From a virus (lineage: Duplodnaviria > Caudoviricetes), in the IMG/VR virus record IMGVR_UViG_3300025154_000092, positions 1 to 63,401 of that record: a stretch of 63,401 bases of DNA. One strand, 5' to 3'. Below the pieces are notes generated by a model, which was not told where the DNA came from, did not search any database, and saw only the letters and a list, made by a program, of their open reading frames with translations. Shown here piece by piece: positions 1 to 63,401 of this stretch. A program made the translations under genes and the position numbers. Positions within the stretch are counted from its first letter, which is position 1, and each line of letters begins with the position of its first letter.

Positions 1-4
1 CCCG

Positions 5-130
5 AAATTCCGGTGGGGTCTCCACCGATATAGCGGGAGTTGCGGTAGGAGATTCGCTGACGGCCAACGGGACGTATGTAACCAACGTGTCCGATAGGTG
101 CTGCGGCCCGACGATCACGAATTTCGGGAT
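5..130. repeat. Terminal direct repeat, left copy (circular assembly overlap)
   Basis: 126 bp identical to 63276-63401; implies a circle of 63271 bp. Confidence 0.95.
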
Positions 131-584
131 CGGGAGTCAGACAACAACTCAGATTCTTTCGGGGGTGACAACGGCCCTTGCATCGTCTCCCGATTTTATC
201 CTGATACAGGGTGGGGTAAATGACATTGCTTCGGCAGTGTCAGATCCTAATGCAACCATACAGTCAAACATCGCTACAATTTGTGATGCTGCTGTTCTCG
301 CTGGGGCCACACCGATACTTGTTAATATCAGTCCGTGGAAAGGGAGCGGAGGTTGGACGGCAGATAGACAGACATGGACGGACACCTACAATGCATGGCT
401 GGCCGGATATGCCACTGCGAACGGGTATCAGATGGCCGATGTTTATGCGGTCCTGGAAGATCCTGCAAACCCAGATACGCTGCTCCCTGCTTTTGACAGT
501 GACCACATCCATCCAAACACAGAGGGATACAAAATAATGGGCCTGGCGGTGTCTATCGCGGTACAGAATGCAGGACCGTGGTAA
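6..584 (+). CDS. SGNH/GDSL hydrolase (esterase) domain, in-frame continuation of the 62224-63267 gene across the circular junction
   Basis: Frame of ORF 87..584 is open back to base 6 and holds block I GDSLT (48-62), upstream of the called GTG start; also GGVND (block III) and DHIHPN (block V). Confidence 0.85.
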   Translation, partial: NSGGVSTDIAGVAVGDSLTANGTYVTNVSDRCCGPTITNFGIGSQTTTQILSGVTTALASSPDFILIQGGVNDIASAVSDPNATIQSNIATICDAAVLAGATPILVNISPWKGSGGWTADRQTWTDTYNAWLAGYATANGYQMADVYAVLEDPANPDTLLPAFDSDHIHPNTEGYKIMGLAVSIAVQNAGPW

Positions 585-781
585 GGCACGCAGTTATGTG
601 CACAGCGATCCAAAAATGTCCCAGCGGGTCATTGCGCGCTGCCAGCCGGCGTATTTGTAGGGGGTACGGAAATGGGACAGGGCCGGACCGGAGCTAGGCC
701 CTCCGGCCCGGACGAGCGAAGGCTCTCCCTGCCCTGGGAACATAAACTGCAATTAACGGGCCATTGAAAGGGTGTGCGGCC

Positions 782-1105
782 ATGGCTCTTTCAGCCGAAG
801 ACAAATCCGAGATTGTGTTGATCATCACGAACACGCTCAAGGGCGGCTGTCTCTGCGGCTTGAAGCAGGAAACGACTCAGGAGGTCGGGCATTTCTTTGC
901 CCGCCTGAAGGACTTGGGCGGCGGTAACCTCAACAGGGGCATCGAATGCTTCTCCGATGCTGTGGAGATGGTGGCTGGCGTCCGTGAGTTCGGTGCTAAG
1001 GTGGGCGGGGCAGTGGCCGTTGCGATCTGCCTGGCTCTCGTCGGCGGCGCGGGAACACTTTTGGTGCTGGGGATAAGAGCCTGGATCAAAAAGGTTGGAG
1101 GGTAA
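782..1105 (+). CDS. Membrane protein in lysis cassette (holin/antiholin-like)
   Basis: One C-terminal hydrophobic helix followed by basic tail; directly upstream of endolysin. Confidence 0.5.
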   Translation: MALSAEDKSEIVLIITNTLKGGCLCGLKQETTQEVGHFFARLKDLGGGNLNRGIECFSDAVEMVAGVREFGAKVGGAVAVAICLALVGGAGTLLVLGIRAWIKKVGG

Positions 1106-1107
1106 AA

Positions 1108-1581
1108 ATGGCCAGCAGAAAGATAGAGGATCTGACCGACACGCTTCAGGACCTGTATTACAAATTCGAATCAGCAATGGACGAAGCGGGGTTGCCGTTT
1201 GTGGTGACTCGCACGCTGTGCACTGCCAGGGAGCAGTTTGCGCTCTATGCGCAGGGTCGGTGCCCTCTGGTGATTACCAATCACCTACGCGAAATGGCCG
1301 ACCTGCCCCGGATCGCCGAGGCGGAGAACGGGCGCGTGGTCACCTGGACCTTGAAGTCGAACCACCTGCCGGTTTATCCAAGCGGCAAGGCGCGAGCCTT
1401 CGATATCGTGCTGCTAAACGGCGAAAGCAAGGCCAATTGGGATATAAAAGCCGACGTGAACGAGAACGAGATTCCAGACTACGAAGAGGCCGGGCGGATT
1501 GGAGAGGCGATAGGGCTCAAATGGGGCGGCCGCTTTTCCACTCCGGACCGGCCGCATTTCGAAGGTCCGGCAATGGCGTGA
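1108..1581 (+). CDS. Endolysin, peptidase M15 family (L-Ala-D-Glu peptidase-like)
   Basis: EQFALYAQGR, SNH...AFD, WGGRF..PDRPHFE motifs; SD GGAGG upstream. Confidence 0.88.
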   Translation: MASRKIEDLTDTLQDLYYKFESAMDEAGLPFVVTRTLCTAREQFALYAQGRCPLVITNHLREMADLPRIAEAENGRVVTWTLKSNHLPVYPSGKARAFDIVLLNGESKANWDIKADVNENEIPDYEEAGRIGEAIGLKWGGRFSTPDRPHFEGPAMA

Positions 1582-1630
1582 AAGTGAGAAACAGGAGAGT
1601 TGTGAACAACCTAAACGAAGGGAGGCTTTT

Positions 1631-2194
1631 ATGTCAGGAAAGAGTTTTCTTGTCAGTAAGACGTTCTGGGTCAATATTATCGCGCTGCTCGTGATGCTGG
1701 TGCAGACGCAAACGGGCTTTATCATCGATGTGGAGGAGCAGGCTGTAATACTCGGGGTGATCAACCTGATTCTCCGCTTTATCACAAAAGGGCCTGTAGG
1801 GTGGAAGAGCGAGGATTCGCAAAGCGGATTCGCCAACCTCGGGCTCGTGATACTTCTTTTTGCCCTGGTAGGCTTCATGTGCCAGTTCCAAGGGTGCACG
1901 AAGAACCTCCAGCTGGAGGATCCCCGATCGATGTCCGTGCAGGACGTCCGCCTGATCGCCACTACGACCTATAACAACATGTACGATTACCACGTGATGA
2001 AAAGCGGCATGGCGGGGCTCACCCAACAGGAAAAGGATGCGCTGAATGATGTGAAAAAGGCGCTGCAGGCAATCCGTGATCCGTTGAGGGAGTTCCAGCT
2101 CCTGGTGGACCGGGATATGAACCCCTCGCCGGAGTTGAGGAATAAGATCATCTTGTTCCTGGATCACTGGATGTACAAGCAACTGAGTCAATAA
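1631..2194 (+). CDS. Holin-like membrane protein fused to a putative lipoprotein domain
   Basis: N-terminal SKTFWVN..two hydrophobic helices..LRFIT, third hydrophobic stretch ending in QGC, then a soluble helical domain; SD GGAGG. Confidence 0.6.
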   Translation: MSGKSFLVSKTFWVNIIALLVMLVQTQTGFIIDVEEQAVILGVINLILRFITKGPVGWKSEDSQSGFANLGLVILLFALVGFMCQFQGCTKNLQLEDPRSMSVQDVRLIATTTYNNMYDYHVMKSGMAGLTQQEKDALNDVKKALQAIRDPLREFQLLVDRDMNPSPELRNKIILFLDHWMYKQLSQ

Positions 2195-2220
2195 TCCTGG
2201 ACGAAAGGGGGGAATGGCCA

Positions 2221-2373
2221 ATGGATTACGTGATGATAGCCCAAGGACTGCTTCAGCTTTTCTTTGCGGCGACTGCGGCCGCGAACATGAGCGAAGACGA
2301 AAAAAAGGCGATGTACGAGGAAGAAAAGAGGAAGTTCGACGAGAAGGATCCGGCGCTGCTCGAGGACCACTGA
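2221..2373 (+). CDS. Small hypothetical protein (50 aa), last gene of lysis cassette
   Basis: MDYVMIAQGLLQLFFAATAAANMSEDEKKAMYEEEKRKFDEKDPALLEDH; G-rich SD-like run upstream; ends just before terminator; below ORF-track cutoff. Confidence 0.6.
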   Translation: MDYVMIAQGLLQLFFAATAAANMSEDEKKAMYEEEKRKFDEKDPALLEDH

Positions 2374-2384
2374 GGGGCCGCGTT

Positions 2385-2406
2385 ATTAGACAAAAGTATT
2401 AGACAA
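2385..2406. repeat. Putative integrase arm-type sites, left of att core
   Basis: ATTAGACAA at 2385-2393 and 2398-2406; same motif on the other side of the core. Confidence 0.6.
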
Positions 2407-2409
2407 TGA

Positions 2410-2450
2410 AAAAGGCCACTTTCCGGTAAGTGGCCTTTTGTTTGTTCTTT
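2410..2450. terminator. Bidirectional intrinsic terminator
   Basis: AAAAGGCCACTT-TCCGGT-AAGTGGCCTTTT with A-run before and T-rich run after, between convergent lysis genes and integrase. Confidence 0.85.
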
Positions 2451-2462
2451 CAGCGCTTTAAC

Positions 2463-2510
2463 TGGTGGAGCTGGACGGGATCGAACCGACGACCTCTTGA
2501 ATGCCATTCA
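2463..2510 (-). mobile_element. attP core: 3' half of tRNA-Ala(GGC), anticodon arm to CCA
   Basis: Minus strand reads TGAATGGCATTCAAGAGGTCGTCGGTTCGATCCCGTCCAGCTCCACCA: anticodon GGC, T-loop GGTTCGA, CCA end; no 5' half; adjacent to integrase. Confidence 0.9.
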
Positions 2511-2613
2511 TTCCACGTATTGACGCGGATTTACAACCTGTTGAAATTACTGCGTTGAAGTTGTCGGAATTTGACGCAGGATCAATATGGTTCCCGGTTG
2601 TTCACACCGTGTC

Positions 2614-2632
2614 ATTAGACAATGTTAGACAG
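2614..2632. repeat. Putative integrase arm-type sites, right of att core
   Basis: ATTAGACAA (2614-2622) and GTTAGACAG (2624-2632). Confidence 0.6.
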
Positions 2633-3737
2633 CGGCCGGAGAATTTCTCCGGCGTTTTTGTTTGCGCGGGTGGAGATCGGGCAGTTTGGTAGCCTGGGTT
2701 TTACGGATATCCCGGGCGAGGTGGGTGTAGACCTTGATGATCATGCTGACGTCGACGTGGCCGACTGTTTCGGCGAGCTCCATGATGTCCGTGCCGGCGG
2801 CCAGGGCATAGGTGATGTAGTAGTGGCGGATATCCTGGAGGCGGATCCGGCGGGCGATGCCGGCGGCCGTCTTTGCCTCGGTCCAGGCGCGTTTGACGGA
2901 TTTGACCGGGCGGCCGTTGAAGTGGCAGATGTAGGGGCAATTGGGGAAGTCCTTCGTTTGTGCCTTCTGCCGGGCCCTGAGACGGCGCAGGAAGGCTTTA
3001 TCGATCGGAACGGTACGGAAGCTGCCTGCCGTTTTGGATCCGCGGACCCTGAGCCTGCCTGTTTTAAAATCGAGATCGCTCCAGAGGAGTGCGAAGAGCT
3101 CGCTTTTGCCTGTGCGGACCCCTGTGTAGTAGGCAACCTCCATGATCCAGGCGAGGTGCGCGGGCGCCTGGGCGAGAATGCGGCGGAATTCATCGATGGA
3201 GAAGAGCTCGAGCTTGAATTTCTGGTGCTTGGTGCGCAGGTTCTTGCGTTCGCTCCAGGGGTTTTGGTGGATGGCGATGTCGGGCCGGCTTGCTGCCCAA
3301 TCCCATATTTTGCGGAGATAGTGCATGTAGGTGTTGATGGTGCGGTTTGTGAGGGGCGCCTTGTAGATATGGGTCTGCCGGCCCTTCATGGAGTCTTCGA
3401 CCAGGGCGCAGTCGAGCATGGCGATGGCGCTGATGGGCTTCTTGAACAGGTGAGTGGTGTAGGTGTTGACGGCATAGAGGATGCCGTAGCGGGTGCTTTT
3501 GCTGAGCTCGTTCTTGCGGTCGATGATGTAGAGCTGCACGAGCTCCTGCCAGGTTAAGGAGGAAGACGGCCGCTGGATGGGCCGTGATTTTCGTTTCTGC
3601 AGCTTGATTTCAAGGTCGCGGGTTTCGGCGGCATGCGTCGACTCGGGATCCCTGCCGAACGATTCCCAGACTTGCTTGCCCTTATCGTCGTAGTAGACGC
3701 AGAAGACCCTGCCGTCGGGCTTGGTGTGGACGGACAC
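2625..3737 (-). CDS. int: Tyrosine integrase
   Basis: YYTGVR..ELFALLWSDLD, QDIRH (HxxR box with Q for H), VGH..SMIIKVY; 370 aa; next to tRNA-derived attP. Confidence 0.93.
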   Translation of the reverse strand: MSVHTKPDGRVFCVYYDDKGKQVWESFGRDPESTHAAETRDLEIKLQKRKSRPIQRPSSSLTWQELVQLYIIDRKNELSKSTRYGILYAVNTYTTHLFKKPISAIAMLDCALVEDSMKGRQTHIYKAPLTNRTINTYMHYLRKIWDWAASRPDIAIHQNPWSERKNLRTKHQKFKLELFSIDEFRRILAQAPAHLAWIMEVAYYTGVRTGKSELFALLWSDLDFKTGRLRVRGSKTAGSFRTVPIDKAFLRRLRARQKAQTKDFPNCPYICHFNGRPVKSVKRAWTEAKTAAGIARRIRLQDIRHYYITYALAAGTDIMELAETVGHVDVSMIIKVYTHLARDIRKTQATKLPDLHPRKQKRRRNSPAAV

Positions 3738-3743
3738 GGCTCG

Positions 3744-4205
3744 CTACTCCCCGTTTGCGCGGTTCTTTGGCCGGAGAGCCACAATGAGACCGTCGAGAAC
3801 GCCTTTGACGTAGATGAGCTTTTCGGGATCGATGGATTCGAGCGCCAGGAGCCGGGCGTTGATCTCTCTGGCCAGGTCTTTGTTTTGGAATCGCTGGATG
3901 ATGTCAGTGTGTGCGATCCGATCGGCCAGGGAAAGCACGTTGTTCGACTCTGCTGCAGGCGGCGGGTCTTGCGATTCGGGGCTGCAGAGCCATTCTTGAC
4001 TCACGTTAAACACAACACATATTCGATCGAGGGTGTCCGGATCCGGCCGGTTCATGTCTTTGCGGTAGATGTTCCACTTGCCGATCCGGGCGCTGAAGTC
4101 CCGCTTTTTCAGGCCTGCGCGGAATCTGAGTGTGTCGAGCTTGGCAAAGAAGATCGCCCATTCTTCTTTTTTCCACACCGGCTTCTGGCAAAAAGATACT
4201 TTCAT
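3744..4205 (-). CDS. Immunity repressor (XRE-type HTH); start uncertain
   Basis: LRFRAGLKKRDFSARIG...PDPDTLDRICVVFNVSQEWL; divergent from Cro-like gene, upstream of integrase. Confidence 0.72.
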   Translation of the reverse strand: MKVSFCQKPVWKKEEWAIFFAKLDTLRFRAGLKKRDFSARIGKWNIYRKDMNRPDPDTLDRICVVFNVSQEWLCSPESQDPPPAAESNNVLSLADRIAHTDIIQRFQNKDLAREINARLLALESIDPEKLIYVKGVLDGLIVALRPKNRANGE

Positions 4206-4217
4206 GGCATTTTCCGC

Positions 4218-4247
4218 TTGACACATGTTTAACGCATGCTGTATATA
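4218..4247 (+). promoter_or_regulatory. Putative sigma70 rightward early promoter
   Basis: TTGACA at 4218-4223 and TATATA at 4242-4247 in the repressor/Cro gap. Confidence 0.45.
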
Positions 4248-4281
4248 CGCTGTGTAATAATCAAAACTTGGAGCAGATTGT

Positions 4282-4578
4282 ATGTGTAACACAAATAGCA
4301 CAAAGACAAAAGGCGAAATCAACACGGAAACCCTGCGGTTTCTGAAGCAGCGGTATCCGTGGAAGACGGTGCGCCAGGTTATGCCGATGCTGGCCGGCTT
4401 CACAATCCGGGCGATGGCAAAGGAGCTCGGAAAGTCGCAGCCTCAAATTTCCCAGCATATTCATATGCTCAAATACCGGAGCAACGCCGAGCTGCGGTCG
4501 AGCATTGCGCGGCTGATTGAGGTGCCGAGGGAAGAGTTGTTCGAAAAGGATGACGGAGACCATGGGCCGCATGAATAG
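4282..4578 (+). CDS. Cro-like HTH regulator
   Basis: TIRAMAKELGKSQPQISQHI HTH and IARLIEVPREELF; divergent from repressor. Confidence 0.7.
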   Translation: MCNTNSTKTKGEINTETLRFLKQRYPWKTVRQVMPMLAGFTIRAMAKELGKSQPQISQHIHMLKYRSNAELRSSIARLIEVPREELFEKDDGDHGPHE

Positions 4579-4708
4579 CCTCTTTGTTTCGGGCTGTCAG
4601 CACCAAAGGTAAGCGCGGATTTGGACTCCGGATTTGTAGCGCAAATTTCCAGCACGAATTTCGGGCACTAATTTGGATGCGGTTTTTTGTGTCGAGGGGG
4701 AGACAAGC

Positions 4709-5053
4709 ATGCGGGAAACCTACGGGGAGCTCCTTACGGATCTGGTGGACAGCATGGCCCGATACGAAGAGCGGGCCGAGATCTTTCGCCGGAACGACAT
4801 TTCACGAAACCACTTTTACAACGTAACCAACCCCAACCGTGAATCGAGCGGCGGGAAGCCCTACCCCTGCCCCACAGAATGGGGAGTGCGGCTGACCCGG
4901 GACAGTGCGAACTTTGTATGGATCAAGGCTGTCGCAAAGGACTGCGGCGGCCTTTTTATTTCTCCGGAAGACATCGAGGGCCTCCAGGAGGTGGAGCCGG
5001 AAAAGGCGCTGGAGGTGCTCAAGAAGATCGTGAGCGTTTTGAAGAAGCGATAA
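4709..5053 (+). CDS. CII-like phage regulatory protein
   Basis: Position after Cro; HFYNVTNPN...WGVRLTR...AKDCGGLF pattern reminiscent of CII-type regulators; SD GAGGGGGAG. Confidence 0.45.
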   Translation: MRETYGELLTDLVDSMARYEERAEIFRRNDISRNHFYNVTNPNRESSGGKPYPCPTEWGVRLTRDSANFVWIKAVAKDCGGLFISPEDIEGLQEVEPEKALEVLKKIVSVLKKR

Positions 5054-5067
5054 GGCGGAGACCGCGC

Positions 5068-5253
5068 ATGAAGATGCTCAAAGACAAGACTTCCGACAGG
5101 AATTCACAGGTCCAGAAAGATGCCGAGGCACAACTCAGCTTCGACGACGTGCACCAATTCCGGGGGTTGTTGACGGCCCTGTTGTCCCTTTATGTTCCGC
5201 CGCGTTTGTGGGCGGAACTTGTCAGGAAGAGCGCGGAGTATCTGGGGAAGTAA
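5068..5253 (+). CDS. Hypothetical protein
   Basis: GGAG upstream of ATG; packs into early operon. Confidence 0.5.
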   Translation: MKMLKDKTSDRNSQVQKDAEAQLSFDDVHQFRGLLTALLSLYVPPRLWAELVRKSAEYLGK

Positions 5254-5378
5254 AAGGGCGTGGGGCTGAAGTTATCCGGACTGAGGAACCATGGGGCAGT
5301 GCCCCAAAAAATTTTTACCTAAATTCATACGTACATAGAAACCCTACTATCCGGACTACATAGCGCAGGGAAAGCGTA

Positions 5379-5603
5379 GTGCTTAAAGAAAGCGAATTGC
5401 TCAAATCCTTACGCTTTGACGGTCCCATAGACCCCGATGGGGTCCCAAAAGTGAGAAGGAGGCTGGAGGATCGACTCCGGAAATCGGATCCCCAGATAAT
5501 CCTCGGGCTGGCCAGAGAATTTGGCTGCCTATTCCCGCCACAAAAGAAAGGAGAAGAACCCCATGATCATGATCGACGTAAGGAGAAGGATCGCCTCCGA
5601 TAG
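5379..5603 (+). CDS. Hypothetical protein
   Basis: ORF track; operon packing. Confidence 0.5.
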   Translation: MLKESELLKSLRFDGPIDPDGVPKVRRRLEDRLRKSDPQIILGLAREFGCLFPPQKKGEEPHDHDRRKEKDRLR

Positions 5604-5796
5604 CTGCGCGACAGAGCTGCACGTGTTTGCGCAGAGGATCGGCCTCGGACAGAGGGAGTTTGACACCGACGGCCGGATCCTGAAAGGCAAACCTGTTTAT
5701 TTGCTGCCCCTGAGGCATCGGCTGCGGCTGGCCATTCAGGCGGGGGCGTCGCCCGTGGCCATAGCTGAGCTGGAGAAGAGGGCGGTGGAACGATGA
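5563..5796 (+). CDS. Hypothetical protein
   Basis: SD AGGAG; ATGA overlap with next gene. Confidence 0.55.
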   Translation: MIMIDVRRRIASDSCATELHVFAQRIGLGQREFDTDGRILKGKPVYLLPLRHRLRLAIQAGASPVAIAELEKRAVER

Positions 5797-6188
5797 TGGA
5801 GCGACGCGCTTTCCTGAAACTGACAGGCATGGCGGCTATTACGGCAGCACTACCCCGCTGGATGATAGCAGATGCCGCCAAGTCGGTTGATGATGCCTTC
5901 CGTGAAATCAAGTTCAACCCAGGATGCGAGTATAGCCGTGCAGTAGCCTTTTACGGAAATTTTGATCAGGCCTATGTAATTTCGTGCCTAGCAAAAAACC
6001 TTCAACAATATGTTCCCGGGCGATACCTGTTGAAGGTGCAGTTCAGAAGGTTGATGCCCGCAGACTTCGGAAGATATCACAAGATAGCCTGGGTCTACTC
6101 TCCTGGGAATCCTAAAGGTTACCTGGGTGTGCACGGCAAATGGGCTTATCAGGCTTCGGACGGGTATTTCCTTTGGGTCAAGGCGTGA
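5793..6188 (+). CDS. Hypothetical protein with twin-arginine (Tat)-like N-terminus
   Basis: MERRAFLKLTGMAAITAALP. Confidence 0.6.
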   Translation: MMERRAFLKLTGMAAITAALPRWMIADAAKSVDDAFREIKFNPGCEYSRAVAFYGNFDQAYVISCLAKNLQQYVPGRYLLKVQFRRLMPADFGRYHKIAWVYSPGNPKGYLGVHGKWAYQASDGYFLWVKA

Positions 6189-6201
6189 AAGGAGAAACTA
6201 C

Positions 6202-6357
6202 ATGGAAGAATTGGAAGAGGACGGAGGACAAACCAAGCGGCCGTGTGAGCGATGCCATGAGGAAGCGTGGTGTGAAGAGATCCCCATGCACGGCTACACC
6301 GAGTTCTTATGTAGGAAGTGCGCTGCTGCGGCTTATCACTGCGGGGACGCTGTATGA
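6202..6357 (+). CDS. Small zinc-finger-like protein
   Basis: CERC...CRKC; SD AGGAG. Confidence 0.55.
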   Translation: MEELEEDGGQTKRPCERCHEEAWCEEIPMHGYTEFLCRKCAAAAYHCGDAV

Positions 6358-6637
6358 ACTTTGTCCGGGTCCATAAGCCTCCACGAAGATGCCGCATGCT
6401 GATGAGATTGGGACCTATCGGCACATGGAGCGCCAAATGTAGGTGGCTTTTCTACCGGTCGCTTTTCAGGTACCTGCGGGAACCGTCCCAGCAATTGCTC
6501 TTCCACGATGTGTTGGAGGCGTTGCGGGGCGGAGAGTTCGGAACGATAGAGAACTTTCGAATTGTTACCCACTACTCACCGCCGGTGATCGACAGGGAGA
6601 TTTTGGGAGAACTTTCTGAACCACCAAGGAGGAAACC

Positions 6638-6877
6638 ATGTTGCAAGTTGAAATCGAATACAGGGCAACGGGCCCGCTCTCGCGCAAGAGAACGCTATAT
6701 GCCCTCGAAGAGGTTGTGGAGAAGGCAGTATCGTTAGAGGAAGCGGCAAGGGCAGTGAACGGGATCCCGATGCTCGCGGCATACCGGGGCGGCAGCCATG
6801 TTGCGGTGCATCCGGCGAATGGCATGGGCGGATTTGAGAACGGTAGCCGTAGGTTGGCGATTGTGACGGAGGGATAA
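6638..6877 (+). CDS. Hypothetical protein
   Basis: Strong SD AAGGAGG before ATG. Confidence 0.6.
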   Translation: MLQVEIEYRATGPLSRKRTLYALEEVVEKAVSLEEAARAVNGIPMLAAYRGGSHVAVHPANGMGGFENGSRRLAIVTEG

Positions 6878-7002
6878 CCCCCATGATGAACAACGGAACG
6901 CGGGCTTTGGTTAGGGCGAGCATCGAGGGAGCGATCGAGCTGGCACTTAGGGTATTTCTTCTGATTGCGCTGCTGAAATACATTTTTTCGTGAGGGCAGG
7001 AC

Positions 7003-8463
7003 ATGGGCGAGGTGATCAGGGCGGCGGATTTATTTTGCGGGGCGGGCGGAACGTCGACCGGGTTGGTAGAGGCGTGCAAGGCGATGGGGAGGAAGCTGGA
7101 CCTGGTCGCAATCAATCATTGGGAAATTGCCCTCCTGAGCCATAAGCAGAATCATCCCGATGCGCGGCACATATGGGCGTACCTGGAAAGCCTGAACCCG
7201 CGCGAAGTTGTTCCCGGGCAGGCGCTGGATATCCTCGTGGCGTCGCCGGAGTGCATCTTTCACTCCAATGCCCGGGGTGGAAAACCGATTCAGGAGCAAT
7301 TGAGGGCCTCGGCCTGGTGCGTGCTGCGCTGGGCCGAGGCTTTGCAGCCTAAGAGCGTGCTGATCGAGAACGTGCCGGAGTTCCGGAAATGGGGTCCGCT
7401 TGGGACTGATGGGAAGCCGATCAAGGGCAGGGAGGGTGAAACGTATCAGGCGTACCTGAATGCCCTGCGGTCGCTTGGGTATGCGGTGGATGACAGCATC
7501 CTCAATGCTGCGAACTATGGGGATGCAACCAGCAGGCGCAGGCTCTTCATCATGGCCAGCAAAAGCGCGGAGCGGGTTGAATGGCCGAAGCATACGCACA
7601 GCGAACACGGTGAAAACGGTTTGCCGCGGTGGAAGTCGGCCCGGGAGATCATTGATTGGTGCGTGAAGGGGGAGAGCATATTCCATCGTGCCCGGCCGTT
7701 GGCGCCCAGGACAATCGACCGCATAGCGCATGGGCTGCGTAAGTTCGGCGGCGCCAACGCGGAACCCTTTCTTGTCATGCTTTACGGCAGCAATAACGTC
7801 CGGTCGGTTTATCGGCCCCTGCCCACTGTGACGGCCGGCGGGAATCACATCGGACTCTGCGAACCCTTTCTGTGTTCGGTGAATCATGGCGGAGGCGGGG
7901 ACCGGAGTTATGGCCTGGGGAAACCTCTGCCCACTGTGACCACCAAGAACGGCTATGCCCTTGTTGAGCCGTTCATCCTGCCCCATGCCCACGGCAAAGA
8001 CCTGGATGAGATCCTGCGCAATACGCCTGCCAGGAGCATCGATCGGCCGCTGCAGACAATTACCGCCAACAGCTCGAATCATATCGGCCTGGTGGAGCCC
8101 TTCATTACGATCATGAAGGGAAAAAGCACGGTCCGTGCGATCGATGACCCTTTGCCTACGGTTACGACTCAAGGGCACCTGTATCTGTGTGAGCCGTTTC
8201 TTGTCAAATACAACGGGACAGGGAAGGCGAATTCTGTTCATGAGCCGTTGGATACGATCACTACCAAACATCGCTTCGGCCTCGTGGAGCCTGTGCGGAT
8301 GGATATCCTTTTCCGGATGCTGCAGCCTCACGAGCTCGCGGCCGCGATGTCGCTGAAGGGGTACAAGTTTGCGGGAAGCAAGAGGGACGTAATCAAACAG
8401 ATTGGGAATGCGGTGCCTGCAGAGATGGCGCAGAAGCTGTGTGAAGCGCTGTTGGCGGCGTGA
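7003..8463 (+). CDS. C5 cytosine DNA methyltransferase
   Basis: DLFCGAGG (motif I), SPEC (motif IV variant), IENVPEF (motif VI), RRRLF, QIGNAVP (motif X); about five internal PL.T.T...L.EPF repeats. Confidence 0.92.
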   Translation: MGEVIRAADLFCGAGGTSTGLVEACKAMGRKLDLVAINHWEIALLSHKQNHPDARHIWAYLESLNPREVVPGQALDILVASPECIFHSNARGGKPIQEQLRASAWCVLRWAEALQPKSVLIENVPEFRKWGPLGTDGKPIKGREGETYQAYLNALRSLGYAVDDSILNAANYGDATSRRRLFIMASKSAERVEWPKHTHSEHGENGLPRWKSAREIIDWCVKGESIFHRARPLAPRTIDRIAHGLRKFGGANAEPFLVMLYGSNNVRSVYRPLPTVTAGGNHIGLCEPFLCSVNHGGGGDRSYGLGKPLPTVTTKNGYALVEPFILPHAHGKDLDEILRNTPARSIDRPLQTITANSSNHIGLVEPFITIMKGKSTVRAIDDPLPTVTTQGHLYLCEPFLVKYNGTGKANSVHEPLDTITTKHRFGLVEPVRMDILFRMLQPHELAAAMSLKGYKFAGSKRDVIKQIGNAVPAEMAQKLCEALLAA

Positions 8464-8783
8464 GGAGGGAGAGCATGGGGCTACGAAACTTTGCAAGGAC
8501 CTTTCTTAGTGATGTTCGGTATTTGTTTCGGCAGCCGGATGAGCCCGGGCGGTCGCTGGCCGAGCATGTGCTTGCGCTGGCCGATGACGCCTATCTAGCC
8601 GGGCATCCGGAGTGGCGCGAGATTGTAAGGGAGGCTGTAGGCGTGCTGAACATCGACAGATCCTGGGATGAGTGCCAGATATGCGGTGAGCCGGTAAGAC
8701 ATGCACCCGGCCCGCGCAATCCTCAGCCATATTACTGCCTGAGACATCGGCATCTTATGCCCAGGAAGAGGGAGTTTGCTTAG
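8460..8783 (+). CDS. Hypothetical protein with C-terminal zinc-finger-like motif
   Basis: CQIC...YCLRH; overlap with MTase stop. Confidence 0.55.
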   Translation: MRRESMGLRNFARTFLSDVRYLFRQPDEPGRSLAEHVLALADDAYLAGHPEWREIVREAVGVLNIDRSWDECQICGEPVRHAPGPRNPQPYYCLRHRHLMPRKREFA

Positions 8784-8827
8784 CGAAGCGCCTATGAACC
8801 GTTCCGGTCCGGAGAAAGGAGAGCTAA

Positions 8828-9040
8828 TTGGGAACTCAGATAATCGGTGATCCGAAGTGCGATCATTGCCACAAGAAGAGCCCTGTGTTTACAGAGGTTA
8901 AGCTGTTTGGAAAGAAGTGGCTGCTATGCCCTGAGTGCGGAAGCGCGCTCGGGGTTTTGTTTTCTCGGCGGGTAGCGGAGATCGTTGGCGGGCGGGAATA
9001 TTTGCTTCAGGACCTCAAGGATATGGCGGAAGGCCACTGA
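8828..9040 (+). CDS. Small zinc-finger-like protein
   Basis: CDHC...CPEC; SD AGGAG. Confidence 0.55.
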   Translation: MGTQIIGDPKCDHCHKKSPVFTEVKLFGKKWLLCPECGSALGVLFSRRVAEIVGGREYLLQDLKDMAEGH

Positions 9041-9068
9041 CTGAGGCTTTTGAAGCTACGGGGGGAAC

Positions 9069-9902
9069 ATGGAAAATACAAATGCGTATTGGGACAAAGA
9101 AGATTTCGAGGATTCGATTGTGAAGGCTTTCATTGGCCTTTACGAAGATCGCAATATTATCAAGGGCAGGTTTCCGGAAATGATGCCGACGCGTCGAGAT
9201 ATAGATGAAGTGCGGCGGTTTGGTTGCTATTTCCCTCCATCGGACCGCTTGGTTACTACCGGTGGTCTTGATCCTGAGAATGACGGATTTCCGGCATTTG
9301 CGGCATTCGCATATATAAATAATCGAACAAAGCCGGTAGAGGAAGACATTAGAGACTATATCGACCTCATGTGGGTGAAGCGGTTAAAACGCTTACCGGG
9401 TGGGTTCAAGACCGTTGGACATAAAGCCTATTATCAGTTGCTGATTTGGTGCCCGCAAATAGAAGGCGGTTCGTTTATTTCAAAGGAGTTCCTTGGTTTC
9501 GACAACAAAGGAAACCCTCATCTTGCAACCCATGGAAATGTGCTTGCCTACGAAAGAGCAGCGATTGAATGCTTTCAATTGAGGGCGTCTACCACGATAC
9601 AGTTCTACCAGGATCGCCGGTATCTTTGGAACGTGGCCGCGCAAGAGGGAGCTGCCAAGGCGCAGTTTGGGGTGTACGAGGAGCAGGTGAAAAGCCTCTT
9701 TTATGCTCGACAACTCCCGATGACCGACACTGGAAGAAAGAGACCAATTCTTCATTGGGTTCGGGCACATCGTCGGCGGTTGAAGGCGGGAACCGATATA
9801 TCTATCGAGAAGTTCCTGCGCGGAGTGACAAAGTTCGAGATGAATGGCACGGTCTTCGAGATCACCAGACCAACGAAGCAGCTACCTGGAGAGAGCGCGT
9901 AA
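9069..9902 (+). CDS. Hypothetical protein (277 aa)
   Basis: Long ORF with G-rich SD; HWVRAHRR motif near C-terminus. Confidence 0.7.
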   Translation: MENTNAYWDKEDFEDSIVKAFIGLYEDRNIIKGRFPEMMPTRRDIDEVRRFGCYFPPSDRLVTTGGLDPENDGFPAFAAFAYINNRTKPVEEDIRDYIDLMWVKRLKRLPGGFKTVGHKAYYQLLIWCPQIEGGSFISKEFLGFDNKGNPHLATHGNVLAYERAAIECFQLRASTTIQFYQDRRYLWNVAAQEGAAKAQFGVYEEQVKSLFYARQLPMTDTGRKRPILHWVRAHRRRLKAGTDISIEKFLRGVTKFEMNGTVFEITRPTKQLPGESA

Positions 9903-9926
9903 GTTATCAGACTTACGAGATGGGGA

Positions 9927-10142
9927 GTGATGGAAGAGAACCGCATAGTGAAACTGATCCTGGACCTGCGGATTGATTTCGAGCTGACACAGGAGGGCCT
10001 GGCCGCACGGTTGGGAGTGAGCGGTTCGATGGTGTCGCGGTGGGAGTCGGGCGAGTGTGTGCCAAGCCGTGTGCATTGGCGGGCGCTGCAGAAGTGTTTC
10101 GAGGGGATTGTGTCGTTGCCGGATCTGGAGAGTCTGAGATGA
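9927..10142 (+). CDS. XRE-family HTH protein
   Basis: LTQEGLAARLGVSGSMVSRWESGECVP. Confidence 0.85.
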   Translation: MMEENRIVKLILDLRIDFELTQEGLAARLGVSGSMVSRWESGECVPSRVHWRALQKCFEGIVSLPDLESLR

Positions 10143-10462
10143 AAGAACTTATCCTGGATAAAAACCGCAAGATCATTACGCCATGGCTGACGAGCGACGA
10201 GGCGGCGCTCTACTGCGGGATCCACCGCAACACATTCGACCTGCATTCGGTTGGAGTGCCCTTCGGCGGCAGCAGGAGCCACAGGCGATGGCATGCCCGA
10301 ACGCTCGACAAGTGGGTGAACAACGAACTCGACACCCCCTTCTCCCCGCATCCCCGGGAAGGCCGTTCACGAATTAGTGAAAGCCGGAGGAAAAAAGCGA
10401 TCGGGAAACGGAGTGAGGAAGTCGGGTTGGTGGATCCCGGGACAGGAAAGGTGTTCGCATGA
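10139..10462 (+). CDS. Excisionase-like/AlpA-like HTH protein
   Basis: WLTSDEAALYCGIHRNTF...WHARTLDKWV; ATGA overlaps on both sides. Confidence 0.65.
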   Translation: MKELILDKNRKIITPWLTSDEAALYCGIHRNTFDLHSVGVPFGGSRSHRRWHARTLDKWVNNELDTPFSPHPREGRSRISESRRKKAIGKRSEEVGLVDPGTGKVFA

Positions 10463-11333
10463 ATGTTCAATCGTATATGTGCCCGTACAAAGGGAAACCG
10501 CGGCCGGTGCATCCGGCAGTGTGCGAGTGGCACATCCGGGAGCGGGATCCGGAGTGTTTGAAACAAGACTGCGCAGTCTACAAGGAGGGAGTGGCCAAGG
10601 ATGGAGGAAACAAAACAACCGGTTCTGACGCCGGTAATCGATAAGAAGATGCAAGCGCCGGAAGTGCCCCTGGATCCAAATGGCTTTGAGAGCACTCTCG
10701 CGTTTCTGGACAAGGTGATGGAGCGAAACGAGCGGATCAAGATCTGGGGGGCTGTTTTCAAGGTAATGAAGGTGCGGGCCGGCAAGGTCGTGCTGAAGTG
10801 CGTGAGGGACAAGAGCCCGTGAGTCGGGTGAGAGCGGCCCGCTGAAACCTCAATGGGGAGGTTGAGCGATGGGAAACAGGATCCTGGACATTGATTTTTA
10901 TGAAAACCCCAGAGGCAAAGTGTATCCGGTGACCCTGAAGGATGGCCAGAGAGTTTTTGTGCCGGTGCGCGGGGTGGTCGACGCGGTGCCCGGCGGCCTG
11001 GTTTTGCAGGAATGGTGTTACCGGTTCGTCATGAAGCAGAAACAGAAACAAAAGCAGGAGGCGACGGCGTGAAGAAAGAAAAACCTCCGTTGGGCATTAT
11101 GCCGGCACGGCTTTGGAGAGAGACAAGGATGCAGGGGTTGGCCGCGGCCATAGAACGGCGGACACGTGCGGGGTTGTTTGATGAAACGGTTGTGAGATGG
11201 TGTGATGAATTGACGGGGATGATCAGGGAACGGAATGGAATAGTGGAACTCGATCTGGGCACGGGATTTGTTCGTTAAGTCCCATGCAGAAGCGGTGATG
11301 ACGAATTCGACCGAATGAGGAGGAAAAAAACAG

Positions 11334-12254
11334 ATGAGAAGACTGATTTTGCACCACAACGACGCGGACGGAAAATGCGCGGCAGCGATCGCGGCCAGGT
11401 GGATGAACGAGCTAAAGGAGATTGATGTGCACTGCGAACGGGTGAACTACGGTGAGGAACCGCCGTGGGGCCTGCTCGAAAAGCTTGGGCCTGACGATCC
11501 GGTGTGGATTGTGGATTTTTCGTATGAGCCGGAGCAAATGCTTGAGATAGCCAGGAAGTATGGGCACAGGCTGTATTGGTTCGACCACCATGGGACATCG
11601 ATCGACAAGCTGCAGGCGATCATGGACCCATTTGGCATTGAGGGCCGGCGGCAAGTGGGCATTGCCGGGTGCATGCTTGTTTGGCAATTCTGCCACAGGA
11701 GCAGGCGCCCGCCGCTGGCCGTGGAGTACATTGCGGACCGGGATTTGTGGAAGTTCGCGCATGGGGACAGGACCCGGTGGTTCTATGAAAAGTATCTCCT
11801 GGAGCAGGCGACTCATCCGCTTGCAAAAGTATGGGACACCTGGTTCGAGATGACGGAGTGGCAGTACGAGAACTACCTGCGAAGCGGCGAAGAGCTCCAC
11901 CGGGCCCGAAGAGGCATGCTGCAGGGGATTGCCCGGCGGATAGGGTATGAGTGCAACCTTCTTTATCTTCCGGGTGATTTTTCGCCGCTTCAGCCACCCG
12001 GCAAGCCGGATGAAAAAGTACCGGCAAAACAACTGAAGGTGCTGAAAGTCAATTTCCCGGGATCCGGCGACATGGGCGAGGTGATTCGGGAGATGGGCTA
12101 TGACCTTGCCTGGGTGTACTGCGAGGAGTACCGCAACGGCAAGATGGGAAGGGTGAACAGCCTCTACAGTGAGAAGGTGGACGTGGGCGAGATCGCCAAG
12201 GGGCATGGCGGCGGCGGGCACAAGGGCGCGGCCGGGTTTGTGGAGGTGATATGA
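11334..12254 (+). CDS. DHH/DHHA1 family phosphoesterase
   Basis: HHNDADG, IVDFS, WFDHH, IADRDLW, GGGHKGAAGF. Confidence 0.9.
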   Translation: MRRLILHHNDADGKCAAAIAARWMNELKEIDVHCERVNYGEEPPWGLLEKLGPDDPVWIVDFSYEPEQMLEIARKYGHRLYWFDHHGTSIDKLQAIMDPFGIEGRRQVGIAGCMLVWQFCHRSRRPPLAVEYIADRDLWKFAHGDRTRWFYEKYLLEQATHPLAKVWDTWFEMTEWQYENYLRSGEELHRARRGMLQGIARRIGYECNLLYLPGDFSPLQPPGKPDEKVPAKQLKVLKVNFPGSGDMGEVIREMGYDLAWVYCEEYRNGKMGRVNSLYSEKVDVGEIAKGHGGGGHKGAAGFVEVI

Positions 12255-12625
12255 AAGCGATGATCATCATGGGACCTGCCGGATCGGGCAAAACCAAGAG
12301 AGCCGAGGAAGAGGCGCGGAAGAGAGGCGGCAAGTTCGTGGTTGTCTTCTGGGAAGACCTGAGACGTAATCGTTTCACCCTTGGCGCAGCTATGGCTTCG
12401 GAACCGGAGACCATAATAGTTGAAGGGCTCTCAGTCACGAAGGCAGCCGAGAGAGCGTACCTGAAACAGCTCGTGGCAGAAGATGAGCTCCTGGTCGAAG
12501 AGAGCTATACCCCGCGGCGCGCTGTTCGGGCACCATGGTTTATTTTCACTATGCAAAGCCCGCTGAAAATGGATTTAACGACATTGTTTGACGAACGGCG
12601 GTTTGAAGTCGTGGAGGTGCTGTGA
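12251..12625 (+). CDS. Small P-loop NTPase (SF3/AAA-like fragment)
   Basis: GPAGSGKT Walker A; ERRFEVV. Confidence 0.65.
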   Translation: MKAMIIMGPAGSGKTKRAEEEARKRGGKFVVVFWEDLRRNRFTLGAAMASEPETIIVEGLSVTKAAERAYLKQLVAEDELLVEESYTPRRAVRAPWFIFTMQSPLKMDLTTLFDERRFEVVEVL

Positions 12626-12951
12626 TGGGAAAGGCGGTGTTCAGCGGGTTGGGGAATACGGATCTGGTGGTGGCTAAGCTCGTGAGCGTGACAGCTATAG
12701 CCACTGGAGACCTGCTAAAAATCATGAGCTTGGGGCTCGACTCGAACGAAGTAGATCATGTTTATGGCCTGAGGCTGGTCATTGAAGGTAGCGATAAGCC
12801 GATGGAGTTCTACGACAAGGATAGATCGGTGATCGAGGCGAAGCGACTGGATCTGCTGGCTGCGATCGAGGCGTACTATGCGGGATATGAGGAACAAGTC
12901 GAAATCAAGATCCCGGTCGCGGATCTGGGGCAGGCAATAGGAGGTGAGTAA
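12622..12951 (+). CDS. Hypothetical protein
   Basis: SD GGAGG; overlap packing. Confidence 0.6.
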   Translation: MMGKAVFSGLGNTDLVVAKLVSVTAIATGDLLKIMSLGLDSNEVDHVYGLRLVIEGSDKPMEFYDKDRSVIEAKRLDLLAAIEAYYAGYEEQVEIKIPVADLGQAIGGE

Positions 12952-13526
12952 TGGCTGAATTCTGGATGATGTCGAACCGGCAACCGTGGGTGGAGGCGTT
13001 GCTGCGCGGGCTGATCACGACGAAGACAAGGGATCACGGTGTGGCGCTGCCACCTGTGGGCGCCACGGTGTTCCTGCATGCGGGAAAGAAGCTGTGGGAC
13101 GGCTGGCAGTTTTTGAAATGGATCCGGGGCGAGGTCTTGGAAATGAGCAGCCTGCCTGTGGGCGGAGTATGCGGAGTGGCCAGGGTCCGGGCTCGTGGCC
13201 CCACAAACGCATGTATGCCGGCAGAGGACAGGCCGTTCTTCGAATACACGATCGGTGGTGGAAGCTGCGCAGGGGTGATGTGTGTGGTGTTCGAGGACGT
13301 GAGGAGGATGCAGTTTATCCCATGCAGAGGCACGCAGCAGGCCACCAGGCGAGTCCCCGAGGCGGTGATGAAGGCCTACGAGGAGGGGCGCGTTAGCTCT
13401 CTCGCGGCCGATCAGGAGATTGTCTCCGGGAGCATCAAGCTGCCAATGACGCGGGATCATGAAAGGGAGATGCGGGCGTACTATGATTTTTCGAAGGGCG
13501 TAAGGGGGAAGCATCATCGTGGTTAG
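12951..13526 (+). CDS. ASCH/PUA-like domain protein
   Basis: SNRQPWVEALLRG..TKTR...VFLHAGK...PVGGVCGVA; SD AGGAGG. Confidence 0.65.
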   Translation: MAEFWMMSNRQPWVEALLRGLITTKTRDHGVALPPVGATVFLHAGKKLWDGWQFLKWIRGEVLEMSSLPVGGVCGVARVRARGPTNACMPAEDRPFFEYTIGGGSCAGVMCVVFEDVRRMQFIPCRGTQQATRRVPEAVMKAYEEGRVSSLAADQEIVSGSIKLPMTRDHEREMRAYYDFSKGVRGKHHRG

Positions 13527-13726
13527 TTTACGGACACTACGGAAGGAGAAAAGAATGGCTCTGAAGCAGATAGTGTATGAGATGTGTCAGAGATGCGGCG
13601 AGAAGCAGGTTACAGAAGATGGTGAGTATTTGCACTATGGGCATAATTGCAAAAAAGCTCCCCCTGGCCCGCCGAACCCACCAAGAAGAGTCAAGAAAAG
13701 CGCTGTAATGTTTGTGAGGCAGGGCG

Positions 13727-13975
13727 ATGAACCATCCAGGTATTAACATAAAACTACTTAGGAAATCACGAGGTATCAGTCAATCTGACCTAGCGTTACT
13801 GACTGGCATGAGTAAGAGTTTCCTTTCGGAAGTGGAAAACTGCAAAACCGAAATCAGCGCTAGGAGATTGTGGCAGATAGCGCACTACCTGGAGACCACG
13901 ATGGATGCACTTATGGAGATGAATATCCCCCCACCGCACCCACGCAAGGCGGACGGGCACAGGAGAAAAGCATGA
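13727..13975 (+). CDS. XRE-family HTH protein
   Basis: IKLLRKSRGISQSDLALLTGMSKSFLSEVEN. Confidence 0.88.
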   Translation: MNHPGINIKLLRKSRGISQSDLALLTGMSKSFLSEVENCKTEISARRLWQIAHYLETTMDALMEMNIPPPHPRKADGHRRKA

Positions 13976-14168
13976 TCTACATCGGTATCCTAATAGGCAT
14001 TACCGTTACCCTGATCGCAATACAAATTACTGCGGTAGTGGTCAACGTCAAGCGGGAATCAAGGACAATCGACTATAACGAGCGCACCCTTGCCGCCCTG
14101 GAGCGGAGGAACGAGATCGGGGTAACAATGAATGAATACCTTTACTTCATTAGTGAGGGGTTGAAAAA

Positions 14169-14501
14169 ATGACCGACGCTGAACGGATTCGCAAACTCAC
14201 GGAGTGGATGGAATGGGAATGGATTGACCCGTTGCACATCAAGGACAAAGGTGGGTATGTATTTGATGGTACGCACTGGAACCCCCTCACGCGCATACAG
14301 GACGTGGACATGCTTGAGGGTGAAGTATTCAAAAGAGGTCTTGAATGGAAGTATGTTCCGGCTCTCATTAAGGTCATCCACGGTCCCCATACGAAATACC
14401 ATGACCTCACTGTAAGGGGAGTCTGGTTTCTGATTCGCGCCACACCTGAACAACGCTGCGCAGCCATAGAAGCACTCATGGAGGACAAATGCAAACAGTA
14501 A
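14169..14501 (+). CDS. Hypothetical phage protein
   Basis: WNPLTRIQD and ATPEQRCAA patterns; overlap packing. Confidence 0.6.
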   Translation: MTDAERIRKLTEWMEWEWIDPLHIKDKGGYVFDGTHWNPLTRIQDVDMLEGEVFKRGLEWKYVPALIKVIHGPHTKYHDLTVRGVWFLIRATPEQRCAAIEALMEDKCKQ

Positions 14502-14845
14502 GCCGTGAGATGGCAAAGAAGCTGAAGGATGCGGGGTGGGAGAAGACTACCGCTTTTATCTACAATAGCTTGGGTCATCTGATTTATTTTCCGCGGGGCC
14601 CAGAAGATCCACTATCGCCCTGGGACATCCTAGCCCCCACTCTTGACGAGGTGCTGGAGGAGGTAAGTTTGGAGACTCTTGTTGCTTTTTATACGCAAAA
14701 AAGACACATGGATTTGCCATTTGACCGCACTGCCCACGGCTTAGTGTGGACTTACTTCATTAAATGGCTCTACACCACCATGCGCTCTGCCGACGCAGCT
14801 TCCGAGGTGTGGCTGCGGATTAAGGAGCCCCCATGCCCTACCTAA
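14489..14845 (+). CDS. Hypothetical phage protein
   Basis: VSREMAKKLKDAGW...APTLDEVL; SD GGAGG. Confidence 0.6.
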   Translation: MQTVSREMAKKLKDAGWEKTTAFIYNSLGHLIYFPRGPEDPLSPWDILAPTLDEVLEEVSLETLVAFYTQKRHMDLPFDRTAHGLVWTYFIKWLYTTMRSADAASEVWLRIKEPPCPT

Positions 14846-15450
14846 TCCTATTGGCAGTAATCGTGCTGCTGGCGTGGTGTGCGAAGGAGGAGACCAAATG
14901 AACCAGATTCCGAGCGAAGGGTAGTTCTGTGGAACATGCCCGTGTTTAGGGGAGCAGTGTAAATTACGCCCATTACGGGCGTCGGAGAAATGAAATGGCT
15001 TTTGCTCAAATCTATGTGTGTTCGGAACACGGTGAAACTTGGCATCCCGAGCAGGTGGAGGAGATCGACACACAAAACGATGAGGTCTACCACTGGATGC
15101 GCTGTCCAGTGATGGACTGCCACCGAGAGGTTACGCCACTCATGCAGGACGGGAAATTGGTGTTCCATGCGCTCACAGGTGAAGAATTGTTTTGGGAGTC
15201 ATGTGAGCATGATAGCGAGGAATGAAGCAGTAAAGATTCAAGAAGGTGACTACGTGGAAACCCCCGACCATTTCCCGATCAGGACTGGCATCGTAAGGGT
15301 GGTGAGTCCGTGCGGAAGGTACGCAGTCGTTGAAAAGCAGTATGGCAGGAAGACATGGAAGAATCGCTATCGCATTGAGGAATTGAAATTCTGGAAAAGG
15401 ATTCTGTAGTTATCCGGACTGAGGAACTCAGCGAAAGGAAAGAGTGATCG

Positions 15451-16173
15451 ATGCCGAAACGAGTATACGAACTGATGTTCAATCCGGGCGAGGTTGTGGA
15501 GATCCGGGCGATCGGTGGGCTGAAGGGCCGGAATAAGGCCTGGGAAGGGGCGTGTTTCGGGGCGAAGGGCACAGTGTCGGGCTATTTCGATAATGCCGAG
15601 GCGTTCGGCGCCTCGGCGAAGGCCCTGGACGATGCCGGCGCCCACGGGGTCTATTACACCCTGAACCCCTGCCGGCCGGCGCTGATTGCCAGGGCATATA
15701 ACCGGCTGAAGGCCAACATCCATACGACAACCGATGGCGAGATTGAGCTGATACGCTGGCTGCCGATCGATCTGGATCCGCGGCGCCCTACCGGCATTTC
15801 CTCTTCGCAGGCGGAATTGGATGCGGCCGTCTCAACGGCCAAGCTTGTTGCCGAGCACCTGGAGGGTGATCTGAAATGGGCCAGAGGACTGCGAGCCTTC
15901 AGCGGGAACGGCTACCATCTGATGTATCGGCTGCCAGACTACCGGAACAGCGAGGAGTATATCCAGAAAATCAGGGATATCCTCGCCTATCTGTCTGGGA
16001 AGTTCACCAGCGATCGTGTGATCATTGATGAGGTGGTGCATAATCCCGCACGAATTTGGAAGTGCTATGGGACGCACGCACGGAAGGGAGACAGCATACC
16101 GGAGCGACCACATCGCGTGAGTAGGATTCTGTCAAAGGAGCAGAAACTGGCGGATGTGGAAGTGACGGAATGA
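15451..16173 (+). CDS. Primase catalytic subunit (AEP/PrimPol-like)
   Basis: IDLDP acidic motif, SGNGYH motif, NPARIWKCYG; translationally coupled (ATGA) to next gene. Confidence 0.8.
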   Translation: MPKRVYELMFNPGEVVEIRAIGGLKGRNKAWEGACFGAKGTVSGYFDNAEAFGASAKALDDAGAHGVYYTLNPCRPALIARAYNRLKANIHTTTDGEIELIRWLPIDLDPRRPTGISSSQAELDAAVSTAKLVAEHLEGDLKWARGLRAFSGNGYHLMYRLPDYRNSEEYIQKIRDILAYLSGKFTSDRVIIDEVVHNPARIWKCYGTHARKGDSIPERPHRVSRILSKEQKLADVEVTE

Positions 16174-18050
16174 GCAAAATCGACGAGACCGCAAAGCGTG
16201 CTCCTAAGAAGGAGACGTCACAGGCGCCTGCAGGAAAAGCCCGAGGTGTAGGCAAGGGCAACCTCGGGATGATGGACCTGGGCGCGTACCTGCGGGACCA
16301 CGGGCAGCCATTCCACGAAAAAAAGCTGCGAGACAAAGAGAAAGCCCACCTCACATACTTCGTACTCGAGAACGGGTGACTCTTCGACGAGAATCACCGG
16401 GGCGGTGAAGCGGCAATAGTGCAGTCACCTGAAAAGCCGTTCCTCTTCTACTTCTGCTATCACACCAGTTGCAAGAAGCACACATTCAAGGAAGCGCGGG
16501 CGAAGATCTCCGGCCAGGAGTCGCTGGCCAAGTATTACCCGGGGTATGACCCCAGCAAGCGGAGCAAGAAGCCAGGCACGGAGCTCGGCGCCGTGCTGGC
16601 AAAGTCAAGCATACCTTACCAGATTGAGTTTGAGTGCCTTTCACCCCGCATCCCCCCTCCCCACGAAGTAGACCCGTACACCTTCTTCGAAGAAGGTGCC
16701 AGGGGTACGCTGTCGTTTGTGCCGAAGCGGCTGGCGGATTACATGGCCGTGCTCCTGGGCCCCTTGTACGAGACCCTGGGGACCTGGTGGAGGTATGAAA
16801 ACGGGGTTTACCGGCGGATGGACGTTGGGGAGCTGCAGCACGTGGCGACAGTGGCATTGAGGGACCATGCTCGGCCGAACCAGGTGAACGCGGCCGTGGA
16901 GATTCTGGGGAACCTGGTTCGGCGCAGGCCCTCGGATTGGCCCAAGGAGAAACTCATAAACTGCCTGACGGGTATGTTGAACCCGGAGACGGGAAAGCTT
17001 GAGCCACACAGTCCTGCGTACCTGAGCCGGGTGCAGATAAAGTGCAAATATGACTGGAAGTATTTAGACGCGGCACAGCCGTTTATGGAGTTCCTGGAGG
17101 GGGCCCAGCCTGGAAAGGATAATGAGGCGTGCCGGACCATCCTGCACCGGTTTGGCGGGTATGTGCTGCTGCCTGACAACCGGTATGAGAAGGTGCTGCT
17201 CCTGAAGGGTGAGGGCGGGAATGGCAAAGGGACCTTTATCAACATCCTCAGCATGGTGATTGGAGAGGAGCACGTAAGCGCGTTGTCGCTGCATGACCTG
17301 GGAGAGCGGTTTAACACATACCGGCTGGAAACCTCGATCTTGAATGTTTCGACAGAGGTGAACCCTAAGAAGAGCGTTGAGACCGAGACGCTGAAGCAAG
17401 TGGTTTCCGGTGATCTGATCAAGGGCGAAGAGAAGTTCGGCAAGCAGTTCGAATTCAGGCCTAGGACGAAATGTATCTTCTCTCTGAACAAGAAGCCGAT
17501 CCTTCAGGACGTGGGGTATGCCCTGGAGCGCCGGCTGATTGTTGTGCCGTTTGACACGACATTCGAGGGCAAAACGAAGGTGGAAAGCATCTGGGACAGG
17601 TGCGTGGAAGGTGATGGGCGCCATGGCGTGTTTATGTGGATGGTGCTGGGCCTGGAGGAGCTGCTCAAGAACGGATTTGAGCTGACAGGCAGGGTGAAGA
17701 GCACAACGACGGCATTCCTGCGATCGCTAAACCCGGTGATGATTTTTGTCCAGGACGTATGTCGCCTACGACCTGGGGACAATAAGGTGTTTGTGGGCAC
17801 GGTAGAACTCTACAAGAGGTACGTGCAATGGTGCGGCCACACAAAGCACAAAGAGATGGCCAGGACGAACTTCTGGGACATCATTGAGAGCATTCCGGGA
17901 GTACGGCGGGGGTTGCACCATAAGACAAGGCAGGCGAATTTCTTTGGAATCGAAATTAAGCCTGAAGACCTGGGTGAAGAGGCAGAAGGTTATGATGATC
18001 TTGAGGAGGTCGACCCCTCGACCCCTCAACCCCGTACCCCCTCTTCTTAG
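16170..18050 (+). CDS. Zn-finger + D5/P4-type SF3 helicase, 626 aa if UGA at codon 70 is decoded (candidate selenoprotein)
   Basis: ORFs 16170..16379 and 16419..18050 are in one frame separated only by TGA 16377-16379; reads LENG-U-LFDENH...FCYHTSC; Walker A GEGGNGKGT; INCLTGML D5_N-like motif; C-terminal winged helix. Confidence 0.8.
16377..16408 (+). promoter_or_regulatory. UGA plus candidate bacterial SECIS hairpin
   Basis: TCACCG(16394-16399)-GGG-CGGTGA(16403-16408); loop starts after 20 nt from UGA and begins with G. Confidence 0.65.
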
Positions 18051-18065
18051 TTCGCCTTACTGTTA

Positions 18066-18358
18066 CCTTCACGAAGGTTTGGGCGAAGGGTAAACGAAGG
18101 TTTTGCGAAGGTTTTGCGAGTTGGCAAGTGTCTGAAAACATTAATGAACGAAGGTTGCGAAGGTTTTCAGTGAGGTTAGTCCTTACTATTATGCACATAC
18201 TATCTCCTATTTATTCTCTTTTTGTCACTCCGTGCGAAAGGAGTAGCTCAGAAACCTTCGCAACCTTCGTAGTGGAGGAAGATCAAACACTTAGAAGACA
18301 AAAAACCTTCGTAAAAACCTTCGGGAAACCTTCGGAATGGGGGGTAAAAACCTTCGTA
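18066..18358. other. Replication origin with oppositely oriented iterons
   Basis: Six CGAAGG(TT) copies (18072-18165) and six AACCTTCG copies (18253-18356) flanking an AT-rich core (~18175-18225), right after the helicase gene. Confidence 0.8.
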
Positions 18359-18644
18359 ACCGGTCCTGAAGTGACGTTAAGTAGGTGCATGAAATGATGG
18401 CTGGCGAGTGCATTATTCGGCCAGCGACGGGATCGGCCGCGGTATAAGGCGAAGGATAGTGAATGGAAGCGAAGGTAGCCAGGTGGGCTACCTTCAGAAA
18501 GGGGGGTGGGGGGCACGGGTGAACGCTTGAATCATGGTGCCGAAAACCCACGAAGAATGGGAAATGAATGGAAAGGTGGTGGTGGAAGTGAACCTGGATG
18601 GATTCGAGGTGTGAACCGGTGGATGTTTGTCAATTTTTAACGAA

Positions 18645-18684
18645 CACGACTTGCTAACTTTAGTGGATAAGTTAGCAAGTCGTG
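18645..18684. other. lox/dif-like recombination site
   Basis: Perfect 16-bp inverted arms CACGACTTGCTAACTT / AAGTTAGCAAGTCGTG with 8-bp asymmetric spacer TAGTGGAT, upstream of a tyrosine recombinase. Confidence 0.65.
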
Positions 18685-18820
18685 AAAACGCGGAGAAGCA
18701 GGAACAACAAGGCTCTTGGGTGTTTTGGGGGATTCGGTTAAAAAATAGGCCTTGACAGATTGCCAACTAATAATGATGATACGGCAGAAAGTTGGCAAAT
18801 CTCGAAAGGGGGAAAACGGG

Positions 18821-19417
18821 ATGAAAAAGAGCAGAAATCCGAATCACCCGAGGGCCGGATCCAGGATCAAGGTGGAACCGATCAAAACGCTGAAGGACAT
18901 CAAGTCGATCAAGAAGCTGCTGGCAGATAACCCGCGGGACCTGGCGCTGTTCGTGGTCGGGATCAATACGAACCTGAGGGCCGGCGATCTGCTCGGGATC
19001 CGTGCCGGCATGGTCCGGGGCCTGCGGCCGATGGATGAGATCGAGCTCAGGGAGGGGAAAACCGGGAAGCTGCGCCGGATCAGCCTGAACGGAAGCGCTA
19101 TAGAGGCCGTCCAGGGGCTTTTGGCTTCTCAGGCATACCAGGACAAGGACTTCCTTTTCAGGAGCCAGCGGGGCGAGGTCCTGACAGTGCCGTCGCTCCA
19201 CCGACTGGTAAAGGGCTGGTGTTCGACGATCAACCTGCGGGGCAACTTCGGCAGCCACACGCTTCGGAAGACATGGGGATATCACCAGCGGGTGACCTTC
19301 GGCATGGGATTGCCTGAGCTGATGGTCTGTTTCAACCATTCGAGTCAGAGGCAAACCCTGGATTACCTCTGCATCCAACCCGAAGAGGTGAGGTCGGTCT
19401 ATGCGAACGAGCTGTGA
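18821..19417 (+). CDS. Small tyrosine recombinase/resolvase (catalytic domain only)
   Basis: RDLALFVVGINTNLRAGDL, EGKTGK, SHTLRKTWGY, FNHSSQRQTLDY. Confidence 0.9.
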   Translation: MKKSRNPNHPRAGSRIKVEPIKTLKDIKSIKKLLADNPRDLALFVVGINTNLRAGDLLGIRAGMVRGLRPMDEIELREGKTGKLRRISLNGSAIEAVQGLLASQAYQDKDFLFRSQRGEVLTVPSLHRLVKGWCSTINLRGNFGSHTLRKTWGYHQRVTFGMGLPELMVCFNHSSQRQTLDYLCIQPEEVRSVYANEL

Positions 19418-19730
19418 CCTGGCGAAAGCGGAGATCCCGGGAAGGGAGGAGGAGCGATCGAGGCGAGGTGGACGGATCGGGCCGGCTGCCTCGCCGAGTC
19501 GGGCCGACCGACGGCGCAGGCCTGGGGCAAGAAGGGCAATCGGGAGATCGCAAATCCGGAAATCCCGGGATTGGAGTCCCGTCCCCCCTCTATCACCTAG
19601 GCACATAGATAATTTTCCCGATTTTGAGGCAAGTCAGCGACGTGGACCGATAACTTGATGGGGGGTGCGGGGTGGAATGGAACACTATGGGAAACAGAAA
19701 ACTGATAGCTGAAGCTAGGGAGGCTACGGA

Positions 19731-19949
19731 ATGGCAGAAGAAAAGAAGCCCCTAAAGGAAAGAGTTGAGGCGTTCAACATGATGGAACTTCCTGGGCAAC
19801 CCAGGATGATGCACATGGGAACGTCCTACCTCGTCAACGATCTATGGCGGGAAGTGGAAAGGCTTAGAGAGGAGATCAAGGGCCATGAGGCTTTTCAGGC
19901 CGGAGTGAATGAGGCCCTCTCGATAGCCTGCAAATTGTCCGGCTTGTAA
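19731..19949 (+). CDS. Hypothetical protein
   Basis: SD GGGAGG; ORF track. Confidence 0.6.
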   Translation: MAEEKKPLKERVEAFNMMELPGQPRMMHMGTSYLVNDLWREVERLREEIKGHEAFQAGVNEALSIACKLSGL

Positions 19950-20018
19950 AAGCAGCAATAGAGGGGACGGTTCATATCGCCCCTAGCTACGGACACTACA
20001 AACGAAGGTGATGATCTA

Positions 20019-20546
20019 ATGGATACGACAGACCCTTGGTACAAAAGCGCATATTCCAAAGAAGACCATGAATTTCTGGAAGGTGTTTTTGGAGAACTCC
20101 AGCAAAGAGGCTTGAGGTGGTCTAACGAGAAAGGGGCCGACGGGAAGTATATTATTCATCTCCGTGGTATCAAAACATGGCTCTCCGGGAAAGCAGCACA
20201 AACCGAGAAATTTGTTCTTGCTTGCTGGAGACTCAAAAGGGCGCACCGAGATCTGTTGACCGAAAAAGTGAAGCTCGTGAGGAAGTTAGAGGCCGTAGCT
20301 GGAACCTCTGAAATAGTGGATCTTGAAAAGGTTAGCGGTCTCCATATTTGGATTCGGGATGAATTCAGGGGTGTAATGGTGCCCAAAGAACATGCTGAGC
20401 GGCTTGCCGAAGCGATCAATAAGGTCGCGCACGAGATGCGGCAGCACGGCTTTGAAGAGGGAAGCAATATCCTGCATAGGCTGGGCACTGGAGATATATC
20501 TGTTTTGGATTTTGAAAAAGAGAAAGCAAAAATGCAGGACACGTAG
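20019..20546 (+). CDS. Hypothetical protein
   Basis: SD AAGGTG; appears more AT-rich than neighbours. Confidence 0.65.
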   Translation: MDTTDPWYKSAYSKEDHEFLEGVFGELQQRGLRWSNEKGADGKYIIHLRGIKTWLSGKAAQTEKFVLACWRLKRAHRDLLTEKVKLVRKLEAVAGTSEIVDLEKVSGLHIWIRDEFRGVMVPKEHAERLAEAINKVAHEMRQHGFEEGSNILHRLGTGDISVLDFEKEKAKMQDT

Positions 20547-20585
20547 TTATCCGGGCTACTGAAGCCGGCTTTGGGGGAGGGGAGA

Positions 20586-21395
20586 ATGGGGAAGGGGAAT
20601 ACGTATTGGGATCGGGCGTGGTCGTTGGTGGATGGGTGCACGAAGTGTTCGCCTGGGTGTTTAAACTGCTGGAGTGAGGAGATTTATGGGCGGTTTCATG
20701 AGGACGGGCTGATTTCGCCGGAGAAGAAGTGGACGGGGCAGATACTGACTCGAAGCAGCAGGCTCGATATTCCCAGGATTGCCAACAAGTCAACCGTGTT
20801 CGCGGTTTGGAATGACTTGGCTCATGAGGCCGTCCCGGATGTGTTCAGAGCACTGGCCTATGCGGTGATGCAGGAATGCAGGCGCCATACTTATCTCGTG
20901 CTCACGAAGCGGATTCACGAGTTGGGCTATTCACTGCGGGCCAACCTTTCCCCGCTCCGCACTAGACCCTTCGGGATCTTTCCCGGTGTGACCGTTTGCA
21001 CACAGGAGGAGGCGGATAAGAACATCCCGGAGCTGCTGAGGCTGAAGGAGTTTTTCCCGTGGATGAGGGTATGGGTGAGTCTGGAGCCGATACTCGAGGA
21101 GATAAGCCTCTTGCGGTGGATACCCATACCTTCATGTTCTCCGTCCACTGCCGGAATCAACGCCGTGATCATCGGAGGTGAATCGGGTTCTCCGAGAAAA
21201 GTGCGGCCAATTAGAGAATACTGGTTTGAGAAGACCGTGAATGACTGCCGGGCTTCACTGGTACCGGTCTTTGTGAAGCAGATGGGGACCTCGTGGGCCA
21301 TGAGGAACGGTGTCTGGAAGCTTGGTGACCACCAGGGGGCGGATATGCAGTATTGGCCGGAATCTTTGAGAGTGAGGGAGCTGATATGGAGATAG
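20586..21395 (+). CDS. Phage Gp37/Gp68 (DUF5131) family, radical-SAM-like protein
   Basis: GCTKCSPGCLNCW, DLAHEAVP, HTYLVLTKR, VSLEPIL, VIIGGESG, VFVKQMG. Confidence 0.85.
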   Translation: MGKGNTYWDRAWSLVDGCTKCSPGCLNCWSEEIYGRFHEDGLISPEKKWTGQILTRSSRLDIPRIANKSTVFAVWNDLAHEAVPDVFRALAYAVMQECRRHTYLVLTKRIHELGYSLRANLSPLRTRPFGIFPGVTVCTQEEADKNIPELLRLKEFFPWMRVWVSLEPILEEISLLRWIPIPSCSPSTAGINAVIIGGESGSPRKVRPIREYWFEKTVNDCRASLVPVFVKQMGTSWAMRNGVWKLGDHQGADMQYWPESLRVRELIWR

Positions 21396-21598
21396 AACTT
21401 TGCCCGCGGTGTGGGGGTGAGATGGAGTGGGTGGAGTGCTGGAACTGTGGCGGGGATGGTGTGGACGGGCATGATTGCGGGGAGGATTGCTGCAGCTGCC
21501 TTGAGCCTGAGGACAATGTTCGGTGCGACATCTGCAAGGGTAGGGGTGGGTGGTACGCATGCGACGGGTGCACTGAGGCCAGGGAGCATGGGGTGTAG
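21386..21598 (+). CDS. Cys-rich zinc-binding protein (DnaJ-type CxxCxGxG repeats)
   Basis: CPRCGG, CWNCGGDG, CDICKGRG, CDGC. Confidence 0.7.
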   Translation: MEIELCPRCGGEMEWVECWNCGGDGVDGHDCGEDCCSCLEPEDNVRCDICKGRGGWYACDGCTEAREHGV

Positions 21599-21684
21599 GG
21601 TTTTGGAGGGCGGCGGCGGGGAATTGACGCTGATAAATCGGCAAAATGAAGGGTATTTCGTACCCACAAAGTAGGAGGAAAGGT

Positions 21685-21975
21685 ATGGCGGCGAAGGTGC
21701 TTGGGTTTCCGGGGTTCAAGAATCCAAAGGTGTTGGAGTTGAGCGATGAGCGATGGTTATGGACTTTGCCTGTCGAGATCAGCTACCGGGACGCCCTGTT
21801 CCTGGTGTCGCAACTCTGCCTGGCGCTGAAGCATCCGCAGAACAATGGGGTGGTTGCGGATTTCGCCCGGGCGCTCGGTAAAGACCTTATCCGGCGGTTC
21901 ATGGAGGAGATCCCGGAGTTTACCATGGATGTGGTCCGCCTGCTGGAATTGGACAAGACGTTCGGTCTCGATTGA
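21685..21975 (+). CDS. Hypothetical protein
   Basis: SD AGGAGG; LCLALKHPQN motif. Confidence 0.6.
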   Translation: MAAKVLGFPGFKNPKVLELSDERWLWTLPVEISYRDALFLVSQLCLALKHPQNNGVVADFARALGKDLIRRFMEEIPEFTMDVVRLLELDKTFGLD

Positions 21976-22058
21976 ACTGGCACGGGAATTGTATTGGAGT
22001 TTCCCTTGGCGTAATGGTAATGTTAGTTGCCGTTAACCTGAGCGAAAGAGAGGACTGG

Positions 22059-22238
22059 ATGGCACTGAGCGCTTCGGAGGAAAAGACCATTGTCTCTTTG
22101 TTCACGAATCTACAAAACATCGATTCAAGGTATTATGCGGCTGCCTATTACTTCGTTTCCGGATTCCTCAGGTGTTTGGCTTTGAGCGTTGAATCCTTTG
22201 AGGGCATTGAAATGCCAGGAAAGGAGAAGCTTGCATGA
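22059..22238 (+). CDS. Hypothetical protein, paralogue of 24776-25024
   Basis: FTNLQNIDSRYYAAAYYFVSGFLR...FEGIEMPG aligns with FTELKNTSRRHFDAAFYFVFGFRR...FEDVPMPG. Confidence 0.6.
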   Translation: MALSASEEKTIVSLFTNLQNIDSRYYAAAYYFVSGFLRCLALSVESFEGIEMPGKEKLA

Positions 22239-22990
22239 AAAGACGATTCGTGGTTCTTCTAACTGCGCTCTTGGTCATCGCCGGATGTGCTGCGGTAGAT
22301 CAGGGAGTAAGGCTCTCTGAGTCGGGTGAGCAACTTGAATTTCAGTGCGACTTTTGGCCCGATCGTGACGTAATGAGCCGTGCAAAGCGGCTTTACGATT
22401 TGACGGACCATGCAAAGGATCTGCGCGTGGATATCTGTTTCATCTCGGCATCGGCCCCACTTGCATTGACCTTTCCAAAGAACGGGGGATATATCATTGT
22501 CCTGGCCAGTGGTTTGACAAAGGGCAGACCTCACGAAGAGATGCTTCTGTGTTCCATCGCCCACGAGCTTGCGCATATCGACCTGGGACACACGGAGGAA
22601 TTGGCCGAAATACTAAAAAGAACAAAGACCTTAGGTAGTCGTGAGTTGCGGAATGTTATCGACAGACAGGAAATCGAGGCAGACTCGGGGGCGGTTCGTA
22701 TATTGGAGAAGTTTGGAATAAAAGATGCGCACCTGTGGATGGCAAGGACCCTTGACTGGCTTGAGGAATACACTCCTTCCAGTGCGGAACGTGGAGAATT
22801 CAGGCGAATGCTTGCCGGACACAACAAGCCTGAACTGCAAGCCTGGGGGGAGATGATGCTTAGGGCTGGTGCGGATATTGACGGCAGAATCCGTAACCTG
22901 CTGGGGGATGAGGCTTTCAAATCGTGGCAAAGCATCCCGCGGGTTGGATATGGGCGGATATCGCCAAACAAATGGAACAGTAAGCCATGA
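22235..22990 (+). CDS. Lipoprotein, M48-like zinc metallopeptidase
   Basis: Lipobox IAGC; IAHELAHIDLGH (HExxH) and QEIEAD. Confidence 0.8.
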   Translation: MKRRFVVLLTALLVIAGCAAVDQGVRLSESGEQLEFQCDFWPDRDVMSRAKRLYDLTDHAKDLRVDICFISASAPLALTFPKNGGYIIVLASGLTKGRPHEEMLLCSIAHELAHIDLGHTEELAEILKRTKTLGSRELRNVIDRQEIEADSGAVRILEKFGIKDAHLWMARTLDWLEEYTPSSAERGEFRRMLAGHNKPELQAWGEMMLRAGADIDGRIRNLLGDEAFKSWQSIPRVGYGRISPNKWNSKP

Positions 22991-23002
22991 AGGCGCAGGG
23001 AT

Positions 23003-23329
23003 TCAGTCGTCAAGAATACTATCTAAGCCTAGTGACCTTTTTCTCTCGAAGGGACTTGAATTAGATGGGAAGAGTTCTTTTGAGCTGTCGCGGTGAGGTG
23101 TGAATTCGCCCCTATTTGGATTGTAATTTCCCGGGTAGCTGAAGTTGTCGGTTCTGGAGCTATTCGGGTTGGTCCTGGTGTAAGAGTCAACGTAAGTGTC
23201 CTTGACGCCGTCGCGGTCGGTATCCCGCCAGTGACCTCTTACACGATGGCTGGATTGAGCAAATGCGGAAGGCACGGAGAAAACAACGAATAAAGCAATA
23301 AGCGCCGTGATTACGATGATCCGTTTCAT
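23003..23329 (-). CDS. Secreted hypothetical protein (moron-like, opposite strand)
   Basis: Signal peptide ending AFA; VRGHWR...YVDSYTRTNPN...DNFSYPGNYNP; SD GGAGG on minus strand. Confidence 0.7.
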   Translation of the reverse strand: MKRIIVITALIALFVVFSVPSAFAQSSHRVRGHWRDTDRDGVKDTYVDSYTRTNPNSSRTDNFSYPGNYNPNRGEFTPHRDSSKELFPSNSSPFERKRSLGLDSILDD

Positions 23330-23455
23330 GCGTAGCCTCCTTGCCAAAGGTTTAAATAAGGTATGCGTGTAATACTGATTACATAAATATGGATATGAAG
23401 CAAGAAAAAAAATTAGGAGTTGACAATACAGAAAACATGTAATATGAATTACACA

Positions 23456-23625
23456 TCTGAGAACTACAAGGCGGTTACGCCCCCGACAGCGGCTATTTTT
23501 GTCGGAAGGTCATTTTTGCGTGAGACTCCCCGTGTCCGTGAGGTCGGGGGCGCTTCCTTGTAAGCGTTCAGAGGTCTCACGCTTTTTTTGTTGTGTTACA
23601 AAATCTGAAACCTACAAGGAGGACA
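23456..23625 (+). ncRNA. C4-like antisense/structured leader of the antirepressor
   Basis: Direct repeats TCTGAGAACTACAAGG (23456) and TCTGAAACCTACAAGG (23604, overlapping SD) with complement CCTTGTAAGCGTTCAGA between; GCCCCCGAC/GTCGGGGGC and GCGTGAGAC/GTCTCACGC pairs, then T-run. Confidence 0.6.
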
Positions 23626-23630
23626 ACAAG

Positions 23631-24779
23631 ATGGAAATGGAGTTGGTTCGTGTAACAAAGCGTGCATTAGGAGGAAATACCATCCAAACTGTCAACGCGC
23701 GAGAGTTGTACGAGTTCTTGGAATCAAAACAGGAATTTGCTAATTGGATCAAAGGCAGGGTCGAGGAGTACGGTTATACCGAAGGAGAGGAGTTTTTGAC
23801 AATTTTATCAAAAACCCCGTCTGACGCGGGTGGCAGGCCTTCCAGGGAGTATTTCATCTCCCTCGACATGGCCAAGGAGTTGGCCATGGTGGAGCGGACG
23901 GAGAAAGGGAGGCAGGCCAGGAAGTATTTCATTGAGTGTGAGCGGCGGTTGCGGGAGATGACGAGCGAGCTGCGGGCGCTGCCTGCGCCTGCCGGGACGG
24001 CGATGCAGGAGGGGATTCAGCGCGGGATCGGGTTGATGATGGCGGCAGGCAGGTATTCGCTGAAGGTGGCCGACCTGGAGAAATACTTTTACTTCCGCAA
24101 GCTTGGTCTGGACACGGCACAGGCGGAGGCTGCCTTCGGGATGGCTCCAGGCGCGGCGGCTGCCTTCGAGCAGGAGCTTGGCCATGCGGGCATCCGGATC
24201 CGTCCGGACCGAAAGGGACTGGAGGCCGTCGCGGGCCGGTTGGCGGAGATGGTGGCGGGCGAAGAGGTGTCTTTGAAGCAGCTGCCGGTTTCCGACGCTC
24301 TTTCGGATTTCGGTGGCGAGATCTGCCTCCTGGACAGAGCGGCGGCGATCAGGACCCTGGTGCTTTACGCCAAGTACAGGGACTGGGCCATTGAAAACCA
24401 CCGCTATCTGCTGGGGTTCAATGATTTCAGGCGCGAACTCACCTCGCGTTTCCCGGTAACAAAGCAAAGCGCTTACGGGAAAGAGCGGCGGGCGCACTTT
24501 CTTGGAATTACACTCAAAAACCCCCAACCGGCAGGCACGATCGAGGAGTTCGTGGAGAAGTGCTGCGTTCTCGACCCAAGGGCCAGCGTTCTAACCAGGG
24601 ATCTTTACATTGCGTTCAGGAACTGGTGTTATTCCAAGGGCGGCGGGCATATCGGCCGCCAGCTCTTCTTCAAGAGCATGGAAAGCAAATACGCCGGCAG
24701 GATAGCGGTAAAGAAGGCGGCCCGTAAAATGAGCTTTTTCGGAATCACCCTGAAGGGCGAGGGAGGTGAGCGGCTATGA
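23631..24779 (+). CDS. AntA/AntB-type antirepressor with two C-terminal winged-helix repeats
   Basis: VNARELYEFLESKQEFANWIK...SLDMAKELAMVERTEKGRQARKYFIECE; SD AAGGAGG. Confidence 0.85.
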   Translation: MEMELVRVTKRALGGNTIQTVNARELYEFLESKQEFANWIKGRVEEYGYTEGEEFLTILSKTPSDAGGRPSREYFISLDMAKELAMVERTEKGRQARKYFIECERRLREMTSELRALPAPAGTAMQEGIQRGIGLMMAAGRYSLKVADLEKYFYFRKLGLDTAQAEAAFGMAPGAAAAFEQELGHAGIRIRPDRKGLEAVAGRLAEMVAGEEVSLKQLPVSDALSDFGGEICLLDRAAAIRTLVLYAKYRDWAIENHRYLLGFNDFRRELTSRFPVTKQSAYGKERRAHFLGITLKNPQPAGTIEEFVEKCCVLDPRASVLTRDLYIAFRNWCYSKGGGHIGRQLFFKSMESKYAGRIAVKKAARKMSFFGITLKGEGGERL

Positions 24780-25024
24780 ATAGACTCACTTCCTACGAAG
24801 CAAGAGAAATCAGGAGGGTGTTCACGGAGTTGAAGAATACCAGCCGGAGGCACTTTGACGCGGCGTTTTACTTTGTGTTCGGCTTCCGCCGGGCGGCGCA
24901 GTTGAAGGCGGACCGGTTTGAGGATGTGCCGATGCCCGGAATAGCGAAGGACGAGGGGACGACCGCTTCGCTGGGACGAGGGACGAAAAAGACGAAGACT
25001 GGATTCCGGCCTACGCCGGAATGA
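24776..25024 (+). CDS. Hypothetical protein, paralogue of 22059-22238
   Basis: Sequence similarity seen by eye; SD GGAGG; ATGA overlap. Confidence 0.6.
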   Translation: MNRLTSYEAREIRRVFTELKNTSRRHFDAAFYFVFGFRRAAQLKADRFEDVPMPGIAKDEGTTASLGRGTKKTKTGFRPTPE

Positions 25025-25202
25025 CGGAGGAAAAGAATCGGCCCGATAGGTCGGATAGGACGTATTGGACGATAAGAAGATGTAAAGAAAATAACAGAGT
25101 TTCATGTGAAACAATGGCTTAAAAAATAATGTCAAGAAAAATCTTTGCATAAAACTCAAGCTCTTTAGCCCGGTTTCTTCCCAATAAGGCACATTGGATC
25201 AC

Positions 25203-25235
25203 AAGCCTGTCAGGTTAGCTCCTGACAGGCTTTTT
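25203..25235 (+). terminator. Intrinsic terminator ahead of late operon
   Basis: AAGCCTGTCAGG-TTAGCT-CCTGACAGGCTT then TTT. Confidence 0.75.
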
Positions 25236-25407
25236 GCGTTTAAAACCCGTGTTAATATCCGCGTGCATCTGTGTTTCTCCTTTCGCGTGAGGGGTGTGGA
25301 GGTCAACCGGAGGATCTCCACACTCCGTCCCACCAAAGAAAGGTTCGAGGGACGAGGTTCGAGGGACGAGGAAAGAGAAAGACCGAAGGACGAGGGACGC
25401 GGGAAGT

Positions 25408-25429
25408 GATGGGTCAAGACCCATCCTAC
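25408..25429 (-). repeat. GTAG-type REP-like palindrome, copy 1 of 3
   Basis: Minus strand GTAGGATGGGTCTTGACCCATC; identical at 27980-28001 and 41722-41743. Confidence 0.8.
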
Positions 25430-25457
25430 AACGGCGAGGGACGAGGAAAAAAGAAAG

Positions 25458-26105
25458 ATGGGGAAGAAAGAGCCGTACATCGACAAACACAACCTGGGAG
25501 AGCGGGTGCTCGGGTTGTCGTTTGGGGGGATGACGGACACCAGGATTGCCGAGCAGCTCACTTCCGAAGGACACAAGATCTCACAACCCACCGTTACCCG
25601 ATGGCTCCAGGCAAAGCGTGAAGAGATGGGACCCCAGGTGAGGGGCATCATGCAGGATCACCTGCAGAGGAAGCTCCCCAGGGACTTGGAAGTCCTCGAG
25701 GAGATGGAGGTGATCACCTTCGATTGGGCCAAGGAAGAGAAACCGGCCCTGGTCGAACGGCTGATGGATCCGGCCTGGTGCGCTGCTGCGTATCTGCGAT
25801 GGAAGGCGTCGATCGTCGAGGCCAAAGAGGAAGAGCAGCAAGGGGTGATGCGGCTGATTCTCAAGGAGGCCATGGGCAGGGTCACAGAATTTTTCAATGT
25901 GCGCCGCGAAAAGCTCAATTTCATGAAGAGCACCCGGGACGATATAGCGCTGAAACTCCAGTATTCCGGCGTGATCGAGGGGGCGGAGAAGGGGAATATT
26001 TATATCGTCACGAGCAAGAAAGAGCAGGGACCGCAGGGACAAAAGGGCGGGGAGAGTAAGCCGAGGCTGCAGATGGTGCTGAAGGGGCCGAAAGATGCCA
26101 AGTGA
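25458..26105 (+). CDS. Putative terminase small subunit
   Basis: N-terminal HTH (TRIAEQL...ISQPTVTRWL); overlaps start of terminase large subunit. Confidence 0.65.
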   Translation: MGKKEPYIDKHNLGERVLGLSFGGMTDTRIAEQLTSEGHKISQPTVTRWLQAKREEMGPQVRGIMQDHLQRKLPRDLEVLEEMEVITFDWAKEEKPALVERLMDPAWCAAAYLRWKASIVEAKEEEQQGVMRLILKEAMGRVTEFFNVRREKLNFMKSTRDDIALKLQYSGVIEGAEKGNIYIVTSKKEQGPQGQKGGESKPRLQMVLKGPKDAK

Positions 26106-27570
26106 TCTTAGATTCGACCTGAGCCCCACGCAAACGGATTTTGTTTTGTCCGAGGCCCATATCGTGCAGTTGATCGGGCCGATGGGTGAGGGAAAGACCC
26201 ATGCGGGGATTGCCGGTATGATCTACCATGCCCAACGAAACGGCAAGCCTATAGAGACTGCCCTCATTCGGGATACCTTTCAGAATATCAAGACTTCCAC
26301 CAGCAAGGATATTGCGAAGATCTGCGGCGAGTGGGCGCGTTTTACAGATGGCGGCAGGCGGTTGACGCTGATGACGACCCCAAGGGTGCACTGCGATCTC
26401 TTCGGGATAGATTCGGAGGCCGATATCAGCAAGCTGCAGGGGCCGCAGTATTCGCTGATCTGGCTCGAAGAGCCGGCGCCGATTTACGAGAAAAGCAATG
26501 CCGGGCTTCCTATCGGGGTGTTTCGCATGGCTTTGGCCAGGGCTGCGCGGCAATCGGGCGGCATGATTCCGCGGGTGCAGCTTTCGCACAACCCGTCGGA
26601 CGAAGATCACTGGACGGCGGAGCTCGCCGACGAACCCCATGAATATGTGTCGATTTACGATGAGAACAGCGGGCAATGGGTGACTGTGTACAAGGATATC
26701 TTCCGTATCCCCAGGGGCGAAAACAAGTTTCTCTCGCCCATAGCCCGTGCCATGAACGAGGCGGCGTTCAAAGGAGATCCCGGCAAGTACGCACGGTATG
26801 TGCTCGGCGAAGAGGCGATGGTCGTGCAGGGCAGGAGGGTGACCCCTGCCTATGATCAGCGGGTTCATTTCTCGGAAAGGATTCTGCCGGTGCTCAAGGG
26901 CGAAGCGATCATGATGTGGGATTCGTGGCTGGATGCGACCTGCACCATTGCGCAATACAACCCGCTCGGCCAGCTCGTGTTTCACGACGTGCTCCACGAA
27001 GAGGGACTAGGACCGGAGGAGATCATCGAGGAGAAGGTGCTGCCGCTTCTCGAAACCCCCAAATACAAGGGCAAGGTGAAGGTCGAAGGGCCGTGGCGGA
27101 TCATCGGGGACCAGAGCATGAGAAACCCGGACCAGTCGAGCAACAAGCGGAGCGCTGCAAGTCTCATTGAAGGGGTGTTTAAGGCCCGGTTCGAGCCGGG
27201 GCCTGCCCACTGGCATCGTATGCGGAACATCCCCAACCAGTGCTGCCGGGCGAGGACGCCGCACGGTTTGCCGTTGATCCTGCTCTCCAGGTCGGCGACA
27301 AAGCTTCACCGGGCCCTGAAGGGCGGCTGGCACTACAAGGTGGACGTAAGCGGCCACATTCTGGGGGATAAGCCGGAGAAAAACATTCACAGTCACCCGG
27401 GGGACACTTTTGCCAACGGGCTGGCGGTGCTGCATCCGCAGAAGCCGGACGAGCAACGGCCTCCGGTGGATCAGCGGGCGGCGCAGAAGCTGGCCAGGAG
27501 CTACGGGGGCGGGAATTTCAGTAGAAGGTTTGCGGCGGCCGGCGGGATTTCGGGGCCGTTTAATCCGTGA
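26095..27570 (+). CDS. terL: Terminase large subunit
   Basis: LSPTQ, Walker A GPMGEGKT, Walker B LIWLEE, HNPS, nuclease MWD and HSHPGD; precedes portal. Confidence 0.85.
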   Translation: MPSDLRFDLSPTQTDFVLSEAHIVQLIGPMGEGKTHAGIAGMIYHAQRNGKPIETALIRDTFQNIKTSTSKDIAKICGEWARFTDGGRRLTLMTTPRVHCDLFGIDSEADISKLQGPQYSLIWLEEPAPIYEKSNAGLPIGVFRMALARAARQSGGMIPRVQLSHNPSDEDHWTAELADEPHEYVSIYDENSGQWVTVYKDIFRIPRGENKFLSPIARAMNEAAFKGDPGKYARYVLGEEAMVVQGRRVTPAYDQRVHFSERILPVLKGEAIMMWDSWLDATCTIAQYNPLGQLVFHDVLHEEGLGPEEIIEEKVLPLLETPKYKGKVKVEGPWRIIGDQSMRNPDQSSNKRSAASLIEGVFKARFEPGPAHWHRMRNIPNQCCRARTPHGLPLILLSRSATKLHRALKGGWHYKVDVSGHILGDKPEKNIHSHPGDTFANGLAVLHPQKPDEQRPPVDQRAAQKLARSYGGGNFSRRFAAAGGISGPFNP

Positions 27571-27696
27571 GAAAAGGCCAGGGACAAAAGGATGATCGGG
27601 CGCATGCGGGAGTTCGTGGAGAGAAGGTGGCCGATGTTGTTTGCGGGGTTGGCTGTTCTGGCGGCCTGGCTGATTACGTGCTGAGGTGAACGGGAG

Positions 27697-27978
27697 ATGG
27701 GGGGCAAATTCGGGAAATATTGGGAGATGACGTCTGGCGGGCCGTACAAGGACGATCCGCTCTGCCAACCGCAGGAGATGTTCAAGTGCACGAGCTGCGG
27801 GGCGGAGACGAAGCCGGAGGAAGGGTATAACGGCGAGCCGAACAGGCACATCTGCGGGCCGGATTGCAGGATGGAGCACAGCGACCTGAGGATTGGGGCG
27901 AGTGAGGCGTTTGTGAGGAATTATCCGGGGATTGATTGGAGCAAAGGGAAGAGGACGAGCTTTGCCCGGGTCAGATGA
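27697..27978 (+). CDS. Small zinc-ribbon-like hypothetical protein
   Basis: CTSCG, HICGPDC; C-terminal FVRNYPGIDW. Confidence 0.55.
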   Translation: MGGKFGKYWEMTSGGPYKDDPLCQPQEMFKCTSCGAETKPEEGYNGEPNRHICGPDCRMEHSDLRIGASEAFVRNYPGIDWSKGKRTSFARVR

Positions 27979-27979
27979 C

Positions 27980-28001
27980 GATGGGTCAAGACCCATCCTA
28001 C
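27980..28001 (-). repeat. GTAG-type REP-like palindrome, copy 2 of 3
   Basis: Identical to 25408-25429. Confidence 0.8.
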
Positions 28002-28050
28002 GCTCGGCGACGAAACAGACCAGACAGACGTAAGGACGGAATAGACCGAG

Positions 28051-30021
28051 ATGCCAGTGCCTTTGCCGAATCCGAATAGCGATGATCCTGCCGAGCTGTT
28101 GATCCAGCGGCGGCGGGAGATCGAGACGTATGAGCACAAGCCTGCGGTGGACCCCAGGGAGCTTGCGGAGCGGGAAGAGGCTGCAAAGGCCTATGCCGGT
28201 GAAAACGAGGACCATTTTGTATCCTATGTGCTGGATTGCTACAACACGTCGATTCGGGCACACCAGGATATCCGGCGGATCCAGGGGCACTGCTGGAACG
28301 CATATGAGGAAAACGAGCCGGTGAACTTCCTCGACAAGGAGGAGTGGCAGGCAAAGACGATTGTTCCAAAACCTTTTCAGACCGTGCAGTTCGGCGCTGC
28401 CGCGGTGAAGAAGGCCTTTACCCCGCAGTTTTTGAGCATCAAGAATGCCAGGAACAAGGCGAGCGAAGCGTTCTGGCAGAAGGTCATGGATTTTTATCTG
28501 AACGAGCAGCATGCCGATTTCAGGACCGTGTTTGCCGACGCCTGCCTGATGGGGCTTGCCATAGGGACATCGTCGGAGATGATTCCCATGTTCAGCTCGG
28601 CGGCCGGTCTGCAGATTCCCCTTGTGGAGCCGTGGAAGATCGTCCGGGATCCGGATGCGCTGCCGCGCGATCCGCATAGCGGCATGTACTGGATTCATGA
28701 GGAATGGCTCGACTATTACGTGCTGAAAGAGGCGGAGAAAAAGCAAAAGTATACGCAGGTGGACGCGGCGGTCGACACTACGGGCGGGTCCAATGACAAC
28801 CCCCTGACCACTGCCGAGGCCATAGCGGCACGAAAGAACATGATCATAGAGCGGTCGCGTTTCCGCAAAATGGTGCTTACCAAGGAGTTTCACGGCACTA
28901 TCCTGAGCCCGAACGGCGAGCTGCTTCTTCCTTCTGCCAAGCTCACGCTTGGCGCAAACCGGGTAATCGGGCTTCCCAAGGCTGTGGACACCGATTACCG
29001 CTTTCCCGGGATCTCGTTTTCTCCTCTGCCACACCTGCTGAGATACGACGGCCGCGGGCTGCTGGAAGGGGTGCTGAGCGTGTGGGAAGCGATGAACAAT
29101 ATCCTGTGTCTCCACCAGGATTACCTGCAATGGCTGGTCAACCCTCCCAGGGAGATCAACGTGGACGGGTTGCAGGACCCAAAGGATGCCAAGATCTTTC
29201 CCGGGAAGGATGTGCTCACGAAGGATACCGCCAACGGGCAGCAGGTGGTCCGGATCGAGCAGCGGCGGAGCAGGACCACGGACATTCTGGCGAACCTGCA
29301 GCATTTCGACCAGTTGTTCCAGCGGGGCACGTTCGTTTCGGACAGCGTGCAGGGGCTGCCGGGATGGCGGCAGGATGAACCGTACAGGCTGGCGGCCATG
29401 CACCTTGACCAGGCCCTGGGGGTTTTCGGGTTGATGGGGAGCAACGTGGAGGTGGGGGCGATCAAGGCCATTACGCAGTCGGCCCGGGTGATCAGGAAAT
29501 TTGCCACGTACAGGGATTACCAGCAGATATTCACCGACGAGGAGCTTAAAAAATTCGGTGTGGCGCTGGATCCCAGTAAACCGAACGGGGTGGGCGGTGT
29601 GCCGGAATTCGACGGCACGTTCCACGTGTCGGGGATCCAGGCCCTGATGAAGGACAATGAGTGTTTGAAAGTGATCAATGAGATCATTATTCCGCTCTCG
29701 GACAGGCCGCAGTATGCGCCGTATATCGACCCATACCGTGTGTTGAAATCGATCGAGATTCGAGCGAACCTCGAGGATGAGAAGATCATCCCAACCGATG
29801 AACAGGCGAAGATCATCCAGGTGCAGCAGATGCTTGCCGCGGCCAAGCAGCAGGAGGCCATGGAGCGGATGCAGGAGCTGCAGGAGGCGATGGGCGTAAC
29901 CGAGCTGATCAAAAAGATCGAGGAGATCGAGGCGGAGACGAAGCGGCCGGAGGAGATGGCGAAGCGGATTTTGCAAATTCAGGGCGGAAAGACGATGCAG
30001 GGGGGCGGCAATGCTCGGTAA
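28051..30021 (+). CDS. Portal protein
   Basis: 656 aa after terminase; DPDA, YDGRGLLE, WLVNPP patterns; Q/E-rich helical C-terminus as in podovirus portals. Confidence 0.78.
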   Translation: MPVPLPNPNSDDPAELLIQRRREIETYEHKPAVDPRELAEREEAAKAYAGENEDHFVSYVLDCYNTSIRAHQDIRRIQGHCWNAYEENEPVNFLDKEEWQAKTIVPKPFQTVQFGAAAVKKAFTPQFLSIKNARNKASEAFWQKVMDFYLNEQHADFRTVFADACLMGLAIGTSSEMIPMFSSAAGLQIPLVEPWKIVRDPDALPRDPHSGMYWIHEEWLDYYVLKEAEKKQKYTQVDAAVDTTGGSNDNPLTTAEAIAARKNMIIERSRFRKMVLTKEFHGTILSPNGELLLPSAKLTLGANRVIGLPKAVDTDYRFPGISFSPLPHLLRYDGRGLLEGVLSVWEAMNNILCLHQDYLQWLVNPPREINVDGLQDPKDAKIFPGKDVLTKDTANGQQVVRIEQRRSRTTDILANLQHFDQLFQRGTFVSDSVQGLPGWRQDEPYRLAAMHLDQALGVFGLMGSNVEVGAIKAITQSARVIRKFATYRDYQQIFTDEELKKFGVALDPSKPNGVGGVPEFDGTFHVSGIQALMKDNECLKVINEIIIPLSDRPQYAPYIDPYRVLKSIEIRANLEDEKIIPTDEQAKIIQVQQMLAAAKQQEAMERMQELQEAMGVTELIKKIEEIEAETKRPEEMAKRILQIQGGKTMQGGGNAR

Positions 30022-30334
30022 GGGAATAGAAACCGATCCGGCGACAGGCCGGCCGCGTGTCGAGCGGGAAGAGGAAAAGAAGCAGATCAATGACAGGCGG
30101 GAAGAGGAGATTTTGCGGGCCCGGGCTGCGTATGCCGGCATGCTGGCCACTGAGCCGGGGAAGCTGCTGGTCGGGATGGTGCGGCAGAGATTGATGGACC
30201 GCATAAGAACACTCGCTGCAGCGGATCCGGAGGCGAAGACCCTTTCCGGGCTGCTAAACGACCTGGGCATTGCGGATGCCCTTGCAGATGACGCTGTACT
30301 AAAGCTGTTCGACCGGACCATGAAGAAGGAGTGA
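30011..30334 (+). CDS. Hypothetical protein (portal-adjacent)
   Basis: MLATEPGKLLV pattern; overlap with portal. Confidence 0.65.
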   Translation: MLGKGIETDPATGRPRVEREEEKKQINDRREEEILRARAAYAGMLATEPGKLLVGMVRQRLMDRIRTLAAADPEAKTLSGLLNDLGIADALADDAVLKLFDRTMKKE

Positions 30335-30356
30335 GATGGGTAAAGTAACGGAAGCA

Positions 30357-30493
30357 TAAGCCACGGCAAAGTCCAGGAAGCATAGGACCGATAAGACATA
30401 GAGGACCTATACTTCGAGAGGCGTAGCAAAGGCGCACGGGGGAATTTCAGATTTGAGATTTCAAATTTGAAATTCGCAGGTGCGCCTTTTTTT
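30357..30493 (+). promoter_or_regulatory. Structured leader plus terminator, copy 1
   Basis: Shares TAAGCCAnGGCAAAGTCCA, AGAGGCGTAGCA and GGCGCA..TGCGCC-T-run with 60068-60192. Confidence 0.6.
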
Positions 30494-30570
30494 ATTCCAG
30501 CGGCAGCCGGGATTCCCGGCCGGAAGGCAAAGGAAAAGCGGCGCTTGCCGGACAAAGCAAAGGAGGGGGT

Positions 30571-31554
30571 ATGCCAGGGGAAGAAAAGACGTTCGATCTC
30601 GACCAGGTGATCCAGGAGGGGATGCAGCAGTTCACGGGGCAGGAAGCGGTGATGAGCCTGCCTGCCGAGGGGGACGCTGGAACCCAGGGGGAAGAGGACG
30701 GCAAAGACCAGAGGACAGAAGACGGCAAGGAAACAGGGACCCAAGGGACGGAAGGGACCCAAGGGAAAGAAAAGGCTGCAGACCAGGCGGGGAAGGAAAC
30801 CGGAGACGCAGGGGCTGCAGACGCAAAGGCCCAGGAGCGCATGAGTGAGCTCGAAGAGGAAAACAGAGCACTCAAGGGCGAGAAGGCGACCGCCGAGGCG
30901 GCCGCGGCCCGGGAAAAGGCCGATGCCGATTTTGAGAAGTCTGTTGAGGAGTTCAGCCAGGCCGAGAACAGGAAAGCCCTTGCCGCCATAGATGGGCTGG
31001 ATCCGGACAGTTACGAGACTCCGGAGAAGTACCAGGAGCAAGTGGCGAAGATCTGGGCAAAGAAGGAAACCGCGGTTGCCAAGCATGTGCGTGTGGTAGG
31101 CAGCCGGACAGAGGTCAGAGATCAGAGGGCGGAGGCCGGCAAGGAGCAGAGGACAGAGGACGGTGGACAGAAATCGGAAAAAGAGCAGCTCTGGGCTGAG
31201 GTTGGCAAGATCGCGAAAGCGGAGGAACTGGATCCGGCGGATCCGGATTTCATCGTGTTTTGCCGGCAGGCCCCGGAAACGGATCCGAGCGGGAAGCCGC
31301 TCGATTTAGATGCGCAGGTGAAGTGGGCGATCAACGAGACCAAGGAGTTCAAGAGGTTGCGGAAGATCGACCAGGAGAGCAAGGGTATCACTGCCGAGCA
31401 GCTTGCAGCAAGGCGGCAGGAGACCGAGCAGCCCATGGTGCGCGGGGCGTCTACAGTGCCGGGCACCGGCAGCTTTGGCGGCGCAACTGAGAAAGCGCAA
31501 CCCGTGAGCCTTGATGATGCGCTGAATTTTGCGGCGCAGCGAAGGACGCTCTAA
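30571..31554 (+). CDS. Scaffolding protein
   Basis: Acidic low-complexity/coiled-coil protein directly before major capsid; SD AAGGAGG. Confidence 0.72.
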   Translation: MPGEEKTFDLDQVIQEGMQQFTGQEAVMSLPAEGDAGTQGEEDGKDQRTEDGKETGTQGTEGTQGKEKAADQAGKETGDAGAADAKAQERMSELEEENRALKGEKATAEAAAAREKADADFEKSVEEFSQAENRKALAAIDGLDPDSYETPEKYQEQVAKIWAKKETAVAKHVRVVGSRTEVRDQRAEAGKEQRTEDGGQKSEKEQLWAEVGKIAKAEELDPADPDFIVFCRQAPETDPSGKPLDLDAQVKWAINETKEFKRLRKIDQESKGITAEQLAARRQETEQPMVRGASTVPGTGSFGGATEKAQPVSLDDALNFAAQRRTL

Positions 31555-31626
31555 GGACCGAGGGACGAAAAAGACAACAAATTACGACAACAAGGAAACA
31601 GCCGGAAGGCTGAGGAGGGTTAGACG

Positions 31627-32595
31627 ATGACAGGAGCGACTTTTAGTTGGACGTACGATGCACCGGCGGGGGTTTTCAAGAACCATGGCCTGTCGGGAGA
31701 GTTGCTGAAACTTGCGGCGCTCGATTTCAAACTCGTGCCGTTTACGCGGCGCGTAACGGAGTTTCATAAGGGCATGGGCGAGAGCATTACCCTGCTCTAC
31801 TACAAGGCCCTTTCGCAGCCCTCGAGCGCATTGCTCGAAGAGAAAACCCGAATCCCCATTGATCAGCTCACGATGGGCCAGCAGACCATCACCATCGCCG
31901 AATGGGGGCGCGGCGTGGAGTACACGGATCTGATGAAGCAATTGAGCAAATACGACCCCACGAGCCCCATTCAGGAACGTTTGAAGGACCAGATGAACGA
32001 GGCCATGGACAACGCGGTGGGATCCCATTTCACGGGTACCGACGTGAAACTCGCGTTTACCCCCACTTCGCTTACCGGAGGCACCTGGGCAACCACGGGG
32101 ACGTCGGTTACCACAGCCTTGGCGAACCTGACCAAGGATCACCTGGCCGTGATCAGGGACTACATGGCCAAGGACATCCACGTGCCCTTCTTCGACGGGG
32201 ACCACTTTATCGGGCTTTTCTCCACCAAGGCCCTTCGAGGCCTTCGAAACGACCGGGTGATAGAGGCGTGGAACATGTATCTCCGCAAGGGGGATCACAT
32301 CTACAAGGGCGAGATCGGCAAGGTGGAGTCGATCCGGGCGGTGGAGATCACCAATGACACGGCCCTTTCGAACTCGGTAGGCAGCGGCGGGATCATGGGC
32401 GAGGCGGTTGTGTTCGGGAAGGATGCCCTTGCCCGGATCGAGCTGGAGTTCCCGCATCTTCGCGCACAACCCAACTACACGGCGGATTTCGGCCGGCGGC
32501 ATGCGGTTGCGTGGTACGGCACGGTGAACTTCGGCGTGTTTTTCCCCACATCGACGGACCGGGAAGCGCGGATTGTGAAGGTGGTGAGCGCGTAA
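31627..32595 (+). CDS. Major capsid protein
   Basis: GMGESITL, TITIAEWGRGV, GEIGKVESIRAVE, DFGRRHAVAWY patterns; SD GAGGAGG; position after scaffold. Confidence 0.82.
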   Translation: MTGATFSWTYDAPAGVFKNHGLSGELLKLAALDFKLVPFTRRVTEFHKGMGESITLLYYKALSQPSSALLEEKTRIPIDQLTMGQQTITIAEWGRGVEYTDLMKQLSKYDPTSPIQERLKDQMNEAMDNAVGSHFTGTDVKLAFTPTSLTGGTWATTGTSVTTALANLTKDHLAVIRDYMAKDIHVPFFDGDHFIGLFSTKALRGLRNDRVIEAWNMYLRKGDHIYKGEIGKVESIRAVEITNDTALSNSVGSGGIMGEAVVFGKDALARIELEFPHLRAQPNYTADFGRRHAVAWYGTVNFGVFFPTSTDREARIVKVVSA

Positions 32596-32669
32596 GGGAC
32601 AAGGACCAGGGACCAAAGGGACAAAAAGGGACCTAAGGAAAAAAAATATGAAGGAAGGAGGCGAAAGCC

Positions 32670-33125
32670 ATGTTTGAGATCAATCCGACTTATTTGCCTT
32701 TTATTCCGGCTGCCGTCGGAACGAGCTGGGATGAAAAAGGGATCCTGCTGACCGGTCATGGAACCGGGGACGCAGGGGTGTTTAGCGTGCCGTTCAAGTG
32801 CGAGGTGGAGCGCGCGCAGTTGACTATCACTGTGGCGACTGAGGCAGGGGCCGCAGAAGTGAAGTTCGACAAGAGGCCGACCGCGGGAAGCGATACCAGC
32901 CGCGGGGACGGAGACATAGCCGATATCAATATCGGTGTTGCCGGAGTTTCGGCCCAGGGCGAGGTGGCCTATGACCTGGTGGCCGCCGGCGTGACCCTGG
33001 AGCCGGGGCAGCAGGTCGTTGTACAGGTGATCACCGCCAATACCGGGCAGGTGATACCGGAGCTGATTGTGAGGTATCTGCCGGAGACTCTGGCCAACCT
33101 GAGCGCGCTGCAGGCGACAACGTAA
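32670..33125 (+). CDS. Putative capsid decoration/structural protein
   Basis: Beta-rich 151 aa after capsid; SD AAGGAGG. Confidence 0.55.
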   Translation: MFEINPTYLPFIPAAVGTSWDEKGILLTGHGTGDAGVFSVPFKCEVERAQLTITVATEAGAAEVKFDKRPTAGSDTSRGDGDIADINIGVAGVSAQGEVAYDLVAAGVTLEPGQQVVVQVITANTGQVIPELIVRYLPETLANLSALQATT

Positions 33126-33210
33126 GAGCTAGTCGTTTGGTCTGTTTCGTCAAGACTAAATAGACGAGATGGACCAAACAGACCAGACGGACAGGAATAG
33201 GAGGTGTGTA

Positions 33211-33687
33211 ATGCCAGCATTGGCCGCAACAAATGTCACGGTGACCATGGGAACCCGTGACCGCGATTTTGCCCGTGCGGGGACGCTGAAGAACTTGAGC
33301 ATTGCCAGTATCGCGTTCGGCGATGGGGTGCTGACGTACCCAGCCGACGGGGTGCCTTTGCCTGCTCTGGGGGTGTTCGGGATTCACAGGGAAATGGACC
33401 TGCTCCCGATCGAGAGCTCGGCGAACGGCTTTGTGTACAAGTACGACCGCACGAATCATAAACTGAAAATATTTACGCAGGGGGTGACAACGGGATCGAC
33501 GCAGGTTTCGCCGCACGAACCCACGGAACCGACTGTAGCAATCGAGAATTCCGCGGGGGCGGACCAGGCGGCGCTGTTGTTCGGGGCAGCGGCAGACACG
33601 GCCTATGACTTCGGCCCGCTGAAAGAGCTGCCGGCAACCATTGCGCCGGCCGCGGTGACTATCCGGGCGCTGGTGATAGGAGAATGA
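33211..33687 (+). CDS. Putative structural protein
   Basis: YPADGVPL, YKYDRTNHKLKIF, C-terminal ALVIGE; SD AGGAGG. Confidence 0.6.
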   Translation: MPALAATNVTVTMGTRDRDFARAGTLKNLSIASIAFGDGVLTYPADGVPLPALGVFGIHREMDLLPIESSANGFVYKYDRTNHKLKIFTQGVTTGSTQVSPHEPTEPTVAIENSAGADQAALLFGAAADTAYDFGPLKELPATIAPAAVTIRALVIGE

Positions 33688-33773
33688 AAAGCAGGTGCGA
33701 GGATCGAGGATCGGGGAACGAGGATTTGACCTCGGTCCCCGATCCTCGCACCATTGAGTAAGAAAGGAGACAT

Positions 33774-34298
33774 ATGGAGGCACAGAAGCTTTACGTGAAG
33801 GTGAAAGACAAGGACGGCAATGAAACCCAGAAAGAGGTGCGCATATTCGCGTTCTGGACGGACCGGGGCGGATCGATCTACCTGCATGAAAGCGGCGTGT
33901 ACGGGTACAAGGACGGGTCTCCTGTGCGCTCGCGGCAGGAGCTCGAGCAGATCATCAGCCAGCCTGTGCAGCTCAAGTATGCGCTGCTCTGGTGGGACAG
34001 CGTGGGCGCCAAGCTCTCGAAGGCCTTTTACGACCAGAAGGCGGAAGAAGAAGAGCAGAGGATCGGGCAGGCCATGCACGTCGATAGCCCGTCGGAGATG
34101 GCGCACCTGGACCTGGTGCAATATCAGCGCAGACCGGTGAAGGAGCGGGCCGAGAAGGCGTATTCGGATCCGTCTTCCTGGAGCACGTGGTTTTCCCAGC
34201 GGCCGGACTGGTGGGGGTTGGCCAGGACGCTCGAGATTGGGGATTGGTATTTCAGGCGGTGCGATCCGGACGGGCAGAAAGAGGAAGGGACGGAGTAA
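33774..34298 (+). CDS. Hypothetical protein
   Basis: SD AAGGAG. Confidence 0.7.
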   Translation: MEAQKLYVKVKDKDGNETQKEVRIFAFWTDRGGSIYLHESGVYGYKDGSPVRSRQELEQIISQPVQLKYALLWWDSVGAKLSKAFYDQKAEEEEQRIGQAMHVDSPSEMAHLDLVQYQRRPVKERAEKAYSDPSSWSTWFSQRPDWWGLARTLEIGDWYFRRCDPDGQKEEGTE

Positions 34299-34380
34299 AA
34301 GGGACCGAGGGAGGACCGCTCCCTTTGGTCGCTAGGACGACCGCTTCGCTAGGACGAGGGACGAAAGGGATGAAAGCAGG

Positions 34381-34668
34381 ATGAGTGGAGTAACCGATTA
34401 TCCCGTAAGAACTTGTCCTTGGGCGGACTGCCGGGCTGTGTGGGTGGAAGATCCCGTGATGTACGAGGATACGGCCAGGTGCCCCAGGTGCGGGCGGGAT
34501 GCGGACAGCTTCAGTTACGGGCCGGAAAGGGATATCGGGGAATTCGCCGGCGGATCGAGCCGCTCGAAACTCTTTCTGCGGTACATGACGCAAGGGGTGA
34601 TCCCGTTTATGGAAGGCGGGTGGATCAAGACCGTGGGCGCTTTGAACGAGGCGGATTACAGAACATAG
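34381..34668 (+). CDS. Zinc-ribbon-like hypothetical protein
   Basis: CPWADC...CPRCG. Confidence 0.6.
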   Translation: MSGVTDYPVRTCPWADCRAVWVEDPVMYEDTARCPRCGRDADSFSYGPERDIGEFAGGSSRSKLFLRYMTQGVIPFMEGGWIKTVGALNEADYRT

Positions 34669-34705
34669 GACCGGTAGGGCATATAGGACCTATGTGAAGA
34701 GGGGA

Positions 34706-35089
34706 ATGATGGCCGGACCTAATGTGCATCAGCTTACGGAGATGACCGACACGCCTGAAGACGGCGATGAGTTTTACCTTGTAGACGGCGGGGTTGCGGA
34801 TAAGAAGGTGGCTTTCGGGACGCTTCGAGGGCCGAGGGTCACGACGCTTGTCGATTACGTGGTAACCAGGGCCGGCGAAGTGGTGTTTGCAAGCGGCACG
34901 GTGACGATCACGCTTGCTCCTGCGGCCAAAGGATGGCCCGTTAAGGTGTTCAACATCGGGACCGGAGAAGTGACGGTGCTGTGCCAGGGAAGCGACACCA
35001 TAGAGGGGGTGGCTTCCATCAAGATGGCGTACCAATACGACGCGATCTCGCTCGAGGGCGACGGCGGGACTCTTTACGTGAAGGATTAG
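34706..35089 (+). CDS. Small tail-fibre-associated protein
   Basis: TVTITLAPAA...VFNIGTGEVTV...DTIEG beta repeat of the kind seen in fibre modules. Confidence 0.55.
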   Translation: MMAGPNVHQLTEMTDTPEDGDEFYLVDGGVADKKVAFGTLRGPRVTTLVDYVVTRAGEVVFASGTVTITLAPAAKGWPVKVFNIGTGEVTVLCQGSDTIEGVASIKMAYQYDAISLEGDGGTLYVKD

Positions 35090-35094
35090 GAGTT

Positions 35095-36849
35095 ATGGCG
35101 AAGAGGCGAAAATACCGTGAGTCGGCGCTGAGCATTGCGCTCACGCTGGCGCTGCTGTTTACAGCCGGGTCGTTTTATTTCGGCGGCCCCAGGCAGCTTG
35201 TGGCCACCATTTACGAATGGGGCCGGACCAGAAACGTGAATTCGCTGGGCGGTTTTGAGGCAGCCTGCGCGAGCTTTACCTCTGGAACGCTCATTATTGC
35301 CGACACCCAAACGGTCAGCGCGGATACTGTTGTACCGTCCGGAGTGAGACTCCACTTCCAAGCGCCCGGAAACCTGGCCATGGCATCCGGGAAAAAGGTT
35401 ACGGTGACCGACGGCCCGGCCGCGATTATTGCGCCGCCTGACCTGCAAATAATCTCGGGTGCTGGAACCGTCGAATGGGGTGCAGGCGGTGAAATGTGGG
35501 CCAACTGGCTTGGACTCGTGCCGAGATTATTCGACTTTGCAGACGAAAACGCCGTCGCTTTGCAGGCGGCCTTTGACGCGGCTTACCCCAAAGGGATCAA
35601 TGTAAGGATTTGGGCAGGGACCTATTACTATGACACGACCCTCTTGCAGCGGGGAAGCAACCTGCATTTTTCAGGGGTTGGATCGTGGCAGCCCGATCTC
35701 GAGGCCGCAAAGGATACCAACTATGGAACCCGGCTTGTTTATACGGGAGTCGGCACCGGGTTTGCCAACGCCACACCGACGACTCGCTTGTTTAACCTCC
35801 AGATCCACGACATTGCCTTCGCCTGCAATAATGAGAGTAATGCCGGTTATGGGCTGGATATCACCTCAATCAACTATTTCGACATTCAGCGCGTGACTGT
35901 CTCCTATTTCGGCGGCTACGGTATGAGAGTGCAAGCTTCCACCGATAGCGGAATTGCAAATTGTCTTGCGCGGGATATCAAGATAACCAGGACCGACGGT
36001 GGATTATGGGTTAACGGCAACGGCGACGGCTCGACCGGCATGGTTGCCGATACCACGTTCCAGGACATCATGGTCAGGGATATTCAGGTTGCGGGCGGCG
36101 GGGCAACGACCAACTGGCTTTTTTACCTAGAAAAGTCCATCACCAAATGCAGATTTGACGGCCTCAGCTACAAACAGGCAGTAACGATGCCCATAGGCGG
36201 GGCAATCCATAAGGGCGACACCTACAAAAACATCCTGATCAATTGTGGCGGCGAGATTGGAGCTCAGGCCGTACCTGAGCTGAATTTGGTTGCCAGCACC
36301 GGCGCATCGTTTGACACGATTATCAACCCTAAGCTCCAGGACGCTACAAAACTGATTCGGAATGCAGGCAATAAGGACACTATTATCTCCGCTCATCACC
36401 CGTATTCAAGTTCGCCTGCGTGGCATTACACCTCGTATCAATTCTACGTCACGAACCCTGCCGCCGGACAGGCCTACAATGCGAATCAGGCCTCACTGCT
36501 GGGTGATGCGAACGTGACGAGTATTCTTACGCCCTACGCCGGTGCGGTTGTGGGACTGTCTGTCAAGCGTTGGGGTGGGGGAGCGGATACAGGTCCAGGC
36601 TACTGCAATTTCCGGCCTGCGGTGGCAGGGACTTACATTTCCAACGGACCGGTGGCGGGTTTGGGAGCAGCGGGGGGATACAATACCGACGAACAGGTCT
36701 CGGCTACCCAAACGACAAACACGGGAACAGCGGCATTTGCAGCGGGTGTCAATCTGGGGGTGACCTACGCATCTCACGCAAGTTGGAACGGCACGGGAAC
36801 GTATGTTGTCACAATGCTGGTCTGCTTCAAGCCGACCGTTTTGCAATAA
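35095..36849 (+). CDS. Tailspike-like protein (pectin-lyase-type beta-helix) with N-terminal hydrophobic segment
   Basis: ENAVALQAAFDAA...VRIWAGTY beta-helix cap; G/N/T-rich repeats; SD AGGAG. Confidence 0.7.
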   Translation: MAKRRKYRESALSIALTLALLFTAGSFYFGGPRQLVATIYEWGRTRNVNSLGGFEAACASFTSGTLIIADTQTVSADTVVPSGVRLHFQAPGNLAMASGKKVTVTDGPAAIIAPPDLQIISGAGTVEWGAGGEMWANWLGLVPRLFDFADENAVALQAAFDAAYPKGINVRIWAGTYYYDTTLLQRGSNLHFSGVGSWQPDLEAAKDTNYGTRLVYTGVGTGFANATPTTRLFNLQIHDIAFACNNESNAGYGLDITSINYFDIQRVTVSYFGGYGMRVQASTDSGIANCLARDIKITRTDGGLWVNGNGDGSTGMVADTTFQDIMVRDIQVAGGGATTNWLFYLEKSITKCRFDGLSYKQAVTMPIGGAIHKGDTYKNILINCGGEIGAQAVPELNLVASTGASFDTIINPKLQDATKLIRNAGNKDTIISAHHPYSSSPAWHYTSYQFYVTNPAAGQAYNANQASLLGDANVTSILTPYAGAVVGLSVKRWGGGADTGPGYCNFRPAVAGTYISNGPVAGLGAAGGYNTDEQVSATQTTNTGTAAFAAGVNLGVTYASHASWNGTGTYVVTMLVCFKPTVLQ

Positions 36850-36879
36850 GTTTTTCTGAATTGGATGGGGAGATAAGAA

Positions 36880-37776
36880 ATGCTCGGCAGGATGCTCAAG
36901 CAACTGTTTCTGGATGCCATAGACCAGGCGGAGCTGGATGCTTCCTATGCGACCGAACGGGAAGTGTGGGAAAAGCTCGACGAGGCGGCATGCATCTTCT
37001 GCAGGGAGATAAAGGACCTTCACGCAGAGGCCCAGATCACGACCGTTGCCGGCCAGCAGCGCTATGATTTGCCGGGTGGGTTCATTGGGCTTTACCTTGT
37101 GAAGAGCAACGGAAAGTTTTTTCTGAAGTATCATGATGGGGATAACTACAGTTTTCCCCTTCTTTCCACCGAGGACAAGATTTACCGCGACAACCTCCGC
37201 ACTGCGCAGACCTGGCCTAACCGATTCGCCATAGTGGACAAGAACAGCCTCGGCAGCCTGATCACCGGCACGGCCACGGCCGCGGGGACACTCGCCAACG
37301 GGCAGTGTGTACTGACCGACAGCACGAAGCTCTTTACCACAACAAACCGGGTTTGGCCCCGGGACATCGTTTATGACACGACCCAGGGCTCAATAGGGTA
37401 CGTGCTCTCGGTGACCGACGCAACCCACCTGGTGGTTGCGCTCTTCGATTCGGCCGGAGCGGCCGATGGGATAACCCTGAACGACGGTTACACCATTCAG
37501 CCGGCTTCGAAGCAGCAGATACTCCTCGATGCGCCGAGCGAGGCGAGCGGGCACACCATGTATGTGCCCTATATTTGCCTGCCTGAGCCGGTGTTCTCGG
37601 ATCTCGGGTTCTGGAGGTTCAGCCCGGAGACGGCAAAGGCGATGGTAGACGGGGCGGCCAGCCTCATGAAGATGCCGAAGCGGGAGTACCAGGAGGCCAT
37701 GCAGATCGGCGGGAAGTTTGCGCAGGAGCTCAGCAGGAAGAGGATTGAGATTGCGCGGCATGCGCTGGGGAGATGA
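36880..37776 (+). CDS. Head-tail adaptor-like protein
   Basis: ITTVAGQQRYDLPGGF, LLDAPSE, AMVDGAA patterns; late-region position. Confidence 0.6.
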   Translation: MLGRMLKQLFLDAIDQAELDASYATEREVWEKLDEAACIFCREIKDLHAEAQITTVAGQQRYDLPGGFIGLYLVKSNGKFFLKYHDGDNYSFPLLSTEDKIYRDNLRTAQTWPNRFAIVDKNSLGSLITGTATAAGTLANGQCVLTDSTKLFTTTNRVWPRDIVYDTTQGSIGYVLSVTDATHLVVALFDSAGAADGITLNDGYTIQPASKQQILLDAPSEASGHTMYVPYICLPEPVFSDLGFWRFSPETAKAMVDGAASLMKMPKREYQEAMQIGGKFAQELSRKRIEIARHALGR

Positions 37777-37912
37777 AAGACCGAGGGACGAAAAAGACCG
37801 AGGGACGAAGGACGACCGCTTCGCTAGGACGAGGGACGAAAAAGACAGGGGACGGAAGGGACTTAAGGGACCAAAGGAAAAGGGGTAAAGCATGAAAGGA
37901 GCGGGGATAGCC

Positions 37913-38194
37913 ATGGCGACATCGGACAAAATGCCGAAGGAAAAGCCTACGGCAAACTTCAATTTTCCGAAGGACAGCAAGCCTCAGCCGTCGGGATTTA
38001 CGAGGATGGCGGCTGATGATGAAGTCACGGTGACCCTGAAGGGCCGGGTTTCCGCCTTCAGCGACAACTCGGATTATTGGGACAAGGGCAAGCGGTTCAG
38101 CGTGGAGATCTCCTCTTGTGAGATCGAGACGAAGCAGAAGGGTGTGAGCCTCGATGATGCGCTGGCTGCGGCCAAGAAGGTGGGGGAAGCGTGA
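37913..38194 (+). CDS. Small virion-associated hypothetical protein
   Basis: DDEVTVTLKGRV; C-terminal VSLDDAL shared with scaffold. Confidence 0.6.
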   Translation: MATSDKMPKEKPTANFNFPKDSKPQPSGFTRMAADDEVTVTLKGRVSAFSDNSDYWDKGKRFSVEISSCEIETKQKGVSLDDALAAAKKVGEA

Positions 38195-38459
38195 AAGACC
38201 GAGGGACGAAAAAGAACGAGGGACGAGGGAGGTCCGCTTCGCTAGGACGAGGGACGAAAGGGACCAAAGGAGAAAGACGGAAAGATGGCAGAGGATAGCA
38301 GGAAAGGCGGGGATTGGATTTCGGGGCATCAATTCGACGGGCTGAAGGAAAGCATGGGTTGGGAACAGAGCGAAGCGGCATTCGACGCGGCGCTTGTGAG
38401 GTTGGCCGAGGCAAGGGGCATAGATGAGGAATACATCAAGGATTTGAGGCCGAAAGCGC

Positions 38460-41400
38460 ATGGCGTCGGAAGGAACAAAGTACCCGCATAAGCAGTACCT
38501 CTTTACGGGCGAGTGGATTGCGGACCTGGATCCGCTGAAGCTCGGCGAGGCCAATTATGAGGTATTGCGGAACTGCCGCTACACCGACGCCGGTTTGGAA
38601 GGGGTGCTTGGGTACAGCAAGATCAATACGACGGCGCTTGCCGGTTTTCTCAAAGGAAGGGCGGGGATACAGCTCGCGAGCCCTTACAGCGGACAGTCGC
38701 GCGTGTTGGTTCAGATGAAAAATGCAGCCGAGACTGGCAGCAGGATCCTGGAGAACAAAACCGCCATTCCGAATCAAGGGGACTTTGAGGCAGCGACTCT
38801 CCATTCCGATGCGGCAGGCGCCGGCCCTGGCCGGTTCGGTAAGTGGCCGGGCGGGCACATTGTATACTGCAACGGCAAGGAAAGCCTCGTTTATGCGGGC
38901 AATGAGATGCGCTGCGCAGGGTGCAGGGTGTATGCGCCTGACGGGAGCTTCAACTACAACTTTACCTCCGTGATCCAGAACATGGAGACGGATAGCGCGA
39001 ACGTGGCGACGCTTCACAGGGTATCCGAGGCGGTGGATGCCGATACCCTGCTTCTGCTTCACCTGGATGACAATGTGACCGATTCCAGCCCCGCTACGCC
39101 ACACACGGTCACAAATACCAACGGGACCTTTGCCACTTCTCCCAAGAAGTTCGGGACCCATGCGCTGCGCCTGAACGGGACCGACGCTTACTTGAGCATT
39201 CCGGACGACGCCGATTTCGACTTCTCCGGCGGAACTTTCACTATTGACTGCTGGGTGAGGCTTGCTGCGTTGCCTACAGGGACGAACCGCTTTGCCCTGT
39301 ATCAGCATGAGACCGCAGGCACGGGAAACGACTGGTTCGAGTTCTATATCGATGCCAATGGCGCGGTGCGGGCAAGGGTGCGGGCTGATCATGGCGGAGC
39401 GCCCGCTTATGATGTGACGATGGCCACCACGAACAACAGGATTGTCGCCGGACAGTATTACCATATAGCGCTGGTGGAGTCGGGGGATGACTGGTGGATT
39501 TTTATCGACGGCGTGAAAAAGGCTTATGTTTCGAGCGCGAACCGGTGCGCCAACTACACAGGCAGCGTGCTGATAGGCTACAACGGAGACGGCGCCGGGA
39601 ATTATCTGGATGGATATATCGATGAATTCCGGGTCTCCAATGCGGCCAGATACACGGCCTACTTTGAACCCCCTTCCAGCGCGTACGGGGCATCCGCATA
39701 TCGCACGTACTTTTATGTGGGATCCACGCGGCCTTTGACGGCCATAAAAGGGTATGTGGGCACTGCGAACACGACGGCCGGCGCCCTCAATGTGGAATAT
39801 TGGAACGGTTCGGGTTGGGCCGGCGTGACTTCCCTGGTTGACGGGACGGCGCTTCTCGGCGTGCCCCTTGCGCAGACCGGCATCATATCGTTTTCGAGCA
39901 CTGTCTCGACGGCGAAGGTCAAGGCGATCGGCGCGGTTGTGCTCTACTGGTACAGGGTGACTGTGACGGAGTGCGACGCCACAACGACGCTTTACCATAT
40001 CTCCGTGGATGCCCCGATGCAGCCCGTTAAGGATCTCTGGGACGGTATTTACCGCACCGCCATAGCGTTTCTGGTCTATGACGGTTCTACCTATGAGGAC
40101 TACACGACCAATGTGGCGGAAGAGGATTACTCTTCCGTAAATTCGGCCACCATTGCGCCTCTGGACGCACTCGACGCAGCAAATCACGTGGTTATGGGCT
40201 TTCAGCATCCCATTATCGGCGTAAGCGTTACCGTGGTGGGCAAGGCTGCAAATGCCAATGCCGCGATGCTGGATGTGCAATATTGGAATGGTTCGGCATG
40301 GGTGAGCGTTGGATCGGTCGAAGACGGGACCCTTAAGGAAAATGCCTCGCTGGGGCAATCGGGGACCATCACCTGGAACCCGGTTGAGCACAACACGGAG
40401 TTCCCCACCGAGATCTCGAAGCGCGGGGAGCTCTATTACTACAAATTCCAGTGGTCGGCAACCCTGAGCGCAACGGTATCGATCGACTACATCGGCGGGA
40501 TCACGGCGCCAAGGAAGCTGAGCGGGGGGTATAAATTCGGGTTCATGTTCCAGGGCCACCCCATGCTGTGCTGCTTTGAGGCGGGGAAGGAAGGAAACAG
40601 GGTAGATTACGGGCAGGCGTACACGACGGAGGTCCACAATGGGGACGATACGAGCTACGGCTACGGGGGACCCATTTACTTTGGCGGGAACGAGGAGTTG
40701 ACCGCGGCATGTGAGATCTTCAACCGGTTCGGGGCGCAGATCTACAACGTGGCGGTGATGTGTAAGGCGAGCGAGACGCACCTGCTGGACGGCCAAGGCC
40801 CTGGGTCGTGGCGGGCGTATCAGATAAACTCCATCATCGGGTGCCCTGCGCCGGCAACTATGGATACCGCGGCGATCGCCTGGGGCATGGAAGGAGATGC
40901 CACCCGGAACATTGCCCTGTGGCTGAGCCATTCGGGGCCGGTCGTTTTCGATGCCGGAGTGCTCTCTGTTTACAGGCCCAGGATCTCGAACTACTTTGAC
41001 CAGACCAGGACCGATGCTATCGATCTGACCAAGATTGGGGAATCGGTCGGCTGGACCGATGCGCAATACCATGAGTACAACCTGATCATCCCTCTAAAGA
41101 CAGGCGCTCGCAAGTGGTTGTGCCTGGATCTCATCCGGAAGAGATGGTTCGAGAAATACCCTCAGGCGGCTGCGGAACCATACCCCTGGGCGGCATTTCG
41201 GGTGTGCGGATCGAATGGGATTACCTATGTTTACGCCCTGCGTGACAACGGCCACATGATGCGGCTCGAGCATGGAACCACGTGGGACGGGGTGGGCATT
41301 ACCCAGACGGTGAAGACCGGAAGACAAGCTCTCACCGGAGACGTGAAGGACGTTACGGAGATAAAGGACTTTAAATTCGTGGTGAAAGGGGTTGCCGAAG

Positions 41401-41642
41401 CGGACGTAAACGTGACGGTGAACCACTACAAGAACGACGAATCGACCGCTACCAAGGTGCGGGAGTTTTCGGCAACAGGATCGGGCTACCTGAGGCGGGT
41501 GCAGCCGGGGGGAAAGCTCTACCTGGCGTGGGCTCACCAGGTGGAGTTTATTGTGACCACCAGCGATACGGAAAAGGGAGTAGCGCTGCTCGGGTACCGG
41601 ATGGACTATGAGAAGCTGAGGGAAGAGACGAGGGATGCGTAA
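38460..41642 (+). CDS. Tail nozzle/stabilisation-like protein with inserted LamG (ConA-like) domain
   Basis: LLLHLD...KKFGTHALRLNG...FTIDCWV...GYIDEFRVSNAARY LamG pattern; two V.YWNGS.W repeats; beta-propeller-like remainder. Confidence 0.7.
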   Translation: MASEGTKYPHKQYLFTGEWIADLDPLKLGEANYEVLRNCRYTDAGLEGVLGYSKINTTALAGFLKGRAGIQLASPYSGQSRVLVQMKNAAETGSRILENKTAIPNQGDFEAATLHSDAAGAGPGRFGKWPGGHIVYCNGKESLVYAGNEMRCAGCRVYAPDGSFNYNFTSVIQNMETDSANVATLHRVSEAVDADTLLLLHLDDNVTDSSPATPHTVTNTNGTFATSPKKFGTHALRLNGTDAYLSIPDDADFDFSGGTFTIDCWVRLAALPTGTNRFALYQHETAGTGNDWFEFYIDANGAVRARVRADHGGAPAYDVTMATTNNRIVAGQYYHIALVESGDDWWIFIDGVKKAYVSSANRCANYTGSVLIGYNGDGAGNYLDGYIDEFRVSNAARYTAYFEPPSSAYGASAYRTYFYVGSTRPLTAIKGYVGTANTTAGALNVEYWNGSGWAGVTSLVDGTALLGVPLAQTGIISFSSTVSTAKVKAIGAVVLYWYRVTVTECDATTTLYHISVDAPMQPVKDLWDGIYRTAIAFLVYDGSTYEDYTTNVAEEDYSSVNSATIAPLDALDAANHVVMGFQHPIIGVSVTVVGKAANANAAMLDVQYWNGSAWVSVGSVEDGTLKENASLGQSGTITWNPVEHNTEFPTEISKRGELYYYKFQWSATLSATVSIDYIGGITAPRKLSGGYKFGFMFQGHPMLCCFEAGKEGNRVDYGQAYTTEVHNGDDTSYGYGGPIYFGGNEELTAACEIFNRFGAQIYNVAVMCKASETHLLDGQGPGSWRAYQINSIIGCPAPATMDTAAIAWGMEGDATRNIALWLSHSGPVVFDAGVLSVYRPRISNYFDQTRTDAIDLTKIGESVGWTDAQYHEYNLIIPLKTGARKWLCLDLIRKRWFEKYPQAAAEPYPWAAFRVCGSNGITYVYALRDNGHMMRLEHGTTWDGVGITQTVKTGRQALTGDVKDVTEIKDFKFVVKGVAEADVNVTVNHYKNDESTATKVREFSATGSGYLRRVQPGGKLYLAWAHQVEFIVTTSDTEKGVALLGYRMDYEKLREETRDA

Positions 41643-41721
41643 AAGGAACGAGGGGCGAGGAACGAGGGACGAGGAATGAAAAGGACCGAGGGACGAGGAA
41701 CGAGGTTCGAGGAATGAAGGA

Positions 41722-41743
41722 GATGGGTCAAGACCCATCCTAC
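41722..41743 (-). repeat. GTAG-type REP-like palindrome, copy 3 of 3
   Basis: Identical to 25408-25429. Confidence 0.8.
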
Positions 41744-41775
41744 GACAGACGAGGGACGAAAAAGAAGGAGAAGGG

Positions 41776-42585
41776 ATGGCGACACGGGGAAGTGATTTGA
41801 GGCATTTGAATGCACCGCAGTCCGCGGCCTTGAGCTCGAGAGCGGGCGGGTTGGCGGATGTGGTGCCCACCGGGATAGTCCGGAGCAACCTGGCCAAGCG
41901 AAGGGCGGAAGGCGAGAGTTTGGCTGAGCTGGCCAGCACTCCGCGGAAGCCGGTGGATATTACGGAGACGCCGCGGGTCGATTATGGGGAGCAACCGCCG
42001 GGCGATGAGACAATGCGCGACGATGCCGGCAAAGGCGACAGCATGGCAACGCCGACGGGCGAGGCGAATCCGACTGTTTCAGCCATGGGAGCAAAAGGAT
42101 TGGGGACGGTTACAGGCATGACTGTGACGGCCGGGTTAAGTGGAGCCCTTGGACCACTCGGCACGCTTGCTGGAATAATTGCCAACTTTGCGATTAGCAC
42201 GTTGGTTGGGCAGTCGGCAAAAGGACAGGCGGCTGCGGCTGCGGTTGCCAACTCATCGTTAGGGCCGGGCATGACCGAGGGGGCAACTCTTGGTGTGACC
42301 GGCGACGATCTGGGATCATTCGGTGTGGATGCGGATGCAGCTTCCCCTGGGTCACCTGCGGGGACGTCTTCTCCTACTCTTGGTGTGACCGGCGACGATC
42401 TGGGATCGTTCGGTGTGGATGCGGATGCAGCTTCCCCTGGACTCGGAACCGGCCCGGCCGCGAGTCTTGGCGTAGCCGCGGACATAGGAAGTGAAGGCGA
42501 AGGCGGTTTCGGCGCAGAGGGCGATATGGGAGGCGGCTTTGGCGCTGCCGATGGTGGTGATGGCGGCGGCGGAGGGGGGAAGTGA
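41776..42585 (+). CDS. Gly/Ala-rich putative ejection (pilot) protein
   Basis: Central hydrophobic G/A helix, acidic G-rich tail; follows nozzle. Confidence 0.5.
   Translation: MATRGSDLRHLNAPQSAALSSRAGGLADVVPTGIVRSNLAKRRAEGESLAELASTPRKPVDITETPRVDYGEQPPGDETMRDDAGKGDSMATPTGEANPTVSAMGAKGLGTVTGMTVTAGLSGALGPLGTLAGIIANFAISTLVGQSAKGQAAAAAVANSSLGPGMTEGATLGVTGDDLGSFGVDADAASPGSPAGTSSPTLGVTGDDLGSFGVDADAASPGLGTGPAASLGVAADIGSEGEGGFGAEGDMGGGFGAADGGDGGGGGGK
42286..42440 (+). repeat. 65-bp intragenic direct repeat
   Basis: 42286-42350 and 42376-42440 differ at one synonymous site; encodes TLGVTGDDLGSFGVDADAASPG twice. Confidence 0.9.
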
Positions 42586-42650
42586 AGAGGAGTAAGCAGT
42601 AAGCAGTAAACAGTAAGCAGCGAAAGACAGAAGACAGAGAGGATAAGAAG

Positions 42651-43166
42651 ATGGCGGATCAGAGACTATTTCAAAGGAACTTGCGGGACCTGGTGAATGT
42701 GCCGGCTTCGCAGATGGCGACCCCGGGGGCAAAGGTAGGGGAACTTGCCGCCGCTCATTATGGCGAGAAGGCCATGGAGGATGCGCGGGCCAGGGCCGAT
42801 GAGTCGCAATCGGAGATGAAGGAGCTTTCGCTTGCACAGACGGCCGAGAAGGCCGGCAAAATCGTGGACACGCGGCAGGCTCTTCATGAGACGGAAATGG
42901 CTGCGGGAAAGAGGATGTCGGACCGGGCTACGCTTTTTGCCGGTTTGGGGACCGCGATAAAGCTCGGATCCGTCGCCATGAAGGAGAAAGAGACAAAGAA
43001 GATCATGGACCGGCTGCTTGGGCAGGTCGGGCGATACGACGAGCTGAAGGCGTGGATGACCGCGGAAAACAACAGGCTGCTGGGAATGATCGGTGAACGG
43101 GTAAAGACATTCCGGTCGGCTTTCAGGGGAGAGAGCGCGGCGAACCACGACCCGAACATATACTGA
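42651..43166 (+). CDS. Putative internal virion/ejection protein
   Basis: Helical A/E/K-rich with short hydrophobic G-rich segment. Confidence 0.5.
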   Translation: MADQRLFQRNLRDLVNVPASQMATPGAKVGELAAAHYGEKAMEDARARADESQSEMKELSLAQTAEKAGKIVDTRQALHETEMAAGKRMSDRATLFAGLGTAIKLGSVAMKEKETKKIMDRLLGQVGRYDELKAWMTAENNRLLGMIGERVKTFRSAFRGESAANHDPNIY

Positions 43167-43213
43167 AAAGCCGTGACACGTGAAACGTGACACGAGACAG
43201 GAAGGAATGAAAT

Positions 43214-43750
43214 ATGGCAAATCTCGCCGAGATTGCAACCGGGCAGATGCAGGCAGTGAGCAGCCGCAGGTGGCCTAAAACCTTGCCTCTTGAAGAGGTG
43301 ATTCACGCGGAGCTTCCGGCAAAGATTGCCGAAGGGCGGGTAGTGGAAGACAGGCGGCTTTTCGAAAAGGAGCTGGCCCAGGATAAGAAGCTGTTTGAAA
43401 AGGACCTGGCCCAGCGGGAAGAGCAGAGCCTGGCGGAGCTCGCCGCAGCAGAGGAACAGGCCGGCAAGGCCGAGGGGATTCAGGCAATAGGGTTGGGGCT
43501 GCAGGGCGGAAAGCTTGCCGGCGAATGGACGAAAGACGCCGGCGCCGGCGCTGGAGAATACGCCGAGTGGATCTCGCCGGCAGCGACCGGTTTCGGGGTA
43601 GGCTACGGGATAAGCAAGCTTACCGGGAACAAGTATGCGGGGATTGGCGCGGGACTTGTTGCCGGGGGTACGGCCGCGTATATCCAGGGGGTGGATGCGG
43701 TGACCGACACGGTGGGATCGGCGGTGAGCTGGTTGAGCAGCCTCTTTTAA
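43214..43750 (+). CDS. Putative internal virion/ejection protein
   Basis: Coiled coil plus glycine-zipper-like hydrophobic C-terminus. Confidence 0.5.
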   Translation: MANLAEIATGQMQAVSSRRWPKTLPLEEVIHAELPAKIAEGRVVEDRRLFEKELAQDKKLFEKDLAQREEQSLAELAAAEEQAGKAEGIQAIGLGLQGGKLAGEWTKDAGAGAGEYAEWISPAATGFGVGYGISKLTGNKYAGIGAGLVAGGTAAYIQGVDAVTDTVGSAVSWLSSLF

Positions 43751-43789
43751 GGAACGAGGAACGAGGATCGAGGGACGAGGAAAGAGGGA

Positions 43790-44206
43790 ATGGTAATCAC
43801 AAGCTATAAGTGGCAGGAGATCGAGGGGGTGTATCCGGGCATTTTTTCGGAGTTTTTTCCGGATGAAACGCTTAATCCGGCGGATGCGCCGGCGATGGTC
43901 TATGTTGGCCAGCAAGAGGACATTATAGGTTTTCTGGCTGGGTACTTTCATAATCTTGAAACGCTGTACATTCAACGAATTGGGCTCAGGCAGGATTTGA
44001 GGGGGAAGCAGCTAACCATGGGGTTTTTTGTCGAGGCCGTTGAATACCTGAGGCGTCAGGGGATCCGGTATTCAACGGCCGCGATCGAGAACACGAACCG
44101 GGCGGCGCTGATTGCGGCGTTGAAGGCGGGATTTCTTGTGAACGGCTGCAGGGTGGACACCAGGGGAAAGCTGTTTGTGGAAATGATAATTAAAATCAAC
44201 GAATAG
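43790..44206 (+). CDS. GNAT-family acetyltransferase
   Basis: YIQRIGLRQDLRGKQL and NTNRAALIAALKAGF motifs. Confidence 0.75.
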   Translation: MVITSYKWQEIEGVYPGIFSEFFPDETLNPADAPAMVYVGQQEDIIGFLAGYFHNLETLYIQRIGLRQDLRGKQLTMGFFVEAVEYLRRQGIRYSTAAIENTNRAALIAALKAGFLVNGCRVDTRGKLFVEMIIKINE

Positions 44207-44252
44207 GACCGACAGGTCGGATAGGACCAAATAGGACCTATTTGGAGGAAAC

Positions 44253-46001
44253 ATGGGCAACCCATACGGTGGTTACACGCCGGCCGAGGCGCTGAGGGAT
44301 ACCGGGAATTCACTGGCAGACATGATGAAATCCCTCCTCGCGGTGAAGGTGGAAAATGCCAAGCTGGATGTCGAGGGCAAGCGGCTGGATCTGGAGACGG
44401 CGAAGACCCGCGGGGGCATTGAGAAAGATCTGAGCCTGCAGCAGCTCGCGGGGGAGAAGGACCTGGCGGATATACGATACAAAGGGCAGGAGCAGGAGTT
44501 GAAGAGGGAAAGCCAGGCGTCGGAGGCCGGTTACCGCGACCGTTTAGCCGGTGTGTGGGAGCGCAGAGCCGGTGTGGACGAAGCCGAGCTTGGTATGAAA
44601 CAGCGAGAGGAAACCAGGCTGAACAGGGAAGACAGTTATGGCAACATGGTGATGGGGAGCAACCTGCCTGCAGCGGTCAAGAAGATCATAAAGTCGAACG
44701 CGGATCCGGAGGAGTGGGGAAGAAAGACGACCGTGCGAGAGTTTAAGTCGGGCGTGGAAGAGTTCTTTAAGCAGAACCCGAACGTCATGCTCGGCGGCCT
44801 GGTGATGGGCCTGGGTCTCAAGCTGCGGCAAGCTGAGGAGAAGATCAAAGGGGCAAAGAGCGAAGAGGAAGTAAGTGCCATTTTCGAAAGGGAGCTCGAG
44901 CCTGCGGCCTACCACATGATGGAGCTCAGGATGATGCTGGGGGACGGTCCGGATATGAGCGAGAAGGACCGGAGCACGTATGCGCAGCTCGGGATGAAGG
45001 CCTATGCGGCAAGCCCTGAGAATTACAAGGATGCGGCAGAAGCCATACAAAAGGCGGTGACTACCGGGGCAGCACTGAAAAAGGCCTATTGGGAGGAGAA
45101 GTTTCCGGCCAAGGAGAAACGAAAGGAAAAGGCGATGGAGGCGTTCAGGGAAGGGCGCCCGGAAACCTATGGCTATGAAATCCGGGAAGTCTATCCTGGT
45201 GAGCGTGAGTATTTTAAGAAAAACCCAGAAGTTGCCGGCATGGCCACAGAGGACGGCAAAATTATACTGAACCCTAACTCCAAACTTACGGAGCGGGAGC
45301 GTAGAGCGGTAGCGCAAAACGAAGCTGTACGGTTGTATTTGCAGGAGACAAACGCTAACCCAAATTTTCAGCTTACGCCGGAGCAGAAAACATCCTTAAA
45401 GGGGACCCCTTACGAGAACGACGAAACCGCAGCGAAGCACACCATAATTGCCAGGATTGTGAGTGGCGACCCGAGCGCAAAAAACGTAACGCAGGAACAG
45501 AAGCAGTTGGCAAGCCAAGTGGAAGCAAAACTACAGCAAAGGGTAACAGGCAAATCAGATCCTAAGGCTGCGGTGATGGGCAAGCTCAATGAGCTGGAGG
45601 GGATGTCATCGCAGCTTGAGCAATCGGGGTTGAGCCTGGATAAGGTCAAGAAGAACGTGCAGAAGGCAATGGCCGCGGGCAACATGGAAAAAGCACGGAA
45701 AACCTTAGACAACGCATTTGAGGCCGCGAAGAAGGCCAAACCTGCCGGGAGTCCGCGGAATCTGGCAAAGGAAGAAGAACGGCAATTGTCGGCAATGCAG
45801 GGGGTGCCGCTCGGACTGACGGGCGGGGAGAGCATGGGGCCTGTGCTGCCGGATGTTTCGGGGAATGCTCAGGGTGTCAAGGAGAGCCTGCAGGATGTGT
45901 TGGCCGGCATGGATGAGCGAACGCAGACCTTCAAGGAGGATGTTTCGAAGAGGGTGAAGAGCGCTTCGTCGCTGAGAGATATTTTGAAGTACGGCAAATA
46001 G
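44253..46001 (+). CDS. Putative internal virion/ejection protein (582 aa)
   Basis: Helical charged protein with a globular insert (VAGMATEDGKIILNP...AQNEAVRL); SD GGAGG. Confidence 0.55.
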   Translation: MGNPYGGYTPAEALRDTGNSLADMMKSLLAVKVENAKLDVEGKRLDLETAKTRGGIEKDLSLQQLAGEKDLADIRYKGQEQELKRESQASEAGYRDRLAGVWERRAGVDEAELGMKQREETRLNREDSYGNMVMGSNLPAAVKKIIKSNADPEEWGRKTTVREFKSGVEEFFKQNPNVMLGGLVMGLGLKLRQAEEKIKGAKSEEEVSAIFERELEPAAYHMMELRMMLGDGPDMSEKDRSTYAQLGMKAYAASPENYKDAAEAIQKAVTTGAALKKAYWEEKFPAKEKRKEKAMEAFREGRPETYGYEIREVYPGEREYFKKNPEVAGMATEDGKIILNPNSKLTERERRAVAQNEAVRLYLQETNANPNFQLTPEQKTSLKGTPYENDETAAKHTIIARIVSGDPSAKNVTQEQKQLASQVEAKLQQRVTGKSDPKAAVMGKLNELEGMSSQLEQSGLSLDKVKKNVQKAMAAGNMEKARKTLDNAFEAAKKAKPAGSPRNLAKEEERQLSAMQGVPLGLTGGESMGPVLPDVSGNAQGVKESLQDVLAGMDERTQTFKEDVSKRVKSASSLRDILKYGK

Positions 46002-46081
46002 AGGGTTTCCGCCGCGGAGTGAGCAGGCGCATATATTCCTGAGCGGAGTGTGCGCCTATTTTGTTACACGGGGATCTACAC

Positions 46082-49000
46082 ATGTTCAAAAGCCTAGAAG
46101 AATTCGACCGCTGGGTAGAGGAAGGCAGGCAGGAGGAAATCAGTAAGCGGGCGGCTATGTCGAAACCGCGCGGGGTGCTCAAAGAGGCTGCATCGGCCCT
46201 GGGGGCCGGTGTGGTGAGCACGGGGGAATCGATTGCCGGCGCCGGTGAGATGATCGGGATCCCCGGGGCGAGAGGCGCCAGGGAATACCTCCAGGAGGTG
46301 GGCGAGGCGGAATCTCTGGCCAGGCCTGAGGATCTACAGGAGGGCACCATTGTCGAGCATCCGGAACGGTTGGCGGATTGGCGATGGTGGGTGAGGTCCC
46401 TGGGGGAGAACATCCCGAACATGGCGGCCATGATGTTGCCGGGCGGGCTCGCGTGGAAAGGGGCCAAGGCGGCCGGCTGGGGGTACAAAGCGATCAAGAC
46501 CGCGGCGCTGAGCGGGGCGTTCTCAGGGGCTGCAACGGTGGAGGCGGGCGCCGCTTACACCCAGGCCAAGAAAGAGATGGATGAGTTCGGGTATGCCGAT
46601 GACGTGATAGAGCGCGTGGCCACTGCCGAAGGGCTGATTGTGGGGACTGCAAACGGCATTCTGGAGATGCTGCCGTTCGACAACCTCTTTCTGCGGTCTA
46701 CCGGCGCTTCCGGCATTATTCGCAGGATTGTGCGGCAGGCGGTTTTCGAGGGGTCGACCGAGATGGCCCAAGAGACGGTGAGCCTGGCTGTGGAGCAGTG
46801 GGGGCACCAGCCGGATGTGGAGCTGAAGACCGCGATAGGCCGGGTGCTGGAATCCGGGATTATAGGCGGGGTGCTCGGCGGCGGGGCAGGTGCGGTATTT
46901 CAGAGGACAGAGGACAGAGGACAGAGGACAGAAAAAGAAAAAGATCAACCCATATCCACGACGGGGCAGGAGACGACCCGGGTTGGTTTGGCGGAGATCG
47001 CCGCGGCCGAAGAGGAGCGCAAGGAGAAGGCTCGCCGGGTGGAGAAGGCCAAGGCCGATGCGCCGGCGGCGCTGGCGGAGATCCTGAAGGAAGAAGAGGA
47101 GAGTAGAGCGGAAGTGGTGGCTGCGAAGGCCATTGCGGAGATCGAAGGGACCAAAGGGACGGCAGGGACCGAAGAAGCGGAGGGTGTGGATGAAGGTGCA
47201 CAAGAAGGACGGGTGGCACGTGTACTCGGAGAAGAAGAACCCGTTGACGGGGAAGCGGCGGCATCTGGGGGGCCCGTACCCGGCGGAGAGCCAGGCGAAC
47301 GAGAGGTTGCGGCAGGTGGAGGCGGCGAAGGGGAAAAAGTAGAAACGGAGAAACGGGGAAGCGGAGAAACGGAGATCAAGGAGAAGATCGATGCGGCGGC
47401 CAATGAAGCGGCCACATCCCCGAAGAACGATTTGCCTGAACCCACCGAAGAGCAGAAGGAGAAAGAAAACTACAAGATGGGGCATCCTGACCCTAAGCTG
47501 CTGCATGGGTTGGATATCTCCATAGAGAACCCCAAAGGCTCCATTCGCAAAGGCAAGAGCAAGGCCGGCGTGGAATGGCAAACGAAGATGCAGGCGCACT
47601 ATGGTCACATAAACGGGACCGAAGGCGCGGACAGCAGCAAAAAGCTGCGGCAAGGAGTTGACGTCTTCATAGGAGAAACCCCTGAAAGTGAAATGGTGTT
47701 CATTGTCAACCAGGTGAGCCCTGATACCGGCAAGTTCGACGAACACAAGGCCATGCTCAATTACCCCAGCGAAGAAGACGCCCGTAAGGGCTACCTGGGC
47801 AACTATGAAAAGGGATGGAAGGGACTCGGATCCATTGTGCCCATGAAAATGGATGAGTTCAAGACCTGGCTCAAGGAAGGGGACACGACAAAGGAGGCAA
47901 AAGGGACACGAGGGACCAAAGGGACGGAAGGGGAGAAAGGACGGGCGGCGGAAGCGAAGACAGAGCCCACAGCGAAAGAAAAGGCTGTGTCGCAGGGGGT
48001 AGCAAGCATCACGGGGGGAAAGCCCACGGCCGCGGCGCCTGCAGAGGCAAAGGGCAAGAAGGAAGAGCCAACCCCGGCAGAGACGAAGAAAGCAGGAGAG
48101 TACGGGGTTCCTATTCCGCAGGCTTGGAGTAGGCCTACGACCGGAGCAGAAAAGAAATTTGCCAACTACAAGGGTTTTGCATCGTCTGATGAAGGCGGAT
48201 ACCTGTCCGTCGAGGCTTGGGGGGAGACGCAATCCGACGCGGAAAATAATGCACGTAAAGAATTTGAACGCCAATGGTTCAACCGGGATCAATGGAGAAA
48301 AAAGGAGAGCCCGGAGCTCAAAGCCTCAGAAGCAAGCGCAGATGATCTCCTCGCCGAGTGGGATAAGCAGGCGGCGGAGATGGAGGAACCGAAAGAACTA
48401 CGCATAAGTCAGAAGGAACTCGCTGTGCTGCGATCACGGCTGAAGATAGCACAAGAACGCGGCGCGATGGTCGCAGGCATTGAAGTGGATATCCGGCGAT
48501 ATGAGGAGAGCCCAAAGACTTCCGATCTTGATTACAGGGCAACCCTCAATGAACTGAATCAGCGGATCGCTGAGCAAGAGAAGCACGAAAAGGAAGTCAA
48601 GGCGAAGGAACAACTACCCTCCTGGGCGGCGAAGAAGGTTGGAGAGAACCGGGCCGACATTGCCCTTTATGAGGACAAGGACGGCAACCGGGTATTTCTG
48701 GACAAAGGCTTTGTGACGAGCGCTCCTCGCCCTTTAGTCTCCGGCGGCCAGGTCCTGAAGCCTTATAATCCGGAGCAGCTTTACAAGGCTGGGCGGAAAG
48801 AGTTTCTCACCAAGGAAGAGCTGGAGAAGTTCAAGGCCGAGGGAAAACCTGTTTCTGCAGGAGTGGCCAGCATAACGGGGAAGAAGCAGGAAGCGGAAGC
48901 TAAAGCGGCGGAAAAGAAGGAGTTCAAGGAAGGTGATTTTGTCGTACCGAACTCTGAAAGCGGGCTTGGGATCACTTATCGCGGCAGGATCACAAAGACT

Positions 49001-52000
49001 GAGCAAAGGTCAGATGGCCAGTATGTGAAGATTTTTGGAGCCCTCCAGTTTCAGAGATCGGAAAACTTTAAGCTCCAATCCGAGGTGGAAGAGGAAGAGA
49101 AAAAAGGGGCAAAATTCAAGAAGGGCGATCGGGTGGTGATCACCGGTTATGGAGAAGCGGAGCCGCGGCATGGGGAGATAAGCGATGTGCGCGGGTGGGC
49201 GTTTCGTCCGCTCTTCGGGGCTGGTGGGCAGTCTGCGACGGAATACGACTATGACGTGAAGACCGACCAGGGCGCTACGTGGCATGGGAATGATCAGAGG
49301 ATCGTGAAAGAGACCGAGCGGCCGGAGAAGGTTGTCCCAGACATCCTTCGGGGTAATACCTATATGGAGCCTGACTATGTTCTCCGTTCGATTGCGAGTA
49401 ATAGAAGAACGGCAAAGGAGAACAGAGCATCGGCGGGCAGGGCAAAGAAGGCCAGCAGGATCAGTGGGTACAGGAGACAGGCGGCAGAAGCGGACCAAGC
49501 TGCCGATGATCTGCAGGCGGCCTTCGATGAATGGGCGAAGAAATACCCGGAGGAGGCGGCGAAGTACCGGAAGACAGAAGGCGGAGGACAGAGGACGGCA
49601 ACCGAAAAGACAGTTGCGGGGGCAACGGAGACCCTCCGGGATTACGGCATCGATGCAACGAAGACCACGACCAAGAACGGGAAGCCGGTTTGGGAAGTCT
49701 CCGGGAATACGAAGCCCTATGCCGAAGAGATGAAGAAGGCGGGCGGGCGATGGTATGGGCCGAAGAAGGTGTGGTCTTTTTATGGGGAGGAGGATCCTAC
49801 TGCCCGGATCCTGGAGGCGCTGCCGAAGAAGGAAGGGACCCAAGGGACGGCAGAGACGAAAGGAATACCTAACCGCGGAGTGGCCAGCATCACGGGGAAG
49901 AAGCCGGAAGTGCCGGCCGAGACAGAGAAGCCTCAAACCCAAGAGGAAATGCTGGCCGCGGTGAGCGACTTCTTCAAGGGGGACAGGCCTGTTGTCTCCT
50001 GGACATTTAAGCAGTCCCTCGAGGAGTTTAACCGCAAGACGGTTGAAAGCCTTTCCTATGTGGGGAAACTCGTTTCAAGGGAAGAGCTGGCCAATGGCTG
50101 GGTGAAGGTGACCTATGAAAAGGTCGGTGAAAAACCTGTAACTCCCCAGGTGCCCACGGCCGGCGAGAAGGCACGCGAGACGGTTGACCATGTTAAGAAC
50201 GCTGTTGACAAGTTTAAAGCAATAAATAAGATATTGGGTGAGAAGGGTTCTCTCGGCGGACCGGTGGAGCAGGGGAAATACGACCTGATCCGGCCGCTCC
50301 TCAAGGAAGCATGGGATGAAATTGTTGCAGCCGGGAAATCGGCCAAGGAGTTTGTCCAGCTCGCTCTTCAAAACCTCTCACCCAAAGGCAGACCCTATTT
50401 CGAAAAGTTTGTCAGAGAGGAGATAAGCCATGCAAAGCCTGAGCCTGCAGGAACTGAAGAAGCAGAAGCCGAGCGACATCCAGATCGAGAGGCCGTGGGA
50501 AGAGCCGGAGTGGGAGGCGCACCTGCAGTACCTCCTGAACTACCACCCGGCAGCGACCTGGGAACTGTTTCAGAACGACCGGCCGGAGCTGGAGAAGAGG
50601 CTGAAACAGGCGGTGCAGAAGGGGGTGTATTACCGGGTGCTGTACCGGCTGGAGGGGAAACTGGAGCCGGACCAGATCGAGGAGAAGGTGCTCAACCTGG
50701 TGGCCCCAAGCGAGGAGCAACCAAAAGAGCCCCTTCCGGAAGAGCAGGAAAACCTCGTGCTCGCCTGGAGCCGCAATCTGCAGAGTTAGCCGAAGCCAAC
50801 CAGAACCACCGGATTGAGCCGGACGACGAGCTCGTGCCCCGCGGGGACGAGAAACGGATACAGGCGAACATCCGGGCCATAAAGCTTGTCAAGCAGCTCA
50901 TATCCGAAGAGCGAAACCCCACCAAAGCGGAAAAGAAGATCCTCGCCCAATACGTGGGCTGGGGAAAGTTTTCCGAGCGCATATTCAACAAGGAATTCGA
51001 CCGCTATGTGAGGGAGTACCGAGGGAAGACCCATACGGTGTGGGCGCCCTATGGCCAATCCGCAGAGAAGGAATATACCCCTGAGGATTTCTTCGGCAGA
51101 TACGGGGAAGAGAACGAGCGTAAGATAGAGGCTTACAAGAAGTGGGAGACAAAGTACGGCAAGGAGCTCCATCCTTTGCTCGGCGGCATGTTGACCGAAG
51201 AGGAGTGGAAGGCGGCCGAGGCCTCCACCCTGAATGCCCACTATACCAGCCGGCAGATCATCTCCTCGATGTGGGACCTGGCAGAACGGCTTGGATTCAA
51301 GAAGGGAACGGTACTCGAGCCGGCTGCCGGCGTGGGGCATTTCTTCGGGCTCATGCCGGAGAGTGTTGCCGCGGGATCGAAACTCATCGGCGTGGAGCTC
51401 GATACCATTTCGGGCGCCATTCTCTCCAAACTCTACCCTCAGGCGGATATCCGTGTAAAAGGCTTTGAGGAAAGCAACATCCCTGACAATTCCGTGGATC
51501 TCGTGATCACCAATGTCCCGTTCGGTCGCTGGGGCATATTCGATGCCAGGCATCCCGATTACTCCAACTGGTCCATTCACGACTACTTTCTTGCCCGATC
51601 GATCGATACGGCGCGGCCCGGCGGCCTGGTGATAGCGATCACCTCGCACTGGACCATGGACAAGGTTACGGGCGGAGAGAAGCGGGAATACTTTGCCAGG
51701 AAGGCCGATCTTGTCGGCGCAATCCGGCTGCCGAATACCGCTTTCCAGGAGAACGCCGGCACGGAGGTTGTGACCGACATCCTGGTGTTCCGGAAGAAGG
51801 ACAACTCATTCCGGCCGGAGATCCTGCCTTTTCGAAGCATCAAGAGCGTGCCCGTACCTGAAGGAAAGGATAAAAGCGCGGATGTAAACGAATACTTCGC
51901 CGATCATCCCGAGATGGTTCTCGGCAGACACTCCCTTTCGGGCACCATGCGGAGAGGCGGGGACGATGAATACACCCTGCTTCCGGACCCTGCAAAGCCC

Positions 52001-55000
52001 CTGGATCAAGGCATGAGGGATGCCATAAGCGCACTGCCCGAGAACATCCACGGGTATGTGGAAAAGACGGCGGAGCAACCCATTTTCTTTGCCTCTGAAG
52101 GGGCAAAGGATGGGGTGCTGTACGAAAAGGACGGCAAGCTCTACATGGTGGAAGACGGTAAATATGTTCAACCCACCTACCACAACAGCGCCGGCAAGCT
52201 GGTCCATCTGAGCGATGCGCAGATAGCGCGTGCCCGGCGATACCTGGAGCTGAAAGCGGCAACAAAGGCCCTGATCAACAAGATGAATCAGGACGAGGCT
52301 ACCGACGAGGAGATCAAGGAGCTCCAGGGGAACCTGAACGATGTGTACGACAGGTTCGTCAAGGAGTTCAACTACCTCAATCATCAGAGCAACGGCTTTC
52401 TCCGGTTGATCGACGGGGAATTCCCGATCACCGATGCCCTGGAGCAGATCGAGCAGGTTATTGAAAAGGATGAAAAGGGGCAGTCGCGGTACCGCAAGGT
52501 GTTTCACAAGATCGGGATGTTCTTCAAGAGAACGATTTTCCCCTTCAAGGAACCCGAGGCGGCGGAAAGCGTGGAGGATGGCGTCAATCTCTCCCTCATA
52601 TACCGCGGGAATATCGATCTGCATTACATTGCCAAGGTGACCGGCAAGGATCAGGACGGGGTTAGAAAGGAGATCCTGGAGAGCGGTGCTGCCTACCTGA
52701 ACCCGGTAAGCGGACTCCTGGAGGCCTCGGATGAATACCTCTCCGGCAATGTGGTGCGCAAACTGCGCGAGGCCGAGGCGGCTGTAAAGGAAAATAAAGA
52801 CTTTGAAAAGAACGTGAAGGCCCTCAAAGGTGTTCAGCCGAAATTCATCGACATCGAGCAGGCGCATTTCCGGTTGGGAACACCCTGGATCCCCACAGAA
52901 TCCGTTGAAGGCTTTCTCGAGGAAAGCCTGGGTGTGGAGGCTAAGGTAGAGCTCGTAAGGACGAAGGAGTTCACGAGGTTTCATGTCAGGATAACGAACG
53001 ACAGGTATAGCACGAAAAACGAAAAGACATGGGGGGTTTCCTGGAAACAGAAATCGCACGAGCAGGAAGATGAAGAAAAGGCGACGGGATCGGTGCGGAC
53101 GCTTCTTGGAACCGATTTGATCGAGGACGCGCTGAACCTCAAGATTGCAGAGGCCACGGATACGATCGACGTGGGGGACAGGAAGAGCATCCAGCGAAAG
53201 AACAAGAATGCGAGCATCGCCGCACAGGACAAACAGAATGAGATCCAGGACGCTTTCAGGACCTGGGCCCGGGGACACAAGAAATGGGCTTCGGAGTATG
53301 CGAAGCTTTTCAACGAAAACGAGAATCAGTACAAGGTGCGGGAATTTCCCGTTCCGACGATCACGCATTTCCCCAATGCCTCGCAGGATATCACCCTGCG
53401 CGACGAGCAGAAACGTGCGGTCATGCGCGGGCTGCGCGAATCCGCGCTGTTCGCTTACGGCGTGGGGACCGGCAAGACCTATATCATCATTACGACCGCC
53501 ATGGAGATGCGGCGGATAGGCACGGCCCGAAAGCCCTGCATTGTGGTTCAGAATTCCACCCTGGGGCAGTATGCCTCTTCTTTCAGGCGCCTTTATCCGG
53601 GTGCAACCGTTCTCATCCCGAACGAGAAACAGCGATCGGCAAAGCAGAGAAACCGCTTGATGATGCAGATTGCCCAGAACGATTGGGATGCAATCATTAT
53701 CCCCAAGAGTTTTGCCAATATGATCGCCGACGATCCGGCCCGGGAGCAGGCATACGTCCAGGAACAAATCGACATGATGGAAGAAGCCCGGTGGGCTGCC
53801 GAGCAGGAGGAAGGAAAAAACTCGTTCAAGGTAAAGGACCTCAATGCTGCAATAAGAGCCAAGGAGCAGCACCTGAAGAAACTCCTTGCCCGGCACAAAG
53901 ACAATGTGCTCACGTTCGAGCAGTTGGGCATAGATGCGCTCATTATCGATGAGGCGCACGATTACAAGCGCTCGGACTTCTTTACGAAGATGGACAAGGT
54001 TCGCGGCATCGATCGGGGATCGTCACAGCGCAGCGCTTCGATCTATCTCAAGATCAGGCACGTACAGGAGAAGACGGGCGGTAAAAACGTGATACTTGCG
54101 ACCGGAACCCCCATCAGCAACACGATGGCGGAGCTCTGGACCATGCTCAGGTATGTGCGGCCGGACATCCTTGATGAGTTTAACAGCGGGCTCTTCGATG
54201 ATTTCGCCGGCAACTTCGGCGAGGTGGAAATCAGGACCGAGGAGACGGCGGTCGGGACCTTCAAGGATATACAGCGTTTCTCGAAGTATGTGAACGGCCG
54301 TGCCTTGCTCACTATGTGGCGTGCTGCGACGGATGTGCTGCTTACCAAACATGCCGGCCTGGATCTACCCGCGGTAAAGGGCGGGAAACCGGAGATGATC
54401 AAGGTTGCACGCTCAAAGGACCTGCGGGTGTTCATGAGGGACCTGAGGGAAACGTACCGGGCGTGGGAGAATCTTTCGGGGAAGGAAAAACGGCTTAACA
54501 GGCACGTGCCCATTGTACTTTATGGCCTTGCAAAAAAGGCATCTGTGGATTTGCGGCTTGTCAACCCCATTGCGTACGGCGACGACCCGGAGAGCAAGCT
54601 CAACACGGTTGTGAAAACCGTTCACGATGTGTGGAAGAAGAGCACGCCGGAGAGCTCCACCCAGCTTGTATTCCTGGATATTTATCACGACAGCGAAAGA
54701 AAGTTCGATGCCCACGAGGACATAAAACAGAAACTCATCAAGCTGGGGATCCCGGAAGAGGAGATCGCCGTCGTCGAGCAGGTAAAGGGCGATGCCCGGA
54801 CCGAGGCCATGTGGCAGAAGGTGAGGGAAGGGAAGATCCGCGTGGCGATCGGCCACAGGGAAAAGCTCGGCGTGGGGGTGGATGTGCCTCAAAAGCTGAT
54901 CGCCGTGCACCATGTGGATCCACCTCAGAGGCCGATGGACTACGAGCAGAGCAACGGCCGGATTGTGCGGCAGGGAAACGAGAACCCGGAGGTGATGATA

Positions 55001-58000
55001 TTCAACTACGGCGTCGAAAAGACCCTGGACAGCGTTTTGTTTGACAGGCTGGCCATGAAGCAGTTCTTCATCGACCAGGTGCTTACAGGGCAGATCGAGG
55101 GGGATACCTTTGACGACCCTTTCACCGAAGAGCAGATGAATTTTTCCGCCATGCAGGCGGCGCTCATCGGGGATCCGGCGATCAATGAAAAGGTGGAGGT
55201 GGACGCAAAGTACAAGAAGCTGAAGATCGCCAAGCGTACCCACGAGCAGAGGCAATCGGATGCACGCTATAACATCAGGAGCCTTGAAGAGGATAAAATA
55301 CCGCGTAGAGAAGGGGAAGTTGCGACATACAGGAAGGAAGCCGAGGCGGTAAAGGCAGCCAGGGCGGATGCAAAGTTCTGGAAGGAGGTCACGCTTCCCG
55401 ATGGAAAGGCGGTTTCGCGGAAAGAGGCGCTTGAATGGGCGCAGGCGCAATGGGAGGCTTTTGGGAAGGAGACGAAAGATCGGGCAGCCAAGATCACGGT
55501 AAAAGACTGGAATGTGCTCCTCGAGGCGCACAAGTGGAGAGAAGCCATTCCGGAGTGGACGCAGGCGATAAAGATCGGGCACGGCTTTGTGGTGAATTTC
55601 GAGTCTGACGTTGAGTTTGTTACAACGGATATTGAACGGAACAAGCTCAAAAATAAGGACACGGTAAGGCCGATAATTGATCTGAGATGGAAGCTCAGCC
55701 ACGATGATTTCGGGGTGATGACGGTTTCGAGGCAAATTGTGGCGCCGTCCTCCGTGCAGCAGGCGATAGGGGCGGCGCTGGATGCGCCTGCCGAGCACCT
55801 TGCTTACCTGGAGCGGAACCTTCAGAAAGACAAAGAATCCCTTGCCGAATACAAAGAGATCGCCAAGGAGACCTTCGACAAAGAAGAGGAGTTGGCGGCC
55901 ACAGGGAAGCGGCAGCGTGAGCTCGAAGACTACTTGAGAACGAAGGTCATCGAGGAGGAGGATGAAGACCTGCGGGACGTGGAGGGCAGCGCCCAGGGGA
56001 TACTTGACAACATCCTGAGGGACGCGGATGAAGAGACAACCGGAGCCGCGGCGGCGCCGGAGGAGGAGGAAGAAGCGGCGGCGGCAAAGGAAAGAGCGGC
56101 GATTGATATAACACTGAAAAAGGGGGAAAGACTCTACTATTTTAACAAAGACGGCACGTTTTACCCGGTTGCGGGCCGGCCGGTCGATGTGGTGCCTTAT
56201 GGTGAATTCTTTGTTCACAAGGAAGGGAAATCCGATGTCTGGGAAGTCAGGGAAGTGCGGTCCGGTTTCAAGTGCGGCCAGGGGAACAGCATTGAAGAAG
56301 CCGTAAATATGGCCATATCGCAGTTCGAGCGCGTAGGAGAAGAAAAGGGCAAGCAGCTCATCGATGAGGCGGTGGAGGAGTCCGGCGAGTCTCCGGCTGT
56401 GAAGCAGGAGCAGTACAGCGTAGCGGGCCGGGAACGGGCCAGGGCACGGAAGCAGGTTACGCCGGCGGTGACGATCGATGATGTTCGGAAGATCTTCAAG
56501 GGGCAGCCGGTTGTGCTCACTCCTGAGGGGGAGATCAAGGTTTTCCCTCGAGAGCATAGGAGTGTGACCATCAAGTCGGTGGAGCAGATTACACCGAATA
56601 GCGTTGCCCTGAACATTGCCTATGGTGTGGAAAAGGTAAAGGGCGAAATTGCAGGGAAATACAAGGATGGCGAGATCTCGCTGCAGCGGGACGTGTCGGA
56701 CAAGTGGACGCTGACCCATGAGAGCTATCACTTCATGGAGGATGCCGGCATTGTCTCGCATGCCGACGTGGGGATCCTGAGGGCGAAGATCAGGAGCCTG
56801 GAGAATAAGGGCAAATGGACACCGGTAAACCCCAAAGACATTGGAGGCGGCGAGGACCGGGCGGCCTGGGTGACCGAGCAGCTCAAGGGGATTTACGACG
56901 TAAAGACGCTCACAGGGCAGATCCTGCAGAAGATCCGGCAGTTCATCGACCGTGTGATGGCGGCCTTCGGGATCCGGACGGCCGGCGCGGTGACCAGGGA
57001 TATTGAGACGGGAAGAGTGTTTGAGGGCAGAGGACAGAGGACAGAGGACGTAGGACAGCAAAAAGATCTTTTTGAAGTAAAGGTGTCCCCTACTGCCGGG
57101 CAGGCTAGTGCCGTGTTTCTGGGGTATCAGGAGACAGGCAGGGGAGGGAAGATTGCCCTTTTCAACATCGAGGGCGGAGAGCGCGACGGGAGCACGGTTT
57201 CGGCGGATACGCTCAAGGAGTTGGGGATTGACGTGCCTGAGGTCTCGGAAGAGCAGGAGTGGTATGCCATTGCAAAGCAGCCTCCGGGAAAGATTGTGGC
57301 GCAGGAGATCGAGCAGAACCGTTCGTTCGTGAACAAGATCTTTGAGCTTAGAGACGTGGCGAAGCTCAGAATCCAGAACCAGGTGTCGGAGCTGCAGCGG
57401 GAAGTGCAGAAGATGGCCGGCAAGGCCAGCAGGCGAAAGTTTACCCTGGGCTTTGCGCACAACAAGGAGCTCAAGCGTAGCATGGCATCGGATCAGCTCG
57501 ACCGGGCCATGATGGTTTACCGGGACCTGCAGACGAAACCTGAAAAGGCCGATGAGTTCAAGACCTGGGCCGAACAAAAACTGAAAGACAAGGACACTTC
57601 GGCAAAGGACAGGCTCACGATCAAAGGCCAATTGACACTGCTGGACCAGGCTCTTAACCTCACGCAGGAGCAAAAGGACTTTGCCATGGCCAAGTTGGGC
57701 GAGCTCTTCGAGAAGGCATTTGAGCTTGCCAAACGGACCAAGATCATCCAGACGCACAGGGACAATTACGTGCGGCGGTTGTGGAACCTGCCTGAAGGGA
57801 AAGAAGAGCAGTTTACCGGGTCCGGATCCGGGTACGGCTTTTCGGTGTACACCACTGCGGCCAAGAAGAGGACCCTGCCGACGATCCTCGACGGCTGGAT
57901 GGCGGGGTATGACCTCAAGGTAAAGGGGCTCACGAACAGCTACGAGAAGTACCTTACCGAGCTTGCGACCATCATTGCCAACAAGGCCTTCATCCAGAGG

Positions 58001-63401: not shown

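What the first reader, a model, noticed from the sequence alone, without database searches (positions are those of the whole stretch)
16170..18050. Candidate phage selenoprotein: UGA at a zinc-ligand position of the replicative Zn-finger/helicase, followed by a SECIS-like hairpin
Seen: the 69-aa ORF 16170..16379 and the 543-aa helicase ORF 16419..18050 share one frame and are separated only by TGA 16377-16379. Read through, the protein is ...YFVLENG-U-LFDENHRGGEAAIVQ...FCYHTSC... (626 aa). The 16170 start is coupled to the primase stop by ATGA. After 20 nt from the UGA comes the loop of the hairpin TCACCG-GGG-CGGTGA. Established: bacterial SECIS elements lie just 3' of the UGA inside the CDS with a G at the start of the apical loop, and Sec usually replaces Cys. 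From memory, not a search: this primase-associated zinc finger normally reads C-P-F-x3-H...C-x-H-x2-C, which puts the UGA on the first Cys. Inference: the replication protein needs the host SelA/SelB/SelC/SelD system, since no sel gene or tRNA-Sec is visible here. Replication could then depend on selenium supply or be limited to Sec-competent hosts. I know of no described case, but cannot verify novelty.
Basis: partly seen in the sequence, partly recalled or inferred. Interest (0 to 1): 0.93.

Follow-up and report, generated by a model that had tools for sequence, protein, structure and literature searches.

The report
Phage primase-helicase with likely selenocysteine codon
The replication helicase gene of this groundwater phage has a UGA "stop" where relatives have an essentially invariant metal-site cysteine, followed by a hairpin like its host's selenocysteine signals, so it most likely encodes a selenium-containing phage protein.

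Summary
ORFs 16170..16379 and 16419..18050 are one gene interrupted only by TGA 16377-16379. The TGA replaces an essentially invariant Cys (59 of 60 unbiased representatives; 19 of 19 related loci) in a C-x5-H…C-x-H-x2-C motif of a primase-helicase.

It is not an assembly error, because contigs from separate runs reproduce it. The same TGA, with the identical hairpin UCACCG-GGG-CGGUGA 14 nt downstream, occurs in two other places. One is a complete 60-kb phage that is only 37% identical. The other is a remnant element in a Deltaproteobacteria MAG, 83% identical in DNA, with a 117-nt block of perfect identity centred on the TGA.

That MAG has SelA, SelB, SelD, tRNA-Sec and four selenoprotein genes whose SECIS elements have the same geometry. 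The phage's attP-like site matches the MAG's tRNA-Ala.

Caveats:
- The hairpin is thermodynamically unremarkable.
- There is no covariation.
- Loose SECIS criteria also pass 3 of 15 Cys homologues.
- The tree implies at least two Cys/UGA changes.

A second UGA plus GGUCU-loop hairpin lies at 63265. This scan had already noted similar phage candidates on other DNA, including the 60-kb relative. I found no published phage selenoprotein.

The parts
15451..16173 (+). AEP-type primase domain ORF (240 aa). Its TGA stop overlaps ATG 16170 as ATGA.
   Evidence: It is 62% identical over 234 aa to the N-terminus of the fused 842-aa homologue P0003. It has no Pfam or PHROG hit of its own.
16170..16376 (+). 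First 69 codons of the Zn-domain/helicase gene, upstream of the UGA.
   Evidence: It aligns in frame with homologues across the TGA. The exact 69-aa product was called on 10 contigs.
16377..16379 (+). In-frame UGA, the candidate selenocysteine codon (residue 70).
   Evidence: Cys occupies this column in 59 of 60 representatives and is invariant in 47 aligned sequences. TGA is kept at this codon in L021 and L049. The codon shows 0 differences in contigs of runs X1, X2, X5 and X6.
16394..16408 (+). SECIS-like hairpin UCACCG-GGG-CGGUGA. It starts 14 nt after the UGA, so the loop starts at UGA+20 nt.
   Evidence: The hairpin is predicted by folding. Its nucleotides are identical in all 3 of 3 TGA-bearing loci and absent from 15 of 15 distinct Cys-bearing loci. 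It is the longest identical-codon run between the window and L049. It has the same geometry as the host's SelD and Fdh SECIS elements.
16313..16429 (+). 117-nt block with no substitution relative to the 83%-identical relative L021, centred on the UGA and hairpin.
   Evidence: the longest identical run is 117 nt and the next-longest is 39 nt. One search shows that differences elsewhere fall mainly at third codon positions.
16380..18050 (+). Rest of the gene: the remaining Zn-motif residues (H76, C96, H98, C101), a D5_N domain, an SF3/DUF5906 helicase domain, and the TAG stop.
   Evidence: Pfam gives D5_N, DUF5906 and VapE and PHROGs gives 'DNA primase' families. The AF2 model has pLDDT 88. The top Foldseek hits are the SaPI5 primase-helicase 7OLA, ASFV PrimPol and MPXV E5.
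63265..63298 (+). Second UGA (63265-63267), then 14 nt, then the hairpin CGGUGG-GGUCU-CCACCG (63282-63298). It lies at the end of a fibre-like gene, and the frame continues into a GDSL/SGNH esterase domain.
   Evidence: Searches show the site. The loop is identical to the host Fdh SECIS loops. All 32 of 32 homologues of the fibre C-terminus end at this position. This is supporting context, not part of the assigned finding.
2462..2510 (.). attP-like 49-nt core identical to the 3' part of tRNA-Ala(GGC) of the host MAG. It lies next to the integrase gene 2625..3737 (-).
   Evidence: One search gives the 49-of-49 match to G001 C67. One search finds the tRNA-Ala in L050. One search finds Phage_integrase at 1.2e-19.

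Best explanation
I read 16170..18050 as one gene for a 626-residue protein made of a zinc-type domain, a D5_N domain and an SF3 helicase. This protein is the partner of the upstream AEP primase.

Codon 70 (UGA) would be decoded as selenocysteine by the host's SelB-GTP-Sec-tRNA(Sec) complex. The in-ORF hairpin UCACCG-GGG-CGGUGA, 14 nt downstream, would recruit SelB and so act as a bacterial SECIS. Sec would replace the first Cys of an invariant C-H-C-(H)-C cluster that probably binds a metal.

The phage has no sel genes or tRNA-Sec of its own. Full-length helicase would therefore be made only in a Sec-competent, selenium-supplied host, here a groundwater deltaproteobacterium.

Shown:
- the UGA/Cys correspondence;
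- conservation of the UGA and hairpin in relatives;
- a host Sec toolkit with matching SECIS geometry.

Inferred:
- SelB binding;
- actual Sec insertion;
- a metal-ligand role for residue 70;
- any regulatory consequence.
For: 1. UGA/Cys pairing. Cys occupies this position in 59 of 60 representatives from an unbiased HMMER search and in 19 of 19 related loci. C70, H76, C96 and C101 are invariant in 47 sequences. The closest Cys homologue, P0012, is 620 aa, the same architecture as the 626-aa read-through.

2. The TGA is real. Contigs of runs from 3 studies cover it with 0 differences, and the 69-aa product was called on 10 contigs.

3. The TGA is kept in relatives.
- L021 is 83% identical in DNA, and its differences are biased to third codon positions, e.g. 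27/22/112.
- L049 belongs to a complete 60,110-bp phage with terminal repeats. It is 37% identical in protein and carries a single in-frame TGA in an 856-aa fused primase-helicase.

4. The hairpin goes with the TGA.
- It is identical in 3 of 3 TGA loci and present in 0 of 15 distinct Cys loci. One of those, L006, encodes the same peptide with other codons.
- It is the longest identical-codon run (6 codons, 20 nt) between the window and L049, where only 40% of identical residues share a codon.
- Only 64 of 1536 encodings of ENHRGGE form the hairpin.
- A 117-nt block of zero substitutions surrounds it in the comparison with L021.

5. The geometry fits the published bSECIS consensus: loop 3-9 nt, stem 4-16 bp, G in the first two loop positions, 16-37 nt from UGA to loop (passages of PMC13188914; fit computed).

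6. Host evidence.
- The MAG holding L021 has SelB (391 bits), SelA (619 bits), SelD (378 bits, itself with an in-frame TGA) and tRNA-Sec.
- Its SelD and three Fdh-alpha SECIS elements have loops starting 18-23 nt after the UGA, stems of 5-8 bp and loops beginning GG.
- The phage's attP-like core equals that MAG's tRNA-Ala 3' end.

7. TGA is otherwise a normal stop in the window (30 of 59 crude ORFs, with ATGA overlaps).

8. A restart model would leave conserved motif codons untranslated. The first in-frame start after the TGA is 14 codons downstream in the window and 53 codons downstream in L049, past the whole C-x-H-x2-C motif.

9. A second UGA in the same genome has the same 14-nt spacing and a GGUCU loop.
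Against: - There is no experimental evidence of Sec insertion or of SelB binding.
- The hairpin is weak: -6.5 kcal/mol in isolation and -7.3 in context, against the consensus cut-off of -7.5. Only the 43-nt MFE of -8.9 passes. The region's fold energy is ordinary (z = 0.34).
- No Rfam family matched.
- The hairpin sequence is identical in all three loci, so there are no compensatory changes. The peptide itself predisposes to the hairpin.
- My loose bSECIS-type filter also passes 3 of 15 Cys homologues, with other hairpins.
- The count of TGA-plus-hairpin sites in the window (7) is not above shuffles (5.8 +/- 1.9).
- Only two independent lineages plus one remnant carry the TGA. L021 is a decaying copy, with a frameshift in the helicase, a TAG in the primase tail and a truncated integrase.
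- On a quick tree the two TGA forms are not sisters, so at least two changes or a transfer must be assumed.
- Further pattern scans and 401 genomes of the host's phylum gave no more TGA forms.
- Selenocysteine as a zinc ligand has no natural precedent that I can cite.
Confidence: 0.78

Rival explanations
1. True stop and split gene. Translation ends at UGA 16377, giving a 69-aa peptide, and the helicase is made separately from GTG 16419 by reinitiation. The metal site would be lost or assembled from two chains.
For: Gene callers produced exactly these two products on 6 to 10 contigs. A GTG lies 14 codons after the TGA in both the window and L021. Stand-alone and fused forms of primase and helicase both exist in the family, so the architecture is plastic.
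Against: The break falls exactly on an invariant Cys codon. Restart would leave invariant H76 untranslated in the window. In L049 it would leave all of H76, C96, H98 and C101 untranslated, because the first start there is 53 codons downstream. Yet these codons remain conserved at the protein level. The model does not explain the hairpin being conserved only in TGA forms, and no strong ribosome-binding site precedes GTG 16419 (context).
Confidence: 0.08
2. SelB-independent leaky read-through. UGA, in the weak UGA-C context, would be misread at a low level by a near-cognate tRNA (Trp, Cys or Arg). This would give a small amount of full-length helicase plus an abundant short peptide, in the manner of known phage read-through extensions.
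For: The base after the stop is C in all three loci. From recalled knowledge, UGA-C is a leaky terminator in E. coli. At the second UGA of this genome the homologues end naturally (32 of 32), which looks like a read-through extension rather than a Cys/Sec pair.
Against: An invariant metal-site Cys would mostly be replaced by Trp, which should be non-functional. The conserved hairpin, at the spacing of the host's SECIS elements and with GG-starting loops, has no role in this model. The linked host has the full Sec system.
Confidence: 0.08
3. Nonsense mutation or assembly error. The gene would be a pseudogene, or the TGA an artefact.
For: TGT or TGC to TGA is a single base change. The L021 copy is clearly decaying. 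Runs X1 and X2 may be the source of the window, and X5 and X6 may be one data set filed twice.
Against: The same TGA is seen in contigs from 3 studies. It is also present in two CheckV-complete phage genomes, where it sits in the only primase-helicase match found, and in a relative that diverged by 17% under purifying selection. The downstream 556 codons of the window's gene remain open.
Confidence: 0.03

Closest known systems
Bacterial selenoprotein genes with an in-ORF SECIS read by SelB (prototype E. coli fdhF; bSECIS consensus as given in PMC13188914)
   Same: An in-frame UGA is paired with Cys in homologues. A stem-loop lies just 3' of the UGA inside the coding region, with a loop starting GG 20 nt after the UGA. 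The gene depends on host SelA, SelB, SelC and SelD. The geometry equals that of the linked host's SelD and Fdh elements.
   Different: The gene is carried by a phage that lacks any sel gene. The protein is a DNA-replication primase-helicase rather than an oxidoreductase. Sec sits in a presumed structural metal site rather than a redox active site. The hairpin is short (6 bp, triloop) and marginal in energy.
Poxvirus selenoproteins (molluscum contagiosum and fowlpox glutathione peroxidases), as described in the passages read of PMC8310308
   Same: A virus-encoded selenoprotein that relies on the host's Sec machinery. The fowlpox SECIS also lies in the coding region.
   Different: Those are eukaryotic viruses with captured host GPx genes and eukaryotic SECIS elements. 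Here the case is a bacterial virus, a bacterial-type SECIS, and a core viral replication protein with no cellular selenoprotein counterpart.
D5/P4-type primase-helicases: SaPI5 primase-helicase (7OLA), ASFV PrimPol (8IQI), MPXV E5 (8WGY)
   Same: Pfam finds D5_N plus a DUF5906/VapE SF3 helicase. The Walker A residues G347, G349, G352 and K353 are invariant. The top Foldseek matches have E-values of 1e-22 to 1e-17. An AEP primase is encoded just upstream, or fused in relatives.
   Different: The ~100-residue C-H-C-(H)-C domain between primase and helicase has no Pfam, PDB-sequence or Foldseek match. Its first Cys is UGA in this phage.
[NiFeSe] hydrogenases and Mo/W formate dehydrogenases (recalled knowledge; the Fdh genes of the host were seen)
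   Same: Sec replaces a Cys that ligates a metal.
   Different: In those enzymes the metals are catalytic and redox-active. Here the site looks like a structural zinc-type cluster in a DNA-binding or replication protein.

Membership tests
Bacterial SelB/SECIS-dependent selenoprotein gene | In-frame UGA aligned with Cys (or Sec) in homologues | tested here: met
   59 of 60 representatives, 19 of 19 loci, and an invariant column in 47 sequences.
Bacterial SelB/SECIS-dependent selenoprotein gene | Stem-loop 3' of the UGA with a 3-9 nt loop, a 4-16 bp stem, G in the first two loop positions, and 16-37 nt from UGA to loop (consensus from PMC13188914) | tested here: met
   The loop is GGG (3 nt), the stem is 6 bp and the distance is 20 nt. 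This filter is loose: 3 of 15 Cys homologues also pass it with other hairpins.
Bacterial SelB/SECIS-dependent selenoprotein gene | Minimum free energy of the element <= -7.5 kcal/mol | tested here: inconclusive
   The hairpin alone gives -6.5 kcal/mol and -7.3 in context. The 43-nt MFE is -8.9. The host's own SelD hairpin scores -6.7 by the same measure.
Bacterial SelB/SECIS-dependent selenoprotein gene | UGA and SECIS conserved together in orthologues | tested here: met
   The window, L021 and L049 all have the TGA plus the identical hairpin at identical spacing. There is no covariation because the hairpin does not vary.
Bacterial SelB/SECIS-dependent selenoprotein gene | The organism that translates it has SelA, SelB, SelD and tRNA-Sec | tested here: met
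   All four are present in the MAG that carries L021. That MAG's tRNA-Ala matches the phage's attP-like core. The host link is inferred, not observed.
Bacterial SelB/SECIS-dependent selenoprotein gene | Sec actually incorporated (75Se labelling or mass spectrometry) and SelB binds the hairpin | not testable with these tools
   No RNA holder or proteomic data were available.
D5/P4-type primase-helicase (SF3) | D5_N plus an SF3 helicase domain with a Walker A motif, and an associated AEP primase | tested here: met
   Pfam finds D5_N, DUF5906 and VapE. G347, G349, G352 and K353 are invariant. Foldseek matches 7OLA, 8IQI and 8WGY. The primase ORF is 62% identical to the fused homologue.
   C70, H76, C96 and C101 are invariant and H98 is at least 90% conserved. 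The domain model has pLDDT 87, with four strands and a helix. There is no Pfam, PDB-sequence or Foldseek match, and I could not read model coordinates.

The most novel reading that the evidence does not exclude
A temperate phage of a selenoprotein-rich groundwater deltaproteobacterium uses host SelB/SECIS decoding at two UGA codons. One sits in its only primase-helicase, where Sec would be a metal ligand. The other sits at the end of a fibre gene, where decoding would append an SGNH esterase. Under this reading, both genome replication and virion equipment depend on the host's selenium status and Sec machinery. That would be a host-range and life-cycle switch of a kind not described for any virus of bacteria.
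Probability: 0.3. Interest if true: 0.92.

Novelty: new variant of a known kind. Interest (0 to 1): 0.85.

Why it matters
Selenocysteine decoding is regarded as a cellular trait. The only viral selenoproteins named in the passages I read of review PMC8310308 are two poxvirus glutathione peroxidases. Three recent works on prokaryotic selenoproteomes returned 0 occurrences of the search terms 'phage' and 'viral'.

A phage whose sole replicative helicase needs Sec would tie phage replication and host range to selenium supply and to the host's SelA, SelB, SelC and SelD. It would also add a non-redox, metal-site use of Sec and a new selenoprotein family.

In addition, gene callers systematically split such phage genes, as happened here on 6 to 10 contigs. 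The case is directly testable with a reporter fusion.

Tried and rejected
- Genome-wide TGA reassignment was rejected. TGA ends 30 of 59 crude ORFs, several in ATGA overlaps, and neither Trp nor Gly fits an invariant Cys.
- Rfam, scanned at E <= 10 over 16250-16550, gave no SECIS family, only a chance snoRNA hit.
- The thermodynamic significance of the region is nil (z = 0.34).
- An alternative pairing of GGUGA (including the UGA) with UCACC appears in the 117-nt fold, but L049 does not keep it.
- The A_AAA_AAG heptamer upstream is not conserved in L049.
- A first viral-contig scan with the protein alone gave nothing.
- The TGA-pattern scans gave 6 chance hits and 9 chance hits besides L049.
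- In 401 genomes of the host's phylum, no further copy with TGA at this site was found among those searched.
- The phages collection has only distant helicase-domain matches, none covering the N-terminal domain.
- For the Zn domain alone, phmmer against PDB gave one chance hit, Pfam gave nothing, and Foldseek gave 0 hits at E <= 0.001.
- No RNA holder was listed among the runs.
- The careful tree did not finish, so a quick tree with SH-aLRT support was used.
- A scan of the window for other in-frame TGAs with open frames on both sides listed 30 places, mostly shadow frames. None besides 16377 has a comparable hairpin. The 63265 site was missed by that scan because its downstream frame crosses the end of the window.
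- Supplements of papers were closed and were not seen. Lists of predicted selenoprotein families in them could bear on the novelty claim.
Full report
OBSERVATION. The window is a CheckV-complete 63,401-bp virus record. Its last 126 nt repeat positions 5-130, so the assembly closes on itself. ORF 16170..16379 (69 aa) and ORF 16419..18050 (543 aa) lie in one frame and are separated only by TGA 16377-16379. Reading through gives 626 residues. ATG 16170 overlaps the TGA stop of the upstream 240-aa ORF as ATGA. Fourteen nucleotides after the TGA lies TCACCG (16394-16399), GGG, CGGTGA (16403-16408), and the folding program predicts this hairpin.

WHAT THE GENE IS. The C-terminal two thirds match Pfam D5_N, DUF5906 and VapE, and PHROG 'DNA primase' families. 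An AlphaFold model built on 47 aligned sequences has mean pLDDT 88. It is closest to the SaPI5 primase-helicase (7OLA, E = 3e-22), ASFV PrimPol and MPXV E5. The upstream ORF 15451..16173 is 62% identical to the N-terminal AEP-primase part of an 842-aa homologue in which primase and helicase are fused. The closest relatives are stand-alone proteins of about 620 aa, the same length and architecture as the read-through product (P0012, 50% identity).

THE TGA SITS ON AN ESSENTIALLY INVARIANT CYSTEINE.
- Two full-length homologues align straight across the TGA, with Cys opposite it.
- All 19 of 19 related loci from viral and metagenome contigs have Cys there. The search patterns contained that Cys, so this set is partly biased, but loci found through the second motif are not.
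- In an unbiased HMMER search of 1.84 billion representatives, 60 of the best 150 cover the site. Of those, 59 have Cys. The exception, P0019, has a Gly or a gap.
- In a 47-sequence alignment, C70, H76, C96 and C101 are invariant and H98 is at least 90% conserved.
- The motif is C-[LV]-F-x3-H ... C-x-H-x2-C.

This ~100-residue domain models confidently as four strands and a helix (pLDDT 87). It has no Pfam, PDB-sequence or Foldseek match. 'Zinc ligand' is therefore an inference from the invariant Cys/His pattern, not a tested fact.

NOT AN ERROR. The exact 69-aa product was called on 10 contigs and the 543-aa product on 6. Logan contigs of four runs from three studies, all groundwater metagenomes, cover the TGA with zero differences. 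X1 and X2 may be the source of the window, and X5 and X6 are of equal size and may be one data set filed twice. Independent support is therefore at least one further sample, not four.

THE TGA AND THE HAIRPIN ARE CONSERVED IN RELATIVES.

(a) L021 lies in a 198-kb contig of a MAG titled Deltaproteobacteria bacterium HGW-Deltaproteobacteria-15.
- It is 83% identical in DNA over 2.5 kb and has TGA at the same codon.
- Differences between the two copies are concentrated at third codon positions (e.g. 27/22/112 in one block), so divergence accumulated under purifying selection.
- A 117-nt stretch (16313-16429) centred on the TGA and hairpin has no substitution at all. The next-longest identical run is 39 nt.
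- L021 is a remnant. Only window 16030-19417 has a counterpart there. The helicase has a 1-nt frameshift, the primase tail has a TAG, and the adjacent integrase is a 221-aa fragment. The element sits beside host clpX and lon.

(b) L049 belongs to a complete 60,110-bp phage with direct terminal repeats.
- It encodes an 856-aa fused primase/Zn-domain/helicase with a single in-frame TGA at exactly the Cys position.
- It is only 37% identical to the window's protein (221 of 594 aligned residues).
- Even so, the 20 nt GAGAATCACCGGGGCGGTGA are identical, while the flanking codons differ synonymously: CTC/CTT, TTC/TTT, GAC/GAT, GAA/GAG, GCG/GCT.
- Across the whole alignment only 85 of 211 identical degenerate residues (40%) share a codon. 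The longest run of identical codons is precisely ENHRGG, the hairpin.

CONTROLS ON THE HAIRPIN.
- None of the 15 distinct Cys-bearing locus sequences has this hairpin. L006 encodes the same peptide LFDENHRGGEA with AAC CAT CGA GGT GGA GAG.
- Only 64 of 1536 synonymous encodings of ENHRGGE (4.2%) form the 6-bp stem, and 16 do so with Watson-Crick pairs only. Both independent TGA lineages use one of those 16.

Results against the SECIS reading:
- The region's fold energy is ordinary (z = 0.34).
- The hairpin is worth only -6.5 to -7.3 kcal/mol.
- Rfam finds nothing.
- There is no covariation, because the hairpin never varies.
- My loose version of the published bSECIS rules also passes 3 of 15 Cys homologues with other hairpins.
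- TGA plus a similar hairpin occurs 7 times among 1857 TGA triplets of the window, no more than in shuffles (5.8 +/- 1.9).

SECIS-likeness alone is therefore weak evidence. The weight lies in the association of the hairpin with the TGA and in the suppression of synonymous change.

THE HOST. The MAG that carries L021 has:
- SelB (391 bits against a cut-off of 242);
- SelA (619 bits);
- SelD (378 bits, itself with one in-frame TGA);
- a tRNA-Sec (73.6 bits by Rfam; ARAGORN calls tRNA-SeC with anticodon tca).

Its own Sec sites have the same design as the phage element:

| Gene | Distance from UGA to loop | Hairpin |
|---|---|---|
| Host SelD | 20 nt | CCAGG-GGA-CCUGG |
| Host Fdh-alpha (L060) | 23 nt | GCGGCUCU-GGC-AGAGUCGU |
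| Host Fdh-alpha (L061) | 18 nt | GUCGCC-GGUCU-GGCGAC |
| Host Fdh-alpha (L062) | 18 nt | GUGGCC-GGUCU-GGCCGC |
| Phage, 16377 | 20 nt | UCACCG-GGG-CGGUGA |

The phage element falls inside the host's range, and by my measure the host SelD hairpin is no stronger (-6.7).

The window's phage is linked to this kind of host in two ways. First, L021 is itself a relative of the gene. Second, a 49-nt stretch (2462-2510) next to the phage integrase (2625..3737, Phage_integrase 1e-19) is identical to the 3' part of the MAG's tRNA-Ala(GGC), which is the usual signature of an attP core. The phage has no tRNA and no SelB.

A SECOND SITE IN THE SAME GENOME. A scan note (e1-6291482/-83) gave the lead.
- I confirmed that TGA 63265-63267 is followed by 14 nt and then CGGUGG-GGUCU-CCACCG (63282-63298). 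The spacing equals that at 16377, and the loop is identical to the host Fdh loops.
- The frame continues across the circular junction through a complete GDSL/SGNH esterase domain to TAA 582-584.
- Here the UGA is not a Cys/Sec pair. All 32 of 32 homologues of the fibre C-terminal domain end at this very position. If the UGA is decoded, Sec insertion would serve as a programmed extension.

I treat this as supporting context for SelB use by this phage, not as proof.

EVOLUTION. On a quick maximum-likelihood tree of 52 sequences (the careful search did not finish), the window is sister to the Cys protein P0012 with SH-aLRT support of 100, and L049 falls elsewhere. At least two Cys/UGA changes, or a local transfer, are therefore needed. 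Because the peptide nearly dictates the hairpin, convergence on the same 20 nt is plausible. Either history implies selection for the hairpin wherever the UGA is present.

RIVALS.
- Split gene with restart. This would leave invariant H76 untranslated in the window. In L049 it would leave the whole C-x-H-x2-C motif untranslated, because the first in-frame start there is 53 codons downstream. Those codons nonetheless stay conserved.
- SelB-independent leakiness. This would mostly put Trp at an invariant Cys, and it gives the hairpin no role.
- Nonsense mutation or error. This is excluded by reproduction in other runs and by conservation in two complete phage genomes.
- Genome-wide recoding. This is excluded by normal TGA stops.

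COMPARISON AND NOVELTY. The element works like a bacterial SelB/SECIS selenoprotein gene and meets its sequence-level criteria, with the energy criterion borderline. Incorporation itself could not be tested.

Four full-text searches returned no paper reporting a phage-encoded selenoprotein (listings). The five phage-specific phrases had 0 hits. Passages of the recoding review PMC8310308 name only poxvirus selenoproteins. The prokaryotic selenoproteome review PMC13188914, BSepDB (PMC13326102) and deep-Sep (PMC12013277) returned 0 occurrences of 'phage' and 'viral'. The latter two also returned 0 for primase, helicase and zinc (term searches). Supplements were closed.

Within this scan, similar phage candidates were noted earlier on other DNA, including a first-reader note on L049's own genome.

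LIMITS. The evidence is comparative only. It rests on three loci, two of them independent, with no covariation, a host link that is inferred, and a metal-ligand role that is inferred.

Noticed in passing
window 63265-63298, continuing over the junction to 582-584: A second UGA is followed by 14 nt and the hairpin CGGUGG-GGUCU-CCACCG, whose loop equals the host Fdh SECIS loops. Read-through would fuse a 373-aa fibre-like protein to a complete 195-aa GDSL/SGNH esterase. All 32 of 32 homologues of the fibre C-terminus end at this position, so this is an extension rather than a Cys/Sec pair.
   Followed up: partly
window 5-130 and 63276-63401: There is a 126-nt exact terminal overlap, so the record closes on itself even though it is labelled linear.
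   Followed up: yes
window 2462-2510 and 2625-3737 (-): A 49-nt stretch identical to the 3' part of tRNA-Ala(GGC) of the Deltaproteobacteria MAG lies next to a tyrosine integrase. This is a likely attP core and a clue to the host.
   Followed up: partly
window 16319-16325: An A_AAA_AAG heptamer, in the phase used for -1 frameshifting, lies inside the 117-nt block that is identical to L021. It is not conserved in L049, so it is probably chance.
   Followed up: partly
window 46061-60070 (+): This is a single 14,010-nt ORF of 4669 aa. A ~33-nt stretch at about 46900-46933 matches dozens of places in the host MAG at 91-100% identity, which looks like a short repeat shared by phage and host.
   Followed up: no
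L021 8200-13200 (host MAG contig, between lon and a PP2C/kinase pair): A small decaying integrated element keeps the TGA and hairpin. It also has a TAG in the primase tail, a 1-nt frameshift in the helicase and a 221-aa integrase fragment. The region upstream of window 16030 has no counterpart there.
   Followed up: partly
protein P0019 (834 aa representative): This is the only one of 60 representatives without Cys at the site (…YCLKEG-LFHPEH…). It has another Cys five residues upstream.
   Followed up: no
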